Virus record (IMG/VR): IMGVR_UViG_3300017992_000015 | Location: 21,367-85,366 of that record | Source: a virus | Taxonomy: Duplodnaviria > Heunggongvirae > Uroviricota > Caudoviricetes | DNA: 64,000 bases | Reading direction: 5' to 3' (one strand) | Notes under the pieces: model-generated | Seen by the model: only the letters and a program-made list of their open reading frames with translations | Database searches by the model: none | What the model was told of the DNA's origin: nothing | Shown here: positions 1 through 64,000 of the stretch, one piece after another | How positions within the stretch are numbered: the stretch's first letter is position 1 | Layout of the letters: each line of letters starts with the position of its first letter | Translations under genes and position numbers: made by a program

Positions 1-803
1 GTGGGCGAGATACCGCTGTAGAGTTCGAGGAACTCCACCTCGTAGCGGTTTTCGGCAACGCCACCTCCGCCGACGGTTGTCGCGCCCATTTGTCTGGGTG
101 CGCCGCCTTGGGGTTGCGCTTGGGTGCCGGCTTGGTGGAACTGGACGAACATGCCAGCGTCAAGACTGGTAAGGTCGGGCCAGCGCCAGTTACCTTGGTC
201 ATCGCGTTCGCCGAGCTTGTCCATCAGGGCTTGGCCTGCGGACTGGCTCATCAGCAGCACGACCGGTTGATGGTCGGGCAAGCACCCGCGCGGCGGGTTC
301 TGCGGCTGCGATTTGTGTTCCATCAGGATGCCTTGCATGATGTAGCCATCCTTCGGAGAACTCAGAGGTGCGGCGCGACCCGCGCCGCCGAAGACAAGCG
401 GATTCCAGCTGGGATGCCCGGTGCCGGCTTTCACGGCTTGCTGAATGCTGCGATACAGCATCCAGACGGGGTTCTGCTGGTCGTCCAGCGTGCCGTCCCG
501 CGGATCCTTCATAACGAAGGTAATCCCGGGGTTACCGATGCTGAATGCCATGTCGTATCGACGGATCCAGTCACCGAAGTCCCGATCTTCATCACTCAGC
601 CGGAACGGGTCCCAGGCTGCGAGGTTCTCGGGATCCTTACCCGGGAACGGCCGGAAGATAGTCCGGGTGCCGTTCCAGGTTGGCCGGTAGATTTGACAAC
701 CGGCGTTGTCGTTCAGGATATGCATACCCTGAATTCCACGTTGCGAGGCTTGACCCTCGTTGCGCATACGATAGCGGCCAGCGGCCGCACCTTGGCGTGA
801 CAT
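1..803 (-). CDS. Hypothetical protein, partial (3' end runs off window); start ATG at 803
   Basis: Reverse-strand ORF not in track because it has no in-window stop; AGGAGGT 7 nt upstream of ATG (plus 811-816 'cctcct'); protein-like translation MSRQGAAAGRYRMRNEGQ...; the + ORF 90..800 is its antisense shadow. Confidence 0.5.
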   Translation of the reverse strand, partial: MSRQGAAAGRYRMRNEGQASQRGIQGMHILNDNAGCQIYRPTWNGTRTIFRPFPGKDPENLAAWDPFRLSDEDRDFGDWIRRYDMAFSIGNPGITFVMKDPRDGTLDDQQNPVWMLYRSIQQAVKAGTGHPSWNPLVFGGAGRAAPLSSPKDGYIMQGILMEHKSQPQNPPRGCLPDHQPVVLLMSQSAGQALMDKLGERDDQGNWRWPDLTSLDAGMFVQFHQAGTQAQPQGGAPRQMGATTVGGGGVAENRYEVEFLELYSGISP

Positions 804-927
804 TCGTCACCTCCTACAAAAACGGGTTACAAGTAAACAGTCAGTCGGTTTAGAAGTTGCAAGTCAATCGGTTTAACGGTTGATACCCTGATTATCCCAC
901 ACGGGCGGTGCCATTTCAAGCACCCCG

Positions 928-3900
928 CTAGATATAATCGGGACTAATTCCCAACCGCTCACACTCCTCTTCTGTCAACTTCAAGCCCCATCGCGTGAAC
1001 ACGTCCTGATCCAACCCAAATCGGTAGATCGGACTGTCCGCATACGGAGCTCCGTCTAAGTCACATGCCTGGAAGGACACTTTGTCGACCATGCACTCTG
1101 GCAGGATCTCGTTGTGTACCACGTCCAAGCTGCGACATGGGACCTCCAGCACGATCGCATCGTGGATCTGGAGGACAATCTTGTACCCAAGTTCCTCTTT
1201 ACGAGGATGGTTGTGTAGCCAATATAGCGCCGTCGAAACGGCATCGGCTACCATACTCTGAAACGGAAAATTCAGTGCCTGGCGCTCCAATTCGCCCATC
1301 GCCGCTCGATCAGACGTGCTGATGAATCGACGATACCTACCGAAACAATTTCTAAGCCATCCCGGGTTAGCGACGCGGGCACGGAGTGCCTCTTGCAACG
1401 CTGGAATACCCGGATAGAGCTCGAAGATCGTGTCGATAATGCTTTGCGCTTCCGCAACGGTGATAGGAGCATTTTCTTCCTGGCACTGCCTGGCGCACGC
1501 CTCCGCGGTGCGTCCATAGCCTACGCCGAAGATGATGTTTTTCGCAGCAACGCGCTTGCCCTTCTGCTTGATCGATGCGAGTCCAGCTTTGCTAGCCTCG
1601 CAGTCAAGTTGAAAGGAAGTCACAGCGATATTTGAGTGGATATCATATTGCTGCGGATCGCCATCGGGCAGGTTTGCGCGTAAGCAGTGATCCAACATTT
1701 GCGCATCGCGAGCCATCACCGCCATCCCCATAAGTTCCGCGCCCTTATAGTCTGACTCTACAAGGACGGTAGGTTCGGCATAGCCGGGGTCGGTGTTGCT
1801 GACGATAAATGACCGGATTGGCCAGCGGTATTGGTCACCCAGGATTCTCGAGTAATCGTCTTCGCGACGCTTACTGATATTCTGTAATGGCGGCCTCGCA
1901 CTTGACGCACGTCCAGTTTCCTTCACTTGTTGGAACGAACTTCTCACACGCTGGTCATGGCATATGTACTTAGCGATGCCACCGCCGTAGATCCGTCGGC
2001 CATTGCTGTCGAGTTCGATCTCCGTCGATTTTGCCTTGTACTTAGGCGGACGGAATACGGACTTCAACACTTGGTCGATCAGCCTCACGTCGCGTAGCTG
2101 TAACGCCATTGGGTGTTGTAAACCCAAAATGCCACATGTCTCTTTATCTGTACTCGGCGTGTACTTCTCCTGTTCGCCTCTGGACATCACCCAGCCCCAC
2201 GGCTTACCTTTGCCAGTGGACTTGATGGGCTCCAGGTTGAGCGTCATGGCGCCCGCTGGACGCACGCTGAGCCGCTCTCCTGTGTCCTTGTCACGGCGCG
2301 TAGAGTAGCGCTCGCCGAACAGGAATTCCACACACTGCTGTGAACTTCGAGGGTTGAACGCCGGCCAGTTGATGTCCTCCTGAAGCTTCTTCAGCTTCTG
2401 GGCGCTCACTTCGATGAATTGGTCGGTGAGCTCATCAATGCGTTCGGGGTCGATCTTGACGCCGATCGTGCCCATCTCGTTGAAGGCCGGGAATGCCATC
2501 ATGGACAGATGGAACGGGATCCAGCAGTCGTTGCCGTAGCGATCGCCGTTCAGCAGGTTGCAATGCCTGTCCATCAGCTGACGTGTGTAGGCAGCATCTT
2601 TGCCGCCGTAGGGCAGTAGGACCTCGTCGGGGCACTCTCCGTACCCTTCGAGCTCCTCGTCCTTCATCTTCCGCTCCTTGAGGTACGCCTTCTTCCACTC
2701 GCCCAGCGCAACGTCCCAGCGAGGCGCACCGCACAACCGAGAGGCCATGACTTCCAGCTTGAAGTCACCGGTCTCGTTGTAGGCGTGGTGGGCCAAGCCG
2801 ATGTCGAAGCCGCCTGCGTAGTTACCGCCGCGGATCTCGTCGACCGTGGGCGGTACCTTGAAGCGGTGGGCGATGTTCAGGCCGTTGTGTTCAAGCCACG
2901 GAAGGTCAGCAGCGAAGAAGCTGCCGCCAATCTGGACGTCGTCACGATCGAGCAGCCGGTTAAGGTGATCGATCGCGCGCGAAATGCCTGGTCGAAACGC
3001 AGTACCACCGCCCTGCCCTCGCAGGACGATGACGGCGGCATACTTGCCGGTGTGGCTTACCTGTATCGTACGGAGGTACGACCCCGGCTCGCCGGGATGC
3101 TGGCCGTGCCACTCACCGTCAACTGCTATCTTTTTCAACCCAGGGCGAGAAAGGACGTAGTCAACGTACTCCTTCAACTCCCTTTCCTTGTACATGTATT
3201 GGATCGTGATGTTGTCGTTCTCTGCGCTCGTAAACTCCTCGCCACGGATCAACTGGATGAAGTTCCGCAGGGTGGCTTCGAACGCCGGGTACAACTCCGT
3301 GGTACGCAGCACAGCCGCCGGATGCGTGATGGCCATCACCTTGGAGGTATGCAGGTCATCAGGCTCGCCATACTCTTGCAGCATCTCAGTGCGCTCGACG
3401 TAACGGCCCACCATGGTATTCACTGTGTTGCCCGGGATGACCGCTTTGGTCGCTTCGGCCCCGAGGCACAGGATATAGTCAGGCCGGTACAGCCGGATCT
3501 CCTGGTGCAGCAGCGGAAGACAGTCCTTGATCCACGCCTGCGGCAACGCGCCGCTCTGCGGATTGACGTTCATCCAACGCACCAGGTTACACACGTACCA
3601 ATCATTGAGCTCGGCATCACTCAGACCGAGCGCGGTCAACGTGTCCTTCAGTTGCCGGCCAGACGGGCCGACGAAGTTGCGTCCCTCGCCTATCTCTTCG
3701 AGGCCAGGGTGCTTTCCAACAACCATCACACGCGGTCGTCCCCGCAGCTCCTCGTTCTCGAGGTACTTGGGACCTTCGGCATGATCGCCCCAGAGATGCC
3801 CGGGCAGGATGCGCACCGTCTCGGTACGCCCTTTCACCTTGATGGGCATGTGGAGTTCGTTCGAGTACAGCGCCTTCAGATACAGGCACTGCAGCTTGAA

Positions 3901-4113
3901 TCCGGCTTCGATGCCGCGCTTGTTCTTGCCCGTACCCTCTACGACGTAGGGGTTAGCATCGCCGAGCGCTTTCGCGTGGGCGATGAAGTCCGGGCCAGGC
4001 GGCGGCATGCCGGGAGACACGAGGGGGTACATCGGAAAGCGCCGACTGTACTCGTTGTCCTCGTCGTTGCGGAAAATCGCTTGAAGGTCGTCGAGACCTA
4101 GTTCAGGAATCAT
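928..4113 (-). CDS. DNA polymerase I (family A) with N-terminal family-4 uracil-DNA-glycosylase-like domain and 3'-5' exonuclease domain
   Basis: UDG-4 motif GKHPGLEEIGEGRNFVGPSGRQL near N-term; PolA motif B RVAAKNIIFGVGYG and motif C LQIHDAIVLEV; 1061 aa. Confidence 0.85.
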   Translation of the reverse strand: MIPELGLDDLQAIFRNDEDNEYSRRFPMYPLVSPGMPPPGPDFIAHAKALGDANPYVVEGTGKNKRGIEAGFKLQCLYLKALYSNELHMPIKVKGRTETVRILPGHLWGDHAEGPKYLENEELRGRPRVMVVGKHPGLEEIGEGRNFVGPSGRQLKDTLTALGLSDAELNDWYVCNLVRWMNVNPQSGALPQAWIKDCLPLLHQEIRLYRPDYILCLGAEATKAVIPGNTVNTMVGRYVERTEMLQEYGEPDDLHTSKVMAITHPAAVLRTTELYPAFEATLRNFIQLIRGEEFTSAENDNITIQYMYKERELKEYVDYVLSRPGLKKIAVDGEWHGQHPGEPGSYLRTIQVSHTGKYAAVIVLRGQGGGTAFRPGISRAIDHLNRLLDRDDVQIGGSFFAADLPWLEHNGLNIAHRFKVPPTVDEIRGGNYAGGFDIGLAHHAYNETGDFKLEVMASRLCGAPRWDVALGEWKKAYLKERKMKDEELEGYGECPDEVLLPYGGKDAAYTRQLMDRHCNLLNGDRYGNDCWIPFHLSMMAFPAFNEMGTIGVKIDPERIDELTDQFIEVSAQKLKKLQEDINWPAFNPRSSQQCVEFLFGERYSTRRDKDTGERLSVRPAGAMTLNLEPIKSTGKGKPWGWVMSRGEQEKYTPSTDKETCGILGLQHPMALQLRDVRLIDQVLKSVFRPPKYKAKSTEIELDSNGRRIYGGGIAKYICHDQRVRSSFQQVKETGRASSARPPLQNISKRREDDYSRILGDQYRWPIRSFIVSNTDPGYAEPTVLVESDYKGAELMGMAVMARDAQMLDHCLRANLPDGDPQQYDIHSNIAVTSFQLDCEASKAGLASIKQKGKRVAAKNIIFGVGYGRTAEACARQCQEENAPITVAEAQSIIDTIFELYPGIPALQEALRARVANPGWLRNCFGRYRRFISTSDRAAMGELERQALNFPFQSMVADAVSTALYWLHNHPRKEELGYKIVLQIHDAIVLEVPCRSLDVVHNEILPECMVDKVSFQACDLDGAPYADSPIYRFGLDQDVFTRWGLKLTEEECERLGISPDYI

Positions 4114-5224
4114 TCTGTAGTCCTAACAGATCAACATTCTGGTTTACGGAACTTTGCCATACAAGATCCCAGAAGCGATCCTGATCCATGTCAGCTGGAT
4201 CGCAACCGTCTGGGAGTTTCACGACCACCGTCGGCATACTGCCCAGCTGCTGCTGGATACGCTCGACTCGGTCCATTGCGTCAGGGTCGAGAGCGATCAC
4301 GGCTGCTTTCCAGTTCTGCGCGATCAGCTCTGCCTGCTGCGGGGATATGTGCTTGCCGAGGAGCGAGATCGCCCCCTGGCCGACAGCCCACACGTCGGTG
4401 ACGCCCTCGGTTATGACGCAGTACGGATACGCCCTGGCTATGTCGAAGCCGTACAACATGAGTCGCCGGTTGATGCCGGGACAGTTGTAGTACTTGGCGG
4501 TGGTCTTCCAGTCTGCTTCATATGGCGGGCGGGCTTGCCAGCCAACCATATCGCCGTTCATCACGATCGGGATCACCAACCGTCCGAACGCCATCGGGAA
4601 GCGCGCCGAACCACTCTCGCAGTACGTCACGCCGTAGCGTGGGCCAACTGCCGCGGGGTCAAAGCCGCGGGTCGCCAGGTACTGCCATGCGTGGTGCTCC
4701 GGTCGCAGCTGGTCCACCCGCAAGCAGCGGCCAGGCCAGTCGACGAGTCCGAGCGACGCCATCGGCACAGTGTGGAACTGCAGCTTGACGGCGGGCGCGT
4801 GTAGCTCCCGGCCGATACCGCCGTAGACCCAGGTCTGCAACTGTTTGGTGTTCGCCGGGTTCTCTTCGCAATGCTCGTTGTAGCACACCCACGCCCACCA
4901 AAACCGATCGTTCGGCTTCAGTTTGGTCTGCGGGTCATCCTCGTCGAGGCCGACGCCCCAGCGATGGCTGATCCACAGTCGGTGTTTGGTATCCACCGCG
5001 CGCTTCTGCTCGCAGAACGGGCAGCAGACGCGATAATACTCTCCGCCGAGGGTGTCGTACTTGAAGCCGCTGCCGTCATACGTGTAGTTCCCGTAGATCG
5101 GCTCGCCTTGCTTGGCGATGATAACATCGCCGAAGCGTTTCTGGAGCTTCTCGTAAAGGAACGGGTTGATGACGTGTGCGCCTGCGGCATCGTTGCCCAG
5201 GGTCACGCCGGTAACCGATTTCAT
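4103..5224 (-). CDS. DNA primase (zinc-ribbon + TOPRIM, T7 gp4/DnaG-like primase domain)
   Basis: CCPFCEQ...CYNEHC zinc ribbon; TOPRIM motifs CVITEGVTDVWA and ALDPDAMD; 11-nt overlap with polymerase start. Confidence 0.8.
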   Translation of the reverse strand: MKSVTGVTLGNDAAGAHVINPFLYEKLQKRFGDVIIAKQGEPIYGNYTYDGSGFKYDTLGGEYYRVCCPFCEQKRAVDTKHRLWISHRWGVGLDEDDPQTKLKPNDRFWWAWVCYNEHCEENPANTKQLQTWVYGGIGRELHAPAVKLQFHTVPMASLGLVDWPGRCLRVDQLRPEHHAWQYLATRGFDPAAVGPRYGVTYCESGSARFPMAFGRLVIPIVMNGDMVGWQARPPYEADWKTTAKYYNCPGINRRLMLYGFDIARAYPYCVITEGVTDVWAVGQGAISLLGKHISPQQAELIAQNWKAAVIALDPDAMDRVERIQQQLGSMPTVVVKLPDGCDPADMDQDRFWDLVWQSSVNQNVDLLGLQNDS

Positions 5225-6876
5225 GATGTGACCTCGTCCCAGTAGTCGTCAGATTCGTTTTGGATGTTGTCGTGGTAGTTCGCAACATCGTCACGCGGCA
5301 CGATCTGTCGTCGGACATGGTCCGGCTCAAACTGGTCCGACACGTCGGTCAGCTTGCAAAACCCGCCGTCTACGCGTACGATCGCCGGAGGCATACCTTC
5401 ACCGTGGCGCGTCTTCGTAGCGACCAGCTGGCAGACATTATGCTGCTTGTCCTTGGTCCCTATGCAGAACGCATACCACGCCATATTGGCGAAGGAGGCA
5501 CACCACTCGGCCTCATTGTGGTTTGGGGCAACCGATGGAGACCTGCCTGTCGCCTGTCCGCGAAGCTGGTGCGGCAGCCATACAGTGCAGTTGAACTCGG
5601 CAGCGACTTGCTCTTTCAGCTCAGCGACCAAGCCGCCCAGCATCACAGCCATGTTGCTGCCGTCGACCTGACGGTTCGTCTCCAGCAGGTGCTTCCGCAC
5701 CATCAGGCCCGCCCAGTCCAGCACCACGGTGCGGATGGGTATGTCGGACTTGCCCTGGATGGCGAGTAACCGTTGCCGTGCCTCCATAACGCCGCCTCCG
5801 CCGCCTTCCTTACCGTCGTGGAAGTCGACGAACTTCATGTACCTGTTGAGCCACCCACGGGCAGCTTGCAGGCGCTCACGTTCGCCCAGCAGCTCACCAG
5901 TGGCGGGCGCTGCACGATACATGGTCTGCTCGTAGCTCTTCAGATTGCCCGTAGTGCTCAGCGGCTCTTGCATGAAGCGCAGCTGGTTCTTCGGGACCTG
6001 CGCCGCACAGGATGCAGCACGGATCTGTAGCATTCGACGGTTATCCTCGTAGCTGATGAAGACCACCAGGCCGGGCTCACCGTCTCCGGTCATCTCGATC
6101 TGGTTCTGGATGCGTGCGATCGACACCGCCATCTGCATGGACAGTGTAGTCTTGCCGCCGCCCGTGGCTCCGATGATGACGTTGACGTCACCCGGCTCGG
6201 AACCGCCTTCCATCGCGCGATCGATAAACGACACGCCAGTCGGCCAGCGTGGCCGCGCTACTTGGTCCCATTCCATCGGTATTGTCTCCTCTTCGTTGAC
6301 ACGTCCGATAGTTTCGATCACCTCGATCTGCTTCTGTGCTGCGAGCACCAGCTTTGGGAGATCGTTGATGTGGCTGTAGCCCGCTCTGGCGACGGCGTCC
6401 TTCAACCTGCGGCCGGGGCCGCGGTCAACCAGGACCTTCCGCAGGATGTCCAGCGCGGCGTCGGGCTCGAACGACGAGATTGGGTTGACGTTCTCGTCGA
6501 AGATCCAGTCCATCACGCCCTCTGCCACCTTGAACACATCGGCGTGCAGGTTTGGCATGGCGTTAAGCTCGTCGATCACTCGGATCCAGATGCTCTGCCG
6601 ATTGGGTAGGCGGTTGTACTTGTCGAAATACTCGTACAACGCCTTCAGGTACACCCGATACGGCAGCTCTTGCGGGAAGCCGAGATGCTCAGGCTCCAGG
6701 TGCTGACGCACAGCATAGTAGACTTCGCGGTCACGAGAAGCGTGCAGCAACAGGAACTCGATCGAGAAGTCGTCGATCGGATTGGGATCGATATCGTCCT
6801 TCTTGGTTTCCTGGAGTTGCCCGGGCTCGTTGACAGGAGCTACCGGCGCTTCCACTTTGACCATAGGGTTCTCCAT
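5221..6876 (-). CDS. DnaB-like replicative DNA helicase (start re-assigned to Met45; track ORF extends to 7008)
   Basis: RecA-fold Walker A VIIGATGGGKTTLSMQMA, Walker B VVLDWAGLM; AAAGGGG SD 5 nt before ATG at 6876; 4-nt overlap with primase. Confidence 0.8.
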   Translation of the reverse strand: MENPMVKVEAPVAPVNEPGQLQETKKDDIDPNPIDDFSIEFLLLHASRDREVYYAVRQHLEPEHLGFPQELPYRVYLKALYEYFDKYNRLPNRQSIWIRVIDELNAMPNLHADVFKVAEGVMDWIFDENVNPISSFEPDAALDILRKVLVDRGPGRRLKDAVARAGYSHINDLPKLVLAAQKQIEVIETIGRVNEEETIPMEWDQVARPRWPTGVSFIDRAMEGGSEPGDVNVIIGATGGGKTTLSMQMAVSIARIQNQIEMTGDGEPGLVVFISYEDNRRMLQIRAASCAAQVPKNQLRFMQEPLSTTGNLKSYEQTMYRAAPATGELLGERERLQAARGWLNRYMKFVDFHDGKEGGGGGVMEARQRLLAIQGKSDIPIRTVVLDWAGLMVRKHLLETNRQVDGSNMAVMLGGLVAELKEQVAAEFNCTVWLPHQLRGQATGRSPSVAPNHNEAEWCASFANMAWYAFCIGTKDKQHNVCQLVATKTRHGEGMPPAIVRVDGGFCKLTDVSDQFEPDHVRRQIVPRDDVANYHDNIQNESDDYWDEVTS

Positions 6877-6887
6877 GATGCCCCTTT

Positions 6888-7601
6888 CTAGAGTTTGAGC
6901 TGCAGTAGTTCTTCGGCTTCGGCTTTCATTTCGGCAGGAATGGTCGCTTCCCACGTACGCGTATACCCGATCGGATCGGACATGAACTGCTGAAAGCCTT
7001 CTTCCCACAAGTCCTTGGCACAGGCGAGCCCCTCGGAAGAGGCCACGCAGTACCGGAACAGCGGCGGGAGATCCAACATTTTATTCATGAGAATAAGTTC
7101 CCAGCGCTCCCTGGTGGGCAGGTGCGGGTACTGTCCCGCGCATTCAGCGCTAGCACACTTGAACTCGAGTTTGGCAGACTCCAACTGCTGTACCAGCATG
7201 CTGTCGGCACGGACGATGTACTGCGTGTACTGCTTCATCGCCTTTTCGGACGTGAGCATGTTCACCAGCGGTCCGTGCTCGAGCGTCTGCAGCTTCTCGC
7301 TGCTCGGCCCGTACTTGAACTGCACGTGGATGAACCGCTCGGCATTCGACCAGCCCGACTGCATGATGAGGCGTGCCAGCCGCGGCCAGCAGTCACCCAG
7401 CTCGCGCGTGTTGAAGTTCGGTAGCTTGACATTCTCCACGCGCATAGCACGCCAGTATGTCTCGCGTTTGTACGCTTGGTAGAGCCGCCTGGCCATGTGA
7501 CCAGCGGGGTTGGTGGAGAACATGTTGCGTTCCGGCAGCGCCTCGTATTCTTCCGGCGGCGGCCGCTGCATACGCAACGAGCTATTTCTGTGTTCCGACA
7601 C
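6888..7601 (-). CDS. Hypothetical protein (237 aa)
   Basis: Long ORF with protein-like composition in replication operon. Confidence 0.45.
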   Translation of the reverse strand: MSEHRNSSLRMQRPPPEEYEALPERNMFSTNPAGHMARRLYQAYKRETYWRAMRVENVKLPNFNTRELGDCWPRLARLIMQSGWSNAERFIHVQFKYGPSSEKLQTLEHGPLVNMLTSEKAMKQYTQYIVRADSMLVQQLESAKLEFKCASAECAGQYPHLPTRERWELILMNKMLDLPPLFRYCVASSEGLACAKDLWEEGFQQFMSDPIGYTRTWEATIPAEMKAEAEELLQLKL

Positions 7602-9249
7602 GGTTCACTCTCATGCCTGGGGTCCACAATTTGCCGTCAGCCAGCAGCTGCGTCCATCCGCGTTTGTGATAATCGCGTCGACGGTCTGCGGCTCGGCCTT
7701 TGAACTTCGTATCCCATACGTCATTGAAGTCGATGAGAATGCCACACTGCTTGCCGCTCGATGGGTCGATTCGACACACGCGGCCGGGCAGTTGGATGTT
7801 GGTAGTTTCGCTGGCGCCGGCATCGGCGCGGATCAAGACGTTCAGCGAATCGAAAGACACGCCGACGGACCAGACACCTGTAGCGATGACCAGCTTGATT
7901 TCACGGTTCTCGAACTGGTGCCGCAGACTGTTGCGCAGCGCCGTAGTCATCTGTTCGTCCTCGTCGAGCAAACCGTTCCGTATGAACATGGCCCGCTTCG
8001 ATCCGTCGGTGAGAGCACCTTCAGAGTAACACAGCGCCGCCTCCGGCAACAGCTTTCGCAGATGCAATGCATGGTCCACTGTGTCGACGAGGATGAGCAC
8101 CTGATCGTCGCCCTCTCGGAACGCCCGAGCGGTTTCAGCGATGACCTGGTTGCGGTATTGATTCCTCCAGATCCCGTTGCGCTTCTGCGCCACGAGAGTC
8201 TTGATGTTGGCGATCGGGTTGTGCGACAGCCGAACATCGATCCACTGTACGAAGACAGGCGACACGAGTCCCGCCTGCTCTGCCTCTTGCTGAGACATCT
8301 TGAAGACGCACGGCCCAAAGATGCCCTCCATGCGGAAGTGGGCATTGTCGAGGCGCGTGTCCGGGGTAGCAGAGAATGCGAAGTTGCGAGAGTAGTGATA
8401 GTTGCCCAGCAGCTTGGCTAGACGATCTGTCATCAACTCGTGCCCTTCGTCGGCCAGCATGATATGCGCGTCGAAGTCAGAGTGGTGCAAGCTGTCAGCG
8501 GTGTAGACCGTGACTCGCCCCTTCTGCTTCTTGCCTCCGCCGACCATACCGACGCTAGGGACCCAACGCGTCAGGAGATCGCGTATACGGCCCACCACGT
8601 CCTTTCTCTTGGCCACGATGTCAATCTTGGCCCTCGGGTACATGGAACTCACCATGGCCATTACGTGCGTCTTACCGAACGCTGGAGGCGCATCGATATA
8701 GCCACCGTCGTGCATGTCGATCTGGGCGAGACACTCGTCCTGCTTCGCACGGAGTTGGAAGCGTTCGAAGATCCGATCCCAGTCGGGCGTGTAGATGACA
8801 GGATCCACAGGCGGATCCGTGTCGACGAAGGTGATGGTATACCCGGCTTCCTCAAGTAACCCCCTAACCCGGGGGTAGAAGCCGCGCTGGCAGATGAAAT
8901 GTCCGTTATTGTCGTACTGATAGAGCTTTCGGCGCTCGCCGGACATGCTCTGCCGATCCCCCGTATGGGGGTCATAGGCAGCTGCACCGTAGTGAAACGT
9001 GAGCTTGGTGTACCAGAGCTGGTTTTCAAGGATCCGGTATTCGTTCGGCGTGAGCGAAGCTACGCCGTCCTGCGAGACCGCAATGAACGGTCCGCTTTTG
9101 CGGATCATTGCCACTTTTGACATTCTGCGTCCTTTGGTCCCCCCAACGGGGTTGACCACATGCGCAGGGTCCGCTATCATTGGCAGTAACATACCGCCAT
9201 GACCGCATGCCCCTGCAGGTCGTGAAACACAAAAGGCTCGCTGTGCCAC
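7582..9249 (-). CDS. Superfamily-2 DEAH-box DNA helicase
   Basis: Walker A APPAFGKTHVMA, motif II MLADEGHELM, C-terminal helicase domain (LVIATGVWSVGVSF...QLPGRVCR). Confidence 0.7.
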   Translation of the reverse strand: MAQRAFCVSRPAGACGHGGMLLPMIADPAHVVNPVGGTKGRRMSKVAMIRKSGPFIAVSQDGVASLTPNEYRILENQLWYTKLTFHYGAAAYDPHTGDRQSMSGERRKLYQYDNNGHFICQRGFYPRVRGLLEEAGYTITFVDTDPPVDPVIYTPDWDRIFERFQLRAKQDECLAQIDMHDGGYIDAPPAFGKTHVMAMVSSMYPRAKIDIVAKRKDVVGRIRDLLTRWVPSVGMVGGGKKQKGRVTVYTADSLHHSDFDAHIMLADEGHELMTDRLAKLLGNYHYSRNFAFSATPDTRLDNAHFRMEGIFGPCVFKMSQQEAEQAGLVSPVFVQWIDVRLSHNPIANIKTLVAQKRNGIWRNQYRNQVIAETARAFREGDDQVLILVDTVDHALHLRKLLPEAALCYSEGALTDGSKRAMFIRNGLLDEDEQMTTALRNSLRHQFENREIKLVIATGVWSVGVSFDSLNVLIRADAGASETTNIQLPGRVCRIDPSSGKQCGILIDFNDVWDTKFKGRAADRRRDYHKRGWTQLLADGKLWTPGMRVNRVGTQK

Positions 9250-9265
9250 CAGCGGGCCTTTTCTT

Positions 9266-9718
9266 TTACTTGGGTTTTGTCCTGATCCTCCGCGTCACAG
9301 CAATGACATCAAAGGTGCCGTACTTCTGATCCTTGCGATAGGGACTGATGCCTCTGTACTTGCCGGCCACCTCAAGCAACTCCTTGAAGTCGTCGATAGG
9401 AAGTTCCGTCGGCAGCACTGCGTGTACGATGATCTCGTCCCCTGGAAAGAACGCCTCGTGAAGTGTGAACTTCTGCGGGGCGTAGAATCGTTTGTACTCC
9501 CTTGGAGTTCCCTCGATGACGGGCGCCCAGTCGATGTCTTTGACAGCATCGTGGTGTCTATTGACAACTTGAGCCGCATAACGCATCAATGCCTTCCACC
9601 AGGTCGGCATGAACATTACACGGCCGTCAGGGTCGCGCAGCATCTGGTTGAGCTGCTTAGTTCGGCGGTCTCCGAGTGAGTGCTGATTGAACCGCAGCTG
9701 TATCCTTACTTCGATCAC
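9266..9718 (-). CDS. Hypothetical protein (start moved to GTG Val41; alternative ATG at 9751 or 9838)
   Basis: AAGGAAG SD 7 nt upstream of GTG; sigma70-like promoter just upstream on minus strand. Confidence 0.4.
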   Translation of the reverse strand: MIEVRIQLRFNQHSLGDRRTKQLNQMLRDPDGRVMFMPTWWKALMRYAAQVVNRHHDAVKDIDWAPVIEGTPREYKRFYAPQKFTLHEAFFPGDEIIVHAVLPTELPIDDFKELLEVAGKYRGISPYRKDQKYGTFDVIAVTRRIRTKPK

Positions 9719-9749
9719 GGGAACTTCCTTTTGCCCGTTGGCAGTATGC

Positions 9750-9779
9750 ATACTACCTGCCGTTGTTGAGCCTGTCAAC
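9750..9779 (-). promoter_or_regulatory. sigma70-like promoter on minus strand (-35 TTGACA, ~18-nt spacer, -10 TAGTAT) upstream of gene 9266..9718; overlaps a GTATGCATAC palindrome
   Basis: Reverse complement reads TTGACAGGCTCAACAACGGCAGGTAGTATGCATAC. Confidence 0.4.
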
Positions 9780-9847
9780 GGATAAACACCGGCAGTTTTG
9801 ACAATCCCATATTTTGTGGTCAGAAACTTCAACACCACTAGATACGG

Positions 9848-10888
9848 TCAGCAGTAACTGTCTCCTTCGGTCGCTTCCACGTGCTGTTGGTAAGCGATGA
9901 TCTCCTTGTGTTGCTTGAAGAAATCGCCGGGTCGGAACAGTTCGGTATTGACGCCTGGCAAGGCACTCGAATCGCGATAAAGCGCATCCAGCCACGTATG
10001 CCTCAGGAAGGCCACGAAGCGTTGTGACGCACGCAGATCCGCCTTGACAGGATTGGGTTCGATGTCGGTGTCCATGCCGATACCCATGTGCAATCCCCAC
10101 TGACGCCACGAGAAGTCATACGGTGCGAGCCCGAGTTCGGAGCTGCCTGTCACGGCGACAGGCGCGGTGACTTCGAACTTGCTGCGCACCTCGCCCTCAC
10201 GTGTTCTGTCTTTCCAGCAACGCAGTACCAGCGCACAGCGTTTGTGGTTACGGTGCTGCGCACCGCCCAACGTCACCCCAGCCTGCGTCTTTGGATGCAG
10301 CCCGAGACTCATGTACAGCTTACTCAAACGGTCCGGGTAGCACGGGTCAACGAACCACCGCGGATCGAGCATGTAGCTGAGCAGGCCAGCGACAGCCATG
10401 GGGTTGACGCTGTGGATGAACGACACTGCGCGCCACGCTGGATGGGCACGCAGAAGTCGTAACGCCTGCTGGGTTGTTGGCATGTTGTTAAAGACGCTCT
10501 GCATGGTTTCGACCGCGAGGGCATATGCACGGTAGTCGTTCTCAGTGACGGTATGAAAGCCGCCGACACTCGGAGCGCGTTCGAAGAGGCGCATGCGATA
10601 CAGCACAGCCTCTGGGTTATGACGCTCCGCAACAGACGCGCACGCCAACGGCGATGCGACTTCAATCTCCAAGGGCTGACCTTTGAGCTTGCGGTCGTAC
10701 AACGCCGTAATGAGCCTCGCATTGGCATGGAGACCGAGCAGGCGGACCCGCTCGGCGCACTGTAGCCGGCTTGTATCGAGGAAGTCCTCGATCGCGTGGC
10801 CATCGGTCCGTGCTATATCCATGCCATCCAAATACCACACTTGCTTGTGAGCAACATGCAGCTTAAGGATCTGCGAATCAGTTTTCAT
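9848..10888 (-). CDS. Hypothetical protein (start re-assigned to Met60 MKTDSQ to limit overlap with sbcC-like gene)
   Basis: Track ORF 9848..11065 overlaps upstream gene by 188 nt; Met at 10888 leaves an 11-nt overlap. Confidence 0.45.
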   Translation of the reverse strand: MKTDSQILKLHVAHKQVWYLDGMDIARTDGHAIEDFLDTSRLQCAERVRLLGLHANARLITALYDRKLKGQPLEIEVASPLACASVAERHNPEAVLYRMRLFERAPSVGGFHTVTENDYRAYALAVETMQSVFNNMPTTQQALRLLRAHPAWRAVSFIHSVNPMAVAGLLSYMLDPRWFVDPCYPDRLSKLYMSLGLHPKTQAGVTLGGAQHRNHKRCALVLRCWKDRTREGEVRSKFEVTAPVAVTGSSELGLAPYDFSWRQWGLHMGIGMDTDIEPNPVKADLRASQRFVAFLRHTWLDALYRDSSALPGVNTELFRPGDFFKQHKEIIAYQQHVEATEGDSYC

Positions 10889-13022
10889 GGGCTCGTAACG
10901 TAATGACGTTGTCAAACAGGTGCTGAATCCGCGGTTCGTGCGTGACGAACAAAACCTGGAGTCCACGCTCTGCAGATAGTACCTGCAGACGTTCCAGGGC
11001 GTGCGGTAGACAGCCGAGGTTGTGTTCGTCAAGGCCGGCAGTGGGCTCGTCCAGAATGAGGACACCCACCTGACCTGCGAACGTAGAGTTTACTGTAATG
11101 CGGAACGCCATAGCAAGAACGATCCGCTCGCCGACCGAGAGCCGACTGTCGGGCTGCACCCGAATACCATCGGTAAACCGGCAGATGAAGCCCAGATCCT
11201 CGTCCATCTCCACCCGGAAAGGCGCCTCGAATAGCTCCAGTGTTCGGTTCACCTCGTCGAGCATGTTCTCGATATAGGTGTAGGACACCAAGCGCGGGGC
11301 CTCGTTGCGGTGGTACATGTCTCGGATACGCTGCAGGTGGTCGACAGCCTGCCGAGTGCGGATGCTCTTTTGCTCCACACGCCGCACGTCGTCGATCTTC
11401 GACTCCACGCCGTCGAGCGTGGCGCGCAGCACAGCGATCTGCTTGTCGAGCTCGGCGGCCTGCGCCAGCCGGCCTTTCAGCTGCTGCAACTCCTGGCGAG
11501 CAATGGTAGCGGCCTCCGCCGTGTACTTATGCAGCGAGTCGATCTCCGCGGTCTGCTCAAAGTGCGTCTGGTTTTGCTGGTCCAGCTTCGCGTCGAGGCT
11601 GGCCTCAGTAGCAAGCGCCACCTTAAGCTTCTCCTGGATCTCCTTATGCGCCGCACAGAACTCGGTGTGCTCGTCGATGACGGCCTGGAGAGCGTCACGC
11701 GCGCTGCGTGGTTGCTCAACCAGCTGCAGGGCCTCTTTGCGTTGCTCCAAGGCTTCCTGCTCTTTATCCATCTCCTCGCACTGCCGTTGCCAGTGTAACA
11801 GCTCGGCGCAGTACTGATCGTACGCACGTTGCTGTTCCTCGAGCGGCTGTCGTTCCATCTCGCACTCACGCAGCTGATCGTGCAGCTCCTGCAAGCGTGC
11901 CGTGGCCTGGTCGGCCTCGGGCAGTGGCTGGCCACACGTCGGACAGTTGTCGTCCTCATCCTCCAGGCCTTTGATGCTGTTGGTGAGACTGTTACGCACT
12001 GCACGATAGCCCTTCAACGCCTCGACAAGGTCCTCACCGAGCGGTGCGACCTCGCGCGGCTGCTTCGGATGACTCGGCCACTTGGTACGAAAAGCCAGCT
12101 CGTCGGCGACGAACTGCTCGCGCGCTGTCAGCGACTTATCGTACGCGTCCCAACGTGCCAGCTCGCCGTGCGCGTCATTGGCTTCGACGCTGACGGCGGC
12201 CATAGCGTTCTCCAGCAGCGTAGCCTCTGTCTGCAACTGTTGCCGGTACGACATCGCAGCCTTGGCAGAAGCGAGCGTCTCTTCACGCGTCTTCTCCAGG
12301 ACCGCCTGCTTGTTCATCAGCATCTCACGCTGCTTACAGCCGTCGATCACGGTTTGATGTTCCGCAAGCTTGGCGTCGCCGTCGAGTGGTAGATGGAGCG
12401 CCGCGAACTGGTTGTTGAGCTCGGTGATCTGCACCTGTATGTCAGCGTGCTGCGCGTTCAGCTCATCCAGACTCAACGTCGTGGTCGGCACCTCGATCGT
12501 TTTGAGGAAGTCGCCGGTCTGCTTCCAGATCTTCTCAGCCTTGTCGAGGCCGAAGAGGGATGCCAGCGATGCGGCCCGCTCGGCGGGCTTTTGGTCGAAC
12601 ATCTCGTCGATGCCGCGTTGGCGGACGAAGATGTAGTCGTGGATCTGCTTCTTCGTCGTGCCCAGCCGTCGGAACAGCTCGCTGTTAATGGCATTGACAG
12701 ACGTCCAGGTCTCGTCGCCGATCTCCATGAGATTGGCTGTCGCCGGCTGGAGCGCACGCTTGAGGGTAATGACTGTTCCCTCGTGCAACAGCTGGCCGCT
12801 CACAAAGGACTCCTCGTTTGAGCCGAACACGCCTTGGTAGACGTCGTCCGCCTTGGGGCGATTGCCGCCCGAGTCCCCCGTGACGAGAAACTGCGTAGCA
12901 CGCAGGAGGTTGGTCTTCCCGCTGCCGTTGGGCCCAACGATCATGTTGAGCCCAGGCGACAGCGTGAATTCTTCCTGGATGTGCTGGCAGAAATGTCGAA
13001 GGTTGACCTTCTGGATTATCAT
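10878..13022 (-). CDS. sbcC: SbcC/Rad50-like recombination ATPase
   Basis: N-terminal P-loop MIVGPNGSGKTNLLRA, long coiled-coil middle, C-terminal signature/D-loop LILDEPTAGLDEHN. Confidence 0.8.
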   Translation of the reverse strand: MIIQKVNLRHFCQHIQEEFTLSPGLNMIVGPNGSGKTNLLRATQFLVTGDSGGNRPKADDVYQGVFGSNEESFVSGQLLHEGTVITLKRALQPATANLMEIGDETWTSVNAINSELFRRLGTTKKQIHDYIFVRQRGIDEMFDQKPAERAASLASLFGLDKAEKIWKQTGDFLKTIEVPTTTLSLDELNAQHADIQVQITELNNQFAALHLPLDGDAKLAEHQTVIDGCKQREMLMNKQAVLEKTREETLASAKAAMSYRQQLQTEATLLENAMAAVSVEANDAHGELARWDAYDKSLTAREQFVADELAFRTKWPSHPKQPREVAPLGEDLVEALKGYRAVRNSLTNSIKGLEDEDDNCPTCGQPLPEADQATARLQELHDQLRECEMERQPLEEQQRAYDQYCAELLHWQRQCEEMDKEQEALEQRKEALQLVEQPRSARDALQAVIDEHTEFCAAHKEIQEKLKVALATEASLDAKLDQQNQTHFEQTAEIDSLHKYTAEAATIARQELQQLKGRLAQAAELDKQIAVLRATLDGVESKIDDVRRVEQKSIRTRQAVDHLQRIRDMYHRNEAPRLVSYTYIENMLDEVNRTLELFEAPFRVEMDEDLGFICRFTDGIRVQPDSRLSVGERIVLAMAFRITVNSTFAGQVGVLILDEPTAGLDEHNLGCLPHALERLQVLSAERGLQVLFVTHEPRIQHLFDNVITLRAHEN

Positions 13023-13357
13023 GGCCAGCTCTCACTTGTTAGGGGGTGCAGTAGTGATAGCGCTTCGGCGAGCGTCATGGCGTCAGGCGGCGCAGCCTTC
13101 ATACCTTTGATCTCTGGAAGCAACGAAAAGTCGACAAGGGCGAGCGCGAAGCTCTCCGGGATGCCAAAAGTCTCGGCGGCTTTCTTGGCGAGGAACTCGT
13201 CCTCGTCCTCCACACCTTCGAGGTCTTGGTCGTCCCACCAGTCGTTGAGATTATCGCTGGCATCCTTGAGGGCCAGCAGCGACGCCTTCACAAGTCGCAT
13301 AGCGTTAGCAAGACTCGTGAAAGTGGTTGCGTACTTCAACGTGAGGTCCGCACTCAT
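13019..13357 (-). CDS. Hypothetical acidic protein (112 aa)
   Basis: ATGA overlap with sbcC; ATGA overlap with next ORF. Confidence 0.5.
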   Translation of the reverse strand: MSADLTLKYATTFTSLANAMRLVKASLLALKDASDNLNDWWDDQDLEGVEDEDEFLAKKAAETFGIPESFALALVDFSLLPEIKGMKAAPPDAMTLAEALSLLHPLTSESWP

Positions 13358-13623
13358 TCTATGATCACCCTCCCTTCTTCGATCAGGTCCGGCGCATACA
13401 TCCGGAGCGCCTGCACACAGGTCATTCCGTACGACCGATCAGCGGATTCAGTCGCGGGCGGATGGCTTATGTGCACCGGGAGTGATTGTGCAGCCGACCG
13501 GATTCGGTCCAAGAAAATCGGCAACGCCGGGGTCAGATGGCTTGGGTAATGTTCCATGGGGGCTCCTATTGGGGCAATTTGGTGCGCGGTAATGGGTTTC
13601 ACCGATAACGCACGGACATTCAT
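13354..13623 (-). CDS. Small hypothetical protein (89 aa; start uncertain)
   Basis: Stop overlaps downstream start in ATGA arrangement; overlaps an alternative-frame ORF 13448..13747. Confidence 0.3.
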   Translation of the reverse strand: MNVRALSVKPITAHQIAPIGAPMEHYPSHLTPALPIFLDRIRSAAQSLPVHISHPPATESADRSYGMTCVQALRMYAPDLIEEGRVIIE

Positions 13624-13747
13624 GGCTACAGCGGGCTGCCACTGCTTCCGTAGAGAACTCGTCGACGGCTTTTATAGCCCCCGACTCGGTATCCACGGCA
13701 AGCAGTGTCGTCGGCATGTTCTTGATGCGTTCCATAGCTTCCCGCAT
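13448..13747 (-). CDS. Small hypothetical protein (C-terminal ~100 aa of track ORF 13448..14185; start at Met147)
   Basis: N-terminal 2/3 of the track ORF is a shadow frame of gene 13809..14423; GAGG SD 5 nt before ATG at 13747; overlaps 13354..13623 in another frame. Confidence 0.25.
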   Translation of the reverse strand: MREAMERIKNMPTTLLAVDTESGAIKAVDEFSTEAVAARCSHECPCVIGETHYRAPNCPNRSPHGTLPKPSDPGVADFLGPNPVGCTITPGAHKPSARD

Positions 13748-13808
13748 CGCAGCCTCGGTTTCCTTCACAGCCTGCTCGATAATGTTCGGAAGCACTATCG
13801 GCGGCAGC

Positions 13809-14423
13809 TCACTTCTTCTTATCGTGTGTGACACGGGCGGTCTCCACCTTTCTAGGAGTCCGGGCGTCGGGATCACTGGGCTCGAAGTTGCCCAGCTCTT
13901 CGACAACCTCCTCCCATAATGTCTCCATCTTTGCGTGCGATGCGCACGCAATGATGCGATCTCGGTAATGGTCAACGCGGTCCTTGAGTTCAGCAAGAGC
14001 GCGTCCAATGGGATGCTCTGCCCGGAGTTTTTCGAACTCGTATTGAAGCTGGCAGCGCATTGGCTGTCGGCAGTTCTCCGGGTAGCGTGCGAATTCCTGG
14101 CGTTCATGGCGGTTACGGCTGTAGTAACGCCTATCGTCCTCGACCCAGGGTGCGTCATCTGACAGCAGGCCGTGGATTTTCTCATAGATCTCGGTGTCGA
14201 GCTGCTCTAGTTGTCTGCCTAGCTCGCGCCGCTGACGCCGAATTTCCATTTGTTTATTCAGAAGTTCCGCGACGCCGAACTGCTGTTCGACGACCTTAGC
14301 TGCCTTGTTGCGGAGCCGTGGCTCCCACGCTGGCGCGTCGGCCGTCAGTTGTGCAGTCGCTCGATCGTGGATCTCCTGGAGTCTCGTCTTGAAATGTTCC
14401 TTCTCGGTGACCGTTAGGGACAC
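13809..14423 (-). CDS. Hypothetical protein (204 aa; GTG start with AAGGAG SD)
   Basis: Track ORF 13809..14570 trimmed: AAGGAG 7 nt upstream of in-frame GTG at 14423, placing the start about 125 nt downstream of the sbcD stop. Confidence 0.5.
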   Translation of the reverse strand: MSLTVTEKEHFKTRLQEIHDRATAQLTADAPAWEPRLRNKAAKVVEQQFGVAELLNKQMEIRRQRRELGRQLEQLDTEIYEKIHGLLSDDAPWVEDDRRYYSRNRHERQEFARYPENCRQPMRCQLQYEFEKLRAEHPIGRALAELKDRVDHYRDRIIACASHAKMETLWEEVVEELGNFEPSDPDARTPRKVETARVTHDKKK

Positions 14424-15513
14424 TAACTTGCTCCTTGAAGATTGAAAGTAGCTCGGTTTGGATGTCTTTGCTACGGTAGAGCCGCACGGCATCTGCGCAT
14501 GCGCGAGGGTCATCTCCGTAAAACTCGTTGATGCATCCGACCATGCCCGCACCAAGTACAGCCTGGACACGCCGCTCGGCGTCGACCGTCTGTGCCTGGT
14601 CTTCGACAGGGATCATCGTTGTAAATAGGTGGGCCGATGAGCCGATCCTACCTTCCAACCGCGGCTTGGCGTCGGGAATATCCGAACGGTACCAAACGCG
14701 GATGATGTTTGTTGCGACGGCGGGCGGCACGCCAACCTGCGGGATCTTCGCCGGGGAGGCGTCCCACTCGTCGAGGAATTGCTCGAGTTGCGCTTCCTCG
14801 TACAGGCGTGCCTCATAGTAGCCGCGCGATCGCAATTTGTATGGCGTGACGGTGAGATCAGAGTTCAGCATGAACACGAACTTCTCGTGATCCTCGCCGA
14901 TGTTCTGCATGCAGAGCGGTCCCGGTGACAGGATCTTCTGCGTCCCACGCGTCTCGAATTTCGCTTTGTGGAAATCTCCCGTGGCAATGAACTGCGTCGG
15001 CGCCCAGTGGAACCAGGCATCGCCGCGCTCCTCGCCAAGGTAATCCTTCCAAACCTGATGAGTCGCCAAAATGTCAGCGTTTGTAGGCACGGCACGCAGC
15101 GCCTCCTCAACCTCGACCGGATTGCGATAATCCAGGCCGTACATGAGCAGGTTGCCGTTGTCCAACTCCACCATCCGCTCGTCGATATGCTGTGACCAGC
15201 TGTGGATCGACTTCATCAGCGTCGGTGAAGACCGCTCGTGCTGTCCTTGAATGAACTGCACTTGGATATTGTTCTCCTGGAAATCAGCCATAGCTCGTCG
15301 CATGAGCATCAGAGAATCTGACTGCTGCAGCCGCTGGTCGAACAGGTCGCCCAGCAGGATCAGACAATCAGGCATTTGCTCGGCCGCAATGTCGCATACC
15401 TGTCGGACGCCCCACGCGGCGTCGCCGCGCAGCGTGTCACGTCGGTACCACACGCGGTCGTACTTACGAAGATGCCAGTCAGCCGATACCAGTGCTAGCG
15501 GTCTCGCTGCCAT
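14296..15513 (-). CDS. sbcD: SbcD/Mre11-like nuclease (calcineurin-like metallophosphoesterase)
   Basis: Motifs SADWHL (D-x-H), LLGDLFD (GD-x-D), ATGDFH (GNH[DE]-like); 405 aa. Confidence 0.8.
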   Translation of the reverse strand: MAARPLALVSADWHLRKYDRVWYRRDTLRGDAAWGVRQVCDIAAEQMPDCLILLGDLFDQRLQQSDSLMLMRRAMADFQENNIQVQFIQGQHERSSPTLMKSIHSWSQHIDERMVELDNGNLLMYGLDYRNPVEVEEALRAVPTNADILATHQVWKDYLGEERGDAWFHWAPTQFIATGDFHKAKFETRGTQKILSPGPLCMQNIGEDHEKFVFMLNSDLTVTPYKLRSRGYYEARLYEEAQLEQFLDEWDASPAKIPQVGVPPAVATNIIRVWYRSDIPDAKPRLEGRIGSSAHLFTTMIPVEDQAQTVDAERRVQAVLGAGMVGCINEFYGDDPRACADAVRLYRSKDIQTELLSIFKEQVSVPNGHREGTFQDETPGDPRSSDCTTDGRRASVGATAPQQGS

Positions 15514-15514
15514 T

Positions 15515-15530
15515 TTATTCTCCTGAATAA
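15515..15530. repeat. Conserved inverted-repeat element, copy 1 (TTATTCTCCTGAATAA + GATTCAG flank); lies in the 20-nt gap between stop of 15534..15908 and sbcD ATG; RNA form is a hairpin with AGGA loop containing the SD
   Basis: Minus-strand reading GAATCTTATTCAGGAGAATAAAATG; same element at 39438, 22845, 50423. Confidence 0.6.
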
Positions 15531-15533
15531 GAT

Positions 15534-15908
15534 TCAGGCCGAGTGCTCGATCAGCTTTTCAGCCAATGTAAAGAACTGCTCCGGGCCTACTATCGGGTCA
15601 TCGAAATCGATCACGTCGGTGTCTCGGAGCCGATGGACGCGTCCATCTACAGGGTCCCGGACTAAGACGAGGATTTCACCATCCAATAGCATAAGCTTTA
15701 GTCGTTCCGAAAAACAGTCCCTCAGGTCAACAAGCCTGCGAGCCTTCTCGAACAGCACGTCGATGGTCAGGTCATCCCAATATCCCATCCCGCGTGCGTC
15801 CTTTTCAGCCGCCGTAACGGCTCCGATCATCAGCAACGCCTGCGGCATGGCAGCGCAGTCGCGCGCCGCGGCGTCGTTGTACATCTGCATGAAGTGAAAT
15901 TGTCCCAT
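15534..15908 (-). CDS. Hypothetical protein (124 aa; start at Met65 of track ORF)
   Basis: GGAG SD 7 nt upstream of ATG at 15908; upstream part of track ORF is compositionally non-coding and would overlap csrA. Confidence 0.45.
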   Translation of the reverse strand: MGQFHFMQMYNDAAARDCAAMPQALLMIGAVTAAEKDARGMGYWDDLTIDVLFEKARRLVDLRDCFSERLKLMLLDGEILVLVRDPVDGRVHRLRDTDVIDFDDPIVGPEQFFTLAEKLIEHSA

Positions 15909-15977
15909 TTGGTTGCTCCGGGGGTCCGAAGGTGATAAACTGGGCGTATTGTTACTGCAAGCACAAGGAGGTCTACC

Positions 15978-16151
15978 ATGTTGGTCCTGTCCCGCAAAGA
16001 AGGTGAGCAGATCAAGATTGGCGACGACATCACCGTCACGGTCATCCGCACTGGTCGTGATCGGATCCGCCTCGGTGTCGACGCCCCGCCGGATGTACAA
16101 ATCCTGCGAGAGGAGCTCACCTCTGCTGAAGCGCCTGCCGAATCTCGGTAA
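15978..16151 (+). CDS. csrA: Carbon storage regulator CsrA/RsmA homologue (57 aa) - missed by ORF track (<60 aa)
   Basis: MLVLSRKEGEQIKIGDDITVTVIRTGRDRIRLGVDAPPDVQILREEL matches CsrA family (MLILTRKVGESI.IGDDI.ITVL....QVRIGI.AP.DV.V.REEI); AAGGAGG SD 6 nt upstream of ATG; lone plus-strand gene among minus genes. Confidence 0.8.
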   Translation: MLVLSRKEGEQIKIGDDITVTVIRTGRDRIRLGVDAPPDVQILREELTSAEAPAESR

Positions 16152-16422
16152 ACAGCTTCTTCTTAGCGGCGATGGCCAGCTTCTGCGCTTGAGACGTGCT
16201 CACACAGTCGACGGAGTCTTGTGACCCTGTGAGCTGTCCCTTCGCAGAAGCTGGCCACCAGTCCGCCAAATGCTTGTCGCCATATTTGAACTGCCAGTGT
16301 CGTTGGAAGTCGCTGAGCGTTACGGTGATCTCGTCGAAGGCGAGTTCAGTCCGCAGCGTCTCCAGCTCCTCCAGCGCTGTCTTCAGTCTCTCCTGGCGCA
16401 GTGCTCTCTTTGAGGGCCTCAT
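16117..16422 (-). CDS. Hypothetical protein (101 aa); 3' end overlaps csrA convergently by ~35 nt
   Basis: Protein-like ORF; convergent overlap unusual, stop may be read through or ORF marginal. Confidence 0.35.
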   Translation of the reverse strand: MRPSKRALRQERLKTALEELETLRTELAFDEITVTLSDFQRHWQFKYGDKHLADWWPASAKGQLTGSQDSVDCVSTSQAQKLAIAAKKKLFTEIRQALQQR

Positions 16423-17857
16423 CTTCTTCCCGCAGTTGGGTACTACTGACGTCGACCTCTAGCTCGGCCAACCGCAGCTCGCCGCCCCATTCAGGCAGCA
16501 CCGCAGCTTCCGGTAGCAGGTCTTCCCTATCCTTGTAGTCCGGCCCTTTTACCATGATATCGGGCTGCAACGCCTGATACTCTGGTACTGCGTTATCGCC
16601 GTCGAACAGCAGCACCGCATCCACCAACGGATGCGCCGCCAGGCTGAGCGAACGGGCTATCTGACTGTGTTGCGGTCGGCGCTTGATGCGCTCCGCCGAT
16701 TCGTCAGTGTTCACGAGCACCGCCAGGAAGTCACAATGCTCCCTGGCCTGCCGTAGCAGCGAGGTGTGCCCGTCGTGGACGCCGTCGAACACGCCGTTGG
16801 CAACCCCGAAGATTTCGCCGGCGACGGCGACGGATTGCCGCAGGAGACGCAGCTCGTCGAGGGTCACGACCTTTCGATCGAGCCCGAGCGACAGCGTCAC
16901 GCGTTGGTTGAGGCGGTGCAGCGGGATGGGCATAGCACCAATGATCTCGCAGCATAGCGAACCGGACACGTTTGCAAAGCGCGTAGCCGTGCGTGCGTTC
17001 ATTCCGGTGGCAATCCCGTAGGTCATCGCCGACGCCACAGCATCTCCGCAACCGCACGTATCGATCGCAGCGGCGGGCAGCGCTTGCAGCGGGAACCGTT
17101 CCTGCCCGTGGGGCGGAACCAGCACCATTCCGTGGCTGCCGAGCGTGACGAGGACGTCACAATCGAACTTGTTGGCCAGGAAGTCAGCTGCTTCGACCGG
17201 ATCGGTTGCGCGATCTGCATACCCGCAGGCCGCTGCCATCCGCATTGCCTCGTCGGCGTTCGGCGTGAGTAGCGTAGCGCCCTGATAGCTCTCTGTGTGC
17301 GCCGGATCAGGGTCCACGATCACGGGGACGTTGTGATCCTCGCCGTAGAGCAGCACGGACCCGATGATGTCGGGCGTGCACACCCCCTTGTTGTAGTCGC
17401 TGATAAGTATCGCCAAAGGCGGCTTCTCTGCCACAGCGCTAAAAAATAAGGACGCAGTCGTAGACTCGAACGACCCTGTGTAAGGATCGTCCGCGTCAAA
17501 CCGTGCTACAAGGCGATTGTTGGCATAGACGCGGGTTTTTACGGGGGTGCTGTAGTTAGCGTATTTGCCAACCTTCAGCTGCAGGTTGGGAGGCATCGGT
17601 GCCTTGAGATACTCTTCGCCGGCGTCGTCGTCTCCGACCATGCCGACGAACGTCGTTGGGAGGGCCAGATGGGCCAAGCAGTTTGCGGCATTGCCGCCGC
17701 CACCGGGCGCCCAGAACTGTCCCGTGACGCCGATTAGAGGCACCGGCGCCGTACGGTCAAGTCGTCTGGGTTTGCCCACGAAGTAGCGATCGACAATGAC
17801 GGGACCAATGACGACGACGTAATCGTCAGAGGCCAGCTCTTCCGTCGAATTTGTCAT
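16346..17857 (-). CDS. hldE: HldE/RfaE-like bifunctional D-glycero-beta-D-manno-heptose-7-phosphate kinase / heptose-1-phosphate adenylyltransferase
   Basis: N-terminal pfkB kinase domain (VVVIGPVIVDRYFVG..APVP...PGGGGNAANCLAHLA, GCGDAVASA) and C-terminal cytidylyltransferase-fold domain (NGVFDGVHDGHTSLL...LAVLVNTD) colinear with E. coli HldE. Confidence 0.75.
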   Translation of the reverse strand: MTNSTEELASDDYVVVIGPVIVDRYFVGKPRRLDRTAPVPLIGVTGQFWAPGGGGNAANCLAHLALPTTFVGMVGDDDAGEEYLKAPMPPNLQLKVGKYANYSTPVKTRVYANNRLVARFDADDPYTGSFESTTASLFFSAVAEKPPLAILISDYNKGVCTPDIIGSVLLYGEDHNVPVIVDPDPAHTESYQGATLLTPNADEAMRMAAACGYADRATDPVEAADFLANKFDCDVLVTLGSHGMVLVPPHGQERFPLQALPAAAIDTCGCGDAVASAMTYGIATGMNARTATRFANVSGSLCCEIIGAMPIPLHRLNQRVTLSLGLDRKVVTLDELRLLRQSVAVAGEIFGVANGVFDGVHDGHTSLLRQAREHCDFLAVLVNTDESAERIKRRPQHSQIARSLSLAAHPLVDAVLLFDGDNAVPEYQALQPDIMVKGPDYKDREDLLPEAAVLPEWGGELRLAELEVDVSSTQLREEDEALKESTAPGETEDSAGGAGDAAD

Positions 17858-18044
17858 CCTTCTCTTTCTGACTCATATAGGTGTCAAGGTCGAAGTGCAC
17901 CCGACGCAGTCCGCTCACATTCGGCGGATGCGCGGTGCAGTCCGGGCATATGCGGTTGCCCGCATGTTTGGAAAGGAACATGTTCATGCACCGGAGGCAC
18001 CTTCGTGGCTTCTCACAGTGTCTGTCGTCGTTGTACCTGGACAT
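17826..18044 (-). CDS. Small zinc-ribbon protein (72 aa)
   Basis: CLRCMNMF...CPDC Cys4 pattern; overlaps hldE start by ~30 nt. Confidence 0.4.
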   Translation of the reverse strand: MSRYNDDRHCEKPRRCLRCMNMFLSKHAGNRICPDCTAHPPNVSGLRRVHFDLDTYMSQKEKDDKFDGRAGL

Positions 18045-18721
18045 TCCTGTTGGCCAGCTGCGGATACGAGTTTGATTACGCGATACGTGCCATCAGGATA
18101 CTGGAACTCGAAGATCTGGTCCATATCCCTTGTGGCAGGCAACGACGGATTCAGCGTATCCGGAAACTTGTCCGGGGGCAGGCACAGCCACGCATCAAGG
18201 TACGGCCCGCCGTTAGCGGGGGTGGCGTGGACGAGAGCGACAGCAGCGATAGAACCGTCATCAAAACGGGTGTAACACCCGGTGACAATAGCGCCTTCGT
18301 GGTAGGCCGAGTCGAAGTCGGTCATGGTGAGATGGGAGCGCATCTGCTCGTAGTCGAACGGCGTCATTGCTAGCACCGCTGATTTGATGAGATCGGTCGA
18401 CGGCATCTCTGGCACGTCACCGGAGCTCTCAAGTTCGGTGAGGTTGTTCAGCGACGCCAACGACAGGTCGCGGTCGAAGAAAGCCTCGAGGTCAGCCACA
18501 GGGTTCTGCAGCATGTCTTTGACCTCTGCAACCGCCATCTGCGGCGACTGCAGCTCCTCGTCCATGATGTCGATGAACTGTACGAACGCCAACGGCGAGT
18601 TCTTCGCGAAGTCGACGGCGTTGGAGATAATGTCGAACTGCTCTTGAGCCGACAGGGAATGTCTGGACTCGAGCGATGCTAATCGCTCGATAGGATCATA
18701 CTGACCCACGTAAGTCTCCAA
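17984..18721 (-). CDS. Hypothetical acidic protein (245 aa)
   Basis: Long well-formed ORF. Confidence 0.5.
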   Translation of the reverse strand: METYVGQYDPIERLASLESRHSLSAQEQFDIISNAVDFAKNSPLAFVQFIDIMDEELQSPQMAVAEVKDMLQNPVADLEAFFDRDLSLASLNNLTELESSGDVPEMPSTDLIKSAVLAMTPFDYEQMRSHLTMTDFDSAYHEGAIVTGCYTRFDDGSIAAVALVHATPANGGPYLDAWLCLPPDKFPDTLNPSLPATRDMDQIFEFQYPDGTYRVIKLVSAAGQQECPGTTTTDTVRSHEGASGA

Positions 18722-19523
18722 AAATTTCTTTGAATCGTCTGCCTTTCATAGCCTCCAGCAGGTCACGCATGATGCACGGATCGCTGGTAAGCCAGTGTTG
18801 CGGATACCGAAACGCCCGCCCAACCTGGTATGCCAAGTCGTGGGGATCGGGATTTGTGCGTACGACTGCACGCTTGCGAATACCTCTGGGTGGACGCCAA
18901 TAGCGCGGCACAACAGCAAGAACGCTCTGCTGTACGAGCCAGCGGCCACAGGCACCCTCCGGCGAAGGGTGGTCGAATGTATGCGGAGCGATCGTGACCA
19001 TCTGTGCACCACCGTATGCAGCCTGCAGCTGCGTTCTGCGGATCTCGCGTCGGCGGCCGTTATGCTCTGCAAAGACTTCACCCAACCCCGTTACACGGCC
19101 GTGTTCGTTCAGGTAGATCATGTCGACGGCAGCCCGACCGTGTTTTCGTCGCCAACTGATTACGCGGACGTTACCGAGCTTGATGATCAGCTTTTGGGCG
19201 CGCATGTAGATATCGGCAACCTTCCTGGCGTGGCAGAAAGGGCACGGTATCAGTTTGCACGTCTGTGTTATCGGGTCTGATGTGCAGATGCACGGCAGAC
19301 AGTTTTGCGCATAGGCGAGCTTGGGGCTTTGCAAAACAGACCAGCCAGCATTAAAGAGCGCTATGACACGGGCGACCCATGCGCGACGGATATTGGCGAT
19401 CCGCGGCACGAGATAGGTTCGCCAGTCTTCGACTACACCACCATTTGGGATAACGGTGGCATGGTACGCCGCCATGGCCGCAGGGGACCGTGACGGCGTA
19501 CCGAGAATCAGGTCTTTGACCAT
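18696..19523 (-). CDS. Hypothetical Cys-rich protein (275 aa)
   Basis: CLPCICTSDPITQTCKLIPCPFCH cysteine cluster; long ORF. Confidence 0.5.
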   Translation of the reverse strand: MVKDLILGTPSRSPAAMAAYHATVIPNGGVVEDWRTYLVPRIANIRRAWVARVIALFNAGWSVLQSPKLAYAQNCLPCICTSDPITQTCKLIPCPFCHARKVADIYMRAQKLIIKLGNVRVISWRRKHGRAAVDMIYLNEHGRVTGLGEVFAEHNGRRREIRRTQLQAAYGGAQMVTIAPHTFDHPSPEGACGRWLVQQSVLAVVPRYWRPPRGIRKRAVVRTNPDPHDLAYQVGRAFRYPQHWLTSDPCIMRDLLEAMKGRRFKEIFGDLRGSV

Positions 19524-19769
19524 GAGTCACCACCTTGTGAAAAAAGGTAGTAGGAAAGTGAGATGCTGGTAGGCTTACTTGAGCTGCCCCCTCATATAAT
19601 CTCGATGCCATGGACCCCTTAATCACGCACGATTTGCGAGGGACGAGGTCATATAGCCGCCGAGGTTTTACCAGGGCTTACACAGGCGTTTCCGCGCATT
19701 TGGACATGCGTATCACCGCTCTCGCGGTAATTAGGTACTTTCCCACTACCCGCAAGCGGCCGAAGCCGC

Positions 19770-20324
19770 CTACATTTCAGTCAACACTTTAACAGCGCGA
19801 TCAAAGTCCTCCTGGGGGAGGCCAGTGTTCTCAGCTGTAAGTTCTCGTTGCTCTTGATTGCCACGACCGATGGCGCGACGCATCTGCGTCACCTCCTTCT
19901 CAGCCGTCTCAATCAAACTCTCAGCGACCGGTCGTGGCACCATGACCTTCTTCACGATCGTCTCGGACGTCCGCTCGTTGCGACCGTACCAATTGTCCGA
20001 CCCGTCGGCCTTCAGTGCCTTCCTCAGCAGGTTCTTGTCCTCTCCGAGTATACCGATCATCTTGACCGCCGTAGACAGTAGCATGCTTTTGTCCCCGACG
20101 GTGATCGACACCATCCGGTTGTACGCTTGCTGCATCTCCATGATCAAGACGTAATCGTACTGCAGTCCGCGGCGCGTCCCCCGATGGTCGAGTGGATCGC
20201 CGAGATCCTCGTCGTCGTACTGCTTAAGACTCACCTGGTACGTGTCGGTCGCGCGTGCGATGCTGCTCTTGAGCAAGAGCAGGACGTCACGGATCTGCTG
20301 ACCGTCGGTCACGAAACCTGACAT
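19770..20324 (-). CDS. Hypothetical protein (184 aa)
   Basis: Well-formed ORF following 250-bp non-coding gap. Confidence 0.5.
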   Translation of the reverse strand: MSGFVTDGQQIRDVLLLLKSSIARATDTYQVSLKQYDDEDLGDPLDHRGTRRGLQYDYVLIMEMQQAYNRMVSITVGDKSMLLSTAVKMIGILGEDKNLLRKALKADGSDNWYGRNERTSETIVKKVMVPRPVAESLIETAEKEVTQMRRAIGRGNQEQRELTAENTGLPQEDFDRAVKVLTEM

Positions 20325-20337
20325 TGCCGCCTCCTTT

Positions 20338-20742
20338 CTAGTCGACTGCGAATCCTCCGCAATGGAGGAGAAATTGTACCCAACTTTTCAGATGGGCATC
20401 ACTTGTACGGTGTGCGGTTTCAACCGGATCGCCGCGGGCGAGCTCTTCATCGCCTACGAAGCGTCCGGTACCCTCTGCACAATAGCACCCCAGATCGACA
20501 GCGTGCCCATTGTGGTTCTTCTCCAACCACTGGGAGAACCTGATGGCCATTTGCGTGCAGGTTTCCTGGTCGTCAGGGCCTGCGCCGTCGTTATAGCTCA
20601 TCTGCTCCAGCAACCCCTCAGAGAGCAGGTCGCCGCAAAGCTTGCACATCAGCTGGTGGATTGGTCGCCAGCTCCACACGTTCGCACGGAAGTACTCACC
20701 GACGGGGGCGTCGGGGTTCTTTCCAGAAACGTCCATTCCCAT
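20338..20742 (-). CDS. Hypothetical protein (134 aa)
   Basis: ORF in tight operon spacing. Confidence 0.45.
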   Translation of the reverse strand: MGMDVSGKNPDAPVGEYFRANVWSWRPIHQLMCKLCGDLLSEGLLEQMSYNDGAGPDDQETCTQMAIRFSQWLEKNHNGHAVDLGCYCAEGTGRFVGDEELARGDPVETAHRTSDAHLKSWVQFLLHCGGFAVD

Positions 20743-20973
20743 CTACATCCTCTTCTTCCAGAGTCTGCGCACGAAGTCCGGGATGAGACGCCGAAGCACG
20801 TTGCGCATTTTTGATCCGCTGATTGGAAAGTCCAAGCACTCGCGACAGACGTCCCATGTGCGGATGTGTTTGCCACGCCCGTTAAAACTACGGGGCGGCA
20901 GCAGGTTTATCGTAAAGCACTCACCTTTTTCGATGTCGGCTCCACACAGGTCACAGATTGTTTTTTTACCCAT
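20743..20973 (-). CDS. Small zinc-ribbon protein (76 aa)
   Basis: CDLCGADIEKGEC...CRECLDF; abuts neighbours with 0-nt gaps. Confidence 0.45.
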   Translation of the reverse strand: MGKKTICDLCGADIEKGECFTINLLPPRSFNGRGKHIRTWDVCRECLDFPISGSKMRNVLRRLIPDFVRRLWKKRM

Positions 20974-21207
20974 CTATACCTCCACGACCACGTGGATGAA
21001 CCCCTCGCGGTCATTGCATGAAACGCGCTCCGGATACGGCCCGTCGCGCTGGATGTGCCACCCATCGAAAGCACCGGCCGGGTGCTCTTGTTCAGCGAAC
21101 TCTTCGATCTCCTCGTCAGTCCACGTGGCAGGCACGCAGACCTGAAGAGCGAACACGGAACACCGAATGATCTCCGGGTCGAAGCCGGGTTTCGCTCGCG
21201 CGATCAT
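20974..21207 (-). CDS. Hypothetical protein (77 aa; start at Met41 of track ORF)
   Basis: AAAGGAGAGGAG SD directly upstream of ATG at 21207. Confidence 0.4.
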   Translation of the reverse strand: MIARAKPGFDPEIIRCSVFALQVCVPATWTDEEIEEFAEQEHPAGAFDGWHIQRDGPYPERVSCNDREGFIHVVVEV

Positions 21208-21626
21208 AACTCCTCTCCTTTTGTAAAAATGTGCGTGGGGTGTGCTGTCACGCCAAAGGCTCCACGGGCTACGAATACAGCATTGGAAGAGCATTGTTTT
21301 CCCGACACTTCGATTGTCGTCTCTCAACCTTAACTACGGACTCCGCTGGTACTACCGTAGCAAACTGCATCCCTCTGACTTCACGAACTCTGATTCGCTA
21401 CGGCGACCGAAGCCTTTCGGTAGTACGTGGCCGGTCGTAGCGTCGCATCCGCTGTCGCTTCCCGGTGGTGACACCATGCCCAGTCGAAGCCGCCGATCCG
21501 TTGCCAACGGTCATGCTGCACGGTTATCTTGTGGTGGCCGGGCGGCTAACCCGGTCCAGAGCACTTCCACTCGCCACTCCTTAGCTGATGGCTGCTTCTA
21601 AGCCCACAGCCCCACACGCACATGTA

Positions 21627-21905
21627 TCAACTGATTTTCGTGAGACCGGCGCGGATGCCGACCAGCAGCGTAAACGCCTGCCCGTCGCTGAAGCCAGCGT
21701 CCAAAAACGATTGATACTGCATCCGACACAGCTTCGCGATGTGGTCGGCCGTCACTTTCGCACGCGGGGCGTCGGCGATAGCGCCAAGCACGTGTTCGAC
21801 CAGCTGTACGCCGCGGGCGAGCACTTCGTCGATCTCGTCAACGGTCTCCGGGTCGTCCAGCAGGGCGCCCATAGCGTTGAGCATCTCGAGTTTTTCCTTG
21901 TTCAC
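21627..21905 (-). CDS. Hypothetical protein (92 aa; GTG start)
   Basis: AGGAGAGG SD 4 nt upstream of GTG at 21905. Confidence 0.4.
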   Translation of the reverse strand: MNKEKLEMLNAMGALLDDPETVDEIDEVLARGVQLVEHVLGAIADAPRAKVTADHIAKLCRMQYQSFLDAGFSDGQAFTLLVGIRAGLTKIS

Positions 21906-22231
21906 TTGTCCTCTCCTATGTGTGAGAAATGACGCCGCCCCACGACGATGTGGGGCGGCGCTGTACATGAACGCATCTTCCCACGCGCCTCTGAGGGCAT
22001 CAAGAAGGCGCGCATTTTGATGCTTTGTGACCTGGGGTTTGGCGGTACCACTGGTTAAATTGGGGGGAATTCAACTAGCGTTCGTCACAAACCGACCGAA
22101 CCCCAGGTCGAGGCCGCGGCCGCCCAATGAAGGACGAACCGCGGAGCCTGATCACCTTCCCTCGGGTTAGGAGGGGGTAACCGGCACGCTCTCTGTGGCA
22201 AGTGTAGGACAGAGAGTGGCAAACGCCCGGG

Positions 22232-22765
22232 TTAGCTGATCAGATCGGACACCGTGGTTTTCGATGCCCATTCCGTCGCTTTGTCCATCTGCGTCGTCAT
22301 CTCGGCCATGAACTGACCGAAGAGTCGCGGCATGGCGGTGGGTTTCGCAGTCTTCATCTGTTCGAAGAGGGTCTGCGACTTTTCCAGCGACATGCCATTG
22401 AGGTCCACGCTCTTCTGCGGGGTCGTGGTCTCGGGCGTCTGTGCCTCTGCCCGTGCCGGCGTCTTCTTGGACTTGCCCACCGGCTTCGATTTCTTCCCGT
22501 TCTTGACGTCCGAGTCGAAGTTGTAGATGTTCTGCGCGGTGACCCCGCTGTGGGGGTAATCTCGCAGGATCTTCTCGTTCAACAGAACGGTGGCCGGCAT
22601 GCCTTTGATTCGGCGCTTCCGGCCATTGCTCATCTTGATGACACGGTCAGTCTTGGGGAACTTCTTCCGATACCGCCGGATCAAGAGGGTCCGGTCGTTC
22701 GGGCCAAGCTCCTCGGTCTTGCTGATCATCGGAGCACGCTTCTTCTTTCGCTTTCCTTTGGCCAT
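22232..22765 (-). CDS. Lys-rich basic protein (177 aa), putative DNA-binding/histone-like
   Basis: AAGGAGG SD 4-5 nt upstream of ATG at 22765; KRKKKRAP...KKSKPVGKSKKTPAR tracts. Confidence 0.5.
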   Translation of the reverse strand: MAKGKRKKKRAPMISKTEELGPNDRTLLIRRYRKKFPKTDRVIKMSNGRKRRIKGMPATVLLNEKILRDYPHSGVTAQNIYNFDSDVKNGKKSKPVGKSKKTPARAEAQTPETTTPQKSVDLNGMSLEKSQTLFEQMKTAKPTAMPRLFGQFMAEMTTQMDKATEWASKTTVSDLIS

Positions 22766-22844
22766 ATGAGGCCTCCTTCTGGGAAAGAACAACACTTATG
22801 GGGGCGGCCACATACCGCCCCCTGGGAACGCTTCTTATTCACGT

Positions 22845-22860
22845 GAATAAAATTGGACGG
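22845..22860. repeat. Conserved inverted-repeat element, copy 2 (perfect 16-bp palindrome TTATTCACGTGAATAA) about 80 nt upstream of gene 22232..22765
   Basis: Flanks conserved with copy at 50423 (ATTTTATTCACGTsAATAAGA on minus strand); followed by GC hairpin GGGGCGG-N7-CCGCCCC at 22801..22822 in the 5' leader. Confidence 0.55.
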
Positions 22861-22898
22861 GTCCCTCAGCAGAGGGAGCACATCCATACCCCGCCTTA

Positions 22899-22952
22899 TA
22901 ATAAACGACTAAAGTGCCTTTGGCCCTCTGGACCAACTTTAGTCGTTTATTA
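22899..22952 (-). terminator. Long perfect inverted repeat (17-bp arms TAATAAACGACTAAAGT, 20-nt loop) plus two CCTTCC/GGAAGG hairpins downstream of gene 23019..23357; putative transcription terminator/insulator
   Basis: Arms at 22899..22915 and 22936..22952 are exact reverse complements; additional hairpins 22956..22975 and 22994..23010. Confidence 0.4.
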
Positions 22953-23018
22953 CATTACCTTCCTTACGGAAGGCAATGCAATGGAGTCAGTACCTTCCTT
23001 CGGAAGGAACTAACTCCT

Positions 23019-23357
23019 TCATCCGGAAGAAAATTTCGTTTCGGTCGACGAGGTGTCACGTGGTCCATCCAAACAGAGTTCCTCAATGTCAGGTGTCGGT
23101 TCCCAGTCATCTGGGTCGAACCGAGTTATGAGTTCCTCCATTCGGACCTCCAACTGCAACAGTTCGCTTCCCGTCTGTCGACGGTCCGCAGGAGACAGCT
23201 TACGATACTCCTCATTCAGCTGCAGCTGTTCTTTACGAGCCAAGCGGTCTTCACGCATGCAGAGCATACGTTGTTTTGTCACTGCATCGATGCAGTCGGC
23301 GATACACGCTTCGATGATCGCCCGTTCCTCCTCGCTGATCGTCATCATGCGGTCCAT
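23019..23357 (-). CDS. Hypothetical acidic coiled-coil protein (112 aa)
   Basis: Well-formed ORF. Confidence 0.45.
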   Translation of the reverse strand: MDRMMTISEEERAIIEACIADCIDAVTKQRMLCMREDRLARKEQLQLNEEYRKLSPADRRQTGSELLQLEVRMEELITRFDPDDWEPTPDIEELCLDGPRDTSSTETKFSSG

Positions 23358-23453
23358 GGCGGCTCCTTGTATAAGACCAGCCTACCGAGTGGGCTTTTGG
23401 CACAGGCCACACTCGGTGGCTGGCTGACGCAACTTCGACCCCGCGAAGTGCTG

Positions 23454-23963
23454 TCACTTCGGTTGGAAGTCGCGCAGTGCCCGGCGTGCGGTTCCAGGCA
23501 TATCTTTGGGGTAAAGCTCCACTCGATCGAGATCGAGTCGGTTGGTTACGAACATGAACTCAAGTAGGCAGATGCGGAACATGCGTTCCTTGTCCGCCCC
23601 ATCGGGCAGCTGCTCGTACGCCTCGACCATCTTGAACAGGTTCAGGCGATAGCGATGCTGCTCGCTGGGTATGAAGTTCAGAAAGGCCTGTCGATCGGCC
23701 GCGCGCTTTCGCATCGCCTCGGCCCACGTCAGGTATCGCTTCTCCTGGCCGTCATAGTGGCCAGGCGAAATTTTGTATTCCTCGGGCAGCAGTACGTCCG
23801 AGAACCACACTTCAGGCTCAAGCATGATAGCGCTCGCTTTGCTGGTCGGCTCAGCGCCGTCCGATTGCGTGCACATGACTGCTCCAAGGACCAGTATCAC
23901 GCCGGCAAGCATGAGTGCGAAGATCAGCACGGTGAGCAAGTCACGTCGTGTCTGCGGTTTCAT
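23454..23963 (-). CDS. Membrane-anchored hypothetical protein (169 aa)
   Basis: N-terminal TM helix LLTVLIFALMLAGVILVLGAV. Confidence 0.5.
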   Translation of the reverse strand: MKPQTRRDLLTVLIFALMLAGVILVLGAVMCTQSDGAEPTSKASAIMLEPEVWFSDVLLPEEYKISPGHYDGQEKRYLTWAEAMRKRAADRQAFLNFIPSEQHRYRLNLFKMVEAYEQLPDGADKERMFRICLLEFMFVTNRLDLDRVELYPKDMPGTARRALRDFQPK

Positions 23964-24336
23964 CCTCTAACTCCTCCTCGTCTTCCATCGGGTCGAAGGG
24001 TTCGTCGCCGTCGATCAAATCACCGGTATACGTCGATTCGTCATGATCAGGCACGTCGCCAAACACAGCCGCAGGCAGCCCCCACGAAAACTGCGGGTAT
24101 GCGAAGGTGCTCTTCGACTGCGCTGCCTGCTGCATCGTCATGATGCCGTGGATGGTGTACCACACGAAGTACGGCTTCCCGGTAGTGTGGTTGGTCTCCC
24201 ATCGTGCGAGCTTCAGCTTCACGGCAAGCCGTTGGAGCTTCTCATTCTCGCTAATCTGGCCGAAGGCGAAGCCGCCCATCCAGCCCATAGAAATGCCGAC
24301 GACGAAGCCGATGAGGATGTACCCAAAAATTGCCAT
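23941..24336 (-). CDS. Small membrane protein with acidic C-terminus (131 aa)
   Basis: N-terminal TM helix AIFGYILIGFVVGISMGWMGGFAF; DE-rich tail. Confidence 0.5.
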   Translation of the reverse strand: MAIFGYILIGFVVGISMGWMGGFAFGQISENEKLQRLAVKLKLARWETNHTTGKPYFVWYTIHGIMTMQQAAQSKSTFAYPQFSWGLPAAVFGDVPDHDESTYTGDLIDGDEPFDPMEDEEELEDETADTT

Positions 24337-24765
24337 TCAGTTTGCCCTCACTTCAGGTAGTAGTAATCGGTTTGCCCACTGATCATCCAGGATACGCATC
24401 CAGGGAGCGAGCAGTATGTTAGAAGGACTGTGCTTCTTCTTCCGAAGCTTCCCTTTTACATCAACCTCGCAGATCACAAGGTCATCGATGTTTCGGAACC
24501 GGTTCGAGAAGCGCAGTATGTCCTCGTAGGTGGGCATGACGTGGAATCCCGACGTGTAGTGCGTCGCTTTCCGTTTGTCACCGTCCCACGCAATCTTCTC
24601 TTCCGCCCTGTACCAAAGGTCGAGGTGCAGAAGCCGGCTTCCCCGTACGCCGTGGAACAGCGTTGCAGGGAGTCCGTCGCGGTCGCGCAGCATTCGCCAG
24701 GCCCTAGTCGCCGACATCTCCAGGGAACCCCGGGAAGAATATCTCGATTTCGACTTTGGCCGCAC
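24337..24765 (-). CDS. Hypothetical protein (142 aa)
   Basis: 0-nt junction with upstream gene. Confidence 0.45.
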   Translation of the reverse strand: MRPKSKSRYSSRGSLEMSATRAWRMLRDRDGLPATLFHGVRGSRLLHLDLWYRAEEKIAWDGDKRKATHYTSGFHVMPTYEDILRFSNRFRNIDDLVICEVDVKGKLRKKKHSPSNILLAPWMRILDDQWANRLLLPEVRAN

Positions 24766-25129
24766 TTGGCGAGTCGCTGGCGTGTATCAGGTTCTTTTCG
24801 CGGACAGCGCCGAAGTCACCACGGATGGTGCCTGCAGCGGGTGCCGTGAAGCTGCCAACAGCAGACCGTACGATCGTGATCGTGTCGTCGGGCGCGTGCG
24901 GCGCGTGCGCCACACGGGCCTCGATCGGGCCGCTGGTCATAAATTCTTGGATGCGAGGCAGGTAGGGCTCGCCCTTGAATTTTGCGTACAACTCCTCGCA
25001 GTGGCGGGGGAGCATGATCAACTCTTTCACCCGCAGGAAGCGGATGCCCCGATCCTCGAGCCTGGTGAGGACGCGCCCCACCAGGCCCCGTTTGAGCGTA
25101 TCGGGTTTAAGCAGTACCAGCGTCTCCAT
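24704..25129 (-). CDS. ndk: Nucleoside diphosphate kinase
   Basis: EFMTSGPI identical to E. coli Ndk; active-site NLIHASDS (NIIHGSDS consensus); LLKPD...RGLVG N-terminal motif. Confidence 0.8.
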   Translation of the reverse strand: METLVLLKPDTLKRGLVGRVLTRLEDRGIRFLRVKELIMLPRHCEELYAKFKGEPYLPRIQEFMTSGPIEARVAHAPHAPDDTITIVRSAVGSFTAPAAGTIRGDFGAVREKNLIHASDSPSAAKVEIEIFFPGFPGDVGD

Positions 25130-25877
25130 CGATTTGCTCTTTCAAGACGTGATTGTGGATGATATTTTCGGCTTTGATGATCAACTGCCGAACACGTTCG
25201 CGGGTGATTCCGTAAACTTTACCGATCTCCCAAAGCTTGTCGCCGAGATAGCGACGCCGCAGTATGTCGACTTCACGCTCCGTCAACTTCTCGAACGCCT
25301 CGTAGACCATATCGGCTTGGTCCTCGCTCTCGACGTCGGCAACGAAGTCGCGCAGCGTCTCGTCTTCAATCATCTCGTACACGAATATCCCGGGATTTCG
25401 CCTATTGCCCGTGCCCACGCGTTTATGCAACGACACGTAGTCTGCAAACAGCTCCGGACAGTCTTTAGTCCAGTCCGGCCGCTTGACACCCTTTTCGTCC
25501 CAGCGGGGCGGGTAGTATACGAGGCGCCTATGGCACTTTTTGTACCATGAGATTGCGGCATGGATCGAGAACCAAGCAGCGGTTACGAATCGGTTGCCCG
25601 TTTCTGGTCGCCAGCGCTCGACTGCCTTCATGAGGCCGATCACGGCCTCCTGGAAGAGATCGTCGACGGAGAAGTGGGGATCGTTGTACGCTGCGCGCCA
25701 GGCCTGTTGAAAGGCCAGCCTGTAGCAACCAGCAATCCCGCGGTTCCGCGCGTCGTCGTCCCCTGCCTTACCCCTCTTAATGAGGGCCTCCATCTCCTCG
25801 ACTTCCATCAGTTTGCCGTGTCGCTGCAGTAAGGCTGTCGCCCAGTCCTGCTGCGCATGCGCACATTTTGTTTCCAT
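25107..25877 (-). CDS. Sigma-70 family RNA polymerase sigma factor (regions 2 and 4; start uncertain, Met25 used)
   Basis: Region 2 DLFQEAVIGLMKAVERW...FVTAAWFSIHAAI; region 4 HTH ITRERVRQLIIKAENII. Confidence 0.7.
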   Translation of the reverse strand: METKCAHAQQDWATALLQRHGKLMEVEEMEALIKRGKAGDDDARNRGIAGCYRLAFQQAWRAAYNDPHFSVDDLFQEAVIGLMKAVERWRPETGNRFVTAAWFSIHAAISWYKKCHRRLVYYPPRWDEKGVKRPDWTKDCPELFADYVSLHKRVGTGNRRNPGIFVYEMIEDETLRDFVADVESEDQADMVYEAFEKLTEREVDILRRRYLGDKLWEIGKVYGITRERVRQLIIKAENIIHNHVLKEQIDGDAGTA

Positions 25878-25927
25878 TAACAAAATTGGTCCTCCCCGGA
25901 TCCCGAAAGAACGGTATATTTGACGCC

Positions 25928-26800
25928 ATGAAACTATCACGACGGGCATTCATAGCGGCGTCAGCCGGCAGCGTACTGGCGGGACCAATGTACGCTGCCG
26001 GCGACGATCGCTCCAATGAGGCTGCCCGTGAACCGCTGTGGACCTACGCGCCGGTTGTCAGAGCGGTAGACGACACACGGTTGGGGCAGGTATTGGCGGA
26101 CATTGATTCGCGGCTGCCCGCAACGGGCCTGACAAGCTCCGCGACTTACCGTGACTCAGATCTGGGCACGTGGGCGCATGAAGCGACCCATGGTGTGAAC
26201 TCGCTCATGAGGAACGAGCATGGTGCCGGCACGGGTGTGGAAAACGCACTCTATTGTTTGAACGGCAGGACCGCGCTCATCGAAGAGCCGCGGCCCTGCA
26301 CTATCAGGGATGCTGCCCGGTATGTCCCAACCGGACTCAGATCGCGAATGTACGCGCAGTACATGATCGGCAGAACTCGCCAATGGAATCAGATCCCCCT
26401 CTACATCCTAGACGAGTGGGTCGCTTACCTGAACGGCGCGACGCATAACGTGTGGATGGCGAAGAATGGTGGTTCCATCGGCGACGGTGCTGGCGACCTG
26501 CTTTTCACAGCAGAGTCAGCAATCAACGCACTGGCGATTGTCTGTCATGTACAACAAGAGATTCAGGCGGGCCGCGTGTCCTACAACGACACCCAGCTGC
26601 GCCATGCCTTCGCGTTCAATTGGTCCAGGATGATGACACTATTTGCCGAGGCAAAACCCGTCAGTCAGCTCTTTATGGACCCGATAGCGTACTATCGGAA
26701 GTTCTCAGAGGGCCGTGACGGTGACGCACTGCGACGGTGGTGTCGCACACACCTGGGAGCAGCCTGGTCTTCAGAAGTTATGTGGCTTGTGGCCACATGA
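25928..26800 (+). CDS. Putative Tat-secreted protein (start at Met21 MKLSRRAFIAAS)
   Basis: Twin-arginine motif SRRAFIA + hydrophobic stretch + AAG cleavage-like site; 290-aa plus-strand ORF divergent from sigma factor gene. Confidence 0.45.
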   Translation: MKLSRRAFIAASAGSVLAGPMYAAGDDRSNEAAREPLWTYAPVVRAVDDTRLGQVLADIDSRLPATGLTSSATYRDSDLGTWAHEATHGVNSLMRNEHGAGTGVENALYCLNGRTALIEEPRPCTIRDAARYVPTGLRSRMYAQYMIGRTRQWNQIPLYILDEWVAYLNGATHNVWMAKNGGSIGDGAGDLLFTAESAINALAIVCHVQQEIQAGRVSYNDTQLRHAFAFNWSRMMTLFAEAKPVSQLFMDPIAYYRKFSEGRDGDALRRWCRTHLGAAWSSEVMWLVAT

Positions 26801-27005
26801 CGCTGGAACCACTAGGCACCAGTCGTTTGATTAATGCCGCCTTTTCGTCCCCGTATTCAGCACGCACGGCTTTGACCAAACTCCCGTGGCACGCCTCGAG
26901 CATCTCGTCGCAGAAGCGCTGGATGTCGAAGCCGCGTACATTGTTGATCCAGAAGTCGTGTAAGGGACGTTTGAATGCCGCCTTGAAGTTTTTGGCCTCC
27001 TTCAT
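26778..27005 (-). CDS. Small hypothetical protein (75 aa; track ORF 26778..27224 trimmed, upstream part is Lys/Pro-rich frame shadow)
   Basis: N-terminal 70 aa of track ORF is an alternate frame of the Lys-rich tail of gene 27031..28176. Confidence 0.3.
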   Translation of the reverse strand: MKEAKNFKAAFKRPLHDFWINNVRGFDIQRFCDEMLEACHGSLVKAVRAEYGDEKAALIKRLVPSGSSVMWPQAT

Positions 27006-27030
27006 GAACAGCGTGCCGAGTCGAATGATC

Positions 27031-28176
27031 TCAGCGCGCAGCTTTGGACTTACGTCGGGACGGCCGCTTCTTTGCGGGGGCTTTCTTTTTGGTCGGCCTT
27101 TTGGCTTTGGCGTTGCCTTTGCCTTTTTTGCCACCGACTTTGGCTTTCTTTTTGGCGGCGGCTTTTTTGGCTTCGGCTTCTTTTTTGGCTTGCGCTTTTT
27201 CGTCGCGCGCCCTTTGTTTGGCATAGGCTTTGTGGCCGAACGCCTTGAACGTGCCCGGCGGGGGCTTCCAACGTTCGCCGCGTTTTCGCCACTCCTTTTC
27301 GGTCAGTACGGGCGAGTTACGGACCTTGATCTCTTCGGCCATGAAGTTGGCGAAGACGGCCCGCGGATCGTTGTCATTGTATTCGACCTGCGCGTCACGA
27401 TACCACGCTTTGCGCGACGCCTCTGCACGCTCCTTCCACTTCTTTTTGAGTTCGCGGAAGTGCTTGTTGCGACGATGTGCGTTCTTGCCGAAGACGGCGT
27501 TGAACCACTTGATCGTCTCTAATGCGCAGATGCAGCAGGAGTAGCGGCTATTCCAATCGCTGCCGACGCCGCGGATGCGTACAACATCGTTGAGTTGCAT
27601 CGCAAGCTGCCAGATCGCCGAAGCCACGTCGCTAACGAGGACGGCCCCCGTCTTTTGGCGTGTCGCTGCGGCTTTCTTCGCACGTAGCAGGCCTTTGGGA
27701 TCATACTTGATCTTCTTAATGCCGGTGTACCAACCGACACTCGTCACAATACAACCCTCCTCCTCCCACTTCGGCCCGTCGTAGCAGTAGCCTTCCGTAG
27801 TCAGATTGCGAGTTTCAATCGTGCCGAGTTTCTTAGCAAGCGCAAGAGCTTCCCACGGATCGGCTCCGCAGTAGCGCTCCGTCTCGCTCACGTCGATGGA
27901 GTCGTCCTTATCCCAATTCGTAGACGGGTCGCCGCTGATTGACTGGTGACGCGGATGCGTTTGCCAGCGATACTCCACGAGCGACATATTGGGATCCGAT
28001 GCCGGGTATTTGGCGTGAATCTGGGCAAGACAATCTTCCCGAGTCTCGCCAAACACCACGTCATCGATCGGCGCGTTGAGCGTTACGCTCTCTTGATCTT
28101 CAGAAAATGGTTTCCACCGCGTGGCGTCCGGCTGTCGCCAGAATCCAAGCAGTTTTAGATCACCACTGGCAGGCAT
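27031..28176 (-). CDS. Hypothetical protein with Lys/Ala-rich C-terminal tail (381 aa)
   Basis: Globular N-terminal region; tail AKKEAEAKKAAAKKKAKVGGKKGKGNAKAKRPTKKKAPAKKRP. Confidence 0.5.
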   Translation of the reverse strand: MPASGDLKLLGFWRQPDATRWKPFSEDQESVTLNAPIDDVVFGETREDCLAQIHAKYPASDPNMSLVEYRWQTHPRHQSISGDPSTNWDKDDSIDVSETERYCGADPWEALALAKKLGTIETRNLTTEGYCYDGPKWEEEGCIVTSVGWYTGIKKIKYDPKGLLRAKKAAATRQKTGAVLVSDVASAIWQLAMQLNDVVRIRGVGSDWNSRYSCCICALETIKWFNAVFGKNAHRRNKHFRELKKKWKERAEASRKAWYRDAQVEYNDNDPRAVFANFMAEEIKVRNSPVLTEKEWRKRGERWKPPPGTFKAFGHKAYAKQRARDEKAQAKKEAEAKKAAAKKKAKVGGKKGKGNAKAKRPTKKKAPAKKRPSRRKSKAAR

Positions 28177-28183
28177 TGCAATA

Positions 28184-28819
28184 TCAACAGATGCCGAGCA
28201 GCTTCACGGAGTTGTCGAGATCGCCGTTGAGCATGTCGACCAGCTTTTGGCCCTCTTTCGTGGACTTGAGCCGGGACTCGGCGACGGCCGCCTTGGCACG
28301 GCGTTCCATCGACGGCAGATCGGCCAGCTTGCGCCGCCATTCGATCCACTGCTTCTTGTTGTCGTCGATCTCCTTGCGCTTCTTCTCGCCGGTCTGGTAG
28401 GCCTTCTTCAGCGCAGCCGTGGCCTTGAAGGACGTACTCACCTCCCAGCGCACACGCGGCTTTTGGGCGTTGAGGCTCATGCTTGCCGCGACCATGTTGT
28501 TGTGGAGCGTGAATCCGCCCGAGTACACTTCCGTGCTGATATTCTTGCACTTCAGCGCAGTGGCCGCTTCGGTGAGGGTCTCGACGGTGTCCTCCATCTT
28601 CTCCTTTGCGAACTCTTCGCAGAGGTCGTTGAAGGCTTCGCGCAGCTCGTCGTGCTCCTTCGTCAGAACCTTTTCACGGTCCTGACAAGCTTTAATGGCC
28701 AGCTTGATGCGCTCTTCAGCGCGGGACATCAAAATGGCCGCGACGTCGTCCTTGTCCATATCCATGGTGACAGTGACGAGGTCAGTGGGAACGAGATCAG
28801 TCTCTGGCTGTTTCGCCAT
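28184..28819 (-). CDS. Hypothetical coiled-coil protein (start at Met35)
   Basis: Track ORF 28184..28921 trimmed to the first Met that reduces the overlap with 28797..29132 to ~23 nt. Confidence 0.45.
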   Translation of the reverse strand: MAKQPETDLVPTDLVTVTMDMDKDDVAAILMSRAEERIKLAIKACQDREKVLTKEHDELREAFNDLCEEFAKEKMEDTVETLTEAATALKCKNISTEVYSGGFTLHNNMVAASMSLNAQKPRVRWEVSTSFKATAALKKAYQTGEKKRKEIDDNKKQWIEWRRKLADLPSMERRAKAAVAESRLKSTKEGQKLVDMLNGDLDNSVKLLGIC

Positions 28820-29132
28820 TGGTTCGTCTCCCGGCGGGCTTGTACCTCTGCTGGTACCAGTCCCACCAAATCTTTTTGTCTCTAACGAATTCGGTGGCGT
28901 CCATAGCCGCTGCGATGCCACGGCTGCCTACCACCATTATTTTTGTAGTGCCTCTGCCACGAATCGCGCGATCTGAGACTACGACGTATTCGGACGCCGC
29001 CTCGCGCGGACAGAAGCGAAAGTAGATGACTGACCCCAGCTTCAACTCATGCCCGTCGAATGTGACCACCTTCTCGTTCGGGAGTTTCGTCAACTCCACG
29101 TCCGGACAATGATCCACTGGAATATGGTGCAT
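28797..29132 (-). CDS. Hypothetical protein (111 aa; start at Met13)
   Basis: AAGGAG SD 6 nt upstream of ATG at 29132; first gene of leftward operon. Confidence 0.45.
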   Translation of the reverse strand: MHHIPVDHCPDVELTKLPNEKVVTFDGHELKLGSVIYFRFCPREAASEYVVVSDRAIRGRGTTKIMVVGSRGIAAAMDATEFVRDKKIWWDWYQQRYKPAGRRTNGETARD

Positions 29133-29151
29133 GGTAGCTCTCCTTGGGGGT

Positions 29152-29166
29152 GCTTGCATTGCAAGC
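29152..29166. promoter_or_regulatory. Perfect 7-1-7 palindrome GCTTGCATTGCAAGC in divergent promoter region; operator candidate
   Basis: 20 nt upstream of leftward gene start and 30 nt upstream of -35 of rightward promoter. Confidence 0.4.
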
Positions 29167-29195
29167 AAAATTGTCAGATTTTTTCAGGTAAGACA

Positions 29196-29225
29196 CTTGA
29201 CACACGATCGACAGATCTGGTAGAC
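29196..29225 (+). promoter_or_regulatory. Strong sigma70-like promoter (-35 TTGACA, 18-nt spacer, -10 TAGACT) for rightward early operon
   Basis: TTGACAcacgatcgacagatctggTAGACT about 50 nt upstream of ATG at ~29278; GAGGA SD follows. Confidence 0.55.
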
Positions 29226-29277
29226 TCACATGATATCGCAAGTCGTAACAGATGCATCTTCAACACGAGGACAATCA

Positions 29278-30390
29278 ATGGCTAGCTCGAAGACGGCTGA
29301 AGCACGCGAAAAGCTTGCGCAGCTGCAAACCCTCGCTGACATGAGCGAGGACGAGAAGATCCGCGAAATCCGCAAACTCGAACGGAAGCTCGCTTCTGCC
29401 AACGCGGCCAAAAAGGACGCGGAGAAGAAGTACAAGCAGGCCGAGGCGGACTTGCAGGTCTCCGAGGACAACTGCGAAAGGCTCCTGGCCTCGCAGGACC
29501 AGGCGACGCTCCGAAAGCTGGAGCGGAGTCGTAAACGCAAGGGACGCGGCAAAGCGTCCGCCATCATCTGTGTCAACGATTGGCACCTTGAAGAGGTCGT
29601 CGACCCGAAAATGGTTAACGGGGTCAACGAGTTCAACGAGCGTGTTGCTAATCGGCGCATTGCTACTACCTGGCAAAAGTCGCTCTACCTTCTCGACTTC
29701 GCTCGCTCGATTGCGAATATCAACGAAGTCGTCTTATGGGCCGGCGGTGACATGATCACTGGTTACATCCATGAAGAGCTCATGGAGGGCAACCGTAAGG
29801 GCCCGGCCGAAGCCTCGATCGAAGTGCAAAACCACCTGATCCAGGGTATCGACCTCCTTAAGCGGGAATCCAAAGCTGACCACGTGTTGTTCACGACCAG
29901 CTTGGGCAATCACGGGCGCTCCACCAAGGATCGCCGCATCGCCACTGAGCCCCGCAGTTCTTGGGAGTGGTTGATCTACAACAACGTCGCCAATTTCTTC
30001 CGCGACGACGACAAGGTCCAGTGCAAACTGGAGCCTGGGTATCACAACATTTTGCCCGTTCAAGGGCACACTGTTCGATTCCACCACGGCCACGCCATCA
30101 AGTACGGCGGCGGGATCGGTGGTGTCCACGTGCCTCTGCGCCGGAAGATCGCGCAGTGGAACGAGCCGCCGGCGACGCCCGCTGAGCTCGACGTGATGGG
30201 GCACTTCCACCAGTACGGCTGTGACTGGAACTATGTCCTGTGTGGCTGCCTGATCGGCATCAGTCCGTACGCCAAACGCGGCGGATTCAAAGCCCAGCCG
30301 CCCACGCAGACGTTCATAGTTATAGACTACGAACACGGCATGACGATGTCCATGCCAATTTTCTGTGATGACAAGCCCACGAAGAGCTGA
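29278..30390 (+). CDS. Calcineurin-like metallophosphoesterase with N-terminal coiled coil
   Basis: Motifs ICVNDWHLEE (D-x-H), WAGGDMITG (GD), SLGNHG (GNH), FHHGH, MGHFH; start MASSKTAEAREKLAQ. Confidence 0.7.
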   Translation: MASSKTAEAREKLAQLQTLADMSEDEKIREIRKLERKLASANAAKKDAEKKYKQAEADLQVSEDNCERLLASQDQATLRKLERSRKRKGRGKASAIICVNDWHLEEVVDPKMVNGVNEFNERVANRRIATTWQKSLYLLDFARSIANINEVVLWAGGDMITGYIHEELMEGNRKGPAEASIEVQNHLIQGIDLLKRESKADHVLFTTSLGNHGRSTKDRRIATEPRSSWEWLIYNNVANFFRDDDKVQCKLEPGYHNILPVQGHTVRFHHGHAIKYGGGIGGVHVPLRRKIAQWNEPPATPAELDVMGHFHQYGCDWNYVLCGCLIGISPYAKRGGFKAQPPTQTFIVIDYEHGMTMSMPIFCDDKPTKS

Positions 30391-30959
30391 TGCGTTTCGA
30401 CGAAGTCTACCTAGATGTTGACGATGTCCTCGCGGACTTCCTACCGGCAGTGCTGCGCCTTCACGGGCGTTCAGACCTGATCGGCACGCTTGAGACGCAC
30501 GACGTGGCGGTACTCGGCAAGACCGACTCGGAGATCTGGACACCGATCGTGGATCAGAAGCACTACTTCTGGGACGAACTCGAGGTACTACCGTGGGCGG
30601 TAGAGTTGTTTCATTTCTGCCGCCAGATCGGGCCAGTGACGTTCCTGACCCGGAATATCTGCAAACCAGAGTTCGGCGGTGCTGACTCTGGCTATGCCGT
30701 GCGAGGCAAGCTCACATGGCTACGACGCGTCTACGGCCAGGAGATCGACGACAGCGACGTGATCTTCACCGGACGCAAGGAGAGCGTGGCCCGCCCTGGT
30801 GCCCTGCTCATCGATGACTCCGAGGGCTACGAACCCAAGTTCCGGGAGCGTGGCGGTCGGCAGATCGTCTTCCCTAAAAGCTGGAATCGGTTCCGTCTAC
30901 GTCGAGACGACCCGATGGACTGTGTGATTGAACAATACGAAGGACTGCTCGAAGAATGA
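30390..30959 (+). CDS. HAD-superfamily 5'(3')-deoxyribonucleotidase-like phosphatase
   Basis: Motif I YLDVDDVLADF (DxDxV...ADF as in NT5C family); ATGA overlap with upstream gene. Confidence 0.6.
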   Translation: MRFDEVYLDVDDVLADFLPAVLRLHGRSDLIGTLETHDVAVLGKTDSEIWTPIVDQKHYFWDELEVLPWAVELFHFCRQIGPVTFLTRNICKPEFGGADSGYAVRGKLTWLRRVYGQEIDDSDVIFTGRKESVARPGALLIDDSEGYEPKFRERGGRQIVFPKSWNRFRLRRDDPMDCVIEQYEGLLEE

Positions 30960-31273
30960 TGACCATTGAGAATCCTGCGCTCTCGCAGGACGTGATCGAC
31001 GCTATCAACAGCGAACTTGAGTACCAAAACTCATTCGCTGATACCGACCGCAGCGACGGCCTGGACCACGGTGTCGTGGGACAGCTTACTACGTTGCGGG
31101 TCTACATGCGCAAGGCCGAGGAGGCCTGGGTGCACGGTGCCGACGAAGAGAAGACGTTGCGGGCGCTGCGTAAGGTTGCAGCGATCGCCTGCCGCGCCAT
31201 GCTGCTCTACGGCGCCCATCCGCGGACGTTTCGTATCGATGCCACTGGGAAGAAGGTTTACAACGACTCATGA
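30956..31273 (+). CDS. Hypothetical all-alpha protein, possibly MazG-like NTP pyrophosphohydrolase
   Basis: Acidic helical motifs ELEYQ...EEAWVHGADEEK; overlaps neighbours by 4 nt on each side. Confidence 0.35.
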   Translation: MMTIENPALSQDVIDAINSELEYQNSFADTDRSDGLDHGVVGQLTTLRVYMRKAEEAWVHGADEEKTLRALRKVAAIACRAMLLYGAHPRTFRIDATGKKVYNDS

Positions 31274-31761
31274 AAATCGCCATTTGTGGGCCAGGGCGCT
31301 GCGGCAAAGACACCGCCATGCAATGGCTCACCGAGAACACGATTCTGACAGATGCTGGCAGTACTAGCGAAGCTGCCGCACCCATGATTTTTGAGCGATT
31401 CGGCAAGACCCTGGGGTACAAAACCGTCCGGGAATGCTGGGAAGATCGCCATAATCACCGGGTACGGTGGGCAAACGCGATCTGGGAGTACAATCAGCCC
31501 TTTGGGATCACGCTGTACGAGGATATGCTGAAGGACAGCGATATTCTCAACGGAATCCGACGGGCGGGAGAACTGCAAGCATTGCTAGAACGGGACATGC
31601 TTGACCTGATCGTCTGGGTCAGCCGTGCCGTCCCCAACGATCCGTCGCTCGAGATGGATCTAGACGTTGCAGACATCGTCATCCCGAACTACGGGACGCT
31701 CGACGAGTTCTACGGGAAATTGGAAAGACTCTCGAAGTCTCTTGGCATACGGAACGGGTAA
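31270..31761 (+). CDS. P-loop nucleotide kinase (putative deoxynucleoside monophosphate kinase)
   Basis: Walker A ICGPGRCGKDT at N-terminus; 163 aa. Confidence 0.55.
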   Translation: MKIAICGPGRCGKDTAMQWLTENTILTDAGSTSEAAAPMIFERFGKTLGYKTVRECWEDRHNHRVRWANAIWEYNQPFGITLYEDMLKDSDILNGIRRAGELQALLERDMLDLIVWVSRAVPNDPSLEMDLDVADIVIPNYGTLDEFYGKLERLSKSLGIRNG

Positions 31762-31762
31762 T

Positions 31763-32341
31763 ATGGACATCGGTCTTGGATGGCTGAGCGACCTCCTGCG
31801 TTGGGCATCTCGGATCTTCCCTCGTGGGCTCCACGTCGACAGGACCCAGATGGGAGTCATGTTCACGCTCGGCAGAGTGAAGGCCATTGGCCCTGGCTTT
31901 CATCTCTACTGGCCACCCATCCAACGACCGGTGGTCCATCCCGTTATCCGTGACACGATCAATCTTGAAGCTCAAACACTGCCGCATGATACCAAAGAAG
32001 CTATCGGACTGACAATATCAGTGACAGTGGTTTTCACAATCGACGACATCGTCAAGGCGCTGGCCCACACGTACGACTTCAACGTCACGATCCGTGATCG
32101 CGCACAAGAGGGCGTCGTCGAATCCGTTATCGGTAAAGACGTCGAGACGTTGATCCGGAAGTTCCGGAGCATCAACAACTCGCTCACCAAAAAGATCCGC
32201 GAGGATTTAGAACCGTTTGGCGTCAACGTGGAGCGCGCATTCATGTCCGACTTCCACCTGACGAACATGCACCGGGTGATCGGTTCAACTGCCGTCATGC
32301 CGTTGCACGAGTATCCTGCTGAAGAACAAGAGGAAGAATAG
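31763..32341 (+). CDS. SPFH/band-7 (stomatin/prohibitin-like) domain protein
   Basis: GPGFHLYWPPIQRPV..V..R...LEAQTL.T.D...I.ISVTVVF.I.D matches SPFH core; start MDIGLGW 1 nt after upstream stop. Confidence 0.5.
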   Translation: MDIGLGWLSDLLRWASRIFPRGLHVDRTQMGVMFTLGRVKAIGPGFHLYWPPIQRPVVHPVIRDTINLEAQTLPHDTKEAIGLTISVTVVFTIDDIVKALAHTYDFNVTIRDRAQEGVVESVIGKDVETLIRKFRSINNSLTKKIREDLEPFGVNVERAFMSDFHLTNMHRVIGSTAVMPLHEYPAEEQEEE

Positions 32342-32343
32342 TC

Positions 32344-32601
32344 ATGGCCAAAGCCACCAAGAAAAACAACAAGGACGCCCTCGCCGCTCTCGCTGCGAAA
32401 CCGCGTCTGGTCACCCCGCGCGTCCTCCAAGGCGAGGAACGCGAGCTGTGGGAAGAGTTCGTCAAGAACTGGTCCGACGGCAAATACCAAGGTCTCTCGA
32501 TGAAGGACCTGTTCGATTGGGCGAAGGAGCATCTCAGCTTCAACTGCTCGATCAGCTGCTTCCGCGGCGAGCTTCTCAAAGCCGCCGGCGTGGAGGAGTA
32601 G
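32344..32601 (+). CDS. Hypothetical protein (85 aa) beginning MAKATKK
   Basis: Last gene of rightward operon; followed by nested hairpins. Confidence 0.45.
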   Translation: MAKATKKNNKDALAALAAKPRLVTPRVLQGEERELWEEFVKNWSDGKYQGLSMKDLFDWAKEHLSFNCSISCFRGELLKAAGVEE

Positions 32602-32610
32602 TTAAAACAA

Positions 32611-32699
32611 CAGGCGGCACGACGAGCAGGATAAAACCCTGTAAACAGGGCCCAAAAGGAACCCGCCGCACCGCCTGTTCGCTCTCCCTTGGCTTTTCG
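32611..32699. terminator. Putative bidirectional terminator between convergent operons (nested stems CAGGCGG/CCGCCTG and CCCTG/CAGGG, then T-rich CTTGGCTTTTCG)
   Basis: Inverted repeats at 32611..32617 / 32671..32677 and 32637..32650. Confidence 0.35.
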
Positions 32700-32707
32700 A
32701 GCGTAAA

Positions 32708-33382
32708 TTACAGTAATCCTTTTGATTGGCCGTATGCCAGCGTCTTGGACGACATCTTGCTGTTCGTGCACACCCAGTTGTACATCCACGACCAGTCGTC
32801 GTCCCAATACGCGGCGAATTGTTCTTCTGTGATTTCCATCGATTCGTCCGTGCAGGCGTCAAGCATACGCAAAACCCGCTCGTAGTCCTCGGAGTGATCG
32901 GTAGGCGGCTCGAGGTCGAACCGTAGTCGGATGAGCTTGCCATCCTTCAGGCGATCAACAGCTTCACACAGCTGCGCCTTCGCCTTCTCGCAGTAGCCAT
33001 CTCTGGCTTCTTGGTAAAGGTCCTTGTGCCGCGCCAGGTTCGCCTGCAGTTTGGTCCGCAGCGCCTCGACGGTGACATTGATCTTGAATCCCAAGGTATC
33101 TCCTGTACTGAAATCAGCCCTCGCAAGCGCTCCGGTGTGGCCGATGACCCCGCCAAGCGTCTCGAAGGCGTAAAACTCGACTTTGTAACGCGGCCCCTGT
33201 ATGTACACATCCCGCGGGACGGTGCCAAAGGGGATCGAAATACCGGCAGGTGCCGGCACCCGGTACGATTCAATCCGGTGTGCCGGCACGCCGTTACCAA
33301 ATAGTCGCCGAGGGTCGATGTTACGACTTTTCCCGACGTTACTTACTGGCGGATTCTTGCTGCTCGACCGATATGAGGTCAT
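32708..33382 (-). CDS. Hypothetical protein (start uncertain; Met9 used)
   Basis: Track ORF 32708..33406 overlaps ligA stop; well-formed C-terminal 200 aa. Confidence 0.4.
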   Translation of the reverse strand: MTSYRSSSKNPPVSNVGKSRNIDPRRLFGNGVPAHRIESYRVPAPAGISIPFGTVPRDVYIQGPRYKVEFYAFETLGGVIGHTGALARADFSTGDTLGFKINVTVEALRTKLQANLARHKDLYQEARDGYCEKAKAQLCEAVDRLKDGKLIRLRFDLEPPTDHSEDYERVLRMLDACTDESMEITEEQFAAYWDDDWSWMYNWVCTNSKMSSKTLAYGQSKGLL

Positions 33383-35462
33383 TGAACTCCGCTTCGTTGA
33401 CGACACGAACGCCCAGGTCCTGGGCCTTCTTCAGTTTGCTGCCGGCTTTTTCGCCGGCGACGAGCATGTCGGTCTTCGCCGAGACCGCGCTGGCGACTGT
33501 ACCGCCGTGTTGCACGATCGTCTCCTTGATGCTTTCGCGAGAGTACCCGACCAGTTTCCCGGTCGCACAGATCTTCATACCGGCGAGCGGCTTCGGAGAT
33601 CCGTCGTCTACTTCGGGCACCGGGTCGTTGACGCCCATGTTGACGCCGTAGTCCCGGAGGCGCTTCAGCAGCTTCAGGTTTTTCTCGCTGTGCATCCACG
33701 TCCAGATCGATCGAGCGGCGGCTTCGCCAACCCCCTCAATCTGGGTATAGTCGTCGATCGACCACAAGGACACCATCACTTGGAAGGGGTCGGCGGGTTC
33801 CTTCAGCTCGGCGCCAGCAGCGCTAGCAGCCTTGCAGATGGCCTCCGACATGGTCCTTCCGACGTGCTTGATGTTCAAAGACGCCAATAATCGCCAGGAA
33901 GGCCGCTCACGCGCCGTTGCGAGGGCTTCGAAGAGCTTGTCGGCTTTCTTCTCGCCCATGCGTGCAAGCCTCAGAACGCTGTCTCTGCGATGCTCAAGCG
34001 TGAAGAGGTCCGAGAGGTCCTCAACCAGCTCTGCCTCCGCCAATTGGGTGGCTAGGGTCTCCCCCAAACCATCTATATCTAGGCGGGACCGGTCAGCGGC
34101 CGATCGGAGCAGGGCGGCGATCTGTGCGGGGCACGAATCACCTGAGCAGCGCAGGAACGGACCATCCTCGATGGCGTCGCTGCCGCAGGACGGGCAGGTA
34201 GCGGGCGGCAGGAACGGCGCGACCGGTCCGGTGCGCTTCTCCTTGACCACACGTACGACGTGCGGAATGATCTTGCCGGCCTTTTCCATGACGATCGAGT
34301 CACCGTGGGCGATGCCCAGGCGCAAGACTTCGTGCCAGTTGTGCAGCGACGCCTTGCCGACCATCGTCTCAGCGATCTCCACCGGTTTGCAGTAAACCAC
34401 CGGCGTCAGCGTGCCCTGCTTGCCTACCTGTACGTCGAAGCGCTCGACCTCGGTTACGGCCTCGTACTTCTCCCACTTGTAGGCCAGCGCCCAGCTCACG
34501 TGCTTCTTGGACTCTTGGCCCATGGCTTCACGATCGCTGAACTTGTCCAGCTTCAGGACGATCCCGTCGACCGGAATGCTCAGTTCTGGCAGCATGGCAA
34601 CCATCTCTGCGACGGTCTTCAGCGCCTTATCCATCGGGGCGGGCAGGCCATAGTGATCTGTGATCGGCATCCCGCAAAGATGAAAGGCAAACAGCGTCTC
34701 GAAGTACGACTCGATATCGACGTCGCCTTCGTACTCACACTTGCCGATGCCGTGCGCCATAAAACGTACACGCCGCTCGTGACAGTCGGCCGGATCGACG
34801 CTACGGATAGCGCCGGACGTGGCGTTGCGGGAGTTGGCGAACGTCTCCTCACCAGCGTTGTTGCGCGCACAGTTGACCTGCGTGAAGTCATCGTGCGTGA
34901 TGAACGCTTCGCCACGGATCTCCAAGAGCTTCGGCAACGGCTTGGGATTCCCCATCACATTGCCTTCCTCGTCGTAGAGACGGTCCAGCTTGAGAGGGAC
35001 GCCGCGCATTGCCTTGGCAGCGTGCGTGATGTCGTCGCCGACTGCACCGTCGCCGCGGGTTATGGCATGGGTGAGTACGCCGTCCTCATAGATCAGATTG
35101 ACAGCGCAACCGTCAATCTTCCATTCGGGCGTCCAGAGCGGCTCGTGGCCGAGCTTCTTCACCACACGCTGATGAAACTTCTTGACCTCATCGAGGTCGA
35201 AGCAGTTGTCGATAGAAAACATGAGCGACGGGTGCTCCATGGACTCGAGGCCCTCAACAGGAGCGCCGCCCACACGTTGGGTCGGGCTATCTGGCAGCGC
35301 CAGATCCGGGAATTCCTGCTCTAGTGCAACCAGTTCCTTGAGGAGCTCGTCGAACACCCTATCCGGGATCGCTGGTTCACCATAGCAATAGTACAACATG
35401 TTGTGCCGATCCACGTCCGCTGACAGTTCAGCGATTCTGGCGGCAGCCGCTTTCTTGTTCAT
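33339..35462 (-). CDS. ligA: NAD+-dependent DNA ligase (LigA) with C-terminal BRCT domain
   Basis: Adenylation motif KIDGCAV, OB/Zn/HhH regions, BRCT ICATGKL...VNEAEF; AGGAGG SD 6 nt upstream of ATG at 35462. Confidence 0.85.
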   Translation of the reverse strand: MNKKAAAARIAELSADVDRHNMLYYCYGEPAIPDRVFDELLKELVALEQEFPDLALPDSPTQRVGGAPVEGLESMEHPSLMFSIDNCFDLDEVKKFHQRVVKKLGHEPLWTPEWKIDGCAVNLIYEDGVLTHAITRGDGAVGDDITHAAKAMRGVPLKLDRLYDEEGNVMGNPKPLPKLLEIRGEAFITHDDFTQVNCARNNAGEETFANSRNATSGAIRSVDPADCHERRVRFMAHGIGKCEYEGDVDIESYFETLFAFHLCGMPITDHYGLPAPMDKALKTVAEMVAMLPELSIPVDGIVLKLDKFSDREAMGQESKKHVSWALAYKWEKYEAVTEVERFDVQVGKQGTLTPVVYCKPVEIAETMVGKASLHNWHEVLRLGIAHGDSIVMEKAGKIIPHVVRVVKEKRTGPVAPFLPPATCPSCGSDAIEDGPFLRCSGDSCPAQIAALLRSAADRSRLDIDGLGETLATQLAEAELVEDLSDLFTLEHRRDSVLRLARMGEKKADKLFEALATARERPSWRLLASLNIKHVGRTMSEAICKAASAAGAELKEPADPFQVMVSLWSIDDYTQIEGVGEAAARSIWTWMHSEKNLKLLKRLRDYGVNMGVNDPVPEVDDGSPKPLAGMKICATGKLVGYSRESIKETIVQHGGTVASAVSAKTDMLVAGEKAGSKLKKAQDLGVRVVNEAEFNDLISVEQQESASK

Positions 35463-35481
35463 GTACATCCTCCTGAAGGGG

Positions 35482-35805
35482 TTAGTCGCCGTCATCCGGC
35501 GGCGCGAGTTTGATCCGTTGCATCTCGAGGAACGGCGTCGGTGCGTCGTCCTCGCCGGTCGCTTCGACCCAGTGCGGACGCTCCACCAGCCATTCGTCGA
35601 TAGTAACGGTCTTGTCATAAGCCGCTCCGTCCAGGCACGCTACCAGGACGTCACGCTTTCCGTCGTAGATCACGGTGCCGATGGGCATCAGCCCGCTGGT
35701 CACCTTGTGATATATGTAGTGCCCAGCAACCAGTTGGAACTGGTCGGGGACCTCGAGTTCAGTCTCCACCACATGGATCTTCTCCTGGTGGACTAGGACC
35801 GGCAT
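35482..35805 (-). CDS. Hypothetical protein (107 aa; start at Met40)
   Basis: Upstream part of track ORF is Arg/Ser-rich shadow. Confidence 0.4.
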   Translation of the reverse strand: MPVLVHQEKIHVVETELEVPDQFQLVAGHYIYHKVTSGLMPIGTVIYDGKRDVLVACLDGAAYDKTVTIDEWLVERPHWVEATGEDDAPTPFLEMQRIKLAPPDDGD

Positions 35806-36037
35806 CTGAATCTTGATCCGGTACAGTTTGTGGCTCCTTATACGTGTCCTTCTTCTCCCGCTCCTGCAGCTTGTCGAACGGGACGATCCCGTCGTGGACA
35901 GCGGCACGCACCTCGCGCTCAAAGCACTCGGCGCAGCGGACGTGTTTAAGGCGAGCGCCTCCAGTGATCGGGTACCAATCCGTGGTCCACTGTCGGCAGT
36001 CCTTGTGTGTGCACTGCCTAAGCTCCTTCTTTGACAT
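35759..36037 (-). CDS. Small Cys-rich zinc-finger-like protein (92 aa)
   Basis: CTHKDC...CAEC pattern. Confidence 0.4.
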   Translation of the reverse strand: MSKKELRQCTHKDCRQWTTDWYPITGGARLKHVRCAECFEREVRAAVHDGIVPFDKLQEREKKDTYKEPQTVPDQDSDAGPSPPGEDPCGGD

Positions 36038-36266
36038 GACGCTCCTCCTTATATTCTTCGAAAAGCGCCTCGATCAGCGCCATGAACCGTTTAACAGGGG
36101 CGCCGGAGAAGTTGAGGAGATCCGGGCGGTTGAACATGATCCACCGGATAGCGGCTGTCCGCTTCTTGGCGTGCATGTTCGTGTCCCAGTACTCCTCCAC
36201 CTTCTCGGCCCCGTGTGAGATGCGGAGGTCAAGGGCTACCTGGATGTCCCAAGGTAGCCCGTTCAT
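36018..36266 (-). CDS. Small hypothetical protein (82 aa; C-terminal part of track ORF 36018..36950)
   Basis: ATGA overlap with upstream 648-aa gene; remainder of track ORF is an Arg-rich shadow frame. Confidence 0.4.
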   Translation of the reverse strand: MNGLPWDIQVALDLRISHGAEKVEEYWDTNMHAKKRTAAIRWIMFNRPDLLNFSGAPVKRFMALIEALFEEYKEERHVKEGA

Positions 36267-38083
36267 TCCTCTGCCTCTCGCGAAGTGGGCGCCAAATCCG
36301 GGTGTGACATGACACCCAGGTCGTCCCAGTTCTGTGCGTAGATTTGCTGCTCTTCGGCCGCATCGACAGTCGCCAACTCCTTGCTGGTCAGGCGACGACG
36401 CACGCTGCGCGCATTGGCGGGCAGCCGCATCATGCAGTTCCAGCAGAAGACGCCCATGAAGTGCTGTTGCACGAGATTGTGGTACGCCTCGTAGAAGTCC
36501 TTCTTGTGCATATGCGCGTCCTGCGTCGCATCTGTGTGCAGATACTCGTGCAGGAGCAGCGTAGCGTAGCGCCACCAGCTGGAAGGCCCGACCTTGACAG
36601 CAGCAATCACCCGGCGGTTGATCGCAATGAACGTACGGCCGTCGGTCCACGAATCGAACGGACCGATGCCGACCACAATGCGCCGCTGCGCGTTGCGGTT
36701 CTGCTGGACATTGACACGGCAGGCTGCCCAGTGGATGTTGCTGATATTGGCGCTCATAGTCGCCGTGGCGATGCGTTCGAGGCGTGTCATCTTGTTCGCG
36801 TCGATGACCGTGTTCGATCCTTGCATCGTCTTCACGATCTTGTCCGCATCGACGTACTTCAGCCGGACGTCGTTTGCGTACTTGCCGAACTGCTCGTCGA
36901 ACGTGGCGTTGATGTTCTCGACTAGCTTTTCCGGGAACTCCGGTTTCCATCCCCAGCGGTTGAACATGACGGGATCGAGCACGACCGCCAGGCGGTGATC
37001 CGCCAGCGATTTGGGTAGGCTCGAGTACGCCGGTGTCTCGTCTGGGAGGAACGTGACGTTCCCCTTGGCGATCTTGTATACGGCGGAGATCGTCGAGTGC
37101 GTTTCCTTACGCCACATCGTGAAGACCTTGGCGGCCTTCATCTGGCGCTTGTTCAACGACCCGTCTTTCATCTCGCGCACGACGCGGCAGCGGTCCTGCT
37201 CGGTCAGCGTCGGACGCCGCCGATTGGTTGCCCGGGCACGTGTGCGCGTCGGGGTATTCCGTTGCCGGCCGGCCGTTTCTTGCTGGGCCAACGTCCGTGC
37301 GTTGACGTGGTCGCGCACGGTCTTTCTGATCGCCTGCCACGTCTCACAGCTGTCCATGACGTCGTTTCGGGCGAAGTTCACGTCCAGCTGCTTTTTGGAC
37401 ACGATGTCGCCGCCGGTGCCGTACCGGTAGCGCGGGTAAGAGCAGACACGGATGCCCTGGTTGAACAGCTCCAGGTTCCCGTTGTCACGCCACTTGAAGT
37501 CCGCCTCGGCCGTCGAGAGGTCCCAGGCGATCTTGTCGGGCTTCTTGTTGAACTGCTTCTCGTCGCCATTCAGATGGAACGGGATCTGGACGAACTTGAT
37601 GTTCTTCTTGATCTCGTCGAGGATCTCGTTGTGCTGGACATGCGACAGCGGCCGATAAAGCTCCACTGTCACGATGCAGCCGTTGTGATACTCGAGGCCA
37701 GATCGTAGCTCATAATCCAGGCCGTTCTCCTCAATATCGACGATCATCTCGAACTCGCCGGACCGCCAGACGTTACGCCCGAAGGCGAACAGCTGGCCGC
37801 GGCCCATGCGGTACTGTCCAAAGACTTTCTGCTCTCTTTCTTCGTGCGGTTTGCCGAAGACTTCGAAGAAGTTCTCAATGTCCGCCTTGGACCGGAACCC
37901 CTTTCCGTTATCGCGAATCTGCACCATCTGTGGCGTGCAATCGATCTCGCACTTGCGGGCGGCAGCGTCGATGACGTTCTGCCCGCCTTCCACAACGGCT
38001 TTCCACAGGCTGCCTGCCTGCTTCTTGATCACGCTGACCAGCAAACTCTGGTCCATCTTGAAACTACGTGTCTCCGTCGGCAT
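36263..38083 (-). CDS. GHKL-family (HATPase_c) ATPase domain protein with C-terminal HExxH motif
   Basis: N-box/G1 motifs LVSVIKKQAGSLWKAVVEGGQNVIDAA...IRDNGKGF; C-terminal LLLHEYLHTD; start Met43 (GAGG SD) or Met52. Confidence 0.55.
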   Translation of the reverse strand: MPTETRSFKMDQSLLVSVIKKQAGSLWKAVVEGGQNVIDAAARKCEIDCTPQMVQIRDNGKGFRSKADIENFFEVFGKPHEEREQKVFGQYRMGRGQLFAFGRNVWRSGEFEMIVDIEENGLDYELRSGLEYHNGCIVTVELYRPLSHVQHNEILDEIKKNIKFVQIPFHLNGDEKQFNKKPDKIAWDLSTAEADFKWRDNGNLELFNQGIRVCSYPRYRYGTGGDIVSKKQLDVNFARNDVMDSCETWQAIRKTVRDHVNARTLAQQETAGRQRNTPTRTRARATNRRRPTLTEQDRCRVVREMKDGSLNKRQMKAAKVFTMWRKETHSTISAVYKIAKGNVTFLPDETPAYSSLPKSLADHRLAVVLDPVMFNRWGWKPEFPEKLVENINATFDEQFGKYANDVRLKYVDADKIVKTMQGSNTVIDANKMTRLERIATATMSANISNIHWAACRVNVQQNRNAQRRIVVGIGPFDSWTDGRTFIAINRRVIAAVKVGPSSWWRYATLLLHEYLHTDATQDAHMHKKDFYEAYHNLVQQHFMGVFCWNCMMRLPANARSVRRRLTSKELATVDAAEEQQIYAQNWDDLGVMSHPDLAPTSREAEE

Positions 38084-38531
38084 TTCCTCTGAGCACGATG
38101 CGTCGCGGCCGCCGTTCAGGCTGCACTTCCGCTTTTGCAACGCGCGCTTCCTCCTCGTGGGTGTGATATGTGGGATGTCTGTACACCTGCTCGACCGAGC
38201 GGCCAGCAAGCTTATCGATCCGTACGATCGACCCAGTCAGGACCAGCGGCCCCTCCTTCGTAGACGGCGTCGCGAGCATCATCAGGCCCTGTGGCTCCTC
38301 GTTGTTGAGTGCCACAGTGCCTTCGTCGTACTCGCCCCAGCAACGCCCTGTGATGGTGTTACCGTAATGGACACGGTAGCGGACGTTCTCGTGCCAGTCG
38401 CGGTCGCTGTCGGGCGTCCGGTTGAGCTGGGCTTCGAAGAACTTGATGATGGCAAGCGGCGTATCGTCCTCGTAGAGGTCTTTGTGATACGTCGCCAGCG
38501 TGGGATCAGTTGAAGTCATAGATGGTGGCAT
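38064..38531 (-). CDS. Hypothetical protein (155 aa)
   Basis: Well-formed ORF. Confidence 0.5.
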   Translation of the reverse strand: MPPSMTSTDPTLATYHKDLYEDDTPLAIIKFFEAQLNRTPDSDRDWHENVRYRVHYGNTITGRCWGEYDEGTVALNNEEPQGLMMLATPSTKEGPLVLTGSIVRIDKLAGRSVEQVYRHPTYHTHEEEARVAKAEVQPERRPRRIVLRGNADGDT

Positions 38532-39150
38532 CCTCCGGGAGGCCTGGGTATCGTTTGCACAGCGTTTCCATGGCGGTACTGTATGTCTCCTCCATGTCTT
38601 TGCGTGCTTGACGCGAAATCTCGTCGACCAGGACGTTCAAGTTGATCACGTCCCGGGCAACGAAGTGGAACTGCAAGGCAAAGCCGTTGCTGCGGTACTC
38701 GTCGAACGCTTTCCAGAGCTCGCGATGCGAGCGCCGGGATGCGGGGTTGTTTCCGCACGTTGCGACGGTTTGGGAATCGGTAACGATGTGCACCTGCATG
38801 TCACGGCCCAGTTGCTGGACCTCTTGTCGGCGGTTACGCCCTGGCCCGTCTCGGCCGGCGTACCACGATAGGGCATGCAGATACGGGAACATCTCGCCAA
38901 GAGTGACGGTCCCAGTGTTCATGGCGCCATAGAAGAGTTTGCGGGCGCCTGAGGACTGGTCGATGAGTACGGAGGCCCAGCCGGCCCCTTGTTTCCACCC
39001 GGTCCCAGACCCGTCACCCACTATCAGGGTGTCCCACGTCTGGATGTGCAGGTGTTTCAGGAGGTCGTCCAGCGTCGCTATCCCCTTGATCTGGGGTTTC
39101 TTCCGCTTGGTTCCCTTCCTGGTCTTTGGCTTTTGCGATGTGTTCGTCAA
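38506..39150 (-). CDS. rnhA: Ribonuclease H (RNase HI-like), start uncertain
   Basis: LIVGDGSGTGWKQGAGWA (DG-box), TNNRMEL-like NTGTVTLGEMF, VHIVTDSQTVA; N-terminal 45 aa overlap the next ORF in another frame. Confidence 0.6.
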   Translation of the reverse strand: MTNTSQKPKTRKGTKRKKPQIKGIATLDDLLKHLHIQTWDTLIVGDGSGTGWKQGAGWASVLIDQSSGARKLFYGAMNTGTVTLGEMFPYLHALSWYAGRDGPGRNRRQEVQQLGRDMQVHIVTDSQTVATCGNNPASRRSHRELWKAFDEYRSNGFALQFHFVARDVINLNVLVDEISRQARKDMEETYSTAMETLCKRYPGLPEDATIYDFN

Positions 39151-39436
39151 TTTGCGCCTTGAGGTTCGATAGAACGGTCTCGGCCACGGTGAACTTTTCC
39201 TGCAACGCTGCGGTCACAGTGCGCTGGAGCTTTGTGAGTTGCTTACCAGCCTTAGCGAGAAAGATCGGGTCGTCAGGCCCGATAAGCACGTTCGAGGGCT
39301 CGGACTCCGTAAGGCCGTCGGCGTAGATAAACGTGAATGCCACGCCTTCGACCTCCGGAATGTCCCTTAGAGTCTCCTCGCATGCGTCAACAGCAGCCTG
39401 AAGCTGCTCATTGAACGGTACTTTGCGTTCGGACAT
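39014..39436 (-). CDS. Hypothetical acidic protein (140 aa; start at Met15), 3' third overlaps RNase H ORF
   Basis: ATG at 39436 directly follows conserved element copy 3; 137-nt out-of-frame overlap with 38506..39150 unresolved. Confidence 0.35.
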   Translation of the reverse strand: MSERKVPFNEQLQAAVDACEETLRDIPEVEGVAFTFIYADGLTESEPSNVLIGPDDPIFLAKAGKQLTKLQRTVTAALQEKFTVAETVLSNLKAQIDEHIAKAKDQEGNQAEETPDQGDSDAGRPPETPAHPDVGHPDSG

Positions 39437-39437
39437 A

Positions 39438-39453
39438 TTATTCTCGTGAATAA
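39438..39453. repeat. Conserved inverted-repeat element, copy 3 (TTATTCTCGTGAATAA + GATTCTG flank) spanning stop of 39438..39833 and abutting ATG of 39014..39436
   Basis: Minus-strand reading GAATCTTATTCACGAGAATAATATG; 21/23 identical to copy 1. Confidence 0.55.
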
Positions 39454-39833
39454 GATTCTGCTTTCGCCTCGAGCGCATCCATCAGATACGTCGCGGCACT
39501 AGCAATGCATGCAGCAGCCAGTGCGTACACCGGCACGTAGAGGATTTCACCCCAGATGGCTGGAAGCCAATAGCCGGGGAGCCAGAAGAGTACCAGAAGC
39601 CAAAAGCAGGCCTGGCAGGTTAGGCAGAAACGACATTCTGCCAAGTATGCGATCTTCATACGAACCATTGACCAACGGGTGGGCATTTCGTACGAGCTGT
39701 GCTGGCGCATCGTGGGCGTTGCCCAGGCACGAAGCCAATCGCGCCAGCTTTCGAATAGCCCGCCGTCTTGCAACCACACGCTGACGAGGGTATGTGCCGC
39801 CATAGCGAGCACCAAAAGATCGATTAAAGTCAT
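39438..39833 (-). CDS. Integral membrane protein (131 aa; start at Met72)
   Basis: Multiple hydrophobic helices (LIDLLVLAMAAHTLVSVWL, CFWLLVLFWLPGYWLPAIW, VPVYALAAACIASAA). Confidence 0.45.
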   Translation of the reverse strand: MTLIDLLVLAMAAHTLVSVWLQDGGLFESWRDWLRAWATPTMRQHSSYEMPTRWSMVRMKIAYLAECRFCLTCQACFWLLVLFWLPGYWLPAIWGEILYVPVYALAAACIASAATYLMDALEAKAESYSRE

Positions 39834-40456
39834 TCTTCCCACTCTCCGCAGCCCTTCGCACTTGCGAAGCCTCTTGCTACATGGAAAAATCCGTAAAGAA
39901 CGAAGCCAATAATGATGGCTGGTACAAGCTTGAAAGGCCCGTCGAAGATGACGGCTCCAAGCAAGGCCAGCACGATCAACCATATGGCCACGCGAAACCA
40001 ACTTGCAAACATGGTTACTCTGTAGATCCAAGATGCCATGGGTCATTCTGAGTCGAAGACCTGTCCGGCGGAGGCCATCCGTCCCGTATCAATTCCGCCG
40101 GTGGTAGTGGCGGATCCAACGGGAGGGAGAAGATGGGATTATCCTCCGGGACTGTGGTCGGGACCGGTCGCCTGAATGTTGGCCGGAGACCCGCACGCTC
40201 AAGAAACAACCTCGCATTCATTGTTACTGCCATTAGCAGCTCCTCCCAGGCTGGAGTGTATCAGACTTCGCGTTTTAGCATGTCTGTGCTATCATGTCAC
40301 AGATAGCAGACCACCATTATGATCACCCAAGCGATCAAAACAGTGACCCAGAACGGGCGGGTTCGTCGAGCGACCTCGCCACAGAAGTGACCAGCAGCAT
40401 CGAACTTTGCAAGCTCGCGCTGACGATACCTCTCTACCTCAAACGGAGTTCTATCC

Positions 40457-42340
40457 ATGGATGTACCCTTTCAAGAACCTGAAGCACTGGCACGACTGCA
40501 GATGCGGATGAGGGCCGCATTCAGTCCCCAGAATATCGAGGAGTTGTCAGCTAACGAAAGAGTCAGGCTCTTCACGCAGCTGTTGCAGTCGGGCCGGTTG
40601 GACTCACTTGCCAACGGGCTCATGCTGCTCCTCAATCTCAAGGGTAAGCCGTACACCTTGGCGAACCACTTCCCCTTTGAAGAGATCTTCAGATTCCGTA
40701 TGCCGTCCGCCATAGTCTACAAGACGGGGCGGCAGGTGAGCAAGAGCACATCGCTCGCTGCCCACGGGGTAATCACATCCACCTCCATCCCGAACTTCAG
40801 CACACTCTACGTGATGCCGCTGTTCGAGCAGGTTCGGCGCTTCAGCACGATGTTCGTCCAGCCCTTCATCGACCAAAGTCCGGTGAAGTTCTTGTGGTCG
40901 GACACGACCACCGTGAACAGCGTGCTGCACCGCTCCTTCCGTAACGACTCCAAAATGCTCTTTTCGTTCGCATTCCTCAACGCTGACCGTGTCCGGGGTA
41001 TTTCCGCGGACAAAGTGGCCATCGACGAGGTCCAGGATATGAACCATGAACATATCCCGATCATCCGCGAAACGATGTCGGCATCCGACTGGGCGATCCG
41101 GCAGTTCACCGGCACGCCGAAGACGTTGGACAACACTCTAGAGGCCCTGTGGACCGAGTCCAGCCAGGCCGAGTGGTTTATTCCCTGTTTTCATTGTACC
41201 CAGAACGGCAAGCCGCGCTGGAACATACCGTCCATGGAGTTCCATCTCGAGAAGATGATCGGCGAGTATCACACCGACATCAGCGAGAAGTGCCCGGCGA
41301 CGATTTGTTATCATTGCGGCAAGCCGATTAGTCCCCGACTGGGGCGCTGGGTACACCGGCATCCCGACCGGGTATGGCTACAGGCGGGATACCATGTTCC
41401 ACAGGTGATCATGCCTTTGCACTATGCCAAGCCTGACAAGTGGGCTGAACTCCTCGCCAAGATGGCGGGCAAAGGCAACACGCCTGCGAACGTGTTTTGG
41501 AACGAGGTTCTCGGCGAGTCTTACGACACGGCCGCCAAACTCGTTACGCTGACTGAAATTGACCGGGTGTCTGACCTCGGGCCCAACACAGTTGCACGTG
41601 CCCGTGGTCGCTGCGGGCAATACAAATTTCGCGTGCTGGGCGTTGACTGGGGAGGGGGCGGTGAAAAGAAGATCAGCTTTACGACGATCGCTCTCCTTGG
41701 TGTGAAGCACGATGGCTCGATCGACGTACTGTGGGGCAAGCGGCTCCTTACACCCCACGACCACCTGCGCGAAGCCAAAGAGGTCAAACACTACTGGGAT
41801 ATCTTCAAGCCCGAGATTCTCGCACACGACTACACTGGTGCCGGCTCTCTGCGGGAGACGTTCCTGATTCAAGCGGGCATTCCGACTCGCAAAGTGATGC
41901 CCTGTCAGTACGTCCGCTCCGCTAACCAGCAGCCCTGCTACCACGTTGCTCCTACGATGCAGCATCCGCGTAGCCACTACCGTGTCGACAAGAGCCGAAC
42001 GCTCTTGCTGACGTGTGCGATGATCAAGTGCCAGAAGCTCCGTTTCTTCGACAAGGACTACAACTCCCAAGAGGATCCGGGCCTGATCCGGGACTTTCTG
42101 GCCTTGACCGAAGACAAAATCACCACGATGGCCGCCGGTGAGATCTACCGGATCACCCGGCAGGAAGGATTCACTGACGACTTCGCCCAGGCTGTCAATT
42201 TGGGCTGCGTGGCGGTGTGGTACCGCACCAAGCGGTGGCCACGACTCGACGAGCTCGCCTCCTACGCGATCACCGACGAACAACTGCGGGCATCGGTGCC
42301 GCTTACGGATGGTGAGTGGGATGACGAGCTGCTCGAGTAA
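40457..42340 (+). CDS. terL: Terminase large subunit (ATPase + RNase-H-like nuclease)
   Basis: Deviant Walker A YKTGRQVSKST, Walker B KVAIDEVQDM, C-terminal nuclease RVLGVDWGGGGEKK; 627 aa; isolated on plus strand after 410-bp non-coding region. Confidence 0.7.
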   Translation: MDVPFQEPEALARLQMRMRAAFSPQNIEELSANERVRLFTQLLQSGRLDSLANGLMLLLNLKGKPYTLANHFPFEEIFRFRMPSAIVYKTGRQVSKSTSLAAHGVITSTSIPNFSTLYVMPLFEQVRRFSTMFVQPFIDQSPVKFLWSDTTTVNSVLHRSFRNDSKMLFSFAFLNADRVRGISADKVAIDEVQDMNHEHIPIIRETMSASDWAIRQFTGTPKTLDNTLEALWTESSQAEWFIPCFHCTQNGKPRWNIPSMEFHLEKMIGEYHTDISEKCPATICYHCGKPISPRLGRWVHRHPDRVWLQAGYHVPQVIMPLHYAKPDKWAELLAKMAGKGNTPANVFWNEVLGESYDTAAKLVTLTEIDRVSDLGPNTVARARGRCGQYKFRVLGVDWGGGGEKKISFTTIALLGVKHDGSIDVLWGKRLLTPHDHLREAKEVKHYWDIFKPEILAHDYTGAGSLRETFLIQAGIPTRKVMPCQYVRSANQQPCYHVAPTMQHPRSHYRVDKSRTLLLTCAMIKCQKLRFFDKDYNSQEDPGLIRDFLALTEDKITTMAAGEIYRITRQEGFTDDFAQAVNLGCVAVWYRTKRWPRLDELASYAITDEQLRASVPLTDGEWDDELLE

Positions 42341-42387
42341 CTAACGTACATTCGTTCCGGCCTTGTTGTAGCAGGTCCGGCATAGGG

Positions 42388-42681
42388 TCACATGCTCAGT
42401 GTGTGTGTGCATGTCGGGATAATCTCGTCATCTTTCTCTGCGAAGACATATCCGCAGTGGTCGCAGTGGTCGGTCTGGTGGTTGGGATCCACACCAGCCG
42501 CTATGACACTGAGACTGCCTACGTGATCGTCCCGCACCCACGACCGCGGTAAGAGTTCGAGTTTACCTTCGGAATGCATCTGCACAGCTAACCATGCTAT
42601 CGGTAGGGGCACAAACTCCCCGTCCAGATTGCCGTGGCCGTCAAGTACAGAATGCTCCCGCAAATACGTCTCTACATCCAT
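42388..42681 (-). CDS. Hypothetical His/Cys-rich protein (97 aa)
   Basis: HQTDHCDHCGYVF...PTCTH metal-binding-like cluster. Confidence 0.45.
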   Translation of the reverse strand: MDVETYLREHSVLDGHGNLDGEFVPLPIAWLAVQMHSEGKLELLPRSWVRDDHVGSLSVIAAGVDPNHQTDHCDHCGYVFAEKDDEIIPTCTHTLSM

Positions 42682-42684
42682 AAT

Positions 42685-43281
42685 TCAAGTCCACATATAC
42701 CGGTGAATGTTGACGAGGCGGTGCATCATCTCCGCCTTCTCTTCTTCAACGAGCTGCTCGCGTTCGCTGCACTCCGAGTACAGCTTCGAGACAAACTCTT
42801 TCTTAGAAGCATCGTCGTACTGCGGGTCCCACTCGACGAGGTCGTCGCTGTCTCCGTACGGAACGAAGTGTGCTTTCAGATGCTGCTCGTCGATCGCGCG
42901 GATGCGATCGTAGATCATCTCCTCGGCTTCCGGGTAGGCCTTCATGTACTTCTCAGTGAACCACTCCCACAGGGCTTTCATCTCGTCCATGACGTAGACT
43001 TCCTCGCCATCGACTTCGATCTTGTGGCCGTGCTCGCCGTACCACTCGACATGGCCGGGCGAGCACTCCTTCTCGATGAACTCGCCCAAGATCTCGAACA
43101 TCATGTGCGGGAGTAGTTCACAGCGATCGCACCACGTATGGTCGAGATTGCGTGGCTTGATCGTGGTATACCTCTTCCAGGCCCAACATTTGAACCGGTA
43201 CCAGAGGTTTGATGGGTGCCACTTGGAGCGGCACAGGCGCTTGAGGCTCTTGAAAAAGTCCTCGTGCACAATCGATTTCAA
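42685..43281 (-). CDS. Hypothetical protein (198 aa)
   Basis: Well-formed ORF, Trp/His-rich. Confidence 0.5.
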   Translation of the reverse strand: MKSIVHEDFFKSLKRLCRSKWHPSNLWYRFKCWAWKRYTTIKPRNLDHTWCDRCELLPHMMFEILGEFIEKECSPGHVEWYGEHGHKIEVDGEEVYVMDEMKALWEWFTEKYMKAYPEAEEMIYDRIRAIDEQHLKAHFVPYGDSDDLVEWDPQYDDASKKEFVSKLYSECSEREQLVEEEKAEMMHRLVNIHRYMWT

Positions 43282-43529
43282 GCGTCTTCCTTTCTGTAGA
43301 CGAAGTCATCGCCGACGGCGTCAATAGTAAGATGTCCTGACGAGATGGCTGCGAGCATGCCTTCGAGGCCGAGGTCGGCAAACGTGATCTTGACGGTGTT
43401 GCGGGGCAAAACAATGTTGCCTCCGCCGGCCAAATGTTTGATGTGAGCCTCGCCGAGAGTTACGTTGCGGGGACTGGGTTCTCCGGCCGCAAAACATCGC
43501 AAATCGCGCCAGAATTTTCTCCATGACAT
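43278..43529 (-). CDS. Hypothetical protein (83 aa)
   Basis: ATGA overlap with upstream gene. Confidence 0.45.
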   Translation of the reverse strand: MSWRKFWRDLRCFAAGEPSPRNVTLGEAHIKHLAGGGNIVLPRNTVKITFADLGLEGMLAAISSGHLTIDAVGDDFVYRKEDA

Positions 43530-43541
43530 CGTATCCTCCTT

Positions 43542-43760
43542 TTAGTACCACCAAGGCCAAGCGGCCTCGGCCTTTTTGATGCGTTCCGCCTTGGTGCGTG
43601 TACGCCACCAGAGTTTCCAGGGGCCGATGTACACACTCACAAGGATGAAGTCCAAGCAGTCGACGCGGCTGAGCGCCAGGCCGAGCGAGAAGCGGTTGCG
43701 GCTGTAGTCGCTGCCGCACCGTTTCGTCCACAAGTCAGTGTCGATATACTCGACGCTCAT
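43542..43760 (-). CDS. Hypothetical protein (72 aa; start at Met35)
   Basis: Start shares one nt with stop of upstream gene (TGATG). Confidence 0.35.
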   Translation of the reverse strand: MSVEYIDTDLWTKRCGSDYSRNRFSLGLALSRVDCLDFILVSVYIGPWKLWWRTRTKAERIKKAEAAWPWWY

Positions 43761-44113
43761 CACGTTTGTCTCTCTTCTGGGACTGCGTGATCGTGGCAGT
43801 CGGTTCGCATGGAATCGGGCGAATGCCCGCACAGGAATAGCAAGCACCTGCCGCATGTCCATGTCTGGTCGGGCTCGAGCTCGTGCACCTCGGCTTTGTC
43901 GGGATACTGCTGGCGGAGCACCATAAGCTGCTCTTCGCCACGTTCGAGCATCGCTTCCTTGTAATCAGCGTCGACGGCGTGCGGCTCAGCACACCAGTTG
44001 CACACCAACGTCTCCGACTTGTCGTTTTTCGGCGTGAGGTCGATGTGTACGTTCAGTTCCGATCCGTCGTCGGACGGCGAGATGTCGGTACTGGTATCGA
44101 GTTCTTCGGACAT
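43760..44113 (-). CDS. Hypothetical acidic Cys-containing protein (117 aa)
   Basis: AGGAGG SD 5 nt upstream of ATG at 44113; first gene after 515-bp non-coding region. Confidence 0.5.
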   Translation of the reverse strand: MSEELDTSTDISPSDDGSELNVHIDLTPKNDKSETLVCNWCAEPHAVDADYKEAMLERGEEQLMVLRQQYPDKAEVHELEPDQTWTCGRCLLFLCGHSPDSMRTDCHDHAVPEERQT

Positions 44114-44552
44114 GTCGTCCTCCTTTCTATGAGAGCGCCGACCCGGGATCGCACCGGGCTACCGCAAGGCTGTGAAGCCACGGCTGTCGACTATTGACTC
44201 GGCACTGGCGGGCCCCTAACCCATATTGTCCTGACAGGGGGGGCCCTGGGTTCGGTTTAGCGTAAACGCAGATATGCACTGTCCACCGTTTAAGCCACGA
44301 GGTTAGTCTGAGTATGTTGAACGTATTAACATTATACGACCCGGCCCTTATGGGTAGCGTGTGGACAATAAGGAGGCCGGGACGGGAATCTAACCCGTAT
44401 ATTCAAAATGGGTTTCTCGTAGCGATTGATTGCACATCATGACAAACCTATGTGAGCCTAGGAGTAAGCTGTCGAAGTCTGCTGGGAGGGGACCTGCGTT
44501 TTCCAATTTCGCCACACGGACAGTCGAAAAAGTGCCCGCGTCAGGACTCGAA

Positions 44553-44574
44553 CCTAAAAGTGCGCAGAGCGCAC
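44553..44574 (-). terminator. Rho-independent terminator (GTGCGC-TCT-GCGCAC + TTTT) after gene 44629..45414
   Basis: Minus-strand reading GTGCGCTCTGCGCACTTTTAGG; immediately followed by tRNA T-arm-like GGTTCGAGTCC. Confidence 0.55.
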
Positions 44575-44628
44575 GGGTCCCTCTAACATAAATCTAAACC
44601 TGACTCTAAAGCTCTGTTATGCCTGCGC

Positions 44629-45414
44629 CTATGCCTCGCTGGGCTGTTGGGCTGCAGGCTTCACTCCCCGAAGGATCCAATCAAAGATCGGCTTGGCGAT
44701 CTTTCTCTCTTGCATTTCGGCCGTGTTGGCCTTCTGCACAGCTTCGCCGATTGCGTATTTGAATGCAATGGCGCGCGCCTCCATGGCCGCCACTTCGGCT
44801 GCCGGACGGCAGGACGTGGTCCAAACCGTTCGCCAGGTACCGATCGGGCGGTCCTCGGTGTACGTATGCGTCTGCGCCGGGTGGAATTCGGTGGGCTCGA
44901 CGACGATCTGGTGGCGGTGCACCTTTTCGGTCTTGTCCGTGAACTCCTCATCCGACACGTAGCAGTTTGCGTTGTCGTCCCACGTCCACGTACGGCTCAT
45001 CGAGAGCGTCGGGATGTGGCGGATGAGTGTGAGGATGTCGTCTGCTTTCTTCTGCAGCGGCATCAGCGTCGTGACGGGCACGCGCTCGGCGATGACGAAC
45101 GGGTCGCCGGCTTCGTCGCGGACCACGATGTCCGCTGCGGCCGTGCAGTTCGTCTTGTCGCAGCCCGCCATCATGTCGAAAAGTGCGGTCCACTCTTTCT
45201 CGACGCGGGCGACGAGATCGCGCGGGTCCTGCTTGATCGTCTGCCCCTCGCTGGGCAGCTGACGACCGTCTTCGTCCAGCGGCGTGTACGACTTGTCATA
45301 CCCACCGAAGGACTGCGAGACCTGCAGCAACTGGTACTGCTTGGTCACGACTTTTTCACAGTCGTTCTTCATCTTCTTGAGGGTGTTCACCCCCTGGCCC
45401 AGTAGTTTGGCCAT
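44629..45414 (-). CDS. Hypothetical protein (261 aa; start at Met43)
   Basis: Upstream track-ORF extension is compositionally non-coding. Confidence 0.45.
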   Translation of the reverse strand: MAKLLGQGVNTLKKMKNDCEKVVTKQYQLLQVSQSFGGYDKSYTPLDEDGRQLPSEGQTIKQDPRDLVARVEKEWTALFDMMAGCDKTNCTAAADIVVRDEAGDPFVIAERVPVTTLMPLQKKADDILTLIRHIPTLSMSRTWTWDDNANCYVSDEEFTDKTEKVHRHQIVVEPTEFHPAQTHTYTEDRPIGTWRTVWTTSCRPAAEVAAMEARAIAFKYAIGEAVQKANTAEMQERKIAKPIFDWILRGVKPAAQQPSEA

Positions 45415-45696
45415 CGTCTTTCTCCTTCTCGAACTCCTCCAAGCGCCCTCGGTCGCGCATCTCGAGTTCGTCTTTGCGTTTGAATCTACCCGAGGCGTTG
45501 CCCAGCCACCGAACGTCGGTGCACAGGGTGCAACGTACACTTTTCCGGCGTTTGCCGCCGGTTTTGCGTCGTCGGTTTCCCATGGTCAATCCCCATAGGC
45601 ATAAAGGATAGCATACGTCAGTACCAGCAGCGCCGGGATAAGCAGCGTGCCTATTAATACTGCCGCAAGCTGGTGGTGTTCCTTCATCTTAGTCTC

Positions 45697-46587
45697 CTAG
45701 ATGATGATAGCACCGGGATACTTCCAGTCGTACCTCAAATGGCCGTCCCGGAAGTAAATGAGCTGGCGGATCTCTTCTGGATTGAGCGTATCCGTCAAGC
45801 AATTGTTCGTGCAGACGTTCTGGCCTCCGACATCGTAGACCATTGCGCCATGTGGAAGTGCCAGCAGTTTCTGCCCACCCAGCTCCTCGACTGCGCGCTG
45901 GATGGCCAGATCGCCGGCGATCTTAGCGCCGTCACTGTCCTTTTGGTTGAGCTGATGCTCGTGGACCCATTTGGCGACGCCGGGATGTGCGACGCGTTCG
46001 TCAGCGTCCGGCGCAGTGACCTCGCGGATAGTGAACTGCTCGACATCGAAGCAGGCGCAGAAGTCGATCATGTCGTGGATGTGGTCGGACGTCTCAACGC
46101 CGCCTTTCATGGCCGTGCAGTTGATCCGCACGGACATACCGGCTTTGTGGATGCGCTCGATCAGCGTCGACAGCTCGAACTCCTTGCCTTTGTAGCCCAT
46201 CATGTCGCTGTTGATCAGTTTCTCGTGATGTACCACCGAGACACAGATGAGCGTCATGCCGGAGCACGCCCACTCGTTTATCCATCTGTCGTCCTTCTCG
46301 TGTGCCAGCATAATCCCGTTGGTCTGCAGTTCGATCAACGGGAAGTGCACGGCGAGGCGGCGGACGTAGGCGGAAATCTCTTTGGGGACGAGTGTGGGCT
46401 CGCCTTTACCGGTAATCAGCGCAGTGGTCACGCCGCTGCGCTTTGCCAATTCGCAGGCGACCTCACATCGCCTCCAGTTTGGCCTCTTTACGGTTTCTGC
46501 CTGCGTGGTCATCTTGCTCACGCAGAACGGGCAGCCGGCGTTGCATGCGGACGTGCCGCAAACGACGCTAAGAGTCCCGAATTTCAT
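45697..46587 (-). CDS. Radical SAM enzyme (CxxxCxxC; viperin/MoaA/QueE-like core), function unknown
   Basis: VCGTSACNAGCPFC 4Fe-4S motif near N-terminus, GKGEP SAM-binding (GGE-like) motif, IELQTNG; 296 aa. Confidence 0.65.
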   Translation of the reverse strand: MKFGTLSVVCGTSACNAGCPFCVSKMTTQAETVKRPNWRRCEVACELAKRSGVTTALITGKGEPTLVPKEISAYVRRLAVHFPLIELQTNGIMLAHEKDDRWINEWACSGMTLICVSVVHHEKLINSDMMGYKGKEFELSTLIERIHKAGMSVRINCTAMKGGVETSDHIHDMIDFCACFDVEQFTIREVTAPDADERVAHPGVAKWVHEHQLNQKDSDGAKIAGDLAIQRAVEELGGQKLLALPHGAMVYDVGGQNVCTNNCLTDTLNPEEIRQLIYFRDGHLRYDWKYPGAIII

Positions 46588-47077
46588 AGAGCTTACGTCC
46601 TTTCATTCTCCAGAGGCGTCCGCCGTAGGTTGCGTACGGCAGGCCGATCAGTTTGCCAGCACCCTCACGGTTCACGAAGCCGTCGGCCGGCTCCGGCGGA
46701 TCGGTATAGACCCAGAAGTCTCTAAGAGTGAGATCGTCACCGAAGCGCACCGACGGTATCTTCGCTACCATCCGCGGAGTAAAACCGTCTCCGACGGCCA
46801 CGGGCTTGAAGAACCGGTCGATGTCCTCTTCGGTTGCAACGACTATCCTGGCATTGCCGAGCAGCTGGCCGTCCTTCAACACGGACAGGCTGTAGTCACC
46901 GCGGTAGAGGCCCAGAACACGCCGGGCGGCCACGACTGGGATCGCATAGATCGTCGCGGCGTAATGTTCGATGATCTGTTTGTCGCCCGTCGGTGTGGGT
47001 TTGGCTTCCGCGCGCGGGAGCATCCCGGTGGCCGCAACGGCAGCGGCCGATGTCTTCAGCATGTCTCGTCTGTTCAT
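46568..47077 (-). CDS. Tat-signal secreted protein (169 aa)
   Basis: MNRRDMLKTSAAAVAATGMLPRAEA twin-arginine signal peptide. Confidence 0.55.
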   Translation of the reverse strand: MNRRDMLKTSAAAVAATGMLPRAEAKPTPTGDKQIIEHYAATIYAIPVVAARRVLGLYRGDYSLSVLKDGQLLGNARIVVATEEDIDRFFKPVAVGDGFTPRMVAKIPSVRFGDDLTLRDFWVYTDPPEPADGFVNREGAGKLIGLPYATYGGRLWRMKGRKLYEIRDS

Positions 47078-47107
47078 TGTGAACCCTCCCGGTAGTTGTA
47101 TGCTTGA

Positions 47108-47148
47108 AAGTAAAAGTAGGGGCGGCGGAAGCGGTCAACCGCCGCCCC
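47108..47148 (-). terminator. Rho-independent terminator (GGGGCGGCGG-N10-CCGCCGCCCC + T-rich) after gene 47185..48576
   Basis: Perfect 10-bp GC stem followed on minus strand by TACTTTTACTTTC. Confidence 0.55.
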
Positions 47149-47184
47149 TGTTGCCTTTCTTGAGAAAGACACTCTGATGGTTTG

Positions 47185-48576
47185 CTACATGCTGAGCGTA
47201 ACCTGCGCGTGACGGTCCATGTTGACCGACGGCTCGGCGAAGTATTGCTGATCTTCGCGGGCGTCGACTTCAACGACCTCGTCGCAGCAACGCTTCAACG
47301 TCGCGATATGCGCCGCGAGGTTGGCGATGTTCGGCCCCGAATACGTGGCGACCTTGACGTCCGCGCTGACGTGGCTCGTCGGGGCTTTCTCCACGCGTTC
47401 GGTGATCTTCGCCGAGCCTTCCTTGAGCGCCGCGGCGATGCTGGCATCGGCTTCTTTCTTGGCGGCCTCGCACTTGGTGAAGTGGGCCTCCAGCAACTTG
47501 ATATACTCTTCTCGATTGGCGTTGAATGACTGCATAGCGTCACAAGCTCCTTCTTTGGTTTCAGAAACAGTTTTGGTTCGACCGGTACTCATGGCTTTCA
47601 TAGGGTACCGGCTTGATTTCTTGGGCTTCTTGCGTCGAGGCCCAGCACCTCCGGCGACCGGTCGTCTGTACAGCACAATATCGCGGTGGTCCAACCAGGC
47701 CAAAGCCAGCTTGCCCTCCGCATTGATGTATTTATACGCGATGCCGCAGCTATCGCGATTGCTGACAGTGACCATGTCACCCTTGCGCAGCTGCCGATGC
47801 CCATCTGGGTGCATGCAACCGTGCGGATTTTTGACAACTACCACGTCTCTTGCGCGGCAGTCTTTGAACACATCATCACACCCGTCACGGCGGACGTCCT
47901 TATATGGGATATTGTGTTCTTGACCGTAGCCATCATTTACACGTTTGTACCAAACCGATTTACCGTCCGTGCGTAACACCCTCAGGTGGTCGCCTACCTC
48001 CAGCAAAGCGCCGATGTGTTGCTTCCGCGCTGAGACGTTGTTACGTAGCACAGTCACAGTGCACCCAGGTATAATCTCTGCATCGTCGGAACGCCAGAGC
48101 AAGCGGCAATCAGTCGCATGTATCGACTGTGTGCCGCCGCCCGGCAGATCGTAATGAATCCACCGGTCCTCAGCGTGTGATACCTGGATAACATGTCCGC
48201 GCTGCAGATACCCGGCGTGATGCGGGTTGTGCGCAGAAATCGGTTTCGATACGACGTGTACCAAATCACCGGATCTGAATTCCTGTGGGGCGTCCTCACC
48301 GCTCGCACGTGCGATGACTTCGACATCGCCGATCGGAAAGGTGTGAAGGTTGCCCTCGTACGTCCGGAATTCAACTCCGGGTCCGCCGTCAGCACGCACT
48401 CCGCGGACTCTGACAACGGTGAACGTGTCGCCGACTACTAAGTTGCCGGCACGATCTTCCGCACGAGCCCACATGCTGGCTTTGATGACTCGGCACCGGT
48501 CCCCTACACGTGGGGGACCAAGTCCGTCATTTGGCACTGTTTCTTTTCTCCTATTGGGGTGAACATTAACGATCAC
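47185..48576 (-). CDS. Hypothetical protein with tandem small beta-domain repeats (463 aa) and Lys-rich linker
   Basis: Recurrent ~60-aa units containing GD..V.V / RVGDRCRV, RSGDLVHV, GDHLRVLR, RKGDMVTV; PRRKKPKKSSRYP linker. Confidence 0.5.
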   Translation of the reverse strand: MIVNVHPNRRKETVPNDGLGPPRVGDRCRVIKASMWARAEDRAGNLVVGDTFTVVRVRGVRADGGPGVEFRTYEGNLHTFPIGDVEVIARASGEDAPQEFRSGDLVHVVSKPISAHNPHHAGYLQRGHVIQVSHAEDRWIHYDLPGGGTQSIHATDCRLLWRSDDAEIIPGCTVTVLRNNVSARKQHIGALLEVGDHLRVLRTDGKSVWYKRVNDGYGQEHNIPYKDVRRDGCDDVFKDCRARDVVVVKNPHGCMHPDGHRQLRKGDMVTVSNRDSCGIAYKYINAEGKLALAWLDHRDIVLYRRPVAGGAGPRRKKPKKSSRYPMKAMSTGRTKTVSETKEGACDAMQSFNANREEYIKLLEAHFTKCEAAKKEADASIAAALKEGSAKITERVEKAPTSHVSADVKVATYSGPNIANLAAHIATLKRCCDEVVEVDAREDQQYFAEPSVNMDRHAQVTLSM

Positions 48577-48868
48577 GGGATACGCGATGAGCCACCCGAT
48601 CGATCGGGCGGATCACCAACGGAGTGGACGCTATCTTCGAACGCGCTACATGACCATCTAACTGCATACCGTCCTCGTCGGCGGTATTAACCCCTGGGGG
48701 ATAGGTCGAACCGCATTTGAGATATCCCATCTCCAATAATCGATTTTTGAGCCAGATTAACACGTGGCCGCCGGTGATCCGGATGCCGCACCGTGCTGCT
48801 GGATAAGTAAACCCGCGGGCAACCATACCCTCGGATAGATATTCGGCCTGTGCCAGGGTGACAAGCAC
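48566..48868 (-). CDS. Hypothetical protein (100 aa)
   Basis: ORF overlapping upstream gene end by 11 nt. Confidence 0.35.
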   Translation of the reverse strand: MLVTLAQAEYLSEGMVARGFTYPAARCGIRITGGHVLIWLKNRLLEMGYLKCGSTYPPGVNTADEDGMQLDGHVARSKIASTPLVIRPIDRVAHRVSRDR

Positions 48869-49107
48869 GCCCAGTCGCCGAAAACGTAGACTAGCAGCGT
48901 AAACGGAGAATTACCTGCAGAACATGCGTCGTCCCACTTCGGAATATACATCGTTTAGCTGCACAGCCATCGCCCGAAAGACGTCGCAAGCGATAGCGCC
49001 GCCAAGCCCAGCAACACCAAGAAGATGAAGCAGCCGCAACCGAGGCAGCCGCCATCGTCGATGTGTACCAAGCTACGATCACCCGATTCCTCAGACATAG
49101 GGCACTC

Positions 49108-49377
49108 CTATTCGGGCATGAGTGGAACGAACTCAATCAGTCCGTTGTTGATGAGGTGATCATACAGACGCGACGCGTCCTCACGATCCCAGCGGGTGAT
49201 GTATCGTAGACGCTGGCGCAGCGCGTTCTTAGCCGGCCCGGTGCCGTGCCATGCGCTCTTACTGCCAAGCTTTAACCATTCACCCTGAAACTGTATGCCG
49301 ACAACTTTGTTCGGCTCACAACGTCCGACCTGTGCGTCGAACGCATCCTCAAGTTCTTCAATATCGCGTGTAGACAT
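49108..49377 (-). CDS. Hypothetical protein (89 aa; start at Met16)
   Basis: Short gap to upstream gene. Confidence 0.4.
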   Translation of the reverse strand: MSTRDIEELEDAFDAQVGRCEPNKVVGIQFQGEWLKLGSKSAWHGTGPAKNALRQRLRYITRWDREDASRLYDHLINNGLIEFVPLMPE

Positions 49378-49384
49378 GTTTTCC

Positions 49385-50095
49385 TCACGTGGCTGGTACG
49401 GTTCCCAGCGCCAAGCGATCACGGCGTGACATCGATTTTTGAACGCACCACTGACAATCGCGGCAGTTACATCCTTCGACCAAACCCTGCGGGCAGGATC
49501 GTAGATACGGCTCTGGCCAGACTACACCACGGTGGTCGCACCAAACAACATCGGCGTACCACGGGATGGTCTCGTCGTCGGACGACCGGAGGTGCGCTAC
49601 GCGTACATACGGTACGTGCGGCGGCGCACCATTACGTGCATGCGTTTCGGCGTCTGTGGACCAGAACATGCTCATGTTTGGCAGCGCAGCTAGCTGTCGC
49701 AGGTGTCTGTACAGCCACGGAATCCGCCAGGAGCGAGTATACGTCCAGAACTTAATGTGCGGCGACGCCTGCACGATCTTACGCCATTTGTTGATGTAAG
49801 CCGCGCTGTAGAAGTCACCCACGGCATGGATGCGAAAGATGCCGGCACGCTTGCGTGCCAACTGCGCGATCATGCAATCGGCGAAGTCTTCGCGCAGTGT
49901 TGCCTTGTAGAAGCGTTCATATGACGCCACGGAATGCGGCTGCGCGCAGCACCCCTTTTTCCCGTAGCACAACTCATCGCAAAGATGCGACCGCCCCGGG
50001 CATGTTTTAGCTCTTGGTAGCGACACGTGGTGGCTGTTGCCGACTGTATCGTTGCGATACTGGATGATTGGCAAAGCCTCAGCAATCATTGCCAT
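49385..50095 (-). CDS. Cys-rich protein, paralogue A of 60634..61329 (TCPGxSxxCxxxCYGKKG motif family)
   Basis: Colinear similarity to 60634..61329: SLP..TCPG.S..C...CYGKKG, GDF...YI.KW, YTRSWRI, SDDE..P.Y.D.V; start at Met15 aligns with paralogue N-terminus and abuts tRNA-Gln. Confidence 0.5.
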   Translation of the reverse strand: MAMIAEALPIIQYRNDTVGNSHHVSLPRAKTCPGRSHLCDELCYGKKGCCAQPHSVASYERFYKATLREDFADCMIAQLARKRAGIFRIHAVGDFYSAAYINKWRKIVQASPHIKFWTYTRSWRIPWLYRHLRQLAALPNMSMFWSTDAETHARNGAPPHVPYVRVAHLRSSDDETIPWYADVVWCDHRGVVWPEPYLRSCPQGLVEGCNCRDCQWCVQKSMSRRDRLALGTVPAT

Positions 50096-50097
50096 AG

Positions 50098-50170
50098 AAG
50101 CCCCGGCAGGACTCGAACCTAGCAATACGGGAACCAAAATCCCGTGTGTTACCGATTACACCACAGGGCT
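50098..50170 (-). tRNA. tRNA-Gln (anticodon TTG)
   Basis: 73-nt cloverleaf: 7-bp acceptor AGCCCTG/CGGGGCT, anticodon stem CGGGA/TCCCG with loop TTTTGGT, T-loop TTCGAGT. Confidence 0.7.
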
Positions 50171-50410
50171 TTCCGTGCGATCGAGCCGCACGCCTCGTGG
50201 ATTCCGCTCGTCGGACGGCGGATCCGGCTCCGGTTCGGGTTTCCGGAGCAGCTCGTTAAGATCGACCATCGTGGTCGCCGTCGAAACGACGACGCCATTC
50301 ACGTAAAGGTCGAGAACCAAGTCAAGCAAGCCGTTGTCACGATCGAAGTGGCTCAGCGTGACCTGCAGGTTGCGTGCGCACCACTGGCGCAGAGCTTCCT
50401 CGAAATCCAT
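50156..50410 (-). CDS. Small hypothetical protein (84 aa); C-terminal 15 nt overlap tRNA-Gln
   Basis: ATG at 50410 preceded by GGAG and by conserved element copy 4. Confidence 0.35.
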   Translation of the reverse strand: MDFEEALRQWCARNLQVTLSHFDRDNGLLDLVLDLYVNGVVVSTATTMVDLNELLRKPEPEPDPPSDERNPRGVRLDRTESPVV

Positions 50411-50422
50411 CGGTCTCCAATC

Positions 50423-50438
50423 TTATTGACGTGAATAA
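50423..50438. repeat. Conserved inverted-repeat element, copy 4 (TTATTGACGTGAATAA) 12 nt upstream of ATG of 50156..50410
   Basis: Minus-strand reading ATTTTATTCACGTCAATAAGATTGGAGACCGATG; flanks match copy 2. Confidence 0.5.
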
Positions 50439-50877
50439 AATCATGCGTACCATGGACCACCCCGACCGTTGCGACACATAGCCGTGGTATGGTGGTCACT
50501 GTTGGCGGACCAGCGACGACGCAATTCAATCCCGCTGGCTACTCCCGCAACCTATGCACCGCGGCGCTCTTGACGGACCCGTCCAGCTAATCCCGACTCC
50601 TCGCGGAATTGGTTTCACCTACCTAGGGCGGCAACCGCTCCCGAAGAACGGCCGGCTCTCCCGTACCTACATAGCCCGTACGCATGTGATTTGTGCGCTT
50701 AGGTGGTATCAACCCGTTGCCACGGCTTTAACACCCACCTCTATTGCTCCCAGCGTTGGGCAAGCGTTCTTGCCGGAGTCAATAACTCGTTCATCTGCCA
50801 TCCTCTCCCAATGCGCGCCGAGAGGCCTGGTGCGATGCGCGATCGCATCTAAACAGACGGTGAACAAGCTGCGCAAG

Positions 50878-50950
50878 TGACCCGTGGGGGAATCGAACCC
50901 ACCCTTACCGGATCGAAAGTCCGGTGTCATAACCGATAGACCAACGGGCC
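50878..50950 (-). tRNA. tRNA-Glu (anticodon TTC)
   Basis: 73-nt cloverleaf: acceptor GGCCCGT/ACGGGTC, anticodon stem CCGGA/TCCGG loop CTTTCGA, T-loop TTCGATT. Confidence 0.7.
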
Positions 50951-51145
50951 ATTTAGGAGGTAAGTGATTAGGCCTAGCGCGCGCCATCCTATACCTCCAT
51001 TTTAGTCCTCAGACCTGACTTTGCCTCGCAGCGCACGTCATCTGAGCGACAACGACAGATGGATTGCACAGTCCTTGCTCATCGCCCTGCGCCGCTAAGC
51101 GCATAAACGGGCTCCCGCAGACTTCCCAACCGCCGCTTGTGCTTC

Positions 51146-52060
51146 CTATCGCTTCTGCGGCGCAGAGGCCTGAACCTCCATCGCCTTTTGCAGCGTCGTG
51201 AGCGCCTGACGATCCGCACTCGCCTCGACGGCCTTCTGCGAAATCTCTTTCGCGTCCGTCTGTGCGTCGCGTGCGGCGTTCTCGGCAGCTTCCAGTTGAT
51301 CCTGCAGGCTGCGGATCGTCGCTTCGAGCGCCTGGATCTGCTGGTGCGCCAGCGCCAGTTTGCCCTCGGCGTCCTTCTTGAGGATCGTCCGCTCATGGCC
51401 GAACGCCTGTTGAGCTTTCGTCTCGGCTGCCTCCGTCGCAGCAGCGACAGCAGCCTCCAGCTTAGCCGGGAAGGCGGCAATCTCTTCCTCCTTCTCCGAC
51501 ACCGCAGCCTCACGCGCTTCGACAGCCTCGATCTTGTCCGACATCTGCCGGTTCACGTCTTCCATCCGAAAGCGTTCTTGGCGCTGACGTTCGGTGACGC
51601 TGGCGTTGAATTCCTCAAGCGCACGCTTCTCGCGTTGCTCGCGCTGGTACTGTGCCTGTTCGGATTCGCGGGTCAGCAACTGCAATCGTGCGGCGTCCTG
51701 TTCGGCCCACTCGAGTGCCCTCGCTTCCGCAGCCTTTTCGTGAGCCGTGAGGCGCTCCTGTTCGCGCTCCTCGAGCTCGGCCAGCGTTTCCGCTTGTACT
51801 TCGATATCGTGGAGCTCTTTCAACGCATCTTTCTGCACGTCGATGGCAGTGTTGAGTTGTCCGAGCTCCTCAATCTTGGACACCATCGTGGCACCAAGAC
51901 CTGCCAGCGTACCTTGCATGCTGGCTTGTAAATCACCGATCTGATCAAGCGTCTGCTTGACGTCGGCTTCTGAGACGGCGGCCAGTGCCGCCACGGGGTC
52001 GACTTTTCGTCGAGCTTTTGCCAAGAGTCTTTCTCCTATGGCACAACAATGTGGCGCCAC
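51146..52060 (-). CDS. Long coiled-coil protein (Ala/Glu/Gln-rich, 304 aa), possible scaffold/structural role
   Basis: Heptad-like AEAR/ELEE/QLEA repeats throughout; shadow ORFs on both strands. Confidence 0.5.
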   Translation of the reverse strand: MAPHCCAIGERLLAKARRKVDPVAALAAVSEADVKQTLDQIGDLQASMQGTLAGLGATMVSKIEELGQLNTAIDVQKDALKELHDIEVQAETLAELEEREQERLTAHEKAAEARALEWAEQDAARLQLLTRESEQAQYQREQREKRALEEFNASVTERQRQERFRMEDVNRQMSDKIEAVEAREAAVSEKEEEIAAFPAKLEAAVAAATEAAETKAQQAFGHERTILKKDAEGKLALAHQQIQALEATIRSLQDQLEAAENAARDAQTDAKEISQKAVEASADRQALTTLQKAMEVQASAPQKR

Positions 52061-52268
52061 CGCGGCGCCGTTATTTCATGGTCGGTACGGGACATCTCGC
52101 TCCCGCATCAGTCTTTACGGCGATCAGCACGGGTCCATCCGGATTCCGGGTCTGCTCCCGGGCCGGCCCGCTTCAGTGCGCAGGCGGTACCCGCTACATG
52201 CGGGCCCATACCGTTGCACTATGCTGACTGCAGCTTTCGCTCGCATGATCCTTGATATACCGACCAAT

Positions 52269-52342
52269 TTGCGGAGGCGGGATTCGAACCCGCGACTTCG
52301 AGCTTATGAGGCTCGCGTGCTAGGCCTCTGCACCACTCCGCG
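52269..52342 (-). tRNA. tRNA-Met (anticodon CAT) with initiator-like C1xA72 mismatch and A73
   Basis: CGCGGAGTGGTGCAGAGGCCTAGCACGCGAGCCTCATAAGCTCGAAGTCGCGGGTTCGAATCCCGCCTCCGCAA; similar to E. coli tRNA-fMet acceptor and T-arm. Confidence 0.7.
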
Positions 52343-52423
52343 TTATTCCTATTGTACGTTACGACAGCTACCGGCATAATTAGGTTAGAAACTGCACTGT
52401 GTATTCTAACCATGGAGGGACCA

Positions 52424-52750
52424 ATGCCAGCTAAAGATCCCAAGAAATACGCCTCAAAACACTATCAAGCAAACAAGGCGCAGTATAAGGCGCGCTGCGC
52501 ACGCGCACGACAGCGCAACCGCGAGTTTGTCGAGGAGGTCAAAAAACGTAGCGTATGCCTACATTGCGGCTGCGACGACTTTCGGTGCTTATGCTTCCAC
52601 CACGAGGATCCAGCTGTAAAAACGCACGAGGTTAGTGAGATGATCAATCGCTCATTCTCTATCGCGAGGATCCAAGTAGAGATTGACAAATGCATTGTCC
52701 TGTGCGCCAACTGTCACCGAATCGTACACTACGAGCATGGTTATAGGTAG
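52424..52750 (+). CDS. HNH homing-type endonuclease (paralogue of 53273..53620)
   Basis: CLHCGC...CFHHEDP...LCANCHRIVH HNH motif; GGAGGG SD 4 nt upstream of ATG at 52424. Confidence 0.7.
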   Translation: MPAKDPKKYASKHYQANKAQYKARCARARQRNREFVEEVKKRSVCLHCGCDDFRCLCFHHEDPAVKTHEVSEMINRSFSIARIQVEIDKCIVLCANCHRIVHYEHGYR

Positions 52751-52874
52751 TCCGCCGAACCGGTCAGTCCGGTTGAGCAGTCGGTACTGCCGGTCGGGGC
52801 TACCAGTTTTCTCAAGGGGGCACAATCCCTTGAGTTCCCACGTGGGGAAACGCGTTTCTGTATCAAAAGCGCGT

Positions 52875-52940
52875 CGGTATCGAAGGGGAATCGAACCCCA
52901 ACAGGCCTGGTCGTGGCCCTTTCGGGCGCCAACCGATACC
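52875..52940 (-). other. tRNA-like 66-nt element (acceptor GGTATCG/CGATACC + canonical T-arm GGGGTTCGATTCCCC, but short GNRA-capped hairpin replaces D/anticodon arms)
   Basis: GGTATCGGTTGGCGCCCGAAAGGGCCACGACCAGGCCTGTTGGGGTTCGATTCCCCTTCGATACCG. Confidence 0.3.
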
Positions 52941-53208
52941 TCGGCGCTCGTTGTTCGACCTGCCAGGTGCACCTGACTATTGCCCGGCCGCGGCTAGACA
53001 CCTTCGCCACACGCTGCACTAACGCCAACCGTTTGTCCTTCGCATCGCGATTTATGGACTCGCGGGACGCTCCCCCATGAGGTGTCATATGGGGTGGCGA
53101 GTGCTTGTGCTGGTTCGGCTTGCTCAACCTATGGGCGTCCACAGGTTGGCCGGCGTACGATACCGTTACAGACCACCTCTGCCTTCTTGTTTACATGGTC
53201 ACCAGCAG

Positions 53209-53282
53209 TAGCGGGGACAGGATTCGAACCTGCGATTTCAGGGATATGAGCCCTGCGTGTTAGGCCACTACACTACCCCGCA
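53209..53282 (-). tRNA. tRNA-Met (anticodon CAT), second copy; GGG/CCC anticodon-stem triplet and 1x72 U-U mismatch (initiator-like) or possible tRNA-Ile2
   Basis: TGCGGGGTAGTGTAGTGGCCTAACACGCAGGGCTCATATCCCTGAAATCGCAGGTTCGAATCCTGTCCCCGCTA; 5' end overlaps stop of HNH gene by ~10 nt. Confidence 0.65.
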
Positions 53283-53620
53283 TCATTTTCTTCCCAGTGC
53301 AACAGCATATGGCAATTTGCACACAACACGTCGCACTTCTCGATCTCCTTCTCAATACGGCGCAAGCCCCATCCGCGACTGATCATGTTCGCGACTTCCA
53401 AATCTTTTGCCGTAGGGTCGCGATGATGAAATACCAAGTACGCAGGGTGGTCGGCCCCGCACTCAATACACGGATGCGTCTGCTTGTACTCAAAGACCCA
53501 CTGTTTGACCCGGGCCTTATGCTCTTTAGTCTTCTGCCTGTAGTAGGCCTTGTTCTTCTGGTAGTATTTGTTCTGCGCTTTCCGCTGGCTAGCGCGACGT
53601 TTCTCTGAATTACGCGACAT
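53273..53620 (-). CDS. HNH homing-type endonuclease (paralogue of 52424..52750)
   Basis: CIECGADHPAYLVFHHRDP...LCANCHMLLH; basic N-terminus KYYQKNKAYYRQKTKEH parallels the paralogue. Confidence 0.7.
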   Translation of the reverse strand: MSRNSEKRRASQRKAQNKYYQKNKAYYRQKTKEHKARVKQWVFEYKQTHPCIECGADHPAYLVFHHRDPTAKDLEVANMISRGWGLRRIEKEIEKCDVLCANCHMLLHWEENDAG

Positions 53621-54118
53621 GGCGGGCTCCGATACGGTTGATTTTCCGTATCATACCCGCCATGTGTGGTTATGAGCAATATCAAAAATGGGCTGCGGCG
53701 CTACGACTAATGCTGCACCCTTGCGGGCTTTCCCTTAGCACACGCCGCCGAGGCATAAGTAGCTTTAACTGTCCTCACCCAAAGGGCGCTCGTAGGTTTT
53801 ATTCGGTTCCCGGTGCCCTCCCGCGTTTAGCGCGGCGGCTGCCTACCGGTTTATCGCCTACGTCTGTCCTACCAACAGTCCCAGTCGAAGCTGGCTAGCG
53901 CTGTACCCTCGACCATATAGGCCCGGCCGCTCGGTTTACCGAGGGTATCTCAAGCGACTGTTGAACCGTCTGGCGGGAGTTGCGCCCGCTTAGCCGAGAC
54001 CTACAGCCCCAGCCAGATACTGACCTGCCCAGTGGTTCGTGTGGTCACCGGAGTCGAACCGGCCGGCAAGCGGGCACTGGACCTAAAAGCCATTCCCGCC
54101 GCAGATTTCCGTCTACCA

Positions 54119-54394
54119 CTAGTCTCCGAACTCTTTTCGTATGTCCTCAGGAACCATGTTCCTAAGCTTATTGATTCTGCCCTGGATCGTCCGAATGTGC
54201 AAGGCCTGTTCGGAGGTGACGTTGTCCACCGTCTCGAACTTTGCGATGAGCTGCAGCTCCGTCACGGCTCCGCGGCTCTCGTGGATGAACTGATCCGCAC
54301 GCTGGTCGCCCGGGATGAAGGGCAACATCTCCTCGAGATCCTCCAGTTCCTGGAGCACGAGCTTGCACGTCCTCAGCATCTTGGTGGCCTTCAT
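54119..54394 (-). CDS. Hypothetical protein (91 aa)
   Basis: Well-formed ORF; plus-strand ORF 54032..54427 is its antisense shadow. Confidence 0.5.
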   Translation of the reverse strand: MKATKMLRTCKLVLQELEDLEEMLPFIPGDQRADQFIHESRGAVTELQLIAKFETVDNVTSEQALHIRTIQGRINKLRNMVPEDIRKEFGD

Positions 54395-57192
54395 TCGTCA
54401 CCTCCTATTACCTTTAACCGGTGTTGAGGATTAGAGTTGCAGCGGTCGATCTGCTTGTTCCACCATGACTCTGATATAAACCAGCCCCTTTCATTATCAT
54501 ACTCGCATTCGCCATCCAGTGCATTGGCAGCTTTGAATGCGTCGCTTACCCTGGCCGGATCGGGGGGCATCACACCACGCTTCTCACAGATGCCAGTGAT
54601 AGCAACTCTAGGGATGAAAATGCCTGGCGCACGGTCTTTCGGCGCACACCGCACGATCGTCGCGCCTCGCCCTTTGGTCGTGTCGCCCGGGCGTGCGAAT
54701 CGAATGTATCCGTCACAAATTTGCTCATGCAGCAGGGCTACCAGCTTCTGCGCGGGCTTCTTGGGTAGCTCCGCCACGTTATCTACACGGCTGCCAGCCT
54801 CGTAGATCACCTTGACTGGCCCATGCTCTTGCATCATGGACGCCATGTCGTCGATCACGCGGATCAGGTATTCGTCCGCATGTGATTCCAGTTTGAACTT
54901 GCGCTGGCTGATACGCCTGAGCCACAGAGGCAGCACGCGCGGCAATAACTGCCTCACATGCGCCCCCGGCTCTACGGCCTTGGGTCCGTTTATAAACCGC
55001 CACGAACCAACGAGTGACCAGACGTCGGCGTGCCATTTATCGGTGCACAGGATGGTGTTTGCTTCGTAGCCGCCGTGTGCCATGACGTCCTGGACACGAC
55101 GAGCTTGGTTTTGCATGTTCACCATTAACGGCCAGCGATGCCGGGCTGTGACATCAGTTATCACTCCCAAAGATTTGTCTATGCCCGCCGGCGTCGCAGA
55201 CGCACTACTGTACTCACAACATCCGCACGTTCTTGCAGTCTCTTTCCCGCAGAGCACAGCACCATGACCGATGAGCCCTATACCGGTCACGTGCTGCCCT
55301 ACTGCAGGCGCCAAGATATTCGCTCCGATACAGGCGGCGGTTGCCCACACCAGAGCGTTTGCTGGGCTGTCCTCCAGCAGCGGAGAGAGATCGGGAATCA
55401 CCGCTGTAGGCGCATCCAGATCCTGGCCTGGTGCCCATGCGTCGACAACATGAGCGGGCTCGTCGCACACCTCACCTCCGACGTGCACGGCGAACTTAGG
55501 GAGGCTGAAGCAGCTGTCGCGTGGCTTCCAGCCGAACTTTCCGTCTTCACGGATGACCTCGGGGGTGTGTAGCCCACGAGCAATATCGAAAATGTGCGGT
55601 GCCCATGCTCGCTTGATGACGACCATCTTGCCGAGCTTGGACAGCACCTTCTTCTTGAGCCATGTCCCTGGGTCGCTCTCGATCTTGCTCATGGGCTCAA
55701 CGAATTCCACCTGCTCATTACCATAGATGATCCTCCCCTGATAGTAGGGGTCGGCGTCCTCGTCGTCTTCGATGCAGATGACCTTCTCCACCCTGAGAAT
55801 GGCGTCACAGACACACTCGCCGGTTTTGGCGACGTGCCAGCCATTGCTCATCTCTTCAATGCCCTGGCCCCTGACTGTCGTGTTGTGGAACTGCGTGGCC
55901 GCCTTTCGGTGGCGCTCCAGCAGCTCCTGCACCTCGTCGCAGCAGCCATCCGTGAATTGCATCAACATGTCGGGAGGGATGTCGATGTTTTGCAGCAGCG
56001 TCGCAGCCGCGTCCTCCGGGATTACGCGTAGATGCGCCTCTAGCGCCTCTGCCCAGGGTCGCGCCCGGCGCTGCATGTCTCGCAGCCACATGTGCGGCGG
56101 CCGCCGCCACGTGTATTGCGCAGCAGGGACGATGCTCACAAGCCCATCGGCACGCGCCGCCATGTTGAACAGGTTGGCCGACAGCACCTTGTCCCAGAAG
56201 ATGAATCGTTTGTCCGGTCGGGTACGCCAGAAGTCGTACGTGCGCAGCTCCCATTTACGGGTCTGCCGGCGGACCAGCGCGTTGTACGTGCCCACGATCG
56301 GCAGCGGGAGGTCCGCGTCCTTCATGTGCCGGGCCTGCAGCTTGAGCGCCGTGGCCGGATCGGGGATCACGAACACCTGATTTTTGAAGAGCTGCGCATG
56401 GGACGTCGGGCCGTTCAGCACGTCCGCCATGCACACGCCGATCTCCGCCACAGCTGCGGCAGCCCCGTGCGGCGCCAGCTTGGAGTCGACCAGCCGGAAC
56501 GTGTAGTCTTTGTCTCGCTCGGCGTGGCGGCCGATGAACAGCACACCGGCACAGCGCTCGGGCAGATCGTGGAAGGGCACCACGAGCATATCGTTCCAGC
56601 CCTTGCCGCGGAACATGTTCGCGTGCTCGTTGCGGCCCACAGAGTTCTCTTTGCGCGGACCGGCGTGCGGGTAGAACCCCTGGATGCAGCGGAGCTTGTC
56701 GGCCCCGCCGATGAAGCGCCCCATGCGCTTCCGCCAGTAGGCCCGCTGGTGGTCCTGCGGGAGGCCCATCTGCTGGAGGACGCGCTCGAGCTGGACGTCC
56801 CCGTCGGCCATCAGCCGGCGGCTGTCCTCGCGCAGCCGGCGAATGTGCGTTTGTTCGGCCACGTAGCCCTGCTCGTAGCGCCGGATTGCCTCCTGAGTGA
56901 CGGCGTCCGCCGGGAATGGGAGCCCGGAGGCGACCAATCGCCGGATTGTGTCCTCCAAACTGATCTTCCACGTTTTTGCTGCCAGTTCTATCATATCTCC
57001 AGAGGAATGGCAGTCAGGGCAGTAGTGCCAATTCCCGCCGAACTTGCTATCATTGTAGATAGTCAGGCGGGGTTTCCTGCACATCGGGCAGGGCACCATC
57101 AGCGGGATGGACGTGGAGGCGGCCTTGATTCCTAGCAATGGCAGCACCTGGTGCCATCCGATATGCGCGTTGATCGACCGGCGTCTTAACAT
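54391..57192 (-). CDS. Large (933 aa) protein with N-terminal primase-type CHC2 zinc finger; putative replication-initiation/primase-like protein
   Basis: CPMCRKPRLTIYNDSKFGGNWHYCPDCHSSGDMIELAAK resembles DnaG zinc-binding domain; Walker-A-like GHGAVLCGKET; internal shadow ORFs. Confidence 0.55.
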   Translation of the reverse strand: MLRRRSINAHIGWHQVLPLLGIKAASTSIPLMVPCPMCRKPRLTIYNDSKFGGNWHYCPDCHSSGDMIELAAKTWKISLEDTIRRLVASGLPFPADAVTQEAIRRYEQGYVAEQTHIRRLREDSRRLMADGDVQLERVLQQMGLPQDHQRAYWRKRMGRFIGGADKLRCIQGFYPHAGPRKENSVGRNEHANMFRGKGWNDMLVVPFHDLPERCAGVLFIGRHAERDKDYTFRLVDSKLAPHGAAAAVAEIGVCMADVLNGPTSHAQLFKNQVFVIPDPATALKLQARHMKDADLPLPIVGTYNALVRRQTRKWELRTYDFWRTRPDKRFIFWDKVLSANLFNMAARADGLVSIVPAAQYTWRRPPHMWLRDMQRRARPWAEALEAHLRVIPEDAAATLLQNIDIPPDMLMQFTDGCCDEVQELLERHRKAATQFHNTTVRGQGIEEMSNGWHVAKTGECVCDAILRVEKVICIEDDEDADPYYQGRIIYGNEQVEFVEPMSKIESDPGTWLKKKVLSKLGKMVVIKRAWAPHIFDIARGLHTPEVIREDGKFGWKPRDSCFSLPKFAVHVGGEVCDEPAHVVDAWAPGQDLDAPTAVIPDLSPLLEDSPANALVWATAACIGANILAPAVGQHVTGIGLIGHGAVLCGKETARTCGCCEYSSASATPAGIDKSLGVITDVTARHRWPLMVNMQNQARRVQDVMAHGGYEANTILCTDKWHADVWSLVGSWRFINGPKAVEPGAHVRQLLPRVLPLWLRRISQRKFKLESHADEYLIRVIDDMASMMQEHGPVKVIYEAGSRVDNVAELPKKPAQKLVALLHEQICDGYIRFARPGDTTKGRGATIVRCAPKDRAPGIFIPRVAITGICEKRGVMPPDPARVSDAFKAANALDGECEYDNERGWFISESWWNKQIDRCNSNPQHRLKVIGGDE

Positions 57193-57218
57193 GTAGACCT
57201 CGAAACAGGGAACAAACC

Positions 57219-58436
57219 ATGTCCAGCGTAATGGATCAAACAGAAGACCTCAACGGACAGGAGATTCATCGTATCAACTCCATCTATCCGTTGCCAGCCT
57301 TTGTCAAGTCCGCGAGCCAACGTGACATCTGCGGAGATGACGACGTCGCCCCCCATCAGTACGCCGACCTCTCTCGTCGGCGCTATCCCTGCCATACCGG
57401 CGCAGCCACGGTCATGTCCTCGATCTTCTTCCACGAGAAGCGGGCCGAGATGAGTGTCGGGCAGGCCGATCTGGTCGAGAGCCGTCTGATGCATGCCGCC
57501 CAGTTCCATGGCGTGGCCGATCAGGTGACCGAGATGAAAGAAAAGGTTGCCGCGGCCCGACGCTACGATTCGACTGAACTTCCGGATTCGGATTTCGCGG
57601 TCGTTTTCGATGACGGTCAGGGACAGCGTGAACGGCACTACCCGATGCGCAACATCGGTGAGGTCAAGGCCGCGGCAGATTGGCTCGCCGAGTATCGCGA
57701 CCAGCTTCCGTATGCGGATCGGAACAAGTTCGCGACGAAGATACTCCAGAAACGTGCTGCATTCGGCGCGGACCTGCCGGAGCACATCGACATGCTGGAG
57801 AAAATGGCGGGCCTCGGTGTGTGTTCGGGTAAGCAGGCTGCGGAGATCATCCGCACCCGCATCAAAGCCGCAGGGAATACACACCAGCCGAGCGAGCTGC
57901 AACAGGAGTTGGAAAAGCTCGCCCGGCTGTGTGAGGAATCCTCGGATAGTATCCGGCACTACAGCGTTCTCACAAAGATCGCAGCGGTCGTGGACCAATT
58001 CGATCGTGAGACTGGCCTCAACCGCCGGTATGACAATGTCATCCAGCGACCCGAGGAGCTGTTCGCCGTCACCGAGAAACTTGCTGCCGAACTGTCGGAC
58101 GACCTGGTGGGGTCGCCGCTCTCCGGCAATTATTACAAAAAGGCGGACTTGCAGCGTCTGCCTGTCAACGATCTCGCTGACGCGCTTGGCGATGATTTCA
58201 CAGACGAGGTTGCGCCCGCAGGCGCGTGGGTCGACACCGAGAAGCTGGCCTCTATCGTTCCGACGTTGCCGCGGGGCGACATCGAGCTTTTTGATGAGGT
58301 TGCGGCTGCTTCAGGGGTTGAGCCTTTTGCTGTGAAGTCGGCGTCTTTCGGGCGAGCAATTTCTCCCGACGAGCAAGCGCGGCTCGCCGCGCAGCATAAT
58401 CCTCGTCCGGGGAGCCTCTGGGATGGTGTGAACTAG
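57219..58436 (+). CDS. Hypothetical protein (405 aa), plus strand, divergent from 933-aa gene with ~27-bp spacer
   Basis: Long well-formed acidic ORF; start MSSVMDQTEDL. Confidence 0.5.
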   Translation: MSSVMDQTEDLNGQEIHRINSIYPLPAFVKSASQRDICGDDDVAPHQYADLSRRRYPCHTGAATVMSSIFFHEKRAEMSVGQADLVESRLMHAAQFHGVADQVTEMKEKVAAARRYDSTELPDSDFAVVFDDGQGQRERHYPMRNIGEVKAAADWLAEYRDQLPYADRNKFATKILQKRAAFGADLPEHIDMLEKMAGLGVCSGKQAAEIIRTRIKAAGNTHQPSELQQELEKLARLCEESSDSIRHYSVLTKIAAVVDQFDRETGLNRRYDNVIQRPEELFAVTEKLAAELSDDLVGSPLSGNYYKKADLQRLPVNDLADALGDDFTDEVAPAGAWVDTEKLASIVPTLPRGDIELFDEVAAASGVEPFAVKSASFGRAISPDEQARLAAQHNPRPGSLWDGVN

Positions 58437-58532
58437 TGCACCGATCGTAGAGACCCAATAGAAACCAGCTCGCGACGCCTGACACGATCACGAATACTGC
58501 GACGCACAACTCGAGCGGGGTGAGGGAGGCCA

Positions 58533-58790
58533 TCAGTCCTCCTCATCGTCGTCGAAGTCGTTCCATTCGTCGTCTTCTTCGTCTTCATAGTCGTCGTCGA
58601 AGTCGTCGTCGAAATCGTCGTCTTCGTCTTCATCATCGTCGTCGTAGTCGTCGTCATCGTCGTAGTCGTCGTAGTCGTCGTCGAAGTCTTCGTCTTCGTC
58701 GTCGTACTCGTCACCCCCGCTGCTCTGTAATAGGGGTTCCGGCAACCATTTTTGATGGCGACCCGTTCTCGGAAAGGTTGTTGCTGACAT
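58533..58790 (-). CDS. Hyper-acidic D/E/Y/F-repeat protein or frameshifted C-terminal tail (DNA-mimic candidate)
   Basis: GGDEYDDEDEDFDDDYDDYDDDDDYDDDDEDEDDDFDDDFDDDYEDEEDDEWNDFDDDEED; only Met is at 58790 inside preceding gene; different frame from 58711..59595. Confidence 0.3.
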   Translation of the reverse strand: MSATTFPRTGRHQKWLPEPLLQSSGGDEYDDEDEDFDDDYDDYDDDDDYDDDDEDEDDDFDDDFDDDYEDEEDDEWNDFDDDEED

Positions 58791-59595
58791 TCGTCGTGGA
58801 CTCCTTGTCACCGAACCGTCTGTCCCAGCACCGAGTCGCCAGTTGGATCGTCGTGATGATCGCAGTCCTGGTGGTCGGCGGAAATACGGGGCGGCTAAGC
58901 GGTTTCTCGCAGATGGGACAGCACACCTTTCGCCGTCCCTGAATGATCCTCGTAAACGGTTTCTTATCCGCTTCGAACCAGTGGAACTCCGTGTGGGCAC
59001 ACGTGCGTCCCTCCTGGATGACGAAGTCCCACGGAGGCGGGACCTTCTCCTTCAGCTTCTCCGTGCTGTGCTTGCTCATCAGCAGGTGGGCCAGCTCGGT
59101 GTCGAGCGGGAGCGCCTTCATCTGATGTGCCAGCTGCCACGGGACAGGCTGCATGTTCTGGATCGCCAGCCAGAGACCGACGTGGCGGTTCCAGGTGTCG
59201 AGGTAGTTGCAGAAACTACCGCCGACGAACAACGCGTTGCTACCGCGTTCGACCAGCGCCACGGCAACGCCGCGGGGACTGGAAATCATGTCCTTGGCGT
59301 GGACCTTGAGCATGAACCGGCTGCGCATCTTGCGGGCGCGGCAGCGGGTGAAGCTCTTGGAGTCCGTATCATAGATCATCATGTCGGTCGGCTTCTCGCC
59401 GTCTTCCGGCTTCACGATGTCCATGATCTGACGCCCGCTCGGCACTTCGACCACGTAGTTGACGAACAACTTCGAGTCGATCGCCGCGTGGTTGCGCACC
59501 GAATCAACGGCCTGCTTGCAGTGCTGAATCCAACCAGCCCTACTGGCCTCCGGTTTCACGTGCTCAGCATAGTGAGCAATCGCATCATCGAGCAT
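58711..59595 (-). CDS. Hypothetical protein (294 aa) with C-terminal CCPICEKP zinc-finger-like motif
   Basis: Well-formed ORF; stop lies at the start of the acidic-repeat tract. Confidence 0.5.
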   Translation of the reverse strand: MLDDAIAHYAEHVKPEASRAGWIQHCKQAVDSVRNHAAIDSKLFVNYVVEVPSGRQIMDIVKPEDGEKPTDMMIYDTDSKSFTRCRARKMRSRFMLKVHAKDMISSPRGVAVALVERGSNALFVGGSFCNYLDTWNRHVGLWLAIQNMQPVPWQLAHQMKALPLDTELAHLLMSKHSTEKLKEKVPPPWDFVIQEGRTCAHTEFHWFEADKKPFTRIIQGRRKVCCPICEKPLSRPVFPPTTRTAIITTIQLATRCWDRRFGDKESTTNVSNNLSENGSPSKMVAGTPITEQRG

Positions 59596-59631
59596 AGCAC
59601 AGCTCCTTGTTTGGGCGGATGATCCGCCGGT

Positions 59632-59853
59632 TTATAGGTATGGACATAACAATGCCCAGACCAAAAGAATAGCAAACGTCACGGGCATACATAGCCTCGT
59701 GAGACACACCTTCATCCGTTCCGCGGTCCGAATTCTGCTGAAGTCATCCGAGACCTTCTTGAGCGTCTCCGCTGCGATCGCAACGCTTACGACCAGCAGC
59801 AGCCACAGCGCAATCGAGACCATGCAGATGACGCTGAATACGATCTGCGTCAT
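59632..59853 (-). CDS. Small two-TM membrane protein (73 aa), holin-like topology
   Basis: IVFSVICMVSIALWLLLVVSVAIAA and VTFAILLVWALLCPYL hydrophobic helices. Confidence 0.4.
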   Translation of the reverse strand: MTQIVFSVICMVSIALWLLLVVSVAIAAETLKKVSDDFSRIRTAERMKVCLTRLCMPVTFAILLVWALLCPYL

Positions 59854-60641
59854 TCCGAAGTTCCTTCCGTTCGTTCGATGTTGACCTTGCGAAACTTACG
59901 ATTCTCCGCTGGCGTTTGATTTTCGGCGAGCCGGCCGGGCCGACCACCGAGCGCCAGTCGCGCCTCGTCAGATAGCTTCTGGCGTAGTAGCCATTCACGC
60001 ATCTTTTTCCATGTGCCTTTCGGCATCTGTTCACACGCATCCCGCAGCGCCCATAGATGACCGTCGTCCATCCACGTGTAATCCGTGATGAGCGGCTGGA
60101 ACATCGCGTTGATGATCCTGCGGAAGTCATTCGGCGTCTTGGCGTACGGCGTCAAGCCCGTAAGCTGTACGTTCATGAACATTTTGACATCCCAACTGAT
60201 GTCCTTGTGGTTGTTACGCACGGCGTCGAGCCAGTCGTTGGAGTGCTCGCCGTTGCGGGGTTGCAATTTCGTGTACCGCCAGGCGGTCGTCACACGATTG
60301 CCGTACCACCGGCCGATTATGTTGTTATCTTTTACTCGGCCGGACAGTGTTCCCGGATCTGCTGTGAGTAGCATCAACGCGCCGCCCATATTGAAAGGGC
60401 CGCGCCACGCATCGGCGATGATGTCGTGGCGCCAAAAGGCGGCGCCGTTGATGTACTCTTTCTTTTCCGGTGAGATAGCGATTATGCTTCCGAGATAGGG
60501 CCGGATCGGGAAGGAGCCGCTGGTCTGTGCCCAGCGTTGGAGGGTATTTTCTGCGACCCATCCTTCGACGTTACCGAAGTAATCACCGATATGCTCTTCC
60601 CAATGCGGCTCCTTTCGGAGGTCGCGTGGTCTTCTAGGCAT
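59850..60641 (-). CDS. Hypothetical Trp-rich protein (263 aa)
   Basis: ATGA overlap with downstream membrane protein. Confidence 0.5.
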   Translation of the reverse strand: MPRRPRDLRKEPHWEEHIGDYFGNVEGWVAENTLQRWAQTSGSFPIRPYLGSIIAISPEKKEYINGAAFWRHDIIADAWRGPFNMGGALMLLTADPGTLSGRVKDNNIIGRWYGNRVTTAWRYTKLQPRNGEHSNDWLDAVRNNHKDISWDVKMFMNVQLTGLTPYAKTPNDFRRIINAMFQPLITDYTWMDDGHLWALRDACEQMPKGTWKKMREWLLRQKLSDEARLALGGRPGRLAENQTPAENRKFRKVNIERTEGTSE

Positions 60642-61329
60642 TCACCTTTTTCCGGGTGCGAGCCTTGCGGGGCACCTTCTTGTCAGTCTGACAAATGCGG
60701 CAGCGCTCGCACGTCATTTTTCTTTTGTACGTCATCCCGTTCTCGCCAGGGCACACGAGGCGGCCGCTGGTGAACCGTACGAGCGTGGCGCGCTTGGTAC
60801 GCAGCACCATGTCGCAGTAGGCAGGGACAACTTCGTCGTCAGAGGTCTGCATGTAGGCGGACCGAACGCCCTTGAGGGTCGGCGGCTTGCCGTCGATCTC
60901 GTGGGTGTCCTCATCAACCGACCACCACAACTTGGTGTTGGGCAGCGCGTTGAAATCGGTCAGTGCGGGCATCAATCGCTTGATGCGCCAGGACCGGGTG
61001 TACGCGTAGAACGTCACGTCCGGGCACTGTTCGGCAACGGCAATCCACTTGCGGATGTATGGGGCGTCAAAGAAGTCGCCCGTGACGTGGATCCGCAGCG
61101 TCTTGACGTTCTTCCGCTGGATTTCATCCACCATCTTGCTTACGAAATTGTCCTTCTTCACCGCCTTGTGGTTCGCAGCGTGGCTGCTCTTCACGTTGGA
61201 GCGGCGGAAGTGACCTTTCTTTCCGTAGCAGTTTGCAGCACACACTTCTGTCTCACCAGGGCAAGTGATGCACGGTGGGAGACTGAATGTATGAATGTTA
61301 CCCAGTTTAGAGTTACCGGGCTGAAGCAC
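60634..61329 (-). CDS. Cys-rich protein, paralogue B of 49385..50095 (CITCPGETEVCAANCYGKKG)
   Basis: Shares motif set with paralogue A plus C-terminal CPGENG...CERCRIC cluster. Confidence 0.5.
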   Translation of the reverse strand: MLQPGNSKLGNIHTFSLPPCITCPGETEVCAANCYGKKGHFRRSNVKSSHAANHKAVKKDNFVSKMVDEIQRKNVKTLRIHVTGDFFDAPYIRKWIAVAEQCPDVTFYAYTRSWRIKRLMPALTDFNALPNTKLWWSVDEDTHEIDGKPPTLKGVRSAYMQTSDDEVVPAYCDMVLRTKRATLVRFTSGRLVCPGENGMTYKRKMTCERCRICQTDKKVPRKARTRKKVNA

Positions 61330-61417
61330 GAAGCACCTCCTGTCGATTGACGGAAGGACCGCCGTCTGGCCAACGTGGCTTCGACAGCAGGTCCAAATTC
61401 AATCGACTGGGTTGGTG

Positions 61418-61798
61418 CTAGTCTTCGGTATTGCGGAAACGAATGCCCCGCCATTGACGCTCGTCACTGAGATCCAGCTGCGTGCTGCGCGGCGCGTTGG
61501 CCGTGCCCGGCTGGAACTGATCGACAGCGGTCATGTCGTCGTAGTCGCTGGCCTCCGATGCCTTGCAGTGTTTGCACGTGCGGGGCTTGGGATTACCAGC
61601 AGAATCCTTCTTGAGGATCGCCCACCCGCGACAGTCGCAGGAGAGTGTGTCATCGGTCCACAGGATCGTCAGGTACTTGGTCAGCCCGTTCGACGATGTG
61701 GACTCTTTGCATTTGGATGGGTACGCCGTACTTCCGTCGGAGCCGTGCTTGACCCCGTTCTTGAAGGTGTACTTCACCGCACTACTGCGTGTCGGCAT
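61418..61798 (-). CDS. Hypothetical zinc-binding-like protein (track ORF 61418..61954 includes Lys-rich N-terminal extension of uncertain reality)
   Basis: CDCRGW...CKHCK; C-terminus ...RQWRGIRFRNTED; Lys-rich frame overlaps acidic tail of 61782..62258. Confidence 0.4.
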   Translation of the reverse strand: MPTRSSAVKYTFKNGVKHGSDGSTAYPSKCKESTSSNGLTKYLTILWTDDTLSCDCRGWAILKKDSAGNPKPRTCKHCKASEASDYDDMTAVDQFQPGTANAPRSTQLDLSDERQWRGIRFRNTED

Positions 61799-62258
61799 CT
61801 TTGCTTTCTTCTTGACCTTCTTCTTGGCTACCTTCTTCTTGAGCCGGGTCATCTTGACCTTGGCCTTCTTTTTGATCTGCACCTTCTTTGGGGCCGGGCG
61901 CTTCTTCTTGCCCGTCCGTTTGACTGGTGCCTTCTTCTTCGTGGCTTTCGCCATCGCCTGTCTCCCTGTCGAGGAACATCAGGATGTCGAGTGCCAGACC
62001 TTCGTCGGGCGTTCCGGTGTCCACGTAGAAGTACCCCTCGGCATCGATCTCCACCGTGCCTACGGTTCCGCCAGTAAGCTCGATCTCGAGCGTTACCTGG
62101 CCAGTCCCGCCGTACGATATGTCGACCGGCAGTGTGGGCACAACGTCCCAGAGTGCAGCTCCAAGCCGCAGTGCTGCTGTTTTTGCCTTCTGGCTTACCG
62201 GCAGCGAGATGTGCGCCAACTGCGTGCGCATCTGAATCAGGTTCTTTGCTGTGGACAT
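61782..62258 (-). CDS. Hypothetical protein with acidic E/G/Q-rich C-terminal tail (158 aa)
   Basis: Globular N-terminal 105 aa; tail SHEEEGTSQTDGQEEAPGPKEGADQKEGQGQDDPAQEEGSQEEGQEE is the alternate frame of the Lys-rich region. Confidence 0.4.
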   Translation of the reverse strand: MSTAKNLIQMRTQLAHISLPVSQKAKTAALRLGAALWDVVPTLPVDISYGGTGQVTLEIELTGGTVGTVEIDAEGYFYVDTGTPDEGLALDILMFLDRETGDGESHEEEGTSQTDGQEEAPGPKEGADQKEGQGQDDPAQEEGSQEEGQEESKDADTQ

Positions 62259-62338
62259 AGTATCTCCTATAGGAAAAGGAGGCCGCGGGTGGGGAAATGG
62301 GCAAGCAATAGTAAAACCACCCGCGGCACACCTGTTTG

Positions 62339-63454
62339 TTACGTGTCAGCGGTTTCCCGGAAACGGATTCCGCGGAACTGCCGTACGGCGGTCGCAGCGG
62401 ACCGCGCATTGGCAGCCTCGTCTCGCACGCCTTGCAAACCGGCGGCCAGCTTGGCCCCGATCTCGGCATCCGAGTTCAGCTGTTTGACTTCGTGCTCGTT
62501 CAGCCGCGAACGCACTCGCTTGATTTCAGCGAGCAGCTCATCGCCGGCCAGGAATGAGAAGCCTTCGACCATTTCGAAGGCGCGCTCGACCTGTGCGATG
62601 GTGCCGTTCTGTACTATGCGTTTGGGATCTGTGAGAGCCTCCATCAGGTTATCAGTCGCGTCGACCAGCAGTTGGCGCGGTTCGCGAGCCATGTCCTCGA
62701 GCATCTGCTCGGTGAACTTGTTCATCTGCTCACGCGCCTCGCCGATCAGCTCAGCCGCCTCTTCGTCGGTGATCGCCGACGAGGTCAGCTGCGACTCGAT
62801 CTGGTCGAGCATGAGCGACGCCTCCTCGATATCGACGGCGAGTATGTCGTTTGCGTTTGGCAGCGCCCTTCGGAGGATGCTGCGCAGCAAATCGATCTGC
62901 TCACCGTTGATGTTGCTGCCGCCACCAGCAGGCACGATCGCCCAAGTAAGCCCGAATTTCGTTGCGATTTCCTGCTTACTCGGCATCTTGCCGGAGGCTT
63001 GGTCGTAGACCTCAACTGCGAGGTCATCTTTTAGATCCGCCAAGATCTGCTCGTAGTCGCTGACGAAGTCCTCCTGATAGCCCATCAGCTCCTCGCGGAG
63101 CGTACGGAATCCAGAGAACACGTCAGCGGCACGGGTGACTGGTAGCACAGCCATTCCGCGCGTGGCAAACTTGATGGATGCGTTTGAGAGGCGTGTTCGG
63201 GCGCGGTACTCGAGGTTGCCGAGGCGTTTGCTCCAGTCCTCAGGACAGAACTTGAACTTCGGGTCTGTCCGGTACTTCTCCTGAACCTCCTTCTCCTTGT
63301 CTTGGCTACCGCCGTTGGCAGGGACCGACACTTTGGCGTTGTCGATCTTGAAGCTCAACCGCGGCCACGAGACGTGTAGCATCACGATAAAAACGTGTCG
63401 CGAGATGTGTTGTAAAAGCTGTCCGCCTTCGTAGGCTTCGCCGTCAGTCGGCAT
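62339..63454 (-). CDS. Hypothetical protein (371 aa; start at Met20)
   Basis: C-terminus ...AVRQFRGIRFRETADT shares motif with neighbouring protein. Confidence 0.5.
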   Translation of the reverse strand: MPTDGEAYEGGQLLQHISRHVFIVMLHVSWPRLSFKIDNAKVSVPANGGSQDKEKEVQEKYRTDPKFKFCPEDWSKRLGNLEYRARTRLSNASIKFATRGMAVLPVTRAADVFSGFRTLREELMGYQEDFVSDYEQILADLKDDLAVEVYDQASGKMPSKQEIATKFGLTWAIVPAGGGSNINGEQIDLLRSILRRALPNANDILAVDIEEASLMLDQIESQLTSSAITDEEAAELIGEAREQMNKFTEQMLEDMAREPRQLLVDATDNLMEALTDPKRIVQNGTIAQVERAFEMVEGFSFLAGDELLAEIKRVRSRLNEHEVKQLNSDAEIGAKLAAGLQGVRDEAANARSAATAVRQFRGIRFRETADT

Positions 63455-63833
63455 TGTCTTCCTTCGGCATGGGCAGGTTTTGTGATTGAAGCCATTTGAT
63501 TTCAGAACCAATGGCCTGCTCGTAGTTTACAAACGGTCCCTGGATGGGGCCGTTGCATGGCGTAAGATCCGCCCAGAAGTAGTTCTGGATGTCCACGATC
63601 CGGGTCGACCCGAAGACGCGTGCGTGGGGCACGCCATTCTTCAAACGAACCAGTCGCGTCTCCAGAAGCAGCTTCTTAGCGTCGTCAGTGAGACTCGACC
63701 ACGTCTCCACGTGCGAGGCGCGGCGAGTATCAATCTTCTCGCCAGCAATAGCCTGGCCGATGCGCTCAGAGTTGGCATCAACCAGATGACGAACTGTGCC
63801 GTCTCCCTCAATGACGATTTCGACATTTGGCAT
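63444..63833 (-). CDS. Hypothetical protein (129 aa)
   Basis: 11-nt overlap with downstream gene. Confidence 0.45.
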   Translation of the reverse strand: MPNVEIVIEGDGTVRHLVDANSERIGQAIAGEKIDTRRASHVETWSSLTDDAKKLLLETRLVRLKNGVPHARVFGSTRIVDIQNYFWADLTPCNGPIQGPFVNYEQAIGSEIKWLQSQNLPMPKEDNAD

Positions 63834-64000
63834 GTCGTCCTCCTTGAATAGTAAAAGTCCCAGGGCCGGCTTCCCCTTTAAGCTGGGCCGTGTGCGGCTA
63901 TGATGGGCTCACACTTTGGCATGTATCCAACACCCCGGCTCCCGTCCAGACACTCACACCGACACAACTACGTGCGCGTCACGTGGGTGTAAGGCAGAGG

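Follow-up and report, generated by a model that had tools for sequence, protein, structure and literature searches.

Phage T7 gp5.9 is a dimer of about 52 residues per chain, and the acidic tip of E. coli SSB reads MDFDDDIPF. Small acidic proteins that imitate DNA are a recognised broad-spectrum anti-defence class (bioRxiv 10.1101/2025.06.06.658234). Ocr and ArdA compete with DNA for DNA-binding enzymes (PMC3439906, PMC2731889), and gp5.9 is a very small acidic DNA mimic directed against RecBCD and MukBEF (PMC9836394, PMC7617805), which is folded and was solved in complex with RecBCD (PMC9836394). In Gp44 of phage SPO1, residues 56-122 contain 57% D/E and no basic residues and are disordered by NMR; the middle domain of this protein binds the beta and beta' subunits of RNA polymerase and was proposed to be a mimic of single-stranded DNA (PMC8208478). 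Acidic tails also serve as docking elements, as the E. coli SSB tip recruits at least 17 partner proteins (PMC7145534) and the tail of T7 gp2.5 binds a basic patch on T7 DNA polymerase (PMC12339929).

We analysed a 64,000-nucleotide stretch of a tailed-phage record (IMG/VR IMGVR_UViG_3300017992_000015, positions 21,367 to 85,366; referred to as the window). On its minus strand, the region 58790..58533 is, with high confidence, a small gene in its own right, carried by a large uncultivated phage. The features of the locus are the following.

58533..58790, minus strand: hyper-acidic small gene of 85 aa, from ATG 58790..58788 to TGA 58535..58533
58536..58712, minus strand: hyper-acidic tract of 59 residues, from the translation and the frame scores
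58801..58806, minus strand: Shine-Dalgarno sequence AAGGAG, 10 nt 5' of the ATG at 58790
58711..59595, minus strand: 294-aa gene (ORF), the last 80 nt of which overlap the acidic gene in another frame
58252..58533, minus strand: candidate single-pass membrane ORF of 93 aa, MASLTPLELCVAVFVIVSGVASWFLLGLY..., its ATG overlapping the acidic stop (TGATG)
57219..58436, plus strand: convergent 405-aa gene, a conserved neighbour and synteny anchor
54391..57192, minus strand: 933-aa gene with an N-terminal zinc-finger-like motif, the second synteny anchor

The 85-aa product consists of a short N-terminus that is not acidic, MSATTFPRTGRHQKWLPEPLLQSSGG, followed by the 59-residue acidic and aromatic tract. 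Codons 58712..58536 of the minus strand translate to DEYDDEDEDFDDDYDDYDDDDDYDDDDEDEDDDFDDDFDDDYEDEEDDEWNDFDDDEED, that is, 59 consecutive residues composed of 37 Asp, 11 Glu, 5 Tyr, 4 Phe, 1 Trp, and 1 Asn, with no basic residues and an aromatic residue at about every fourth position, and the TGA at 58535..58533 closes the tract. Compared to the background of the long ORFs of the window, in which D+E account for 13.1% of residues, the binomial probability of at least 48 D/E in 59 is about 3e-32. The DNA of the tract is an imperfect 3-nt repeat. Altogether, 49 of the 85 residues are acidic and the net charge is -46; residues 25-85, a 61-residue acidic region, contain 79% D/E and lack K, R, and H. 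An earlier note on this DNA had described a near-pure D/E/Y/F/W tract, which these data bear out (59 residues, 58712..58536, minus strand), and the stretch that it singled out, 58533..58790, is exactly the acidic ORF from ATG to stop. An AlphaFold2 model built from the single sequence, a weak basis for prediction, showed no secondary structure (mean pLDDT 61, pTM 0.13), which speaks, if weakly, against a fold. The product is thus modelled as a polyanion that is probably disordered.

Similarly to the acidic part of SPO1 Gp44, residues 25-85 of the window protein exceed 50% D/E (79% vs 57%), have no basic residues, and are predicted to be disordered. However, the acidic part of Gp44 is one of three domains of a 27-kDa protein with a folded DNA-binding N-terminal domain, whereas the window tract makes up nearly the whole of an 85-residue protein, is dominated by Asp, and is punctuated by aromatic residues; a sequence relationship between the two was not detected. 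Ocr (T7 gp0.3) and ArdA resemble the window protein in being small, very acidic proteins of mobile elements, but they are folded dimers in which carboxylates reproduce the geometry of B-DNA, while the window chain is predicted to be unstructured. In addition, Ocr, a helical dimer that copies bent B-form DNA in shape and charge pattern and inhibits type I restriction-modification enzymes, carries 34 acidic residues in 116, compared to the 49 in 85 found here. Likewise, gp5.9 is a very small acidic phage protein, but it is folded, has no repeat tract, and shows no sequence similarity to the window protein. SSB-type tails are closer in composition, being disordered and built of short Asp runs with Phe that dock on basic or hydrophobic patches of their partners. 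These tails are tethered to an OB-fold protein and need a C-terminal hydrophobic residue, whereas the window tract is free-standing, extends over about 60 residues, and ends in ...DDDEED. We found neither an OB-fold tether nor a hydrophobic tip, and the tract is not fused to the 294-aa protein in any relative.

The acidic protein had no match in PHROGs, PADLOC, or NCBIfam, and a Pfam-A scan of the 155-aa ORF that holds the whole acidic gene returned no family at E <= 0.01. No profile match to Ocr (Pfam PF08684) was obtained in Pfam-A, PHROGs, or PDB sequences, nor to ArdA (Pfam PF07275) in Pfam, NCBIfam, or PADLOC. The lack of matches in Pfam, PHROGs, PADLOC, NCBIfam, and PDB places the acidic protein outside the Ocr and ArdA families. 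The earlier note had been reminded of Ocr/ArdA-type proteins; its suggestion of a stand-alone acidic, DNA-mimic protein agrees with the gene structure but is a guess as to function and finds no sequence match to Ocr, ArdA, or others, and the resemblance it noted to SSB acidic tails holds for composition but not for the OB fold or the C-terminal hydrophobic tip, both of which are absent. A word-indexed search with the 85-aa protein produced 8000 candidates, none of them significant, since bias correction removes the signal; compositional bias makes the family invisible to profile methods. A PDB sequence search returned the acidic/aromatic C-terminus of eIF5 (E = 0.046), which we treated as a compositional chance match.

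To place the gene in a comparative setting, we used relatives found by scanning viral and metagenome contigs with the 933-aa and 405-aa proteins, which are 42-66% identical in them. Homologues of the 405-aa protein showed 59-63% identity in L003, L004, and L005, and 58-66% by tblastn in other close loci; the 933-aa protein was 42-47% identical in four viral contigs, with only a weak family match to the Lar-like phrog_599. A syntenic acidic/aromatic ORF was present in eight non-redundant relatives (L003, L005, L012, L017, L018, L021, L022, and L023). All eight display the same arrangement of Shine-Dalgarno sequence (weak in L018), ATG or GTG, short N-terminus, acidic/aromatic tract, and stop, and the gene lies tail-to-tail with the 405-aa homologue, with one or two small genes between them in L005 and L022. 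The acidic proteins are 59-109 aa long with a net charge of -25 to -51, and their tracts contain 65-80% D/E and 8-21% Phe/Tyr/Trp; hydrophobic or aromatic residues most often recur at a spacing of four. In each locus the tract runs up to the stop or ends no more than about 19 residues away from it, and in four loci the stop overlaps the next start codon. The indels that separate L012 from L023 inside the tract measure 12 and 3 nt. The window protein ends in ...NDFDDDEED; among the relatives, five C-termini end in D or E, or in L (L018), while L003, L021, and L022 carry a short non-acidic extension. A hydrophobic/aromatic tip of the ...DDDIPF type was absent from all nine acidic proteins. No hyper-acidic ORF was found in the more distant L010 (40%) and L024 (32%), and the gene is also absent from one closer relative (L004/L006), in which a membrane protein has the in-frame tail ...PPELDDDFGRTPYPDDESTT. 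These results indicate that the acidic proteins form a conserved and unannotated family in a clade of large environmental phages.

The gene sits within a tightly packed minus-strand run of small genes that adjoins the 933-aa gene. Among the annotated genes are a family-A DNA polymerase with a UDG-like N-terminal domain, a DnaB-like helicase, an SbcC-like ATPase, an NAD-dependent ligase, a gpA-type terminase, and two GP88-like genes. The 93-aa membrane ORF has a weak coding signal, runs antisense into the end of the 405-aa gene, and was not called by the gene caller; short hydrophobic ORFs also start on the acidic stop (ATGA or TGATG) in L003, L012, and L023. The 405-aa and 263-aa proteins and the small membrane ORFs matched nothing in Pfam, PHROGs, PADLOC, or NCBIfam, and a terminator and promoter scan between the convergent genes revealed nothing notable. 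Positions 57000..61500 had no blastn match to GenBank phages. A scan of genome contigs with the 405-aa profile found no relative, and hence gave no clue to the host.

The start of the gene was assigned from its ribosome-binding site and from the relatives. In the window the start region reads ggtgacAAGGAGtccacgacgaATG, with the ATG at 58790, which is the only nearby ATG of the acidic frame; the earlier note had already recognised this Met inside the 294-aa ORF. AAGGAG occurs at 54 sites in the window, 20 of which precede an ORF of at least 50 aa, and these loci have a background of 0.24 AGGAG-N6-11-ATG motifs per kb and strand. In 8 of the 9 loci, window included, the acidic ORF has AAGGAG or AGGAG upstream of its start at a distance of 6-10 nt, the ninth (L018) having AAAGG only, and the start codon is ATG throughout except for the GTG of L021. 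Given the low background and the in-frame presence in eight loci, this placement of the motif is not due to chance. In loci whose start falls within the upstream gene, that gene reads the hexamer as the codons AAG GAG (Lys-Glu), as is the case for 58801..58806 in the 294-aa frame. This holds for two upstream proteins that are unrelated, suggesting selection for the Shine-Dalgarno sequence itself. An automatic gene caller had placed the start at TTG 58745, which we rejected as it has no Shine-Dalgarno sequence and no counterpart in the relatives. Judged on these sequence features, ATG 58790 is the most likely start, and translation would begin there, served by the AAGGAG within the 294-aa coding sequence.

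A codon log-odds table, derived from 18 of the window's long ORFs, was used to score the tract in its six frames. At +1.27 bits per codon, the acidic frame was the highest of the six, compared to +0.57 for an antisense Val-rich frame, in which no ORF with a start codon is listed, +0.03 for a Thr-rich frame, and -1.98 for the 294 frame, which meets six stops within the tract. The frames could not be told apart by synonymous codon usage, so that the comparative evidence is decisive for the coding frame. In this respect, a separate Shine-Dalgarno sequence and a start at initiation spacing are kept in the relatives, and the frame is kept under divergence in nine loci whose neighbours are 42-66% identical.

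The acidic and 294-aa genes overlap by 80 nt (58711..58790) in different frames. Another AAGGAG precedes the ATG of the 294-aa gene by 7 nt. When 1.84 billion representative proteins were scanned in full with HMMER, a family of 8 representatives was recovered, and none of the seven other members has an acidic tail. A word-indexed homology search with the 294-aa protein returned only the self-match, a viral-contig scan found no relatives, and there was no Pfam domain and no match in PHROGs, PADLOC, or NCBIfam. An AlphaFold model based on the eight-member alignment had a pTM of 0.67, with pLDDT <50 for residues 264-294, and Foldseek found no match to it in the PDB at E <= 0.001. Conservation of the protein against its relatives stops near ...CWDRRFGDKES, which is the position of the Shine-Dalgarno sequence. 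Taken with the low pLDDT at 264-294, this indicates that the overlap falls in a non-conserved, probably disordered tail of the 294-aa protein. Out-of-frame gene overlaps with the Shine-Dalgarno sequence embedded in the upstream gene are ordinary in dense phage genomes. The present case is alike in that the downstream gene starts within the 3' end of the upstream one. It differs in the extent of the overlap, 80 nt compared to the usual 1-4 nt, and in that the start of the tract on the upstream stop resembles a frameshift junction, a likeness for which composition accounts. The gene structure thus resolves to an ordinary overlapping small gene with its own start, and not to recoding.

The earlier note had correctly observed that the tract starts where the 294-aa ORF ends, in another frame, and had read this as a possible frameshift or indel. 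The TGA of the 294-aa ORF shares bases with the first acidic codon: the ORF ends CGG GGG TGA, where the acidic frame reads GGG GGT GAC, a shift of +1. A programmed +1 frameshift of the prfB kind at CGG GGG UGA C, with the tRNA-Gly slipping from GGG to GGU at a hungry UGA-C, would therefore have a G-run followed by UGA-C at hand, and in 6 of 6 overlapping loci the acidic frame is indeed +1 of an upstream ORF that ends in TGA. However, the codons before these six stops are GGG, GGA, GGA, GCT, GAG, and GGA, of which only the GGG of the window could re-pair in +1, and the shift site is accordingly not conserved. The uniform +1 relation is explained by composition instead. In a GAY run that is broken by T-ending codons, TGA arises one base back and a stop never arises in the other frame. 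The 294 frame has a TGA wherever the acidic frame reads NNT-GAN, hence the tract starts where the 294-aa ORF ends; with six stops in that frame and none in the Thr frame, upstream ORFs uniformly end at +1 and in TGA. For an upstream gene that enters the tract, only the frame that stops immediately would be tolerated, as the other would add a poly-Thr tail. Moreover, the overlap is absent in 3 of the 9 loci (L003, L018, and L021), and the upstream gene comes from three different families, being 294-like in the window, L003, L012, L018, and L023, a two-segment membrane protein of about 89 aa in L005, L017, and L022, and GP88-like in L021. Upstream of its start, the acidic frame is closed by a stop at a distance of 2-7 codons in L018, L021, L012, and L023. 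At 6-10 nt from the start, the Shine-Dalgarno sequence is spaced as for initiation, unlike the 3 nt found in prfB, and the AAGGAG of the window is about 85 nt upstream of the GGG-TGA site; none of the seven homologues of the 294-aa protein carries an acidic tail, and RNA structure around the junction was not significant (z = -1.0). Thus, a conserved shift-prone codon, the conserved fusion, and the stimulatory Shine-Dalgarno sequence about 3 nt upstream that mark prfB-type sites were all lacking, and we regard a frameshift as very improbable. With its own Shine-Dalgarno sequence and start preceding the tract in nine loci (weak in L018), three loci free of overlap, a varying upstream gene, and no conserved shift codon, the idea of a frameshift-appended tail is not sustained.

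An indel in the G5 run, introduced by sequencing or assembly, could in principle have split a single gene into two frames, and removal of one G from CGGGGGT would fuse them. Against this, the region is base-for-base the same in a 220-kb ENA contig and a Logan contig, which differ in sample and assembler. At least 23 contigs encode the exact 294-aa product with its C-terminus, 10 encode exactly the 70-aa acidic product that the gene caller began at TTG 58745, and the relatives keep two separate genes. The identity across independent assemblies excludes an indel in the G5 run for practical purposes; we assign this reading a negligible chance, and the corresponding proposal of the earlier note is not supported by these data. 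The tract might otherwise be untranslated in the acidic frame, as a poly-Thr frame read from GTG 58714 or as a non-coding simple repeat. The Thr-rich frame is open in every locus, the GTG of the window overlaps the TGA of the 294-aa ORF, and synonymous codon usage cannot separate the frames. The openness is uninformative, though, since GAN/TWY codons cannot contain stops in that frame, and the Thr frame has no conserved Shine-Dalgarno sequence, start, or end and scores 0.03 compared to 1.27 for the acidic frame, which has conserved start and stop boundaries and in-frame indels. This reading is therefore also most improbable. More generally, caution is warranted as GAY tracts close one neighbouring frame and keep the other open, and apparent frameshift junctions can arise from composition.

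What the acidic protein does can be proposed from composition and by analogy with the systems described above. As the most likely function, though a tentative one for which the chances are somewhat below even, the product may act as a flexible polyanionic decoy for nucleic-acid-binding proteins, for which the middle domain of SPO1 Gp44 is the closest precedent on record. The polyanion would imitate the phosphate backbone of a nucleic acid, aromatic side chains would stand in for bases or act as anchor points, and the decoy would occupy basic nucleic-acid-binding surfaces of host proteins, candidate targets being restriction or other defence nucleases, RecBCD-like enzymes, nucleoid proteins, and RNA polymerase. 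We judge the chances of the explanation as a whole, an independent gene for a disordered polyanion that serves as a nucleic-acid decoy, to be evenly balanced. The main alternative, less probable in our view, is that the gene serves the phage's own machinery as a free-standing analogue of the acidic, aromatic-tipped tails of E. coli SSB, T7 gp2.5, and T4 gp32. The protein would then bind to basic patches on the polymerase, helicase, or primase of the phage, or act as a chaperone for one of its basic proteins. The DDDF/DDDY units are similar to the acidic SSB tip (PMC7145534) and to the tail of gp2.5 (PMC12339929), the gene is located among genes for replication, and several of its neighbours encode basic products (pI 8.6-10.2), but the OB fold is absent, the tip motif is missing from every C-terminus, and no specific partner gene co-varies in the loci examined. 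Still less probable is a role unrelated to nucleic acids, either as a cation or polyamine sink or as a soluble partner of the adjacent small membrane proteins. A small membrane ORF lies directly upstream or downstream in most loci, and the relative that has no acidic gene carries the in-frame tail mentioned above on its membrane protein; on the other hand, support for these short membrane ORFs is weak, homology between the upstream and downstream ones could not be demonstrated, and the association may only reflect the dense packing of small genes.

In weighing the decoy role we also took account of several features of the locus. Counted for it was the location of the gene among replication and recombination genes. 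Counted against it were the folded nature of classical mimics and the lack of homology to any DNA mimic, the adjacent small membrane ORFs, which could point to a membrane-linked role, and the gene's absence from L004/L006 together with a position that is not obviously early or leading in the genome. We consider the novelty to be modest, the protein being an extreme, probably disordered version of a theme known from acidic phage proteins, in a family that is unannotated. Should it act as a disordered decoy of nucleic acids or SSB tails, it would add a minimal unstructured form to the known folded DNA mimics, and a composition-based search would then be a simple way to find more members.

To assess how widespread such sequences are, we carried out an exact search of IMG/VR, in which DNA encoding DDD[FY]DDD[FY]DDD was found in 40 contigs, several of them giant-virus bins. 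Small stand-alone acidic ORFs were seen in unrelated phages (L026, L027, L035, and L052), while other acidic tracts form C-terminal tails of larger proteins (L042 and L043) or an N-terminal segment (L058). In three unrelated phages with similar acidic ORFs, Pfam scans of the genes next to these ORFs identified PhoH, dCMP deaminase, and metallophosphoesterase, with no common theme. It is conceivable, if unlikely, that these proteins represent an unrecognised class of fully disordered, free-standing (Asp3-4-aromatic)n anti-host decoys. The carboxylates would imitate phosphates and the regularly spaced Phe/Tyr/Trp would imitate bases or SSB-tip anchors, such that many host nucleic-acid-binding or SSB-interacting proteins would be titrated at once; the ORFs of L026, L027, L035, and L052 would then be convergent members of the class. 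Together, the IMG/VR matches indicate that acidic/aromatic tracts are a recurrent, uncharacterised module that is not unique to the phage of the window.

The hyper-acidic gene is accompanied by small putative membrane proteins both in the window and in related phage loci, either upstream or downstream of it. In the window and in L003, L012, and L023, a short single-pass membrane ORF directly follows the acidic gene and starts on its stop, with a stop/start overlap of TGATG or ATGA. In L005, L017, and L022, a membrane protein of about 89 aa with two membrane segments adjoins the acidic gene upstream and overlaps its start.

Window 58252..58533, - strand: candidate single-pass membrane ORF, 93 aa, start overlapping the acidic gene stop
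L003 4622..4763, + strand: short single-pass membrane ORF, start on the acidic gene stop codon
L005 3747..4013: two-segment membrane protein, ~89 aa, directly upstream of the acidic gene and overlapping its start
L004/L006 4309..4752: membrane protein with an in-frame tail, from the relative without the acidic gene

The 93-aa candidate ORF of the window has a weak coding signal, overlaps the 3′-terminal 185 nt of the convergently oriented 405-aa gene in antisense, and is absent from the predictions of the automatic gene caller. The sole relative that lacks the hyper-acidic gene, a phage represented by L004, L006, L008, and L011, has the two-segment membrane protein of L005, L017, and L022 with an in-frame tail that ends in ...PPELDDDFGRTPYPDDESTT. 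This tailed protein hints that the acidic module is linked to membrane proteins, or that a fusion or fission took place in the past.

The full acidic product was found in 10 contigs, compared to at least 23 containing the 294-aa product encoded upstream. The 3′ end of L002 (Logan contig SRR6963491_46758) falls within the acidic tract, and the 3-nt repeat of the tract probably breaks short-read assemblies, which may account for the lower count. The family of the 294-aa protein itself (window 58711..59595, - strand) is very small, numbering 8 representatives in a set of 1.84 billion proteins, and shares a conserved core, GGSFC..D.WNRH.G, and a zinc-ribbon-like C..H...C..C motif. The AlphaFold model of the 294-aa protein was of moderate confidence (pTM 0.67) and gave no Foldseek match against the PDB.

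Acidic tracts also occur in other settings. The related locus L021 has a second acidic ORF, with a coiled-coil-like N-terminal part followed by about 55 D/E-rich residues including Tyr and Phe, and a C-terminal end reading ...SCCPRRCRCGH. Tracts of the (DDD[FY])n type were present in unrelated viral contigs (L026, L027, L035, L052, L058, L042, and L043). Some make up small stand-alone ORFs of ~50-90 aa, whereas others form a C-terminal tail or an N-terminal segment ahead of a zinc-ribbon-like domain.

L021 6904..6398, - strand: second acidic ORF, 168 aa
L026 1364..1579, - strand: (DDD[FY])n tract
L027 3884..4246, - strand: (DDD[FY])n tract
L035 12172..12450, + strand: (DDD[FY])n tract

Pfam scans around three stand-alone ORFs revealed PhoH, dCMP deaminase, and metallophosphoesterase genes, with no shared theme among the neighbors.

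Elsewhere in the window, a conserved 933-aa protein (54391..57192, - strand) has a CxxC...CxxC zinc-finger-like motif at its N-terminus; its only family matches, both weak, were to the Lar-like restriction alleviation family phrog_599 (E = 0.009) and, in PADLOC, to the N-terminus of a DRT reverse transcriptase (E = 0.005). Two GP88-family (PF17338) paralogues (60634..61329 and 49385..50137, both - strand) are separated by about 11 kb. The 1061-aa family-A DNA polymerase (928..4113, - strand) carries an N-terminal uracil-DNA-glycosylase superfamily domain, followed by the 3′-5′ exonuclease and polymerase domains.
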